The notes: generated by a model from the sequence alone, not told the origin. DNA of 34,830 nucleotides from a virus (IMGVR_UViG_3300045988_177761:1-34830); one strand, 5' to 3'. Positions 1 through 34,830 are shown, counted from the first letter of the stretch. Translations and numbers: made by a program.

Positions 1-117
1 AAATCCCCCAATGCTTTGAATTCTCTTAATTCATGCCATTCAACCATGTGAGCAGCTTGTGTTCCAGTATCTTTAAACCAACATCTAAATTTTGGTGCCA
101 TTTTATCCCTCCATCCA
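1..117. repeat. Terminal direct repeat, identical to 34714..34830 (contig is circular, or assembly overlap of a concatemer).
   Basis: The first 117 nt and last 117 nt of the window are identical by direct comparison. The YopX-like ORF whose start is at 34812 is duplicated at the complement of 96..98. Confidence 0.9.
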
Positions 118-145
118 TGATATAATCGCCACAGGAGGCGATCGT

Positions 146-406
146 ATGAAAATTACTGTTGATGCACGTGCTGCTATGAAATCTGCTGCAGAATACGTTT
201 TAAATGATTTGGAGTGTCTACCAGTCGAACTTGAACTGACAGACGATCCAAACGACTTATTAAAAACTGCGTCCGATATTACTAGTGAATATCAAGACGA
301 GTTCTTTCGTTGTCTTGAAATGGAATTCAATTTTAGATTATTCCATAGTATTAGCGAACAACTTGCTGATAACGGAATTCATATTGTTCGCAAAGAAGAC
401 TCCTAG
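146..406 (+). CDS. Hypothetical protein (86 aa). The internal ATG at 146 is preferred over the ORF-track start at 92.
   Basis: AGGAGG lies 7 nt upstream of the ATG at 146 (cacaggaggcgatcgtATG). The 92 start has no RBS and sits inside the terminal repeat. Convergent with the minus-strand ORF 403..642. Confidence 0.45.
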   Translation: MKITVDARAAMKSAAEYVLNDLECLPVELELTDDPNDLLKTASDITSEYQDEFFRCLEMEFNFRLFHSISEQLADNGIHIVRKEDS

Positions 407-642
407 TGGGTCTTTTTTCCGTTATCGCTGACAGTCACTTCGAAAAGGCTGTCTAGATCATCAATGACATCTTCCACTGCATACATTGCGCCAATGGCTT
501 TTCCATACTGCAAAAGCCCATCGTCTGTAAGCTTTTTATTTTCAAATTCGGCAACTTCTAATCGTCTTCTCTTCAATCTGCGAATAAGGCTTTTTCTTAG
601 TTTTAAATATTTAACTTTGTCCACGTTTATCCCTCCATTCAT
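403..642 (-). CDS. Hypothetical basic protein (79 aa).
   Basis: ORF in the co-directional minus-strand early block. No recognisable motifs. Confidence 0.4.
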   Translation of the reverse strand: MNGGINVDKVKYLKLRKSLIRRLKRRRLEVAEFENKKLTDDGLLQYGKAIGAMYAVEDVIDDLDSLFEVTVSDNGKKTH

Positions 643-663
643 TTATCGCTTACGATTGCGGAA

Positions 664-1056
664 TTAATCGATAAACCTTATCAAGTCATGCTCATATAGC
701 GCTATTGTTCCATCGTTCATTTCTACTACTGCGTATAGGTTGGATCTTTCTCCATACTCGTTAGCAGCATATTCGGATATCCACTGATGAAATTTGCCTT
801 TTATTTCTGTGTCTGTGTATTCGCAACTAACGCAATACCGCACACTCGTTATTTCACTAAAAGCATGCTCTTCTTTCTTCTCTCGAATTACTACTGGTCT
901 GAGTTGCGGTTGCTTTAACATTTCCACCGCTTTGTTAAATTCACTAGCGGTATAGCTTTTCCCATCAACTATTATTGACGGTTCAATATCTATACTTTTA
1001 AAAGTCGCGCCACTGATTGTACCTGCAGTTATTTTGTGTTCTTCACTCACATTCAT
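664..1056 (-). CDS. Hypothetical protein (130 aa).
   Basis: ORF packed tightly with its neighbours. Its stop overlaps the upstream gene start (1053..1056). Confidence 0.5.
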   Translation of the reverse strand: MNVSEEHKITAGTISGATFKSIDIEPSIIVDGKSYTASEFNKAVEMLKQPQLRPVVIREKKEEHAFSEITSVRYCVSCEYTDTEIKGKFHQWISEYAANEYGERSNLYAVVEMNDGTIALYEHDLIRFID

Positions 1057-1283
1057 TCCTCGCTTTCTGCTATTTCCACTTCTTCCGCTGAAAGAAAACT
1101 AGCAAGACAATTTGCATCACAAAACATATTGTCAGTTCCATCTTCAAACTGGAAAAACTTAGCTATCATAAAATTGTCTCTAACCGTTAAATATGATTGA
1201 TTAGTCCATGCTCCATCATTGAACAATGCGTTGCCGCAATTAGCACAAGTGGCACTTTCTTTCTCAAAATTCGGATATACCAT
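1053..1283 (-). CDS. Hypothetical Cys-rich, zinc-finger-like protein (76 aa).
   Basis: CANCGN...C...C spacing suggests a small zinc-binding protein. Operon context. Confidence 0.45.
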   Translation of the reverse strand: MVYPNFEKESATCANCGNALFNDGAWTNQSYLTVRDNFMIAKFFQFEDGTDNMFCDANCLASFLSAEEVEIAESEE

Positions 1284-1300
1284 AATCTTTTTCCTTTCTG

Positions 1301-2059
1301 CTATTTCGTCGGATTGACAACTCTTTCTATTTCCATAATTGCCGCAAAAATTGGGAAAGCTTGTTGCGGCACTACAGCATTCCCTAATGATTTAACTCGG
1401 TCCACTTGATCGGGAATCCCATTATAAGCTCGGCATAATCTGGGTTGATATACTGCGGATCTTCGATTGATTTCCTCAAAGCTTCTTGCGTGAAACTCCC
1501 GCGATAATTCTCCCCCCCAAGGTATCTGGATCTCGCTGCACCTTTCCACATCGATGCCGTAGGAGTTGGCAACAATGAATGTTCTAAGCCTTTGATGTTC
1601 GGCACCGACGGCCAAAGCTGGAAGTACAAACGTTGTTGTTTGGTAATCGAAGTTTTCCAGGTCAGATATCGTACGGTCGAGTTCCATATTGGCGAAGTTA
1701 GCAACATTTTCTCCAACAACCCAATTGGGCCTGAGTTCTTCGACAACTCTAGACATTTCTGGCCAGAGATCACGGTCATCTTCTTTGCCTTTTTGCTCCC
1801 CGGATACACTGTAAGGTTGGCAAGGGAATCCTCCGTGAATAAGCTCAATTGTTCTGTTTCGATCGATAACCCCTTCTTTCTCTAATGCTGCTCTATTGAG
1901 ATCCTTAACATCTTTAAAGATTGGCACATTAGGCCAATGCTTATTTAAAACTTTTCTGGGGAAATCAGCATATTCGCAGAATGCTACAGTTTCAATACCT
2001 GCCCATTCTGCTGCTAAATCAATGCCGCCAATCCCTGAAAAAAGAGATAATGCTCTCAC
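1301..2059 (-). CDS. DNA (cytosine-5)-methyltransferase, short orphan form (252 aa).
   Basis: Motif I LSLFSGIGG, motif IV GFPCQPYS, motif VI ENV, motif VIII QRLRTFIVA and C-terminal GNAV are all present. The target-recognition region is very short. No restriction endonuclease gene is nearby. Confidence 0.85.
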   Translation of the reverse strand: MRALSLFSGIGGIDLAAEWAGIETVAFCEYADFPRKVLNKHWPNVPIFKDVKDLNRAALEKEGVIDRNRTIELIHGGFPCQPYSVSGEQKGKEDDRDLWPEMSRVVEELRPNWVVGENVANFANMELDRTISDLENFDYQTTTFVLPALAVGAEHQRLRTFIVANSYGIDVERCSEIQIPWGGELSREFHARSFEEINRRSAVYQPRLCRAYNGIPDQVDRVKSLGNAVVPQQAFPIFAAIMEIERVVNPTK

Positions 2060-2093
2060 CAGCTCCCCTCCATTCTTTTATATCTTCCGTTTA

Positions 2094-3158
2094 CTAACTC
2101 ACAAATTTTTGATGCGACAACTTGAGTTCTTCATCGCCAATCATGGAATATTTCAACGTTGTGTCGATTGATTCATGTCCCAAGAAGTTCATCACCAGTT
2201 CGATCGGCATTCCATGTCTTCTAGCCATAGTAGCTGCAGTGCGTCTAAATCTATGTGGATGGACGTTTGCTACACCTGCACGATCACCTAATCGTTTGAC
2301 TAATTTTTGTACACCTGCAACAGTCATCTGTCGTCCTTTGTATTTACCATAGAAAATAGGTCCAACCTCATGTGGTACTTTTAGCAAATAGTTTTCCAGT
2401 GCCATCTTAGCTTTGGCATTGAGATAAAGAACCCTTTGCTTATTACCTTTACCTATAACAGTGATGGAATCATTTTCCTTGTTGTAATCTTTAAAACTTA
2501 GTGAAACCAATTCTGATACTCGACAGCCCGTACTTAATAGCAACTCAATTATCAATACTTCCCTTGGCTTCATCGCCGCTGATCGGATTTTTTCGACTTC
2601 AAATTCACTAAACTCCTGTTTCCTACGCTTAGGTACCTTGATGTTTTCTACCCTCGCCCCCGGATCCCTAGTAATATACTCTTCTGTATATAACCATTTG
2701 AAGAAACGGACAATACAGCCCCGTTCTCTAGCAAGAGTGCCTTTACTGACTTTGTCTATCATCTCCCTATTTGCAATAAACAACCTTATGTCATTTGTGC
2801 CCACTTCTTTATATGGTTTTCGCACAGTCCTCATAAAAAGATCGATTGTCTGCATGTAAAGATTTAAGGTACCTTTTGAAAGACCTTGTATTTTCTTTGA
2901 TACAAAAAACTGCTTATAAGCGGCAACATCAGATGTTTCATCATAAATAACCATTTCATTTCGTTGCTCAATAATTGAGTACTTAGAACATTCAACCGTT
3001 AGAATGTTTTTCAATCCCTTCAACTGTGAGCCATCGAACTCTTTTTCAACTTCAAGTAAAATTTTATTGATCAACTTCTCTTGCAATGGCATCACTCCAA
3101 TCTTTATAACGATATGTTCGTCCTTGTTTATCTTCATGACCATAATGCAATAGATCAC
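2094..3158 (-). CDS. Tyrosine site-specific recombinase, XerC/XerD-like. The likely true start is the internal Met near 3092.
   Basis: C-terminal catalytic signatures HPHRFRRTAAT and LGHESIDTTLKY (R..HxxR..Y). Lies in the replication block, not in the lysogeny module. Confidence 0.85.
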   Translation of the reverse strand: MIYCIMVMKINKDEHIVIKIGVMPLQEKLINKILLEVEKEFDGSQLKGLKNILTVECSKYSIIEQRNEMVIYDETSDVAAYKQFFVSKKIQGLSKGTLNLYMQTIDLFMRTVRKPYKEVGTNDIRLFIANREMIDKVSKGTLARERGCIVRFFKWLYTEEYITRDPGARVENIKVPKRRKQEFSEFEVEKIRSAAMKPREVLIIELLLSTGCRVSELVSLSFKDYNKENDSITVIGKGNKQRVLYLNAKAKMALENYLLKVPHEVGPIFYGKYKGRQMTVAGVQKLVKRLGDRAGVANVHPHRFRRTAATMARRHGMPIELVMNFLGHESIDTTLKYSMIGDEELKLSHQKFVS

Positions 3159-3441
3159 TCATCGTTCGATTTGCTTTTTTACACTTCCGACATACGTCTT
3201 TCCGAGTACCTGTAAAAATCACTTCGCCTTTGTACAGCACTTCTACAATTCGCAAATGGGATTGCTCCCCTCTCCATAGCTCAACTCGCAATGCTTCCCG
3301 CTCTTCCTCAATTACTGGATCAATCTCTTGATCATCAAGGTTAGAAAGATAAAGCAATCGTTGTAATTTCAAAGCACGCTCTCGATTACGCTTCTTTTTT
3401 TCACGCTCTTTCTGCTTCATCGCTCGCTGGTTCTGGTTCAT
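3064..3441 (-). CDS. Hypothetical Lys/Arg-rich protein (125 aa, start at the MNQNQ Met).
   Basis: GGAG lies 6 nt upstream of the ATG at complement 3439..3441. The N-terminal extension given in the ORF track lacks an RBS. CRKCKK Cys pair. Confidence 0.4.
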   Translation of the reverse strand: MNQNQRAMKQKEREKKKRNRERALKLQRLLYLSNLDDQEIDPVIEEEREALRVELWRGEQSHLRIVEVLYKGEVIFTGTRKDVCRKCKKANRTMSDLLHYGHEDKQGRTYRYKDWSDAIAREVDQ

Positions 3442-3703
3442 CTTGATCTCCTCCTGCATCTGCTGGCATAAACACATATTCATAAGGCTCCCACTGCTTA
3501 TTTCCAAGAAGGCGGTAATATTTACCTGAAAGCGTAATAATAAAATGATAGGTATCTGCCCTTTCTGGAACATAACATCTTGCATAGTATTGACGGTAAT
3601 TCTTGGGATTGTTAGAAAAATACTCAACCGTCCATCCTCGTATCTTGCAAAACATGGTGAATTCGACACGTGCTACTTTGAAACTGGTTATTCTTTCATC
3701 CAT
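3401..3703 (-). CDS. Hypothetical protein (100 aa, start at MDERI).
   Basis: ATG at complement 3701..3703 with a GGTGA SD-like sequence. Start is adjacent to the RecU stop. Confidence 0.35.
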   Translation of the reverse strand: MDERITSFKVARVEFTMFCKIRGWTVEYFSNNPKNYRQYYARCYVPERADTYHFIITLSGKYYRLLGNKQWEPYEYVFMPADAGGDQDEPEPASDEAERA

Positions 3704-3707
3704 AGGA

Positions 3708-4208
3708 TCACCAATTCGTTTTATTAAGAAAATCAATGTAGCCCGGCGTAGCAACCTGATATTCTTCCAACTCTTCTTCAAGAATGTACTGACGGCCATA
3801 TTTTGCTTTCATGTTCTGCCAATCACTCCATGGGATAAACCCAACGGTCTTTTTGATCATGCAACAAACACCTGCCATCGCTCCTAATTTTTGATGGAGA
3901 TCCAACAAGGCCGCCTGATTTTGTGTGATCACTGATTTTTTTAATCGATTCGTTGTGGTCATCTTTGCTTCAAAAACAATGGCACGTCCATCCCAGAGAG
4001 TGCCTTTATAATCTGGTTGAGCTTTACCAATCGGATAAACGATCATGCTGCCATCGCTGATTATTTTCTTAACACGAAACGGTTCAGGCGTTTTTTCAAT
4101 TAAAGCAATTTCTTTTGTTCTGTAGTACCAACAACCTTGATCAATCATTTTTTCAAAGATATCGCCCAAATCATTGTTGACTCTATTTTGGTATTTTCTT
4201 GAAGACAT
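3708..4208 (-). CDS. recU: RecU-type Holliday junction resolvase.
   Basis: Segment DYKGTLWDGRAIVFEAKMT matches the RecU catalytic core (DYxGxxxGRxIxFEAK). Size of 166 aa fits. Confidence 0.7.
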   Translation of the reverse strand: MSSRKYQNRVNNDLGDIFEKMIDQGCWYYRTKEIALIEKTPEPFRVKKIISDGSMIVYPIGKAQPDYKGTLWDGRAIVFEAKMTTTNRLKKSVITQNQAALLDLHQKLGAMAGVCCMIKKTVGFIPWSDWQNMKAKYGRQYILEEELEEYQVATPGYIDFLNKTNW

Positions 4209-4590
4209 CGTTTCTACCTACTTTCTTCATTAGTTCAGTAATGAATCCTTCTTTGTCGTTTTGCCCAAATGTATCTAATGTTCTTCGGTAAATGCGCTCA
4301 TAATGTGCTTTATCTTCAAAACAAACGAATTGTGAATACCGATCACTCTTAACTATTCCTGTGTATGCTGAATGATCATTTAACTTGTTTGATGCAGCAT
4401 CGCAAATTTGCTGATTTTGAAGAAACCGGATTTCCTTTTCTTCTGATTTGATTTCCAATGTTTTAATACATGGAGAAAATTTCCCTTTGTTTTGATCATC
4501 AATGTTTAACATCAAAAAGACTTCCTGCATCATGTCGATACAATCTGATTTATCAAAGCAGGCGACCAGATACGTTTGTTTACTTTCCAT
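4183..4590 (-). CDS. Hypothetical protein (135 aa).
   Basis: ORF in the replication operon. No motifs recognised. Confidence 0.4.
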   Translation of the reverse strand: MESKQTYLVACFDKSDCIDMMQEVFLMLNIDDQNKGKFSPCIKTLEIKSEEKEIRFLQNQQICDAASNKLNDHSAYTGIVKSDRYSQFVCFEDKAHYERIYRRTLDTFGQNDKEGFITELMKKVGRNDVFKKIPK

Positions 4591-4604
4591 TTCTACCTCT
4601 TTCT

Positions 4605-5429
4605 CTATCCATCATCATTTCTGAACAGTTCGATTTTGAAATACCACCCACGATCCTCATCGTAGATTTTCAATATATCTCCTAAAATCCGGTATTGAGG
4701 AAACCTCTTAAGAATTTCCTCTGCTCCATCATCGTTGGACATACCTAATTTATTTAGTTTTCTAAATGACCAATAATCATCGTTCGTTGTTTCGTGTGGC
4801 TCTTTAAGGTTTCGACTCTTGGACCATCGCTTTTGACCTTTCTTCCACTGACGATTTTCCCATTTCTCTTGACCAGTTAAATAATTGACCAAGCCTTGCA
4901 TCCCATCTGAATCGTATTGAATGTTTTGCACTTGCCTTCGACCAAGAGGCTGCTTCTTCTTTCCTCGTCCTTTAGACCAAATACTCTCGATTGCATCCCG
5001 TGATGGTCCATTGTTTAAAACGATATGGTGATGGATTCGAGTGATATAGCCTACTTCCTCATCGTATTGATAAGAGGTAAACCACATGTACTTGAGTTCG
5101 AACCCTTCTTTCTCATAGAGCCTTTTTAGTTTTTTCAAAGTGTTTTCTTGATCACGCTTTGCATCAGCAGGCTTTTCAGGCAGAAATTGATCAGAATAAG
5201 TGAAGGTTGCATAGTAATCTTTTTCTCCAAAGTTTGCATATAGGAACAAAGCAGCCTTTCTTTTACTTTGGGTTTGATTCCATCTTGCTTGAGATAAGCC
5301 AGTTACTTTCTTTCTCCTACCTCTGGGTTCTCTGCATTTTCGTTCTTGCTCGATCGTCCTACTGTAAAGTCGGATTTCTTTATATGGTCCAGCTTCTACT
5401 CTGCGTTCTCTAACAAATGATTTCTTCAT
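4605..5429 (-). CDS. Putative rolling-circle replication initiator (HUH endonuclease superfamily), 274 aa from the MKKSF Met.
   Basis: RIHHHIVL (HUH-like), FTYSD (RCR motif 1-like) and NYLTGQEK (Tyr motif-like). GGGGTG SD lies 6 nt upstream of the ATG at complement 5427..5429. Basic N-terminus. Confidence 0.55.
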   Translation of the reverse strand: MKKSFVRERRVEAGPYKEIRLYSRTIEQERKCREPRGRRKKVTGLSQARWNQTQSKRKAALFLYANFGEKDYYATFTYSDQFLPEKPADAKRDQENTLKKLKRLYEKEGFELKYMWFTSYQYDEEVGYITRIHHHIVLNNGPSRDAIESIWSKGRGKKKQPLGRRQVQNIQYDSDGMQGLVNYLTGQEKWENRQWKKGQKRWSKSRNLKEPHETTNDDYWSFRKLNKLGMSNDDGAEEILKRFPQYRILGDILKIYDEDRGWYFKIELFRNDDG

Positions 5430-5509
5430 GACAAACACCCCAGAATTTTCTACGTCCGTTAAGTTAGTATCTAATACAAGGACGATAAAACGCCGAAATA
5501 GCAGCGTTT

Positions 5510-5600
5510 TTTGCAAAAATAGTCTGAGGATGGTATACTTATCTTGTCAGGGAATAAGTTATACCATTCTCAGAAGTCGCCAATTTTGGCGGCTTTTTTT
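5510..5600 (+). ncRNA. Candidate small antisense RNA (countertranscript) in the rep leader: promoter, hairpin and T-run.
   Basis: TTGCAA (5510..5515), 18 nt spacer, extended -10 TGgTATACT (5531..5539). A GTCGCC/GGCGGC hairpin followed by T7 lies at 5575..5600. There is no plus-strand ORF with an RBS. Confidence 0.35.
5523..5573. repeat. Imperfect 20-bp inverted repeat (tctgaggatggtatacttat / ataagttataccattctcaga) upstream of rep.
   Basis: 18 of 20 positions are complementary by direct reading, with a 10-nt spacer. Candidate double-strand origin or operator, or a terminator of the upstream 73-aa gene. Confidence 0.6.
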
Positions 5601-5820
5601 ATTGTTCTGAAAACTGGAAAAGAACCTTTTCTTCGGTTGGTTTTCCCAGATGAAAAATATGGTGATACAGAGTCCTTCCGCGCAACTGAAATGTTTCTAC
5701 TCTACCTCGTTCAGTCTTCGCTTCAATACTGTATACATAATTCTCGCCACGTTTTCTCATACGAACCTGCATCACAATTGCAGGCATCTTTTCCAAATAT
5801 TCGATCGCCTTCGACAACAT
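5599..5820 (-). CDS. Hypothetical protein (73 aa).
   Basis: AGGTGATG SD before the ATG. Operon context. Confidence 0.4.
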   Translation of the reverse strand: MLSKAIEYLEKMPAIVMQVRMRKRGENYVYSIEAKTERGRVETFQLRGRTLYHHIFHLGKPTEEKVLFQFSEQ

Positions 5821-5838
5821 TTACATCACCTGCAGCTT

Positions 5839-6093
5839 TCACTCATATTGGATTCCGCCCTTTTTAACCAGATCCGGTAACAAATTTGGGATGGCCATTT
5901 GTAACTTTTGAAACTGATCATCTGAAACAACGAAATATAAAGCAATCGTTGGTGTCTCATCGCTATCAAATGAACGATCCTCTACTTCACATGTCGATTC
6001 AAACTTATTCCAGATAATCGACTTAATTTTTTGAGTGTATGGCTTAACATACATTCGATTAGTAGTGAAAATAATTTCTCTTTCTTTAAACAT
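5839..6093 (-). CDS. Hypothetical protein (84 aa).
   Basis: A strong GGAGGA RBS lies 7 nt upstream. Confidence 0.45.
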   Translation of the reverse strand: MFKEREIIFTTNRMYVKPYTQKIKSIIWNKFESTCEVEDRSFDSDETPTIALYFVVSDDQFQKLQMAIPNLLPDLVKKGGIQYE

Positions 6094-6328
6094 CTAGTTA
6101 TCCTCCAATCATTAATAGGAAACAAATAGCTAACAAAATACCGTTTAACAATAAGCTGGCATAAGCAATCCCTTGTAATTGACGTGCTTTATACAATGGA
6201 TTTTCATGGAGCGTAGCTAACCATTTCTTATTCACAAAATCACCACTTCCCCGTTTAAGTTAAATTTTTAGCGATTAGTCATTTTTAAATCCTTTTAGTG
6301 TATAATCTCCTTAGAGGAGGTGAAAAAT

Positions 6329-6466
6329 ATGACTTATACTACCGGAGAAAAACCCGGAAAAGGAACGTATACTTGTAAATCTTGTGGTCAAAAAGTAACT
6401 CTTGATGATCACACGGACACGCTTCCACCGTGCCCGCGCTGTGATGGCTCAACCTATACGAAATAA
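6329..6466 (+). CDS. Small zinc-ribbon protein (45 aa, CxxC...CxxC).
   Basis: AGAGGAGGTG RBS 6 nt before the ATG at 6329. Translation is MTYTTGEKPGKGTYTCKSCGQKV...CPRCDGSTYTK. A TATAAT-like -10 lies upstream. It is below the 60-aa cutoff of the ORF track. Confidence 0.5.
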   Translation: MTYTTGEKPGKGTYTCKSCGQKVTLDDHTDTLPPCPRCDGSTYTK

Positions 6467-6476
6467 CTTTTCCTTG

Positions 6477-6504
6477 GCGGCTTGCACCTAAGCTGCCTTT
6501 TTAT
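6477..6504 (+). terminator. Rho-independent terminator after the zinc-ribbon gene.
   Basis: GGCGGCTT..AAGCTGCC stem followed by TTTTT. Confidence 0.55.
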
Positions 6505-6616
6505 GTTTTACGAAGTAACATTTTCCAAATAACATCATCCATCTACATGTGAATTTACCTTCTTTTGTAGAATATTTTGTCCTGAAAATTCCTGTTTTCA
6601 TTCTTCTCACTTCCTT

Positions 6617-6943
6617 TCAATCTGACATGATATTTGCCCAGTTTTCTTGCAAATACTTTGCCATTTCTAAAGCATTGAATTTCCAAGGGTTCCCTTTGCC
6701 TTTTGAGTAACGAACAAAACCGCCGTTCCTGACATCTAGTATCTCTCTGTTTGGATAAAGGATTTTTTCTTTTATCCAATCTTCGTCAGTAGTTTGCAGC
6801 CGTTCCTTAAGATCATCCATTGTCCATGTTTGACCCATCAAATCTTTTTTCTTTAATGATTCATATTCTTCAATCTCCACAACTTTTAAATGTGAAGGTA
6901 TTAAAATTTGAATAGGGGTATTGATTTCAATGGTTTGAGACAT
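6617..6943 (-). CDS. Hypothetical protein (108 aa) immediately downstream of cro.
   Basis: AGAGGTGG RBS. Confidence 0.5.
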   Translation of the reverse strand: MSQTIEINTPIQILIPSHLKVVEIEEYESLKKKDLMGQTWTMDDLKERLQTTDEDWIKEKILYPNREILDVRNGGFVRYSKGKGNPWKFNALEMAKYLQENWANIMSD

Positions 6944-6976
6944 GAATATTCCACCTCTTTCACAAAAACGTTCCCG

Positions 6977-7195
6977 TTAGAGAACGTTTTTCTTAAAAAA
7001 AATAATCAAACTATCAGGACTATATCCTAAAATATCTGCCATTTTTACCAGTTCATTTGCTCCAATAGCGACAATTCCATTTTCTCTCTTAGCATATGGT
7101 GTTCTAGTTTTCCATCCCATCAATTCCGCCATTTGATCTTGAGTTAATCCTTTTGCCACTCTTTCTGCCTTCAATCGTTGCAAATCAATAGTCAT
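6977..7195 (-). CDS. cro: Cro-like HTH (XRE family) transcriptional regulator, 72 aa from MTIDL.
   Basis: HTH segment GLTQDQMAELMGW. GGAGGTGA lies 8 nt upstream of the ATG at complement 7193..7195. Divergent from the cI-like gene. Confidence 0.7.
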   Translation of the reverse strand: MTIDLQRLKAERVAKGLTQDQMAELMGWKTRTPYAKRENGIVAIGANELVKMADILGYSPDSLIIFFKKNVL

Positions 7196-7339
7196 AATCA
7201 ACTCACCTCCGTTCCCGTTCGAGTACAACACAAATATAAACCAATCGTTCCCGATTGTCAACAAATAAAAATATAATATTCATATTGTATCCATTTGGGA
7301 ACGGTGGTATAATTAATCTATTAAGAACGGAGTGATAAT
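7196..7339. promoter_or_regulatory. Genetic switch region with divergent promoters and repeated GTTCCCG/CGGGAAC operator motifs.
   Basis: Leftward promoter TTGACA (rc of 7256..7261), 17 nt, TATATT (rc of 7233..7238). Rightward promoter TTGTAT (7285..7290), 17 nt, TATAAT (7308..7313). Operator-like copies at 7210..7221, 7246..7256 and 7297..7304 (inverted), plus a partial copy at 7326..7331. Confidence 0.6.
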
Positions 7340-7771
7340 TTGAGGAGTAATGATGAAATTATCGATTTGTTAAATTCGATACGAATAGATAAACAAATAT
7401 CAATAAGCGAACTAGCGAGAAGAGTCGGAATGGCAAAATCTGCTATTTCTAGATACTTCAACAAAACAAGAGAATTTCCTTTAAATAGAGTTGAGGATTT
7501 TGCTAGAGCATTAGGAGTATCTTCTGAATTCATTTTAGGTTTTGAAGAAAGCCAGCAGCCTTCAACAATAGAATCTATTTATAATAAACTTGATTTAGCA
7601 CGAAAAGAGCGGGTTTATAAATTTGCTGAAGATCAATTAAAAGAACAGAAAAAAGAAGCTTTCACAATTGCAGCTCACTCTGACGATCATAATAGGAAGT
7701 TATCTAAAAAAGAATTTGAAGATCTAAATCTATATTTAGATGAAGCAGATAAAAAATTTGATGACAAGTAG
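7340..7771 (+). CDS. cI-like phage repressor (XRE-family HTH, no S24 peptidase domain). TTG start.
   Basis: N-terminal HTH ISISELARRVGMAKSAISRY. GGAG lies 7 nt before the TTG at 7340. The in-frame alternative ATG at 7353 is out of frame with the ORF. Confidence 0.7.
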   Translation: MRSNDEIIDLLNSIRIDKQISISELARRVGMAKSAISRYFNKTREFPLNRVEDFARALGVSSEFILGFEESQQPSTIESIYNKLDLARKERVYKFAEDQLKEQKKEAFTIAAHSDDHNRKLSKKEFEDLNLYLDEADKKFDDK

Positions 7772-7773
7772 GG

Positions 7774-8256
7774 TTGCAGATGGATGATTTTGAAAATCTT
7801 TTAGAAAAAGTTACGAGAGATATTCCAGTTATCGAATTACCACTAGAAGCAGATACTGGATATACTGGTCTTTACAGAAATAACCGTATTTACTTAGATA
7901 AAACTAAATCAAACAGGAAAAAGAAGGTCGTTTTAGCTGAGGAATTTGGTCATCACAAAAGAACAGTCGGTAATATTCTTAATTATAAAGATCCCGAGGC
8001 TTGGAAAGAAGAATGGAAAGCTAGAAGATATGGTATTGAAATTCTGATCACACTTGATGATCTCTTAGACTGTGCTTTGAATGGATGCAACAACATTTAT
8101 GAATGCAGCGAACACCTGAACGTAACTCCCGAATTTTTTGAAGATACTCTCATTCACTATTTCAATAAATACGGTAAATACCATTATCATCGCAACTATA
8201 AATTTACATTCGACAATGAGTTTATATTCGTGGAACCTATTAAAATTTTTGGATAA
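7774..8256 (+). CDS. Putative ImmA/IrrE-family metallopeptidase-like protein (repressor-associated).
   Basis: It sits immediately downstream of the cI-like gene, which is the classic position. Motif LAEEFGHH is HExxH-like but degenerate (first His absent). Confidence 0.45.
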   Translation: MQMDDFENLLEKVTRDIPVIELPLEADTGYTGLYRNNRIYLDKTKSNRKKKVVLAEEFGHHKRTVGNILNYKDPEAWKEEWKARRYGIEILITLDDLLDCALNGCNNIYECSEHLNVTPEFFEDTLIHYFNKYGKYHYHRNYKFTFDNEFIFVEPIKIFG

Positions 8257-8263
8257 ACAAAAA

Positions 8264-8293
8264 ATCTTTTGGAAGTTCCCGCTCCCAAAAGAT
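8264..8293. terminator. Perfect 9-bp hairpin (atcttttgg/ccaaaagat) between the ImmA-like gene and ltp.
   Basis: Seen directly. A-run upstream. No strong T-run downstream on the plus strand. Confidence 0.3.
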
Positions 8294-8349
8294 CTGCTCA
8301 TTTCTGAGACTGTACAAATATATTATATCAAAGAAATGAGGAAAGAAAA

Positions 8350-9060
8350 ATGGCAAAAAGAGTTAGAGGCGAAGATGGTAAAATGTACAAGGTTAAGAAA
8401 CCATTTTACAAAAGGGTTTGGTTTTGGGTACTAGCTATTATCTTTATAGCAATAGTGGGTAACGGTTTATCTGGTGGTAATAATGATTCTGCTGCCGAAA
8501 AATCTTCAAATAGCTCTTCTGTTGCAGACAAATCGACGAGTTCATCAATTAAAGAAGAAAGTTCATCTACAGTTGTTGAAAAAGAGTCTAAGCCAGAAGA
8601 TAATGTTTCTAGCGAATTTAAATCTGCACTGAATCAAGCGAAATCATATTCAGATACAATGCACATGTCCAAACAAGGAATCTATGATCAGCTAGTATCC
8701 GAGTATGGTGGTCAATTTCAACCTGATGCTGCGCAGTATGCAATTGATAATATCCAAGCTGACTGGAATGCTAACGCACTGGCACAAGCTGAATCTTATT
8801 CAGATTCGATGCATCTGTCTAAACAAGGAATTTATGACCAACTAATTTCTGAAAATGGCGGTCAATTTACAGCTGAAGAAGCGCAATACGCTATTGATAA
8901 CATTAAAGCTGATTGGAATGCTAATGCATTGGAACAAGCAAAGAGTTATCAAGAAAGCATGTCAATGTCCCCTGAAGGAATTAGAGATCAATTAGTTTCT
9001 GAATACGGAGGTCAGTTCACACAAGAAGAGGCTGATTACGCTGTTAATAATTTAAATTAA
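8350..9060 (+). CDS. ltp: Ltp-family superinfection-exclusion protein (host surface-exposed, three tandem Ltp repeats) with an N-terminal TM anchor.
   Basis: Three repeats of about 50 aa (K/ESYSDxMHxSKQGIYDQLxSExGGQFxxxxAQYAIDNIxADWNANAL). TM segment VWFWVLAIIFIAIVG with no lipobox Cys. Located between repressor and integrase. Confidence 0.7.
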   Translation: MAKRVRGEDGKMYKVKKPFYKRVWFWVLAIIFIAIVGNGLSGGNNDSAAEKSSNSSSVADKSTSSSIKEESSSTVVEKESKPEDNVSSEFKSALNQAKSYSDTMHMSKQGIYDQLVSEYGGQFQPDAAQYAIDNIQADWNANALAQAESYSDSMHLSKQGIYDQLISENGGQFTAEEAQYAIDNIKADWNANALEQAKSYQESMSMSPEGIRDQLVSEYGGQFTQEEADYAVNNLN

Positions 9061-9167
9061 TAAAAAACACGTCCCTCTTCTTGGCGGTCGAGGACGTGCT
9101 GGACCCAAATAAACGTAAGGCTTATTTAGTCATGCCTATTGTAGCAAAACTAAGGAGTTGAATCAAT

Positions 9168-10301
9168 ATGGCTAGTATTCAAAAGAAAGATAATGGTTGG
9201 CAGTATCGTGTTTCTTATAAGGATACTGATGGTAAATACAAAACAAAAACTAAAGGGAAATTCGCTACAAAAAAAGAAGCTCATTTAGCTGCAGCTGCTA
9301 TTGAAAAAAAACTAACTGAAGGGTTTAAAATTTCTGATGCTGATCAAGAATTTCCTGTCTATTTTCGAGAATGGTATGAAGTTTATAGAAAAGGCAAATT
9401 TTCAAAAGCAAATGATGCTGATATAGAAAAGTCTATAAAATTTGCGGAAGCAAATTTCAAAGGAATAAAACTTAAAGATTTGAATAGGAAAATTTATCAG
9501 CAGAAGTTGAATGAATTTGCTAAAACAAGACGATCCTCCACTGTCTCTAAAATTCACATCTATATGAAAGCAGCCATCCAGGATGCACTGCAAGAAGGAA
9601 TTATTTTTAAAGACCCTACTTATAAGGTTTCATCTCGTGGTGGTATTTCAGATAAATCAGATAGAGATAAATTCCTAAGCTACAATGAAACCAAAAAACT
9701 CACAAATTCTTTGATTGATGGCATCAAGCCAACCTACGTATCTAGATATATGATTCTTTTAGGTATTGCTACAGGAATGCGATATGCGGAGATACTTGGA
9801 TTGACTTGGAACTGTATAGATTTTGAAGATAAAACTGTTAGAGTTGAGAAAACATGGGACTATGTATACAAACAAGACTTTTCAAATACAAAGAATTACC
9901 AATCAATGCGCCTTATTACTGTTGACGACTTCACTCTTGACCTTTTAAAACAATTAAAGAAACATCAACGTGAATATTATTTTGGTAGGATACTAAAGAA
10001 TGAGAAAAATCTAGTTTTCCTAAATGACGATATGGAGTTGATATCAAACTCTGCAGTAAACAAAACGTTGAAGAAACATCAAAAGAAAATTGGAATAGAT
10101 CAACCGATAAACTTTCATGGACTTCGACATACACATGCATCAATACTTATCTATCAAGGTGTTAATCTAAAATACGTTTCCAGACGTTTGGGCCATAAAA
10201 AAATTGAAACGACATTAGGTATTTATCAGCATATTCTTGATGAAATGGAACAAAAAGAGTCTCAAATCGTTAGCACGACAATGAGTGAGCTGTTTGCATG
10301 A
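9168..10301 (+). CDS. int: Phage integrase (tyrosine recombinase).
   Basis: HGLRHTHAS...LGHKKIETTLGIYQHI catalytic region. AAGGAG RBS. Last gene of the lysogeny module, next to the attP-like region. Confidence 0.9.
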   Translation: MASIQKKDNGWQYRVSYKDTDGKYKTKTKGKFATKKEAHLAAAAIEKKLTEGFKISDADQEFPVYFREWYEVYRKGKFSKANDADIEKSIKFAEANFKGIKLKDLNRKIYQQKLNEFAKTRRSSTVSKIHIYMKAAIQDALQEGIIFKDPTYKVSSRGGISDKSDRDKFLSYNETKKLTNSLIDGIKPTYVSRYMILLGIATGMRYAEILGLTWNCIDFEDKTVRVEKTWDYVYKQDFSNTKNYQSMRLITVDDFTLDLLKQLKKHQREYYFGRILKNEKNLVFLNDDMELISNSAVNKTLKKHQKKIGIDQPINFHGLRHTHASILIYQGVNLKYVSRRLGHKKIETTLGIYQHILDEMEQKESQIVSTTMSELFA

Positions 10302-10313
10302 ATTCATAATCTC

Positions 10314-10528
10314 GTGCAAAATTGGTGCAAAATCATTCTATTTTCTCTAGTTTTCTCCCACTTTCTTATATTTAAAAAAATGCAAGAACCCTTGATATAT
10401 AAGCATTCCTTATATAGTCAAGGGTTCTTCTGGTTTCTTCATAAGGAGAGTACAAGCCTAAAACCCCCATTACAAACATTGATTTATAAGCTATTTTTCA
10501 AAGTTAATGCAAAATTGATGCAAAATAA
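10314..10528. other. Candidate attP: two pairs of TGCAAAAT arm-type repeats (10314..10335 and 10507..10528) flanking a 20-bp-stem hairpin (10382..10430).
   Basis: Direct reading finds TGCAAAATtggTGCAAAAT and TGCAAAATtgaTGCAAAAT. The hairpin arms are gcaagaacccttgatatataag and cttatatagtcaagggttcttc. Confidence 0.4.
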
Positions 10529-10574
10529 ATTTTCTTAGTGAGAACTGTTTTTTTCAAATTATTATTAGTCACTC

Positions 10575-10603
10575 TTTACATAAAGAACATTTGTTCGTAT
10601 AAT
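10575..10603 (+). promoter_or_regulatory. Consensus-like sigma-A promoter (TTTACA, 17 nt spacer, TATAAT) driving the plus-strand moron cassette.
   Basis: Read directly. AAGGAG RBS and ATG follow at 10610..10626. Confidence 0.6.
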
Positions 10604-10623
10604 TCTTGCAAGGAGTGATTGAT

Positions 10624-10857
10624 ATGCAAATACCACTTGCGCACCAACGAACCTATGCATTAGAAAGATACTATTATGAATTTATCGAAAGAATGGGTCC
10701 TGCACACTTATTGTACGATCAATTTGTTAGAACTATGGAGAACTTCGGCAAACCCTATTTCACCATCCCCAGCAGTTACAGCGGATATCCGGAAGAGTTG
10801 GCGTTTGTATTTAAAAAAGATGGTGACAACTACCTGTTTGATCATGTTAGGACGTAA
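10624..10857 (+). CDS. Hypothetical protein (77 aa), first gene of the plus-strand accessory cassette.
   Basis: ATG at 10624 lies 8 nt after AAGGAG. The ORF-track start at 10606 is a TTG inside the RBS. Confidence 0.5.
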   Translation: MQIPLAHQRTYALERYYYEFIERMGPAHLLYDQFVRTMENFGKPYFTIPSSYSGYPEELAFVFKKDGDNYLFDHVRT

Positions 10858-10916
10858 GACAAGATTCTCCGAAAATACGACCCTAACACAAAGTATAAAC
10901 CCGGCGGCAACTGATA

Positions 10917-11182
10917 TGAACATAATCAGTCAATATGAGCAGGGCTACCTATCTTTTTCTGAGTTTAGAAATGAATTTCCTGACTCCATTTCTGAGTCAC
11001 AGGAAGCTTTATACGGCTCAAAATGTATTGAATTTTATGTCGCTGTCGTATTAGGTAAAACAGATTGTTGCTATTATGTACAACGCTATGGAGGCGATTG
11101 TTATGAAATCGATGAAAGGTGTAGTTTCGAAGATACGTATGTTGAAAATGAGCAAGACCCCTTTGGTCCGTTTCTCTCTTGA
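10917..11182 (+). CDS. Hypothetical Cys-rich protein (88 aa, C-terminal part of ORF 10676..11182).
   Basis: Coding-like sequence with CCYY..C..C. Weak RBS. The N-terminal half of the track ORF overlaps the preceding gene and looks non-coding. Confidence 0.3.
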
Positions 11183-11372
11183 CGGTGTGAACTGTCTTAT
11201 TGCTGCCCACAGTTTGAACTTTTTAGTTGACGTTGATGAGGGAATGCAAATCGTGGTTGCTGGCGAGTATAATGATCGGGAGCAGTTTGTTGTGAAGAAG
11301 TATTCGGTGATTGGAGAAACTAAAATTATGATTGAATTCGAGTCTTTAAATAGAACGTTAAATACGCTATAA
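11103..11372 (+). CDS. Hypothetical protein (89 aa).
   Basis: GGAGG lies 8 nt before the ATG at 11103. Overlaps the previous ORF by about 80 nt in another frame, so one of the two may be spurious. Confidence 0.4.
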   Translation: MKSMKGVVSKIRMLKMSKTPLVRFSLDGVNCLIAAHSLNFLVDVDEGMQIVVAGEYNDREQFVVKKYSVIGETKIMIEFESLNRTLNTL

Positions 11373-11402
11373 TGATTACGATGTAGAAACATAGTTTCAC
11401 TT

Positions 11403-11434
11403 GCGCAGTGTATGTAAATACGCTGTGCTTTTTT
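11403..11434 (+). terminator. Rho-independent terminator of the plus-strand cassette.
   Basis: gcgcagtgta..tacgctgtgc stem followed by TTTTTT. Confidence 0.55.
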
Positions 11435-11439
11435 GTGCA

Positions 11440-11472
11440 AAAAAATAACCCACTCTCGGGGGAGAGTGGGTT
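11440..11472 (-). terminator. Rho-independent terminator (minus orientation) with a perfect 11-bp stem AACCCACTCTC/GAGAGTGGGTT and a GGGG loop.
   Basis: Seen directly. The A7 run on the plus strand becomes a U7 tail on the minus strand. Confidence 0.6.
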
Positions 11473-11798
11473 CACAGAAATAAAAATGAAAGGTTCTAGG
11501 TAAATAAAGTGTAATCGATTTTGATTGATAATTCAATAGCCTATCTTGAATATATATTGACGAAATTTCGTCGCAAGTATCTATTCAATCATAACTATGT
11601 TACAATAGAAAACGAAGAGTGTTAGGCATACGTTAAGATAGTCTTCCCCAATCTTCTTAATCACCTAGCACTCTTCTTAGAGTAAATGCATGTTGTAATA
11701 TAAACATATTAAAAAAGATTATTTTTTGCAAATGATTTGAATTTGAAGTAATGAAAAAAGACTTTAGCTTTCACTAGGGTCTTTGTCTACATAGCACC

Positions 11799-11975
11799 TC
11801 AAAAAGTATGTGACAAATGATTTGTTTTATTATTGAAACTGTTATGCACGTTTTTGTTTTTGTTTGGAATAAAATCTTTAACAGTGGACCTTACATCTAT
11901 GATTCTTGGTGAAAAATTTTTACTCTCTAAAAAAACTTTTGATCTCGTGTTAGTATCTTTAATCAACTTAACCAT
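11799..11975 (-). CDS. Small Lys/Asn-rich hypothetical protein (58 aa), translationally coupled to the proteasome-like gene.
   Basis: AAGGAGG lies 7 nt before the ATG. The ATG overlaps the upstream stop (AATGGTTAA). Below the ORF-track size cutoff. AT-rich region, so it could be spurious. Confidence 0.35.
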   Translation of the reverse strand: MVKLIKDTNTRSKVFLESKNFSPRIIDVRSTVKDFIPNKNKNVHNSFNNKTNHLSHTF

Positions 11976-13164
11976 TTGTAGTCCTCCTTAATTTATATCC
12001 TAAATTATCATCCAAATTAAAGTAATGCTTTCTTTTTACCCATATAGGTCCTTCACTAGGAGTAATAGCAAGTACATCTATTGGACCTCCAACAGTTTCT
12101 ATTGAAGTACTATATTTCCGTTTAAAACTTGTAAGATTTATTAAAGTTTCAGCAATGACTGATGTTTCTTCAACTGGCAATAATGCAATCATGTCCAACA
12201 TCGGGTCTATATACATTTTCCGTTGTATTTCAGACAAGTGATCTATAATTTCAGTATACTTTTCCTTCTCTATACCGTCAAATTTCACAGATTGATCAGC
12301 AAGAAATTGAGATAACTGTGGATCAATACCTTGAACAACAGTATTTACAACATCATCTTGAGCAAAAGGGATTATAGTCGACTTAAGCTCTGAATGTCCT
12401 TGACCAATTCGAGCGTTAACATAGGAGGAATATTTAAATTCATTCATAATAAAAGAATATATTCTAAACGAAATCAAAGATGGAAGAATCTCGTCCTCGC
12501 CGTATCCTGCAATCACAATTCCTGTTGCTGAGAGGAATAAGTTATCTCTGATTAGCGTAAAATAAATCAACTCAAATAAATCAAAACTTATGGCTTCCGA
12601 AACTTCATCTATAGTTGAGATATTATAAAGAACACTTAAAAAAAGAGGGTAATACTTTTCTTTAAATTTAGCTGCATCTAATTCTATAATATATTCTTGC
12701 CCAAATTGGTTTTTGATATTCTTAATTGCTTCTCGTAACAGAGCAATCAAGACTTCTGAATCAATTTTTTGCCCCTGTGATATCAGAAAATTAATTGTCT
12801 CCTCCGTGTTTGAGAAAACCGTATTAACTACCTTACTTATAAAGACTTTAATATATTTATCTTGAATTTCATCGTTCTTTAAAAATTTGTTTGTTCTCAA
12901 ATATTCTACAAAAGAATTTGCATAATCTTCTATTTTACTCTGTTTTGTGTTTCCTATGTACTTCCTATATTCCCCTATTATGATATCCCAAGGAGTTTCC
13001 ATAAATTCACCATTTCCATAAACCATAATACCCACAGAATGATTTGAACTAAGCGTAAATAGTTTCCTTGCAGAATTATATACTTTATTGTCACCTATTG
13101 TTGAAGCTGAGTCAGACGCTAATACTATGCCACTTTTATTTAAAATTGCTATTTCAGCAGTCAT
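11968..13164 (-). CDS. Proteasome beta-subunit/HslV-like N-terminal-nucleophile (Ntn) threonine peptidase, expanded 398-aa form, carried as a phage accessory gene.
   Basis: The N-terminus MTAEIAILNKSGIVLASDSASTIGDNKVYNSARKLF has Thr at position 1 (after fMet removal), Asp at 17 and Lys at 33. This is the canonical catalytic-triad spacing of proteasome beta subunits and HslV. A later ATGIVIAGYGEDE and ARIGQGHSE resemble the vaGxD and GSG segments of the same fold. Own promoter (TTTACA, 17 nt, GATAAT) and GAGGTG RBS. Confidence 0.6.
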   Translation of the reverse strand: MTAEIAILNKSGIVLASDSASTIGDNKVYNSARKLFTLSSNHSVGIMVYGNGEFMETPWDIIIGEYRKYIGNTKQSKIEDYANSFVEYLRTNKFLKNDEIQDKYIKVFISKVVNTVFSNTEETINFLISQGQKIDSEVLIALLREAIKNIKNQFGQEYIIELDAAKFKEKYYPLFLSVLYNISTIDEVSEAISFDLFELIYFTLIRDNLFLSATGIVIAGYGEDEILPSLISFRIYSFIMNEFKYSSYVNARIGQGHSELKSTIIPFAQDDVVNTVVQGIDPQLSQFLADQSVKFDGIEKEKYTEIIDHLSEIQRKMYIDPMLDMIALLPVEETSVIAETLINLTSFKRKYSTSIETVGGPIDVLAITPSEGPIWVKRKHYFNLDDNLGYKLRRTTNG

Positions 13165-13191
13165 TAGGACACCTCGAATACGTTTTTATTA

Positions 13192-13220
13192 ATTATCACC
13201 TTTCAAAACAATTTTGTAAA
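13192..13220 (-). promoter_or_regulatory. Sigma-A promoter for the proteasome-like gene.
   Basis: On the minus strand, TTTACA (rc of 13215..13220), 17 nt spacer, GATAAT (rc of 13192..13197). Confidence 0.5.
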
Positions 13221-13254
13221 TAGGATTTTTATACAACTTATCCTTTTTTAAAAG

Positions 13255-13296
13255 TGACACAAATAAACACTATGTATAAGCCCGCAAAAGCGGGCT
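13255..13296 (-). terminator. Terminator after the endolysin gene (AGCCCGC aaaa GCGGGCT plus a U-rich tail on the minus strand).
   Basis: Perfect 7-bp GC stem seen directly. Confidence 0.5.
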
Positions 13297-13302
13297 ATTA
13301 GT

Positions 13303-14244
13303 TTACCATGGAAGTTTATTGTTGTTCAACGCTCTTTGCAATGCTCGAACCATATCAGAAACTGGACTGATAATACCATCAACCGTAGTCTTTAACGCAC
13401 GTTGCATGGCTTTAATCATCTCTGTTCCACACAGTCCATCGATTGCCCCTTTGTAGAATCCTTTGGCTTTCAATCGTTTTTGCCATGTACGAATAAGATT
13501 CGATCCAATCAATGTTTTATCAAATTTCGCTGCATACAGATTCTTGTTACACGCTTGCCGATATTGATGACTGATCTCGTCATCCGGTGTCATTCCTTCG
13601 TATTCCATCGCCCGATTAGCTGTTCCTGGGCCAAACATCCCATCTTCTGGAATTCTAGTGTAACTTGGCTTAACCGAAGGCTTGCTTGGTTTTCCTGCTG
13701 GTTTAGAACTGTTTGATTCTCCAAACACTGCATCTTTGAATCGTTCTAACTCACTTGGTTTTGCTACCCAAGGCGCTGGACAATTCTTGCCAGTAACATC
13801 ATAATGTCGCCAGATTTTGTCTCGTGTAATATTTGGATACTTAGCGATCAACTCTTTTACTACTTTTACTGTATTTTGGAATGTCTTTTCAGTGATCTTC
13901 CCGTTTCTATCCAAACACATTTCTATTCCGATTGTTGAATAATTGGCATTGCCAATAATACTTCTTAATGGATAATACGGTTGCCCGTTAACATATTTTT
14001 GAATGTCATTTGCATGGTAAGCCACTTCATTCAATGGAATGATACAAATAGCTTCCTCATCATCCACAAACAAATGAGCAGAAGCATAAACACCATTCAG
14101 GTTGTTAAAGTAGCTTTTATGGTTTCGTGCAGTTCCTCCGTTGTTCGCAGTATAATGCATGATCAAGCCTTTGATTCCAGAATTTTTAATTCCTGGACGA
14201 GAAAATTTGTTGATTCGGATATACTCGTATTTAATAAAGCTCAT
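13303..14244 (-). CDS. Endolysin: N-acetylmuramoyl-L-alanine amidase (amidase_2/PGRP type) with a C-terminal peptidoglycan-binding domain.
   Basis: N-terminal LIMHYTAN...AHLFVDDEE...NCP amidase_2 signatures. C-terminal QKRLKAKGFYKGAIDGLCGTEMIKAMQ is PG_binding_1-like. GGAGG RBS. Confidence 0.85.
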   Translation of the reverse strand: MSFIKYEYIRINKFSRPGIKNSGIKGLIMHYTANNGGTARNHKSYFNNLNGVYASAHLFVDDEEAICIIPLNEVAYHANDIQKYVNGQPYYPLRSIIGNANYSTIGIEMCLDRNGKITEKTFQNTVKVVKELIAKYPNITRDKIWRHYDVTGKNCPAPWVAKPSELERFKDAVFGESNSSKPAGKPSKPSVKPSYTRIPEDGMFGPGTANRAMEYEGMTPDDEISHQYRQACNKNLYAAKFDKTLIGSNLIRTWQKRLKAKGFYKGAIDGLCGTEMIKAMQRALKTTVDGIISPVSDMVRALQRALNNNKLPW

Positions 14245-14272
14245 TTTTTATTCCTCCGATTGTTATTATTTT

Positions 14273-14323
14273 TGATATACTCTCCTTATCAGTGAGTGGT
14301 CGGCTGAAATAACTGATAAGGAG
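14273..14323. promoter_or_regulatory. Extended -10 promoter (TGaTATACT, 14273..14281) overlapping a perfect 12-bp inverted repeat (ctccttatcagt, 14282..14293 / actgataaggag, 14312..14323) that contains the SD of the plus-strand gene.
   Basis: Read directly. The IR also lies in the untranslated leader 25 nt upstream of the endolysin RBS on the minus strand. Confidence 0.5.
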
Positions 14324-14331
14324 GTGTACTC

Positions 14332-14514
14332 ATGAGAGCAGAGCGGATTGAACAAATACTTTCTGATCATGGAGTCGCTCAATCAAAAGAACTTTCTTTA
14401 GCATTGGAAAAGATTTTGAAAGAATTCTCCAAAGATCGTGATTTAGCGAAACATGTTTCTGAAAACATAGCTCGTAAAAATAGAACGAACTCTATTCTTC
14501 GTGGAGAACGATAA
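14332..14514 (+). CDS. Hypothetical small protein (60 aa) encoded antisense within the lysis cassette.
   Basis: AAGGAGGTG RBS 7 nt before the ATG. Convergent with the 69-aa minus-strand gene. Confidence 0.5.
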   Translation: MRAERIEQILSDHGVAQSKELSLALEKILKEFSKDRDLAKHVSENIARKNRTNSILRGER

Positions 14515-14532
14515 TTTTATACAAGCTGCTAT

Positions 14533-14742
14533 TTATTTAGTGGCTTGTTTTATCATTTTTTTATAAATTTCCGAATAGATTAGATCGTCCAACTTGTATT
14601 TACTCGAATAACCATCAACCAAGGATTGAAGAGCTTCTTCGTACGTCTCATGCTCTTCTAAAAGCTGATATGCAATACTTTTGATCTCTGTTTCTACAAA
14701 CACATGTAATTTTTCAAACCTCTTCGTAATTTCTTGTTTCAT
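14533..14742 (-). CDS. Hypothetical protein (69 aa from MKQEIT).
   Basis: GGAGGAA lies 6 nt upstream of the internal ATG. The N-terminal extension in the track lacks an RBS. Confidence 0.4.
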   Translation of the reverse strand: MKQEITKRFEKLHVFVETEIKSIAYQLLEEHETYEEALQSLVDGYSSKYKLDDLIYSEIYKKMIKQATK

Positions 14743-14787
14743 TACTGATTCCTCCAATTTCTGTATTAAAAAAGAGCAGCCGATTGG

Positions 14788-15096
14788 CTACTCCTTCTTG
14801 TCTGTAAATTCTTGGCCATCGCCGTAATCAACCGTATCGCTTTTTGGTTGATCATAAGTAAGCGCCTGTTGGCTATCCGCGATACCTGTAGTTGTTGGAT
14901 CATTAACGATACCAATAATCACTAGCACTGCAAATACTGTGTTTACTACAACAATCAGTTTATTGACCAAGTCACCAAAATCGTACTCAAATCCAAATAC
15001 TGCAGCAATTGCTTGCACTGCTAGTGCTAGTGCTGGAATAACTGCCAACCAAAAAGCCTTACTTTTCAAACGTAATTTCCAATTAATATTGTTCAT
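14788..15096 (-). CDS. Holin (two TM segments, phi-LC3-like class).
   Basis: Hydrophobic helices FWLAVIPALALAVQAIAAVFGF and LIVVVNTVFAVLVIIGIV with a charged C-terminal tail. GGAGGT RBS. Position is upstream of the endolysin. Confidence 0.7.
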   Translation of the reverse strand: MNNINWKLRLKSKAFWLAVIPALALAVQAIAAVFGFEYDFGDLVNKLIVVVNTVFAVLVIIGIVNDPTTTGIADSQQALTYDQPKSDTVDYGDGQEFTDKKE

Positions 15097-15098
15097 GT

Positions 15099-15452
15099 TT
15101 ATCTACCTCCAAAAAATTTTATTAATTCTAAGACGAATGCGAATACTGCCCCTGCTGACGCACCAATTCCAAGAATCATTTTCCACATATTCGTTTTGTC
15201 GAGCATTTTTAGTTCATACTTGCGTTCATCAGACTTTTCATTTCTTTGCAATACTGCACGAAGGATTTCCGCATTTTGTTCGCTTTGCCGTGTGTTTTGC
15301 TCACGTAAGAAACGGTTTGATTCATCAACTCGTGCTAGACCTTCATTCATCGATTTTTGCATTTCCAGTGTAACGTCATTAAGACGCCCCAACTCTTTGT
15401 CATGCTGTTTTAACCGCTCCTCATGTGCTTGGACCTGCTTTTCTATTTCCAC
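15099..15452 (-). CDS. XhlA-like hemolysin/lysis-associated membrane protein (coiled-coil N-terminus plus C-terminal TM). GTG start.
   Basis: Charged coiled-coil followed by MWKMILGIGASAGAVFAFVLELIKFF. Sits next to the holin, as in Bacillus/Enterococcus lysis cassettes. Confidence 0.55.
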   Translation of the reverse strand: MEIEKQVQAHEERLKQHDKELGRLNDVTLEMQKSMNEGLARVDESNRFLREQNTRQSEQNAEILRAVLQRNEKSDERKYELKMLDKTNMWKMILGIGASAGAVFAFVLELIKFFGGR

Positions 15453-15522
15453 CTATGCCACCTACTTCCCTGAAATAAAAAGCAACCGACTATTAAGCCG
15501 ATTGCTCCTGCTGCTAAATATC

Positions 15523-15666
15523 CTATTCTTTGGTTCCTTCTGGCTTTTTTGCTTCGTCAACAATTTTTGCAACATCTTCTCGTAAAATATCTGGCACACT
15601 TTCGATTGTGCGTTTTCCTTCAATTACGTGTGTTGCATATAACATTTTCAACGCTGAAAATTCCAT
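15523..15666 (-). CDS. Small hypothetical protein (47 aa).
   Basis: AAAGGAGGAG lies 6 nt before the ATG. Followed by a hairpin plus T-run on the minus strand (15465..15500). Below the ORF-track cutoff. Confidence 0.4.
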   Translation of the reverse strand: MEFSALKMLYATHVIEGKRTIESVPDILREDVAKIVDEAKKPEGTKE

Positions 15667-15680
15667 TTGTCACTCCTCCT

Positions 15681-15986
15681 TTACTTTGAGAAAACATAAT
15701 CTGATATTTCCATAAAAGCAGTTTGGACCATCTCAGATTCCTCTTGCATAGATTTTACTGTCTGTTTCAACTCTTCATTTTCTTGTTTCAATAAATCTAA
15801 CTCTGACGGTTGGCTCTCGGAATTTTCATCTACAATAGACTGAATAAATTCGCTCATTTTTTCTGGATCATCATCGAATTCTTCTAAAACAATAGAAAAG
15901 AGCTCATCCATTTCCTCTGTGGTTGAACTCTTTTCTTTAATAACATGCTTGATATACAATTCTTTATATTTTTCTTTAGCTGTCAT
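15681..15986 (-). CDS. Hypothetical acidic protein (101 aa).
   Basis: GGAGG RBS. Lies between Tal and the lysis genes. Confidence 0.45.
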   Translation of the reverse strand: MTAKEKYKELYIKHVIKEKSSTTEEMDELFSIVLEEFDDDPEKMSEFIQSIVDENSESQPSELDLLKQENEELKQTVKSMQEESEMVQTAFMEISDYVFSK

Positions 15987-15996
15987 CGTCTGCCTC

Positions 15997-18900
15997 CTAC
16001 ACGTCTGCCGCTGAAAAGACTCCAGCTATATTGAAAATATCATTTGCATTATTTGTTAAATATCCGAAGCTACTTCCCGTCCAGCCTAATCGATAGCTAA
16101 TTGATATTTCACCATTCGTATCGATAGTGACCATGAATATTGTCGTTCCAGCTCCTTTACCTAAATACTTTACTTGCATTTGAGGTCTAAATCCTACCGG
16201 AAGTACACCTACAACATAAGCATCGTTTGTATTTGGTAGTGTACTATTATTTTTAAAGGCTCCACTCACTTGGACCATACGTCCTAATCTGGTTGCGCTA
16301 GGAAAATTGCCGCTCGATGGACTTGTTGAATATTGGGACCAACCGCTTGCTGCAGGAATTCCTGTTTTTCCTATATTATATAGATCCTGAAAAGTTAGAT
16401 TACCACCCAGCCCTCGGCTATCGGTCATTGTAAATCTGTAAGGATTTATAGAAAGATACCTATCTGCTTTCGTTTTTTGCGACCCGTTAAATACGACAAA
16501 TTGAAGATCTTCATGGCTGAATTGTGAGAAACCATTATTTTGAATTTCCCCAGTGCTTTTTACATACGTTTGGAAGTCATTTCGGAAGTACCCGCCTGAC
16601 ATAGAAAGCCGGCCTTTTCGCCAAACCGTACTTCCTTCAGCTATTTGATAATCGTAATCAGAATACAATCCATCTCCTTGGATTTCTACTCCGTTTATTA
16701 TTCCAGCAGTGATTTTGCCTAAATCAGCACTCAATGCATCCAGAGATTCAACTGCTAATGTTGCACTAGCGTACTTCTTTTTTTGCCAACCACTCTTGTA
16801 TGTGTATACCGCAATAATTTTATCACTTGTTGACGATTCAGTTTGAAACCATGTGGCTCCTTCTGTGGTATCGCTAGGCTGAGTAGGTTGCATATAGGCA
16901 ACGCCCATAATGCCACGATCGCCTTTCGGTCCTGCTGGTCCCTGTGGTCCTTGAGGTCCAGTTGGCCCTGTATCACCTTTATCTCCTTTAATCAAAGACC
17001 AGGAGTAATCAGCAGCGTTGGTGCTTTCATTAGCAGTTGTTTTGTTGTAGGCTAATCCAATGTAAGTCTTGCCTGTTGGACTATCCGACATTCCTGCGCC
17101 GGTAGCTGATGTAGCATACTTAATCCACGTATAAAGTGTTTGTCCATTATCTCCTTTGGGCCCCTGAGCTCCATCTGATCCTTTGATCAATGACCAAGTG
17201 TAGTCGGCATAGTTTGTTGACTCGGTGGCTGTTGCTTTGTTGTATGCCAATCCGATATAGGTCTTTCCAGTTGGGCTGTCAGACATTCCACTTGTTGGCG
17301 TATCTGCATACTTCAACCAAGTGTAATAAGTTTGACCGTTGTCCCCTTTTGGTCCTGGTACCCCTTGTGGACCTTGTTCCCCATCCTTCCCATCTTCGCC
17401 TGATAAACCTAACATTCGTTGCCACGTATAGTCAGCTGGATTTGTTGATTGAACATCATCAAATGTTGTATAAGTTCCTACATAAGAAGGATATGCGTTG
17501 AGAAAGTCTTCGCTAGGAGATGGCGTGTAGATTGTTGCATGACCGTTTTCTTCAAGTTTAGCTTTTCGAAACTCGACAATTGTACCAACTTCTGGTGCCT
17601 GCGCTGACGAGCTATAGGCCTGATAAGAGAAATATAAAGTAACCGCGTCGCTAGGTATATCCAGCACTTTTTCAAATCTCTTAAAGTCGCCAGATACGCC
17701 CTCAATTCTATCACCCCAACCTGTTACATTTACCCAGTTTCCTGTCGCTTTTCTATACTGCGCACGCCATACTACGTAGCCACCAGAAACTAAGTTCGCT
17801 CTAAGTTCCAGACTTAATGTGTAAGACTTGCCCGGCTTTAAGTCTGTAAGTGCTAAGTTACCTTCCGTTGTATTCATAAATCGATAATAAAATTCCGTCG
17901 TACTAGTTGCTTTCTTTTCCTGTTTCAAAATTCCGTCGTACACTGTAATAGTTTCATTTGCAACTGCTGTTATGCCTTTGACTGATGGTCCGCTAGTTGA
18001 GGTAGGGGTTTGCGTGTTAATCATTAAGTTTTCATTCGGATAAACAGTCGTAAATCTATCCTCTCCGTCCGCACTCCATGAATACGCTTGATAGATATGT
18101 GCATCTTGCCCATCTTCGCCTTTGACAAGCTGCCATTTATAGTCTTTTGGATCGTTCGATTCAGTTGCGGTCAACTTGTTTGTAGCTAGTCCAATATAAT
18201 ATTTTCCAGTGGGATCATCGGTCATATTAGTGCCTTGATAATCATCCGCATACTTTAGCCATGTGTATGTTGGCTGACCATTCTCACCAGGCGGACCAGG
18301 AACACCTTCCCCCACAAATTTTACCCAGAGCCCCCGATAATCTGCCGGATCATCACTGGCTGTTGGGACACCTAGCACTTGCTTAATCGCAATATAGGTT
18401 TTTCCGGCCGGCAAAGCACTGATTCCATTCCCTTCCTCATCATCTGCATAACGGATCCATACATAAGTAGTGGCTTGCTTTAATTGATCAGCTAACTCTT
18501 TGAGCGATTGGCTGATTCCTCCATCTTGAATCAGATAGTCTCCCAGTGTAGCCTTGTATTCATTAGTAGAATAGCATCTTGTAAGTTCAAGAACACGAGC
18601 GCTCAAGAACAGTTTTTCATTCTCGTCTACTAAATAAATCGTATCGCCTATCTTTACGTTGTCCGGTAGATTTGCAATATCAGTTTCATAATTGATCGCT
18701 GGTTGACTCGCTTTTTCAAGCTCCCGGATAACATTGTCGCAAAGTGTTTTTTGATCAGTCGTTTCGTAGGTTTTGACACGTTGGATATGTCCGGCATTAG
18801 GATTTTGATTATTATTTGATAGTAATCGACTCCAAATCTTCACTGACTCCATGTCTTGCATGACACCAGTTGTCTTGTTTAGAACAAATCGCCCATTTGG

Positions 18901-19638
18901 ATCTTTGTAGTTATACCCTTTTAAGTTAATTGGTTCATTCTTGCCTTCTGGCGTACCACCAGTTGCCACAATAGCTGTACATAGATCATAGATATTGGCT
19001 TTGGTCACAATATTATTGATATCTTTATCCATATACAAGGTAATTCGTTTATCTGCTCCTCTTTTTTTATGAACATCCACGTATCGCTTAACAACTTGTG
19101 TTCCTGTAATTTCAAATGAAAAACTCAGTTCTGCATTATCAAACTGAGTAGCTAACGAGAGTAAACGAGCGAGAATCGTCTGACTTTCACTCTCCCATTT
19201 TAACGTGCGACTGAGATTACTGATTTCATTGATACCAATTTCAAAACCAGTATCTCCGGCAAACAGTTTGAAATATTCTGCAAATGTCATCGCTTTGGTT
19301 GCACTATATGCATCCACCAACCCATTGATCAGATCCATTCCTGCATCTTCTGCTCGAATGAAATGTTCGCCCTCTTTCGGATCGTGTTCAATTTCCATGA
19401 TCGTCATAAAAATTGATTGGCCATTTTCATCTTTATACAAAATATAGTTCCCATAGTTGGCCATGGATTTGACTTGATCTCGTTCTTTAGCCGAAAAAAT
19501 AAGCGTCCCCTCAAACGTTCGAGAGGCAGCGCTTATACTAAGAATATCTTGATCATTAAAAATTGAAATTGGTGCATCAGAACTGGTAGAGGCGATTCCC
19601 AATAAATTAAATTTTCGATCTGTAAAGTAAAAATCCAT
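15997..19638 (-). CDS. Tail-associated lysin/tail fiber (Tal-like, 1213 aa) with collagen-like G-X-Y tracts and four tandem repeats of about 60 aa.
   Basis: The N-terminal Tal-like region directly follows Dit. It has GPTGPQGPQGPAGPKGDRG and similar G-X-Y runs, and four copies of YTWLKYAD..PTGKTYIGLA.NK.TA.ES...DY.W.L.KG. Confidence 0.75.
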   Translation of the reverse strand: MDFYFTDRKFNLLGIASTSSDAPISIFNDQDILSISAASRTFEGTLIFSAKERDQVKSMANYGNYILYKDENGQSIFMTIMEIEHDPKEGEHFIRAEDAGMDLINGLVDAYSATKAMTFAEYFKLFAGDTGFEIGINEISNLSRTLKWESESQTILARLLSLATQFDNAELSFSFEITGTQVVKRYVDVHKKRGADKRITLYMDKDINNIVTKANIYDLCTAIVATGGTPEGKNEPINLKGYNYKDPNGRFVLNKTTGVMQDMESVKIWSRLLSNNNQNPNAGHIQRVKTYETTDQKTLCDNVIRELEKASQPAINYETDIANLPDNVKIGDTIYLVDENEKLFLSARVLELTRCYSTNEYKATLGDYLIQDGGISQSLKELADQLKQATTYVWIRYADDEEGNGISALPAGKTYIAIKQVLGVPTASDDPADYRGLWVKFVGEGVPGPPGENGQPTYTWLKYADDYQGTNMTDDPTGKYYIGLATNKLTATESNDPKDYKWQLVKGEDGQDAHIYQAYSWSADGEDRFTTVYPNENLMINTQTPTSTSGPSVKGITAVANETITVYDGILKQEKKATSTTEFYYRFMNTTEGNLALTDLKPGKSYTLSLELRANLVSGGYVVWRAQYRKATGNWVNVTGWGDRIEGVSGDFKRFEKVLDIPSDAVTLYFSYQAYSSSAQAPEVGTIVEFRKAKLEENGHATIYTPSPSEDFLNAYPSYVGTYTTFDDVQSTNPADYTWQRMLGLSGEDGKDGEQGPQGVPGPKGDNGQTYYTWLKYADTPTSGMSDSPTGKTYIGLAYNKATATESTNYADYTWSLIKGSDGAQGPKGDNGQTLYTWIKYATSATGAGMSDSPTGKTYIGLAYNKTTANESTNAADYSWSLIKGDKGDTGPTGPQGPQGPAGPKGDRGIMGVAYMQPTQPSDTTEGATWFQTESSTSDKIIAVYTYKSGWQKKKYASATLAVESLDALSADLGKITAGIINGVEIQGDGLYSDYDYQIAEGSTVWRKGRLSMSGGYFRNDFQTYVKSTGEIQNNGFSQFSHEDLQFVVFNGSQKTKADRYLSINPYRFTMTDSRGLGGNLTFQDLYNIGKTGIPAASGWSQYSTSPSSGNFPSATRLGRMVQVSGAFKNNSTLPNTNDAYVVGVLPVGFRPQMQVKYLGKGAGTTIFMVTIDTNGEISISYRLGWTGSSFGYLTNNANDIFNIAGVFSAADV

Positions 19639-21698
19639 TAGATATATGCCCCCCTTAGTTCTACTTCAAAATCAAAAATATTTGCCCAACTACTAGCAAC
19701 GGGTAAGAATGTTGTTGTCCCTGGCTCCACCGCAAATCGTTCCCAGGTATTGCCCAATGCATGAAGTTTAAAGTTTTCAAATCCGTTCAAAAATACCTTG
19801 CGATTTAAAACATCAATTTCCAAAACATCCCCATCATCAAATAGATTGGGTATATTAGTAAACGTTGTTTCGTTATCCCAATAAAATTTACAATCAGTCC
19901 ATGTCATATATAGGGCATGCTCATTAGTCGGATCATCGCCCCATTTCTGAAACCAAGTGCAAAGTCCATCAATACCCACACCAGAAATTTCAGGTAAGGT
20001 TGCTGAAAAAACCTCCGCTTTTGAGGCAATAATTCCTTCACCGCTAAAAGCCTTCCACTTGGAAAATTTCCATTCCACGGTTGTATCACTCGTTCTTTGA
20101 ATCTGAATCTCCCAAAAGCGCCCAGTCCATTCTTTTCGGTCAAGTGTCAAACGCTTCTGAACTTTATCAAAACAACTAAATTCTACGATAAGCTCTTCTC
20201 TGACTCTTGAACTATCACGTATCACACAAGAAACAATACTTCCCAATGAACTATTCTGCAGAGTAAATGTCAAACGTCCGGAAGTAGTCTTAGTAGGTTC
20301 GAAGTCAAATCGACTTCTATATGTGAAGTTCCCGGTATCTAGATTGCTTGTATTTTTGGGAATGTCAGTATATAAGGTTGGTCCTGCCCAAACACCATCG
20401 TGATTCTCTGGCCAGATTGGCATCACAACATCGGCTCTCGTTGTCCAATCAACGTCCCCGCCGATTTTGTTTGGCGTATCTGGATTTCCTCCATAGTTTG
20501 GGTAATCCGGTTTTGCCTTAGGACTGTTCAACTCAAATTTACTAGCATTATTCCTCATTGGAATACTGATGACTTTATCTGTTCGTTGCCCTTCAATCAC
20601 ATCAAGCTCTTCTGCATTACCAAATTGCAGAATACCGTCGTCCGGATTGACAACACCCACAAGACCATTTTCACCGTTCATAGTTGCCCTGAGAATTGGC
20701 CAAGCTTTATATGTTCCGTGATTTGTCACAGCAACATAATCGGCCAATTGAGCGGTTGGTTCGGCAAAATCTGCGAGCTTTTCCCCTAAGTTAAACTGCG
20801 GCTTTGAATAAGAAACTGCACTTCCTAATGCTAAACAGGTGATCAGATTTAGTGCCTTGGTATTTGGATTTGAAATAGTAAAATGAATATCTAGATTTTG
20901 GAAATTGCCCAAATTTAAAGCGGCAGGTTTCGCTTCATGAGAAGCAAGAACCTTACCGCCTGCATAATCTAATTCTTGAATCACCGCAACCGCACTTTTT
21001 GATCCGTTTGTATCTCCTTGCAATGCCTTATCTATTCTTAGTGCTACACGTCCCCAAACCTTGTCTCCTTGTTTCAGCTCAGATAAATTCCGCGTTGTAC
21101 TGTTGCTATTTTGCATGATATAAAAGCCGTTGTACTTTACTTCACCTTTATCAGCAATAGTGTTTGTATCACTTAGATCAGCACCCAAGATATTATGAGC
21201 ACCGTTCGTTTCATTTAATCGAGCGGTCCATTGTTTGTAATACTTATCTTTCTTTCGAAATTCCGGATCTAAAACTTGATTCTCTGCACTATCAATCGAG
21301 ATATTAGAAAATATCCGAGGATTAACATCATAAGAAACGCCATCTGGTACAATCCAATTGATCGTACCCTTACCAGCTCTAACAATATCATCAATTTCGA
21401 CATCGCCAGTTGGGATTGCATACCAACATTTATCTGGTTCATCACTAAAAATTAATGGTTGAGGTCCTTTTTGAGCAACGATTTCTGCAAGTATGCGCCT
21501 TTTTTTGTTTACATTTCCTACTAGTGCGAATCCCATTGGAATTGTTCTTCTACCGATCGATCGATCAACATATTTTTCACCATCAGACCGACCAACTTTT
21601 TGTGTTTGATAATCAATTTCTGGCAATAATCCTCTATCGAGAGAGGTAACTATCATATATTTTGTAATATCATAGCCTGCATACGTAACTGTTACCAC
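19638..21698 (-). CDS. Distal tail protein (Dit, Sipho_tail family) with a long C-terminal extension.
   Basis: Lies between TMP and Tal. The N-terminal roughly 150 aa are typical of siphovirus Dit. 686 aa total, which suggests an evolved Dit with carbohydrate-binding insertions. Confidence 0.6.
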
Positions 21699-24103
21699 GC
21701 AATCCCCTCCTGATTTCTCTTTTGCCTACGTTGCATCTTCTGAATCTCTTCCCAAGTGAATTTAGCTGTAGCTTTCCCCATTTTTCTGCCTTCTATTTCA
21801 ACTGTCACAGGTATTTCAAACACGCTTCCATCTGCAGAAGAACTTACTGCTAATTCAGGTGTATATGTCTTACTGGCTAATTGACTTGCCGCTATTGAAC
21901 TATTTATTCTGCTTGCTTCAAGAACCATCTGGCCTGATGGACTAAACTCATTACTGATTCTTTCAGCCATTCCTGAAACACTTTTTTGTACGTTTTTAAA
22001 ACTTTCTTTTAAGCTATCATTAAATCCGCCCATAATTGCTTTCCCTGCTGGTATCAACAATTTCTTGTCATAGCTGATTGGCCCTTTATGTTCCTTTATC
22101 CAGTCAGCAATACCACCAACAAAATTTTTAACGCCTTCCCATGCTGACTTTAGTCCACCGAGAAACCCATTCATGATTGCTCGTCCAGCTCCACTTAAAC
22201 TTATATTTTTCAAACTGTTAAATACATTTTTTACACCATTTACAACATTTTTAATACTGCCAGCAACACTTGAAACTACACTCTTCATGCCATTCCAAGC
22301 TCCAGAAATACCTGAACGAAGAGAATTACCTGCACTTGAAAGCCCGCTGAAAACGGATCGGATTCTGCTTATAACGCTACCAATGACATTTCCTACAGTT
22401 GAAATGACTGATTTAATTCCATTCCATGCAGCACTAATTATACTTTTCAAAACGTTCCCGGAAGCCCCTGCACTTGTAAAGAAAGATTTTACTGAAGTAA
22501 TAACAGAACCTATACTTTTTCCAACGGTGGAGATAATCGCCTTTATATTATTCCAAGAACCAGTCAAAATTGACTTGAGGGATGTTCCTGCACCACCAAG
22601 ATTTGCAAAGTAGCCAATAACTGTTCCAACCCATTCTGCAACTTGAGTTAACGCTGGCACACATGCCTTAAAAGCATCTACTAAAAATGAGATTACTGGT
22701 GTCAAAAATCCTATAGCAGTAGTTATTGTATCAAATGTAGCAGATACTCCAATCAGGATTCCTTTAAATACACCTCCGAGAAAGGCCCCAACCACTTGTA
22801 AAACTGGCATTAATGCATCCGAAAGAACTGCTATCAACGGTTGAGCTGCATTCCACATTTTCACAAAAGAATTGACGACCATATCGATTGCAGGACTGAC
22901 AATGCTCAACATTGTACTGAACGCATTTGTAATTGCTGGGATAATTGCAGAAATTAAAGCCTGTAATCCACTAAAATCAAGTTTAGTAAATGCCGTAGCA
23001 ATTGTACTAATAATCGGAGTTATTAATGACACAACAGTTTGAAACAACTGGGGTAGCTGACTAAAAGCTGTTCTAAATGCTTTGATTATAGGGTCAATTG
23101 CGTTTCGAACATTTCCCAACAACTTTGACAAACCTCCATCGATCCCAATTCCTAATTGTGATAACAATGCTTCTCCACCTTCGAGAAACCTTGGACCAGC
23201 TTCTTGAAACAAGGTAGAAAACACTACTGGCAGACCCTTCAAAATATTTCCGACCATTGGAATGAAGTTATCGAATAAAAACGTTGAGGTGGTTTGTGCT
23301 AATGCTTGAAGAGAAGGTATAATATCTTCCCCTAAACTGAGCTTACCTAATACATTAGAAAAAGCCGCCCTCATTGCCGCAAATGAACCACTAAATGTTT
23401 CAGATGCTTCTTTAGCTGTTGTTCCAGTAATACCTAGTTCTTCTTGAACTGCATGAATCGCACTATAAACATCACTCAAATTGTTGATATCATATTTAAC
23501 ACCTGTTAGCTTAGTGGCATCAGCAAGAAGTCGTTCCATCTCCGTTTTTGTTCCGCCATATCCGAGTTTCAAGTTATCCAACATAGTATAGTTTTGTTTG
23601 GCAAAACCTTGGTAGGCATTCTGAATATCGCCCATATTTGTACCCATTTTATTAGCATTGTCGGACATATCAACCATTGCCATATTTGCTTTTTCAGCTG
23701 CCTTTTCAGTATCACCACCCATAGATTGCAATAAACTTGCACTGAAACTTGTGACATTTTCCATATAATCATTTGCTGATAATCCAGCAGTTTTATATGC
23801 CTCATTGGCGTACTGCTTGACTTTATCTGCACTGCCCTTGAAAAGAGTCTCAATTCCTCCTAGCGATTGTTGCAAAGCGGCACCCTCTGACAAAGAAGCA
23901 GAAATACCTTTAGTTATAAGTTCGCCAATTTTAGCCGCTGCAATAATTCCCCCGATCGTCGCAACTAGCTTACCGCCAATTAAATTTCCAGCACTTTTCC
24001 CTGCTGCATCAGCTTCGCCAGACAATTGTTTTGTTATGGATCCGCTGATTCCCTTGGCAGAAGGCATGATTTGTACAAAAGCTTGTCCTAATTCTATCGC
24101 CAT
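21692..24103 (-). CDS. Tape measure protein.
   Basis: 803 aa. Repeated S..AWNG.KS..S.VG motifs and Ala/Gly/Ser-rich helical repeats. Sits downstream of the G/GT chaperones. Confidence 0.9.
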
Positions 24104-24520
24104 TATTCTTCACCCCCATTCGTTGAATCTCCAATCAGTTGTTTTCTCATACGAGTAAAATCCTCACCAGAATCAAATATGATTTCTTCTTTCTCACGCG
24201 GATTATTTTCGGATAATTTATGTAATATTGACTCAGGCCGATTTACATTTTTTTGTCCATCTTTAGTTTTCGTCCAAAGCAAAAGCCTTAAATTATCACT
24301 AATCCCTGCCAAAAGTAGAGTGTCTAGAGGTATTTTTTGTCCACTTAGCTTCATTTTTATTCTGGACGTTTCTCTCAAACCGCAAGAAAAAACAGCTACC
24401 ATAGAAGCTGGCAGCTGTTTATAATCATAAATTTGATAAGTTTCAGCCAAATCACAAACTAGTGCATCTTCATCTACACTAATCATTCCGGCGAGGATTA
24501 AGAGTTTTTTGTTTGTGCTT
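24103..24520 (-). CDS. Tail assembly chaperone GT extension (T part), expressed by -1 programmed frameshift from the G ORF.
   Basis: The slippery heptamer A AAA AAC (complement of 24514..24520) lies 2 codons before the G stop. The -1 frame is open from there through ORF 24103..24486 (reads [15 protein letters not shown]...). Confidence 0.55.
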
Positions 24521-24761
24521 GGTTTTGAAAAATATCCCCCAATTCTTCTATCATCTTTTCAGCTGGAACAATACCATCTTCATCACGTACATGCTCTTTT
24601 AATGCATTGGCTTGCTCTTGTCCAAGCAAAAGTTTTAAGGCTTTGGGAATAAGTGTAGGATTTTCGCCAACTTCGTTAATTACTTCTAAAAGTTCATAAT
24701 TATCTAATCGTTTTTTTTCGATAGAATACTTAAACCCTGAATTTGTTTCCCCTTTAATCAT
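24498..24761 (-). CDS. Tail assembly chaperone (G-like).
   Basis: Sits between the major tail protein and TMP. Ends at a slippery AAAAAAC heptamer. Confidence 0.6.
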
Positions 24762-25339
24762 TGACCTGAACCTCCTGTACTAGCTGCTGGTTTCTGAATG
24801 TATTCGAAGTGAGTATTTCCCTCATCATCAGACGGAATAGCAGTAATAGTTGTTTCATAACCTACTGCATCTGCGTCTGTATAAGTAATTTCACCGATTT
24901 CTGATACTTTTGCGGTCGGAATAACGATTCTTTTCAAGTTGCCGCCTTTTAGGATCATATCAACAACAATCGCATGTTCTTCTAATTCTTTTGAATTAGC
25001 TTTGATCGTAATTCCAGTATCTAAAGTACCGGACACATTTGTTGATCCATAGACTTCTTTAAGTACCTCAACGTTTGTTGCTTCAATCAACGTATACGTA
25101 AAAGTGTCTTCTTTTTCGGTTTGTACCGAAGCAACAGTATCCCCTCCCCAAGCTTTAATATTTTCATTTGATGGAGTATTTGAGTTAGTCATACCGTCTT
25201 CTGAAATGTAACCCAAAGGTTTAAAAGCAGCATTCAATTCTTCTTTAGCATTCTTGGGTACTGTTGTTCCCAATGGTGCCGAATAAATAGCTCCACCTAC
25301 CTTGGGTTTAGCTGTTGATACATTTTTTGCATCTGACAT
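24758..25339 (-). CDS. Major tail protein.
   Basis: 193 aa. Sits upstream of the G/GT chaperones. Composition is typical of siphovirus major tail proteins. Confidence 0.65.
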
Positions 25340-25350
25340 TTTATTACCTC

Positions 25351-25686
25351 CTAATAATGAGTGATATCAAAAACAGCTTGATATCGGTATTCTTTCGTAG
25401 TTGTATCCGTATAGTTATAATCACTGTTCAACTTGATTCTGCTAATTTCATCAAGTGTAATCAATTCTTTTAAAACTGCCTTTAATTCAGCATTCAACAC
25501 AGCTGCTTCATATAATGTTGGTGCATAGCTTTGAAATGCATACGTTGAAGAAGAAATATGATTACTTTCACCACTACCAGTCTTTTCAAATAGAACATAG
25601 CTTTCTGGCATCTTCCCTTGTTTTTCTAAAAAAGATGGCACAGACAAATGACTATCAAGAAAATTCTTGATCACAATTTCAATCAT
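25351..25686 (-). CDS. Tail terminator/tail completion-like protein (111 aa).
   Basis: Sits immediately upstream of the major tail protein. Confidence 0.45.
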
Positions 25687-25923
25687 TTATCGCACCGCCT
25701 TTAAGAGGGTATTATTTTTCATATTGTCTTTTTTTGCTTGGTATGTATCCGCATATACCATCGCATTCGCTCTCGTTTTACCTACATAAATATCTTGTTT
25801 GTAACCTTCGCCAGCTCTATTTCTCACACCAGTTGCTTTCTCTTCTAATACACCTTGCATCTGATTGGACTTCATTAGAGCTGCTACTCCACTCCGGTTC
25901 AACTTGAATTTCATCTTAGCCAT
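25687..25923 (-). CDS. Head-tail joining (HK97 gp10-like) small protein (78 aa).
   Basis: Position and size in the head-tail connector cluster. Confidence 0.45.
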   Translation of the reverse strand: MAKMKFKLNRSGVAALMKSNQMQGVLEEKATGVRNRAGEGYKQDIYVGKTRANAMVYADTYQAKKDNMKNNTLLKAVR

Positions 25924-26254
25924 AACGTTCCACCATTACTTTCTTATTCCAATCAAGTGGGATTAAGTCTTCGATACCCTCTGTAGGAAAGCCAAAGGTT
26001 TTCCATCGTTTACCAAAGAATTTTACTTCTTTGTCTTCCCAATCATTAGTATCTCCTTTCGGGATTGCTAACGTATATACAGCTTTTTTTCCAGTTAAAG
26101 TAAGTTGGTTGACAATATCATCAGTGGAAGTAGGAGTAACTAAGACATTTTCAACATCAATATCTGCTTCTTCGTAGATTGGATTCCCGAATGGATCAGT
26201 TCCCGTCTTTGTCAAATCCACCAATTGAATTGTTATTCCTTTCAAAATTGCCAT
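25916..26254 (-). CDS. Head closure/head-tail adaptor protein (about 112 aa from the MAILKG Met).
   Basis: Connector-cluster position. Overlaps the upstream gene by about 59 nt. The track start is a TTG. Confidence 0.45.
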   Translation of the reverse strand: MAILKGITIQLVDLTKTGTDPFGNPIYEEADIDVENVLVTPTSTDDIVNQLTLTGKKAVYTLAIPKGDTNDWEDKEVKFFGKRWKTFGFPTEGIEDLIPLDWNKKVMVERYG

Positions 26255-26639
26255 AAGGTTCAATCACTCCCATCTGTTGCCGTCTTAAACCAAGGCGGCT
26301 CAATTCGCTGTTTTTAATAAATAAACCGCCACCCGGCACAAGGTACGATCCAGAAACAGAATAACCCAGTGCTCCTTCTGCATACTGGGTCATAGGCTCC
26401 TGATCAGTTGATGTCATTAATGTTCTAGCTACAACATCAACAGTTACTGATTTGACAACATTCAAAAAGTAATCTGGTTTCATACTAATCATATTGTCCA
26501 AATCTTTACCTACCTTATCAGCTTCCATTCGTAAGGAATCAGAAACGACATCAAGTAATTCAGCAGCACGTGTAATTTCTTCTGGCTTAAGGGCACGCCA
26601 TAGGTTTGACAAATCATCAATAGTTGCAAAGGCTGCCAT
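26196..26639 (-). CDS. Head-tail connector protein (gp6-like).
   Basis: N-terminus ATIDDLSNLWRALKPEEITRAAELLDVVSDSLR is typical of the gp6-like connector family. Lies downstream of the major capsid gene. Confidence 0.6.
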   Translation of the reverse strand: MAAFATIDDLSNLWRALKPEEITRAAELLDVVSDSLRMEADKVGKDLDNMISMKPDYFLNVVKSVTVDVVARTLMTSTDQEPMTQYAEGALGYSVSGSYLVPGGGLFIKNSELSRLGLRRQQMGVIEPYGNFERNNNSIGGFDKDGN

Positions 26640-26643
26640 GAAA

Positions 26644-26970
26644 TCACTTCCCTTGCATCATCAAATCGTACAATTCTTGTTTTTTAGAGCTAGGGTTATA
26701 CTTGATGCCAAATGCGTCTAATTCCTGCATGATTTGTTTTTTAGTAATGCCTTCTAATCCAGCCACTTGTTCATCTTTTTCATCGGCTTGTTGTTCTGGA
26801 GCATCAACTGGCGTTTTAGTTTCATCAGCATTATTTTCAGTTTCTTCTTCATTAATCGCTTTTGGTTCTTCATCAGTTTTTGGCTCATCTGCAACTAAGA
26901 CCCAATCGCCACCAGAAACAACACAAGGGCTACTGAAAGTAACCCCTGTTTTTGTGTTTTTATATTCCAT
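26644..26970 (-). CDS. Hypothetical acidic protein with a C-terminal HeH/SAP-like motif (108 aa).
   Basis: LEGITKKQIMQELDAFGIKYNPSSKKQELYDLM resembles a Rho-N/HeH DNA-binding-like motif. Immediately downstream of the MCP. Confidence 0.45.
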   Translation of the reverse strand: MEYKNTKTGVTFSSPCVVSGGDWVLVADEPKTDEEPKAINEEETENNADETKTPVDAPEQQADEKDEQVAGLEGITKKQIMQELDAFGIKYNPSSKKQELYDLMMQGK

Positions 26971-27863
26971 TACTGTCCGCCTCCTGCAGGTTTGATCACA
27001 CGTGCAAAGCTACTTCCATCCATGATTCCCCAGCCTAAATAGGTTTCAGAACGTAAGTATACTTGGTTATAATTTTTCAAATCTTTTCCGCTGCCATCAG
27101 GATCACCATATTTGATAACTTCTAGTGGAATTTCTTTTGCATATCCCCATTTGAACATGGAGGCAAAGTCACCAATTATAACCAAGTCATTCCCTCCGTT
27201 AGATACTGTGCGATTGATATCAGTTGGGATTCCACGAACAGCTCCCGGATTTGCACCCCAGGCTAATTCTGGAAATTGTTTAACACCGTTCACTTTATAA
27301 GATGCTAAGGCAGCTGAAAACTGCGGATCCATCGCCATACCCGAAATTGCACCTTCCGCACCTTGTACCATTGAAGCAGCCGTTTCAATGTTTACATCTG
27401 GATCTGCTGCATTAAAGTCAACTGTTTGCGTTACTTTGCTGTCAAAATGATTGGTACCAATGACTGCAGATGCCGTACCGGAACGAGGATTGATGCCATG
27501 AAACGCCATCAAATCTAACCCACGTGCTAATTTACGAGCATAACCATCATTGAACGCTTTGACAATATCAATTTTGTCTTCATCTGAAGCATAAATAAAT
27601 TCATCAGAAATCCGAGCGCCATATTCAACTTTGATTGGTACAATTGTCAATGGTGCAATTGAAATACCACCATGGCTTTTTTGCCCATTTTCTGCAACGA
27701 TATCAATTTCAGAATCCATAGTGAAAGTGAATTCTTTTTGACCGTTAAATGGAATCGGCTTTTGTTGAGATAAAGCTACTAAAGAACTTTTTCCTTTCAC
27801 TTTGTTAATAAGGTCTGTAACTAATTCTGGATCAAATAAACTTCCTTTTGATAATGTTGACAT
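26970..27863 (-). CDS. Major capsid protein.
   Basis: 297 aa. Sits after the scaffold gene. Gly/Ala-rich composition consistent with an HK97-fold capsid protein. Confidence 0.75.
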   Translation of the reverse strand: MSTLSKGSLFDPELVTDLINKVKGKSSLVALSQQKPIPFNGQKEFTFTMDSEIDIVAENGQKSHGGISIAPLTIVPIKVEYGARISDEFIYASDEDKIDIVKAFNDGYARKLARGLDLMAFHGINPRSGTASAVIGTNHFDSKVTQTVDFNAADPDVNIETAASMVQGAEGAISGMAMDPQFSAALASYKVNGVKQFPELAWGANPGAVRGIPTDINRTVSNGGNDLVIIGDFASMFKWGYAKEIPLEVIKYGDPDGSGKDLKNYNQVYLRSETYLGWGIMDGSSFARVIKPAGGGQ

Positions 27864-27867
27864 AATA

Positions 27868-28329
27868 TTACTCTCCTTCTAAATTAAGATTTTCAATTAG
27901 ATTTTTATAAGCGCCATCTTTTCCTTCACCTAAATTATTTTCAGTATTTTTCAAAGGTGGCGGCGTTTGTTTCTTACTTACAAAACTCGCTAACCGTTCT
28001 GCATCAGCTTTGATACTTTCTTCATCATCTCCAACCAAGCGATCCGCTAAATCAATAGGTAATCCATTTTGCAATGCAATTCTTGTACGCAAATTCACTG
28101 TTTCTTTCTCAGCGATTTGTTTATTAAGATCAGCTATTGTTTGCTCATGAGTCTTAGCGGCATTGTTTGTTTCTTCGATTGTGGATTTCAAAGCATCTAC
28201 TTCTGTTTCTAATACAGCATTACGTGTTTTGATCTTATCGTAATCAGCGAGCTTTCCTTTTTCACGACTCAATCTCTCCTGAATAATTCGGTCCAGTTCC
28301 TCTTGTGTTTCAATTGCTTTGAATGTCAT
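27868..28329 (-). CDS. Scaffolding protein.
   Basis: 153 aa coiled-coil, acidic. Sits immediately upstream of the MCP. Confidence 0.6.
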   Translation of the reverse strand: MTFKAIETQEELDRIIQERLSREKGKLADYDKIKTRNAVLETEVDALKSTIEETNNAAKTHEQTIADLNKQIAEKETVNLRTRIALQNGLPIDLADRLVGDDEESIKADAERLASFVSKKQTPPPLKNTENNLGEGKDGAYKNLIENLNLEGE

Positions 28330-28409
28330 AATACAAACTTCCTTTCTCCTGCTTGCCCGGCAGTTCGGTAATTTTGTGTATTAAAAAACGACTACCGCTA
28401 AATAGTCGT

Positions 28410-29834
28410 CTAATACCTTTTTTGTTGTTTTTTCTTAGGCTTCTTAATACTACAAGCCCAATGTGCTAATAATGCACTATCCATTAAACAGATATCTCTA
28501 TCTTCAAATTGCGATTTATAACCAAATCCACCATTGCTGCCGATATTACGCTTCTCGCTATTCGTTACTACTGAACTTAGAGAAGGTTGATCTTTGTGGC
28601 AAATTGTTTGTTGAAATATCCCTTGTTCCCATAATGAATTGGCAGTAATGATTTCGGATACTTTTGGAAGGATTGGCGCTTTGAGTTTAAAATCTTCCAT
28701 TTCTTTAGTTAGAATATTTTGACCACCGGCACCGTCAATGACCACTGCATTCACGTTAGCGTTTTTTAAGAAATTAATGATCCATTGATTGCCATTCCTT
28801 ACAGACACACAATCAATTGTTTCAACGAATATTTTTCCCGATAAAGTTTTAACCGCAATACTCATTGCAACATTCTGGCCATCATTCCCATACTTGATAC
28901 CAACATACAGCGGACCCTTCAATACAGGTAGAGCTGCTACTTTTAACCTTGACCAATCACCAGCAGAAATAGCAGATTTTTGATTGTACTTAGGCCAGTA
29001 CCCTAAACGCTGTATGTTATGATCGAGTTTGTCATCACCAAGTTCCGCTTCAATCTTTCTTTCGGTCAAATGATAACCTAATGAAGGATTGGAATTGTAC
29101 CAAGCGTCAACATCATGGATATCTTTCATATCCTCTACTGACCATTCGGCCCATCCAGAATATTTCGATTTACCGAATAGCGTAGTATCGCGATAACCCG
29201 TAAAAACAGTTCCACTCGAAACCGGCGTAGGTGGTGTACCACACATAATTGTTTGGGGGTTGTCACTATCAGTAACAGTATATTTTAGGGCTGATTCTTG
29301 TTCTTTGGTGTATTCTTGGGCTTCATCAATCACAAGAAGGTCGAATCCCTCACCAAGTCCACCACTAGATGTCCGTGTTCTGAATTGAATTACGCCTCCG
29401 GTTTCATACAATTCAATCATTTCTTGCCCTTTGGCTTTAATTGAATTGAAATCTGCGCCTTCGTTTTTTCTTCCCTCGACATACCCCATCATTTCCATGT
29501 ACTTTTTCATCTTTTTAAAAGACGAATGAGAAGTACTAATTCGATGCGCTGTATGTAAAACACTCTGACCTTTTTCCAGCGCATATATTTCTCGCATATA
29601 CACGATTTCAGTTTTCCCGTTTCGCCGAGGAATAGAATACCCATATTTTTGATGAATCCATAAGCCGTCTTCATCAACTGCCATGATTGGTGCTAGCAAA
29701 CTCCGTTGCCATTCATATACTGATAATCCGCTTCGTTCATAGTAGCTAATCGCTTCTTGAGATAGAGTTTCATCAAATGGAATAATTACCGATTGAGTAG
29801 GATGTTGATTACCAAATTTCACTTTAGTAGTCAT
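28410..29834 (-). CDS. terL: Terminase large subunit.
   Basis: Walker A IPRRNGKT, Walker B DLLVIDEAQE, C-terminal nuclease-like domain. 474 aa. Confidence 0.85.
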   Translation of the reverse strand: MTTKVKFGNQHPTQSVIIPFDETLSQEAISYYERSGLSVYEWQRSLLAPIMAVDEDGLWIHQKYGYSIPRRNGKTEIVYMREIYALEKGQSVLHTAHRISTSHSSFKKMKKYMEMMGYVEGRKNEGADFNSIKAKGQEMIELYETGGVIQFRTRTSSGGLGEGFDLLVIDEAQEYTKEQESALKYTVTDSDNPQTIMCGTPPTPVSSGTVFTGYRDTTLFGKSKYSGWAEWSVEDMKDIHDVDAWYNSNPSLGYHLTERKIEAELGDDKLDHNIQRLGYWPKYNQKSAISAGDWSRLKVAALPVLKGPLYVGIKYGNDGQNVAMSIAVKTLSGKIFVETIDCVSVRNGNQWIINFLKNANVNAVVIDGAGGQNILTKEMEDFKLKAPILPKVSEIITANSLWEQGIFQQTICHKDQPSLSSVVTNSEKRNIGSNGGFGYKSQFEDRDICLMDSALLAHWACSIKKPKKKQQKRY

Positions 29835-29893
29835 AAACTATCCCCTTTCAATCTCGATCGTGCATGATAACCCTGTCGCTGGGAGATATTGGA

Positions 29894-30667
29894 TCACGCA
29901 TCCTTTCTCAAATTTATGTTTTTTCTAGCTTGAATTTTCTGATCCTTATGTGGATCAGTCCAAGCTTTTGACCATACATTTTGTTTTCGACCATCGCCCG
30001 GATTATATTCAACAATACATTTACACCTTTCGTGCCTTCGGTAAATATCATCTGGTAAATCATAATAATCAAATGATCCAGCTAAACTTCTGCACCAATC
30101 ACAAGCATGGCCAACTAAGGTTCTGTTGATTCTTGGTCTTAGTCCAGATTTCGCGTGGAAATCTACATTTGCTTTAATAACATCGTCAACAACACTTTGA
30201 CTAAAATTAACGACTGGTTCCCCTAATACCCACTTAACAGAATCGAAATCTTCTGCTGCAGATATTTTATTTACTAGACCATTTACCCTATCTTGATTGA
30301 AATCAGGTTTCTGACCTTTAATTTTAATTGCCGCTTCTTTGTTTAATTGCTCTTGAACATCAATAGCAAAATTTGAAATCAAATCGTAATTATTTTTCAG
30401 CGTTTCATTAAGTAACCGATCAGCAATATTAAAATACATTTTCCCGTCAGGAAGAATGTCAATGCTGATATTGCTGCCTAATACATTTGCTAATATTTCT
30501 CCAATTTCAATAGCAAACTCATTTACATTTTTATATGTGGCCTTACGATTTCTGAGCAAAGAAAAAGCAGACTTCAACTTCTGGCTGTTGATTGTCTGCT
30601 CACTAAATTCATTTTTGATTTTATTAAGTAATGCGGGAACAATGTCGTTATCCATTACTATCGCCAC
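29894..30667 (-). CDS. MuF-like minor head/head morphogenesis protein.
   Basis: C-terminal H..C.C motif (RRHERCKC), characteristic of the Phage_Mu_F domain. Sits downstream of the portal. Confidence 0.7.
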   Translation of the reverse strand: MAIVMDNDIVPALLNKIKNEFSEQTINSQKLKSAFSLLRNRKATYKNVNEFAIEIGEILANVLGSNISIDILPDGKMYFNIADRLLNETLKNNYDLISNFAIDVQEQLNKEAAIKIKGQKPDFNQDRVNGLVNKISAAEDFDSVKWVLGEPVVNFSQSVVDDVIKANVDFHAKSGLRPRINRTLVGHACDWCRSLAGSFDYYDLPDDIYRRHERCKCIVEYNPGDGRKQNVWSKAWTDPHKDQKIQARKNINLRKDA

Positions 30668-31889
30668 CTTTTATTCCAGTTAAATCTCTAATTATTTCGC
30701 TATTGATATAACCTGGAATTGCTTGATTCAATTTAATCGCACCATCTCCAATTAATGTTAACGAGTTGGCATCAGCTTCAAATAATGGTTCCCATTTAGG
30801 AATTGTTTTTGCAAACTGATATCTAAAATAAGGGTAGTCATCACGTAAACAAGCAGCAATAAATGCTACGTTCAATATTCCAGATCCTAACGATCGTTGT
30901 GCTTTACGTCCAGCTAGCCTTAAGTTTTCATGACTAGCCCGAATCGCTTCAACCGATGACGGATTATCAGAAACAAATCCTAAATCATCCAATGTAAGTC
31001 CTGTCTCACCTGCAAATCCAGCAGCTGCAGTTTTTAATTGTTCTGTGAAAGGTGTCATGCTTGAAGTTGTGAACTGTCCCACTGTTGGAACATTGTCGCC
31101 TTCTCCAACTGTAAATTCGAGCATCGCTGAAATGGTTGCCTTCCAAGTATCCAATGGTTCTGAATCTTGATCTGTTCCTAAAACATATTTTTGCGGAAAT
31201 GAGTAAAATTCTGCGGTGATATCTGCACGTTCTAGTGTACGTTTTGCGTATGACTGGTAATACATACCGGATCGTGTAATACGAGAACGACCAAATGGCC
31301 GAACTGCATCTGGGCGGTGAATCACAGGCACTAATAACGGATAGTCGAAACTATGTTCGATAGATTCGTCTGGTATATTTTCATCAGCATAATAGTAATA
31401 AGTTAAGCCAGGCAGAAAATATGCTTCGATAGATGGCTTTCCATCTTTATCTCTTTCGAGAACTGCATACCCCTCAGTTAGCAAACCAGTAATTGGATCA
31501 ATTATGCCTGTTGCATTGCTTGCTTCAATAATTTGCAGACGAGGAATATCACCTTCGCCTTTTGAAATATAAACGAATGAACAAGAAGCAATCAACGATG
31601 ATAAAACCAAGCTATCAAAAAAGACATCCGGGTTATTTGCTTCAAAAATTTCGTTTACTTCAAAATCATCATGTTCAAATTCACGAAAAACTAAACGATC
31701 AGCCAAAGCATCCACCCCTTTGGCGCACCACCCTAAAACTGATCGATACCTTTTTCTTATTTCAGGTGGAATTGTGATTCCGAAGCTTGATTCATTCTTC
31801 TTCATATCGTATTGTCTATACCTTAAATCAACACGAATTTTATGTGTAGCTAGCTTGTTTCTTAGGTACTCAATGCCATAAATTTCCAT
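30648..31889 (-). CDS. Portal protein (SPP1 gp6-like).
   Basis: 413 aa with no NTPase motifs. Followed by a MuF-like gene. AAAGGAGTG RBS. Confidence 0.7.
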   Translation of the reverse strand: MEIYGIEYLRNKLATHKIRVDLRYRQYDMKKNESSFGITIPPEIRKRYRSVLGWCAKGVDALADRLVFREFEHDDFEVNEIFEANNPDVFFDSLVLSSLIASCSFVYISKGEGDIPRLQIIEASNATGIIDPITGLLTEGYAVLERDKDGKPSIEAYFLPGLTYYYYADENIPDESIEHSFDYPLLVPVIHRPDAVRPFGRSRITRSGMYYQSYAKRTLERADITAEFYSFPQKYVLGTDQDSEPLDTWKATISAMLEFTVGEGDNVPTVGQFTTSSMTPFTEQLKTAAAGFAGETGLTLDDLGFVSDNPSSVEAIRASHENLRLAGRKAQRSLGSGILNVAFIAACLRDDYPYFRYQFAKTIPKWEPLFEADANSLTLIGDGAIKLNQAIPGYINSEIIRDLTGIKGGDSNG

Positions 31890-31910
31890 TATTTCACTCC
31901 TTTCAAAAAG

Positions 31911-31990
31911 TCGCGCGAGAAAAAATGTACAGTGACGGCGTGAAGCTCGGCCGCCAAGGCGGAGGGGTACCTATCCCCCCTTCTCTTTTC
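31911..31990. other. GC-rich island with hairpins in an AT-rich genome: candidate cos site and/or terminator after HNH.
   Basis: gacggcgtgaagctcggccgccaaggcggaggggtacctatcccccc. On the minus strand it is followed by T-runs. Lies between the terminal HNH gene and the first morphogenesis gene. Confidence 0.4.
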
Positions 31991-32039
31991 GCTTGTATCA
32001 GTTTCTAATTTCTTTTTGGTATGATTGTATCTAAATTAT

Positions 32040-32372
32040 TCAACCGCCATAAGAAGCCCAATCAGTGCTTTGTGGAAGGTTTCTGTTACCTACAACTTTA
32101 GGCGCTTCATCTTTGACCGAGTAAAGTTTGTCAGATTTCTGTCTGTTGCAGGTCCAGTGAGCCAGCTGTAAGTTTTCGATGCTTGATGGATGACCACCTT
32201 TATTGATTGGTACAATGTGATCCACTACTGGACTCAAAGGATGTGGTGCCTTTAGTGTTTTATCAATAGGCTTACCGCAAATGCCGCAAGTGTTGTGAGT
32301 TTTAAGCAGTACCCTTTTGTTCTTCTCAAAGGCTACCCTGTGGGGTCCTTGTCTGTCTGCTCTTAACGCCAT
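32040..32372 (-). CDS. HNH homing-type endonuclease (packaging-associated).
   Basis: CGICGK...DHIVPINKGG...NLQLAHWTCN HNH motif. Adjacent to the packaging genes, as in cos-type siphoviruses. Confidence 0.85.
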   Translation of the reverse strand: MALRADRQGPHRVAFEKNKRVLLKTHNTCGICGKPIDKTLKAPHPLSPVVDHIVPINKGGHPSSIENLQLAHWTCNRQKSDKLYSVKDEAPKVVGNRNLPQSTDWASYGG

Positions 32373-32405
32373 TGTATCGGGGTCCTTTCTTTAAGTGATG
32401 GAGTA

Positions 32406-32753
32406 CTAAAATGTTTCAATGTTTATAGATTGAAATACAGCTAGCAACTTGGGGAATTGAATTGCAATCCAATCTACTATCTCTTCATCTCTTCCCCATT
32501 TACTGTTGTGATCCAACCCCGATTCAAATAAGATTGCATGAATAAGCTCATGTCTTATGGTTCTCTTTTCATAATGCTCCATATCCTGCATGTTATTAGG
32601 ATCACCATCATCAAGGGGAGCAATGAATATTTCTTTAGTAGTGAAGTCAGTGATCCCATCAGCTCCACTTATGAAAGTTCTATCGAGTTCTGTTGTATCT
32701 TTGTAAATTGTGTACTGTGTTCCTAGTACATTCACTTTGCTAAATTCCTTCAT
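32406..32753 (-). CDS. Small putative zinc metallopeptidase-like protein (HEXXH; 115 aa from the MKEFSK Met).
   Basis: TIRHELIHAILFESG contains HELIH (HExxH). AGAGGAG lies 5 nt before the ATG at complement 32751..32753. Confidence 0.45.
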   Translation of the reverse strand: MKEFSKVNVLGTQYTIYKDTTELDRTFISGADGITDFTTKEIFIAPLDDGDPNNMQDMEHYEKRTIRHELIHAILFESGLDHNSKWGRDEEIVDWIAIQFPKLLAVFQSINIETF

Positions 32754-32944
32754 GATTTCTCCTCTAATGCCCATCCCATTATCTTTGGAACTATAAAGAC
32801 TGCATTCCGCCTTACCCCAGTTGAAACACCTAAATAATTAAATTGCAGCGAATCAAGATCTTCTGTTGAAACTTCTTTAAAATTTTTTACATCTTCGAAC
32901 TTCATAGTTTGCCCATCTGACAGCCAAATAATTAAGCTTTGCAT
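32750..32944 (-). CDS. Hypothetical protein (64 aa from MQSLII).
   Basis: AAGGAGGAA lies 7 nt upstream of the ATG at complement 32942..32944. First ORF after the terminator. Confidence 0.45.
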   Translation of the reverse strand: MQSLIIWLSDGQTMKFEDVKNFKEVSTEDLDSLQFNYLGVSTGVRRNAVFIVPKIMGWALEEKS

Positions 32945-32974
32945 TAGTGATTCCTCCTTAAAATTATGTATACA

Positions 32975-33050
32975 AAAAGACAGCACTAGCGAATTTTGAA
33001 AAGAGGAATCACCTCCATCAAATAGTGTGCTGTCTTTTTATTTTGTTTTA
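32975..33050. terminator. 12-bp perfect inverted repeat (aaaagacagcac / gtgctgtctttt) with T-rich flanks: putative bidirectional terminator between the ArpU-like gene and the late genes.
   Basis: Seen directly. The loop is long (about 39 nt), so function is uncertain. Confidence 0.4.
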
Positions 33051-33190
33051 GAAGAAAAAGCGATGAGGGAATTAGCCCCCTTTCGGTATTTGGAATTTTG
33101 TGAGTAGTCCAATAACCGGCTCTCTTAATCTTTTTGACACTATCATAATAACTCATTGAGTGAGGAGTTTGCACCGGAACTTTGCAGGAT

Positions 33191-33709
33191 CTATTCCGCC
33201 TTAATGCTGGATATAAGCGGAGTTGATTCCGATTTATTGACTACAAGTTTTAATTCGTAGCTGAACTGAAGCATTGCTTCCTTTGATTCATCAGTGACAA
33301 TATCTTTGCTTACTGGTACCAGATCAAGTATTTCATTCACAGTAAACCCTTGTAGGTATCTTAAGATAAATATCTGCCGTCTTCTCTCGGTTACCTCTGT
33401 TTTAAAAGGGTGCGATATAACCGCAAATCCCTTGGCAAACAATTGGTGCAGTTCTTGGAATTCTTTCAAATCATCTTCTCTTTGAATCAAAAGCCTTTCT
33501 GCTTCTCCTGCATTGTTGCCAGATGTCGAAGGAGGAATAAGGCTGAATGATTGAGTGACTTTTGGAACTCTTGGTTGACCCGCTTTTTCGCGAGAATTTT
33601 TGTAGGCACGTATAAATATTTCAAAGTTCTTTCTGGTCAATACCATATCGACATTTTTATTGTCAGGCACCTCATATTTGCTTACATCAAATAGCGACAT
33701 GACCGCCAT
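33191..33709 (-). CDS. ArpU-family late-gene transcriptional activator (sigma-70 region-4-like).
   Basis: C-terminal ERRRQIFILRYLQGFTVNEILDLVPVSKDIV is a region-4-type HTH. Sits upstream of the packaging genes, which is the classic position. Confidence 0.65.
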   Translation of the reverse strand: MAVMSLFDVSKYEVPDNKNVDMVLTRKNFEIFIRAYKNSREKAGQPRVPKVTQSFSLIPPSTSGNNAGEAERLLIQREDDLKEFQELHQLFAKGFAVISHPFKTEVTERRRQIFILRYLQGFTVNEILDLVPVSKDIVTDESKEAMLQFSYELKLVVNKSESTPLISSIKAE

Positions 33710-33817
33710 TCCCCCTTATGTTATAATATCTCTGACGGAAATATTTTTAACAGTCGGAGAAATCCGGCTTTTTATTTCTTTTTAGCAGTTCCATTAGCTT
33801 CTGCCTTTTGTTGTAAT

Positions 33818-33955
33818 CTACGCTTTTTCTTTTTGATCTTTGATTTCGTCTTTCCCAATCAACTCTTCCTCTCTTTTGTCAATTGACTTACCAACCACAA
33901 CGCCTACGAATATAATCGCAACAACTGCCACGAATCCTAACACTATATAAGTCAT
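33818..33955 (-). CDS. Small membrane protein (45 aa).
   Basis: MTYIVLGFVAVVAIIFVGVVVGK TM helix. GGTGG SD. Below the ORF-track cutoff. Confidence 0.3.
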   Translation of the reverse strand: MTYIVLGFVAVVAIIFVGVVVGKSIDKREEELIGKDEIKDQKEKA

Positions 33956-33968
33956 AGTCATCCACCAC

Positions 33969-34211
33969 CTACAAAATAGCCTTGATTTTCTTCAGCTGCT
34001 TTTTCTTGATTCTGGATCTTTTTGTCCTACGATAGATTTGATGATACTTCTTGACTCTTGGATCTCTTGATTGTTTGATTCTAATATTTAGAACAGCTTC
34101 ATCCATCGAAGCACCGAATAGCCTAAAAGCATTCGATATACCGTTTACTATTTGCTCAATCGATTCACGGGTACTAGCAAGCAATCTTTGACTCGTTTCA
34201 TCAAGTGCCAT
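33969..34211 (-). CDS. Hypothetical protein with a basic C-terminus (80 aa).
   Basis: Early-region operon context. Confidence 0.4.
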   Translation of the reverse strand: MALDETSQRLLASTRESIEQIVNGISNAFRLFGASMDEAVLNIRIKQSRDPRVKKYHQIYRRTKRSRIKKKQLKKIKAIL

Positions 34212-34214
34212 TTC

Positions 34215-34407
34215 TCACCCTCCTGCCTCCATTGCATCCTTAGCTAATGGATCATTTTTGATAATTTCATACTTCCTTTGCACTTCTTGTAACTGCTGTT
34301 CTAACTGCTCAATTTGTTCCTGCTGGTCAATTATTGTATAGGATAGCCAACTTAGACCAGCGATCATCAGTAGCAGTATTATGATGATAGAATAACTAGT
34401 TTTCATA
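34215..34407 (-). CDS. Small membrane/coiled-coil protein (63 aa from MKTSYS).
   Basis: GGAG lies 8 nt before the internal ATG. TM segment IIIILLLMIAGLSWL followed by a QQEQIEQLEQQLQE coil. Confidence 0.4.
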
Positions 34408-34812
34408 GGTTTGCTCCAATAGTTCTGGGTTCTCGTAGATATTGCCGATGACTTCGATTGTCTCGTAATCTCCCCCCATAATTGTAGACAAAACGTTGCT
34501 TTCGTAATACCACGAGCTGGGAGCTTCAATATCAAAGGCTGGGTAACCCTCGTCCGCATAATTCTCAACCACACTGGTGTAGCTGTCTTCTTCGTTGCCC
34601 CCGTCAGATACTTTTACAACGTCGCCTTCAAAAATATCCACGCCGTTCTTGTCTTTCAAGCCAGTGGATTGCATGAGGTGAAATGATTTGTTTTCTCCGC
34701 TGTACTGAAGTAAATCCCCCAATGCTTTGAATTCTCTTAATTCATGCCATTCAACCATGTGAGCAGCTTGTGTTCCAGTATCTTTAAACCAACATCTAAA
34801 TTTTGGTGCCAT
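34396..34812 (-). CDS. YopX-family phage protein.
   Basis: C-terminal VIGNIYENPELLE is the hallmark of the YopX family. GGAGGG RBS. Confidence 0.65.
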   Translation of the reverse strand: MAPKFRCWFKDTGTQAAHMVEWHELREFKALGDLLQYSGENKSFHLMQSTGLKDKNGVDIFEGDVVKVSDGGNEEDSYTSVVENYADEGYPAFDIEAPSSWYYESNVLSTIMGGDYETIEVIGNIYENPELLEQTYEN

Positions 34813-34830
34813 TTTATCCCTCCATCCATG

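Follow-up and report, generated by a model that had tools for sequence, protein, structure and literature searches.

The locus raised the question of what a proteasome-like N-terminal-threonine (Ntn) hydrolase might do as accessory cargo of a temperate phage. It was located in a 34,830-nt stretch of viral DNA (IMGVR_UViG_3300045988_177761:1-34830; the window hereafter), on which an earlier note, made from the sequence alone, had described a 398-aa minus-strand ORF with the Thr1/Asp17/Lys33 triad of 20S proteasome beta subunits and HslV, followed by a 58-aa ORF. The coordinates and sequence of the large ORF were as described there, and the features of the locus were collected in Table 1.

Table 1. 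Features of the two-gene cassette and its surroundings in the window
Feature	Position	Strand	Basis or remark
Approximate attP region	10302..10442	.	integrated copy diverges from circular form
Convergent terminator-like hairpin of the oppositely oriented ORF 11076-11372	11403..11428	+
Intrinsic-terminator-like hairpin plus T-run, closing the cassette transcript	11447..11472	-
Mobile cassette (promoter, large ORF, small ORF)	11745..13270	.	delimited by "empty-site" relative
Small ORF, 58-aa basic, hydrophilic partner protein	11799..11975	-	net charge +7, pI 10.5
Large ORF, 398-aa proteasome-like Ntn hydrolase, PMI type (multiple insertions)	11968..13164	-
AAGGAGG ribosome-binding site of small ORF, inside 3' end of large ORF	11983..11989	-	7 nt upstream of ATG
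Conserved G-G-P-I-D-V, residues 359-364, counterpart of Thermoplasma 20S beta G-G-M-I-D-V	12073..12090	-	residue-level alignment and conservation
Insertion 2, about residues 283-330, helical, between core H3 and H4	12175..12318	-	model and alignment
Insertion 1, about residues 95-205, four helices after core helices H1/H2	12550..12882	-	secondary structure of model; sequence poorly conserved
Codon 34 (aaa), Lys = mature Lys33	13063..13065	-	invariant in alignments
Codon 18 (gac), Asp = mature Asp17	13111..13113	-	invariant in alignments
Codon 2 (act), Thr, predicted catalytic nucleophile Thr1 after removal of initiator Met	13159..13161	-	aligns with Thr1 of Thermoplasma and Sulfolobus beta subunits
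Ribosome-binding site GAGGTG of large ORF	13170..13175	-	5 nt upstream of ATG; read from sequence
Promoter-like site before large ORF: -35 TTTACA (13215-13220), 17-nt spacer, -10 GATAAT (13192-13197)	13192..13220	-	consensus match only
G+C-rich hairpin just past endolysin stop (13303), upstream border of cargo slot	13279..13296	.

The large and small ORFs constituted a translationally coupled, self-contained two-gene cassette with a promoter-like site and a terminator. The coupling and the perfect ribosome-binding site claimed for the 58-aa ORF were both found: its ATG (11973-11975) overlapped by 8 nt the large ORF, which ended with the TAA stop at 11968-11970. As for the sigma-A-like promoter claimed for the large ORF, a consensus match was present downstream of the lysin terminator hairpin, but it was weak evidence because such matches were no commoner in the region than in shuffles (12 observed vs 10.6, i.e., no enrichment). 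The terminators claimed on both sides were recovered as the hairpin after the lysin stop and the convergent terminator-like pair (11472..11447 on the minus strand and 11403-11428 on the plus strand), which lay 327 nt beyond the small ORF; terminator-like hairpins numbered five in the region, compared to 0.8 expected. No Rfam match was found within 10200-13400.

The fold of the large protein was first obscured by its insertions (see below): designed helical proteins dominated the full-length profile search of PDB because of them, and excising them solved this. The insertion-free family profile had archaeal 20S beta subunits at the top (E 7.6e-4), with Thr placed on Thr1 and GGPIDV on GGMIDV. 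Full-length Pfam and NCBIfam scans gave sub-threshold hints only; the Pfam Proteasome family PF00227 scored 12.9 bits with the full-length protein and 19.4 bits without insertions, which did not pass the gathering score of 22.4, and it was matched by 18 of 24 family members at E<=1 (best 2e-4). As judged from these profile scores, the large ORF is a remote PF00227 homolog below the curated cut-off. Its best sequence-profile and near-best structural matches were the archaeal 20S beta subunits of Sulfolobus acidocaldarius (6z46_H) and Thermoplasma acidophilum (1pma_B), with alignment of the N-terminal Thr, acidic residue 17, Thr21, Lys33, the G-x-x-x-x-G strand, and the GG-x-IDV strand. The large ORF displayed the proteasome topology expected of the MEROPS T1/PF00227 superfamily (alpha-beta-beta-alpha Ntn sandwich, S1-S11, H1-H4); in the model, H1 covered residues 59-70, H2 78-91, a strand 214-220, H3 270-278, and H4 331-352, with extra helices at 282-328 and a short loop joining strands 35-37 and 44-49. 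The claimed proteasome-beta-like Ntn fold with an intact triad was thereby borne out.

The N-terminus of the large ORF read M-T-A-E. T2, D18, and K34 (Met1 numbering; D18 and K34 corresponding to positions 17 and 33 in archaeal beta subunits) were invariant in a 32-sequence alignment at 34-83% identity, and the T/D/K pattern was present in 259 of 265 full-length relatives; the six pattern-negative relatives comprised four that still began M-T outside the search pattern and two truncated gene calls. The triad spacing, on the alignments, is not chance. No propeptide was found on checking: Thr was codon 2, 249 of the 265 relatives started MT, and the N-terminal extensions of some family members looked like mis-called starts. 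Methionine aminopeptidase removes Met where a small residue such as Thr occupies position 2, and from this specificity we infer removal of Met1 in the large ORF. Thr21 and the glycine equivalent to Gly47 were also invariant or nearly so. The strand G45...G50 (VGIMVYG) matched Thermoplasma TGMTIAG with a 2-residue offset, G45 being invariant and G50 at least 90% conserved, so that the oxyanion-hole glycine (Gly47) has, by alignment, a probable equivalent in the large ORF.

The supporting residues of the proteasome, Ser129 (GSG), Asp166, and Ser169, were not found; F-A-Q and E-T-V-G-G (E-T-V before GGPIDV) stood in their place. Ser129 and Ser169 were thus not conserved, and the catalytic competence of the large ORF is therefore a predicted one. 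The element ARIGQGHSE, which had been taken for GSG, fell in an unconserved, indel-rich stretch (columns 290-320 of the 32-sequence alignment), and the conserved element just before H3 was instead P266-F267-A268-Q269, with F267 and Q269 invariant and A268 nearly so. A catalytically dead scaffold comparable to 20S alpha or inactive beta, or else a phage structural or lysis accessory, is the least credible of the alternatives: Thr1, Asp17, Lys33, Thr21, and the Gly47 equivalent were near-invariant while overall identity in the family was only 30-40%, and a Thr directly after the start codon is the signature of a used nucleophile.

Compared to archaeal 20S beta subunits, the large ORF had about 200 additional residues, no alpha partner, no propeptide, and F-A-Q for GSG(129); it was a mobile accessory gene and not a core housekeeping one, and its product probably forms no barrel. 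The additional residues made up two insertions in the model, after H1/H2 and between H3/H4, in agreement with the large insertions proposed earlier: (i) insertion 1 contained helices at residues 98-129, 136-151, 164-182, and 186-204, and (ii) insertion 2 was extended in many relatives, by as much as about 40 aa. These insertions bear on the label given by the earlier note, a classical self-compartmentalising HslV/20S-like barrel protease using a host AAA+ unfoldase, which we consider very improbable. The fold and triad were those of 20S beta and HslV, and the insertions might swing outward and cap a hypothetical ring (PMC8665760), but they were found at the pore-loop site and the H3/H4 ring-ring interface, where they should block ring assembly and double-ring stacking (PMC8665760). 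No AAA+ unfoldase gene was linked among 127 nearest neighbors, and none adjoined the gene in the window. On these two grounds, insertions at ring interfaces and no linked AAA+, a barrel of HslV type served by an ATPase was rejected. HslV itself is a compact, insertion-free dodecamer subunit of about 175 aa, and neither this architecture nor the HslU linkage was seen here.

The insertion pattern fits a described family. A set of 22 proteasome-homolog families has been published, several of them phage-borne (PPH and AAH, with PMI-4 marked in phages), in which PMI stands for "Proteasome homolog with Multiple Insertions" and PMI-4 is the most populous PMI variant, of unknown function, distributed across Proteobacteria, Firmicutes, Actinobacteria, Bacteroidetes, PVC, Cyanobacteria, other bacteria, Euryarchaeota, and phages (Fuchs, Alva & Lupas 2021, Bioinformatics 37:4694, PMC8665760, Table 1). 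The large ORF belongs with high confidence to the insertion-bearing PMI branch of proteasome-like Ntn hydrolases, most probably to PMI-4; this placement rests on published descriptors (architecture and distribution), set by description only against HDY66466.1, the representative in that paper. Shared with PMI-4 were the proteasome-like core, Thr1/Asp17/Lys33, the lack of a propeptide, the long insertion after H1/H2, the H3/H4 insertion, the abundance, and the broad spread over phyla, Euryarchaeota, and phages. PMI-3 had the same two insertion sites and was rare, with no report from Firmicutes or phages (PMC8665760).

The family comprised 6,571 clusters at 50% identity, from Firmicutes, Bacteroidetes, Proteobacteria, Nitrospirae, Planctomycetes, Chloroflexi, Cyanobacteria, Actinobacteria, and Archaea; it was also present on 243 viral contigs and spanned phages, satellites, and plasmids. 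Most members were located on cellular chromosomes with no adjoining phage genes, in more than 10 phyla including archaea, while only 13 of 50,697 phage records, together with ten plasmid records, carried a homolog; megablast of the region against isolated phages gave no match. The suggestion that a phage-borne Ntn hydrolase of the self-compartmentalising-protease type had not been described did not hold, given PPH, AAH, and PMI-4 in PMC8665760, the entry of the family in PHROGs as phrog_5990, and other phage proteasome-like proteins in BFVD. PPH, AAH, and PHROG 1040 ("peptidase HslV family") were likewise proteasome-fold genes of tailed phages and hosts, but they were compact (about 140-220 aa), HslV/BPH-like "group I" proteins with no insertions, and phrog_1040 matched the large ORF marginally (E 0.31).

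The 2021 catalog found no informative gene context and no co-occurring AAA+ partner (PMC8665760), whereas here a coupled ORF of about 60 aa was met in about 95% of loci, as part of a mobile-cargo cassette. A positional equivalent of the small ORF (start within -30 to +60 nt of the large-ORF stop) was present in 122 of 128 non-identical loci, compared to 43 of 128 (34%) in the reverse complement and 15% in shuffled sequence, a co-occurrence far more general than had been suspected. Almost constant travel with a tiny coupled partner gene appears to be new relative to that catalog. The small ORF is under purifying selection: dN/dS was 0.18 between the window and the Enterococcus casseliflavus copy and ranged from 0.06 to 0.53 across eight pairs. 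Existing annotation already listed the partner as a coding sequence in three elements, namely a Streptococcus satellite, a lambdoid phage of Providencia, and a phage of Porphyromonas. The two products were complementary in charge (median pI 9.5 for small proteins; median net charge -14 for large proteins), and the small proteins contained no signal peptide and no hydrophobic segment.

Most small partners outside Lactobacillales displayed the motif aromatic-x-S-hydrophobic-x-E-aromatic-x3-two hydrophobic-P, then D-P-x-x-x-G and an amphipathic helix. This motif was not conserved in the partner of the window or in other Lactobacillales partners, and no homology between the small ORF of the window and the main small-protein cluster was detected (HMM E 2.6; hhalign probability about 0); for Lactobacillales, therefore, the identification as the same partner is based on position, size, charge, and selection. 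The profile of the main cluster retrieved 43 short hypothetical proteins from a 5.8-billion-protein set, with no fusions and no Pfam domain, and no recognizable DNA-binding fold, antitoxin domain, or inhibitor domain was seen in the small partner.

The cassette was horizontally mobile, optional cargo after the lysin terminator of a temperate Enterococcus gallinarum phage. Its location matched the moron site proposed between the lysis cassette and attP: it followed the lysin hairpin, the integrase ended at 10301, and an E. gallinarum chromosome (L016) matched the window at 99.99% identity as far as 10442, beyond which host genes followed (asnB and others). The mobile unit had a size of roughly 1.5 kb. 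Homology with cassette-less phages stopped at 13270-13278, and in the empty-site relative (L181) window position 13278 was joined within 12 bp to position 11743. A 98.5%-identical block (11440-13413) was shared with an unrelated myovirus-type phage (L011), and at least three different phage backbones had the identical gene after their lysin. The cassette was missing from all 15 phages whose lysin was orthologous and whose sequence ran far enough downstream, and in a relative with a 99%-identical lysin the slot was occupied by a gene with a Panacea/SocA antitoxin domain. The cassette was thus variable cargo and not a universal component, as had been proposed, and a structural or lysis component was rejected because the large gene was absent from close relatives of the phage. 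Seven of the 13 phage-record homologs were found in satellites, with the pair at the 3' end of the element (six checked by coordinates) and internal in one.

The positions in phages also bear on the reading of the pair as a lytic-growth effector, in which the protease, the small protein serving as its adaptor, would destroy a host defense or regulatory protein (counter-defense or host takeover). The cassette of the window was co-oriented with the late and lysis genes and directly followed them; the pair of the Providencia lambdoid phage formed part of the late transcript, flanked by the Q antiterminator/Dam genes and by holin, and that of the Porphyromonas phage lay among head and neck genes. 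Read-through from lysin is possible too, because the T-tail of the hairpin is weak on the coding strand. This reading is nevertheless improbable, since the bulk of the family is chromosomal and free of adjoining phage genes, satellites and plasmids carry it as well, phage genomes with it are as few as counted above, and the cassette has its own promoter-like site and terminator.

The wider gene context gave no third conserved gene (the best neighbor family occurred in 10 of 102 loci), and at most two of the 127 nearest neighbors shared one Pfam family. Most nearest neighbors in cellular genomes had ordinary metabolic or housekeeping roles, and only a handful matched restriction-modification or other defense genes. 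No clear defense-island signal was seen: PADLOC on the nearest neighbors yielded a few restriction-modification, MzaA, and HEC-06 matches, and on the window it yielded no defense-model match. The literature search returned no functional study of PMI-4 and no proteasome-like defense or toxin-antitoxin system.

As to predicted function, the cassette is most likely to be read as an exclusion or toxin-antitoxin-like module, in which a Thr1 hydrolase that forms no barrel is governed by its partner or acts on it. Methionine aminopeptidase would remove Met1 without any propeptide, and the free amino group and hydroxyl of Thr1 would serve as base and nucleophile, as in 20S beta subunits. The two helical insertions would occupy the sites that line the central pore and make the ring-ring contacts in the 20S particle, so the enzyme probably forms no closed barrel; it may work singly or as a small oligomer, its substrate specificity conferred by a helical domain that forms a lid as in connectase, and it would be active as soon as made. 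The co-translated, stoichiometric basic partner would then bind the acidic enzyme and restrain it like an antitoxin or immunity protein. Should the partner no longer be supplied, as when an infecting phage shuts off the host or the element itself is lost, the hydrolase would be released onto cellular or phage targets, and the module would act as a toxin-antitoxin, abortive-infection, or exclusion system to the benefit of the lysogen and the carrying element. Taken as a whole, this mechanism (a self-activated non-barrel Thr1 hydrolase held by a basic partner) is a tentative proposal, which we favor over the alternatives although it is less likely than not.

As expected of toxin-antitoxin or abortive-infection systems, the two genes formed a compact, co-translated operon and were passed together between mobile elements. 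Most type II toxin-antitoxin pairs of the classical kind have the antitoxin gene in first position, and its product binds DNA; compared to these, the small gene came second here and encoded no recognizable DNA-binding fold. A large enzyme gene followed by a small neutralizing gene is the arrangement of the RnlA-RnlB and staphopain-staphostatin operons, to which the present pair was similar in being two-gene, coupled, self-contained, and mobile on prophages, satellites, and plasmids, in the fast evolution of its small partner, and in that the same slot of a sister phage held the Panacea antitoxin-domain gene. It differed from them in having no sequence or fold relation to either and in that its toxicity and neutralization are predictions.

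The enzyme might instead act on its partner, the small protein being a substrate that is cut or transpeptidated at a conserved motif into an active peptide or tagged protein; we regard this as unlikely, though the strongest of the alternatives. Its model is connectase (Methanocaldococcus MJ0548/Methanosarcina), a monomeric proteasome homolog with a helical lid that acts not as a protease but as a highly sequence-specific protein ligase (PMC8665760): it likewise places the proteasome fold outside a barrel, has helical additions that shape specificity, and sets an example for a Thr1 enzyme dedicated to a single small or partner protein. The motif of most non-Lactobacillales partners could be a recognition site, and strict 1:1 coupling fits an enzyme-substrate pair too. 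However, the large ORF lacked the two defining features of connectase, namely loss of H1/H2 and a two-helix S3/S4 lid insertion, having H1, H2, and a short loop instead; the motif was not kept in Lactobacillales partners although the active-site region of their enzymes was nearly identical, and such free co-variation is more than one would expect of a substrate motif. Secretion of a peptide product is in turn unlikely, given the lack of signal peptides and hydrophobic segments noted above.

Carried over to the family, the toxin-antitoxin-like reading becomes more speculative. It is possible, at less confidence than the mechanism proposed for the window, that PMI homologs and their basic partners of about 60 aa make up an unrecognized pan-prokaryotic two-component Thr1 system, either protease-based toxin-antitoxin/abortive-infection immunity spread by phages, satellites, and plasmids, or connectase-like cutting or ligation of the own partner.

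Prokaryotic proteasome homologs that depart from the 20S/HslV paradigm are on record but functionally blank, and the largest of their insertion-bearing families was here nearly always paired with a tiny co-translated partner, often unannotated. In genome annotation, the name proteasome-like Ntn hydrolase (PMI type) should be given to the large gene, and the small ORF should be included among the called genes. The partner pairing, the free-standing mobile cassette, and the present/absent cargo slot open an orphan family to simple experiments. If the two-component reading is true in either form, it would provide the first function for any of the 22 orphan proteasome-homolog families: an immunity or addiction system would extend the effectors known so far by a threonine protease, and a specific ligase or processing enzyme would be potentially useful, as connectase has been.

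The two ORFs (398 and 58 aa) described in the earlier note were present, with coordinates read from the sequence. The large ORF began M-T-A-E, with Thr at codon 2, Asp at codon 18, and Lys at codon 34, and the numbering Thr1/Asp17/Lys33 followed from removal of the initiator Met; its TAA was overlapped by the ATG of the small ORF (ATGGTTAA), and a perfect AAGGAGG lay 7 nt upstream of this ATG. Promoter-like matches in the cassette region were near chance (12 vs. 10.6 expected), and terminator-like hairpins were far over chance (5 vs. 0.8 expected).

Features of the cassette (large gene plus small ORF), of the second cargo region, and of the large protein
Feature	Position	Strand	Basis
Large ORF, 398 aa	11968..13164	-	read from sequence
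Small ORF, 58 aa	11799..11975	-	read from sequence
Promoter-like TTTACA-17-GATAAT	13220..13192	-	consensus match
Terminator-like hairpin directly past lysin stop	13279-13296		
Convergent pair of terminator-like hairpins	11403-11472		
DUF5960 ORF	10606-10857	+	E 1.3e-8
168-aa ORF without family, overlapping the DUF5960 ORF	10676-11182	+	
98-aa ORF	11076-11372	+	phrog_15227
Core strands	residues 4-49		
Helices H1/H2	residues 59-91		
Insertion 1, four helices	about residues 95-205		
Core strands	residues 214-268		
Helix H3	residues 270-278		
Insertion 2, helical, longer in many relatives	about residues 283-330		
Helix H4	residues 331-352		
C-terminal-side core strands	residues 362-377		

Scanned directly, the large protein matched Pfam Proteasome with E 0.09 and the PHROG 'HslV family' with E 0.31, and nothing in PADLOC. 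Its match to phrog_5990, a phage family without known function, was strong (E 9e-112), and the protein's thousands of relatives were every one labelled 'hypothetical'. When the family profile was searched with both insertions cut out, the top matches were archaeal 20S beta subunits (E 7.6e-4 and 1.9e-3), with the family Thr aligned on Thr1 and G-G-P-I-D-V on G-G-M-I-D-V; 18 of 24 insertion-free members matched Pfam Proteasome, still under the curated cut-off. An alignment of 32 sequences (34-83% identity) displayed invariant or near-invariant T2, D18, T22, K34, and G45/G50, together with the motifs G-x-V-I-A-G-Y-G, P-F-A-Q, and E-T-V-G-G-P-I-D-V. The Thr/Asp/Lys pattern was present in 259 of 265 full-length relatives, the exceptions being four that began M-T and fell outside the search pattern and two truncated gene calls. 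The profile match and the pattern bore out the Ntn fold and Thr1/Asp17/Lys33 triad proposed earlier; the supposed GSG element 'GQGHSE' fell in an unconserved stretch and was abandoned. The Ser129/Ser169 helpers of canonical proteasomes were replaced in this family, and with the triad so widely retained an inactive scaffold is hardly credible. All 12 apparent N-terminal extensions among relatives had a start-codon-compatible residue immediately before the Thr, so the family has no propeptide.

The large insertions noticed earlier proved to be two, after H2 and between H3 and H4. A catalogue of 22 new proteasome-homologue families (Fuchs, Alva & Lupas, Bioinformatics 2021, PMC8665760) included several that were phage-borne, among them PPH ('the first true viral member'), AAH (in many phages), and PMI-4 ('Proteasome homolog with Multiple Insertions', variant 4, marked as occurring in phages), which overturned the earlier statement that such enzymes were undescribed in phages. 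In PMI-3 and PMI-4, one long insertion followed H1/H2 and another separated H3 from H4, and the authors argued that these should block ring formation and ring stacking; PMI-4 was abundant (501 nr90 sequences) and ranged over Proteobacteria, Firmicutes, Actinobacteria, Bacteroidetes, PVC, Cyanobacteria, Euryarchaeota, and phages, and no informative gene context was found by the authors for the catalogue families (PMC8665760). The window's family comprised 6,571 clusters at 50% identity (the best 150 all 397-457 aa), was contained in 243 IMG/VR contigs, and spread over Firmicutes, Bacteroidetes, Proteobacteria, Nitrospirae, Planctomycetes, Chloroflexi, Cyanobacteria, Actinobacteria, and several archaeal lineages. 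Since architecture and taxonomic spread were alike, the large protein was filed as PMI-type, most likely PMI-4, an assignment made by published description of architecture and distribution. It joins a known family that is bioinformatically described and functionally orphan; no functional study of it was found in the literature searched. Compact phage proteasome-like proteins were also present in BFVD. With insertions at the ring-forming surfaces, the HslV/barrel label of the earlier note did not hold, and a true barrel protease appears very unlikely.

A total of 176 loci were gathered from genomes, metagenomes, and viral contigs, and coupling was counted in the 128 whose large proteins were non-identical and whose flanks were long enough, a partner being a same-strand ORF of 45-110 aa with its start -30 to +60 nt from the large-gene stop. 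Such an ORF was present in 122/128 loci vs. 43/128 in the reverse-complement control and 15% in shuffled sequence, and the suspected co-occurrence of the small ORF was thus borne out. The partners were hydrophilic (median 61 aa), contained no hydrophobic segment, and were mostly basic (median pI 9.5); the large proteins were acidic (median net charge -14). One similarity cluster took in 62 of 117 distinct small proteins, with the layout basic N-terminus, aromatic-x-S-hydrophobic-x-E-aromatic-x-x-x-hydrophobic-hydrophobic-P motif, D-P-x-x-x-G, and amphipathic helix; Bacillaceae partners had the motif variant (F/Y)-F-N-L-S-x-E-D-R. Lactobacillales partners, the window's included, had in common only a local N-V-x-x-(S/T)-(T/F)-(I/V)-K-D-(F/I)-Y, and no statistical link from them to the main cluster was found. 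Against the E. casseliflavus copy, dN/dS was 0.18 for the window's small ORF and 0.10 for the large gene, and small-ORF values ran from 0.06 to 0.53 over eight pairs compared; independent annotations of three elements (a Streptococcus satellite, a Providencia lambdoid phage, and a Porphyromonas phage) already included the small CDS. Judged from these sequences, the Lactobacillales partners are real genes.

The 58-aa partner was 100% identical in three E. gallinarum chromosomes (L012, L014, and L016; locus ~11190-11366) whose GenBank assemblies had no annotation for it, and the same partner was called in metagenome records; annotation probably misses many of the family's partner genes. Six Trichococcus loci (L055, L060, L066, L070, L071, and L080) lacked the typical basic partner downstream and instead had an 81-102-aa ORF of excisionase/MerR-type helix-turn-helix look ('YLNIQETADYLEVPVSEI...'), starting ~45-65 nt past the stop. 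Two copies of the pair occurred in one Salinispira MAG (L078 and L082, small partners nearly identical) and in IMG/VR 2846902752_000001 and _000007.

A 34.8-kb metagenome scaffold was 100% identical to the window over 21 kb, and the gene order was that of a circular temperate phage: early genes; repressor, ImmA, Ltp, and integrase; attP; and cargo, lysin, holin, and tail. An integrated copy in an E. gallinarum chromosome departed from the window at 10442, placing attP just past the integrase. The identical 398-aa gene stood after the lysin in no fewer than three distinct phage backbones, one of them that of a myovirus-type phage whose lysin is unrelated (shared block 11440-13413, 98.5% identical). 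Fifteen IMG/VR phages had a lysin orthologous over its full length (68-99% identity) and followed by 1.5 kb or more of sequence, and none of them (0/15) carried the large gene; an empty-site relative joined window 13278 to 11743 within 12 bp, giving a cassette of ~1.5 kb; these two results ruled out a structural or lysis component. In contig L180 (3233-4382; IMG/VR 3300011522_000028), with a 99% identical lysin, the post-lysin slot held a Panacea/SocA-antitoxin-domain ORF (E 1.5e-8) overlapping a 246-aa ORF without family, which looks like a PanA-type toxin-antitoxin pair in place of the Ntn cassette. The cassette is therefore variable, mobile cargo, as had been proposed. Homologues of the large gene occurred in only 13 of 50,697 isolated-phage records, seven of them Streptococcus satellite phages: the pair stood at the very end of Javan468, and the distance from the gene to the 3' end was ~200 bp or less in five others and ~3 kb in Javan421. 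The pair was located between Q/Dam and holin in the Providencia lambdoid phage and among head and neck genes in the Porphyromonas phage, and ten plasmid records carried a homologue.

The window had other loci of note. Between the genes for an ImmA-like metalloprotease and the integrase, the phage encodes a lipoprotein of 236 aa that contains three Lipoprotein_Ltp repeats (8350-9060, plus strand; Pfam E 1.3e-73, PHROG 'superinfection exclusion' E 9e-100). This gene is of the known Ltp exclusion type, and the phage thus has at least two separate cargo loci. A second cargo region (10442-11400) lay in opposite orientation between the cassette terminators and attP; its gene calls were 168+77 aa in the circular form and 89+88+77 aa in 99.99%-identical integrated copies, which suggests a frameshift or mis-called genes. 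Besides the attP-proximal integrase (9168-10301), the early region (1301-3158, minus strand) encoded a second tyrosine recombinase (354 aa, Phage_integrase and SAM-like domains), with the gene for a C5 cytosine DNA methylase immediately downstream of it.

No further conserved gene accompanied the pair: the commonest neighbour family, found in 10/102 loci, probably represents phage lysins, given that in prophage loci it sits just upstream. In cellular genomes, the 127 nearest neighbours included no Pfam family more than twice, and no AAA+ unfoldase linkage was found; KGG and LEA_5 stress-protein domains occurred twice each among these neighbours. In halophilic Bacillaceae (L003, L025, L028, and L031; Lentibacillus, Virgibacillus, and Oceanobacillus), the pair was in conserved synteny (amidase, Ntn gene plus small ORF, small proteins, MoxR AAA+, DUF58, and transglutaminase), hinting at a chromosomal, vertically kept variant, possibly of other role. 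In oral Streptococcus metagenome contigs (L005-L010), a chromosomal pair adjoined rpmG/rpmF and in some abutted the integrase end of a PICI-like satellite (integrase, MerR, and RepB), and this locus may accordingly be a satellite integration hotspot or a remnant satellite end.

The analysis established the fold with its conserved triad, the missing propeptide, insertions on the surfaces used for ring formation, an obligatory partner coupled to the large gene, and the mobility; the mechanism that follows is proposed. Methionine aminopeptidase would strip the Met, as Thr at position 2 permits, and Thr1 would be the nucleophile; the enzyme would be a lid-bearing, substrate-specific hydrolase, not a closed barrel, and the co-translated basic partner would bind and restrain the acidic enzyme. 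Partner loss would set the enzyme free, so that the cassette would serve the lysogen as a module for toxin-antitoxin action, abortive infection, or exclusion. This mechanism as a whole is put forward tentatively, at somewhat below an even chance. Three observations count against a defence role: the absent PADLOC match; cellular neighbours that were mostly ordinary genes, with restriction-modification/defence matches only scattered; and the small gene standing second, atypical of classical antitoxins. The main rival takes the small protein as a dedicated substrate for connectase-like cleavage or ligation, and has a modest chance; a lytic-cycle or counter-defence protease is unlikely. For this family, the near-universal small partner and the mobility of the cassette are what is added here, and they make its function directly testable.
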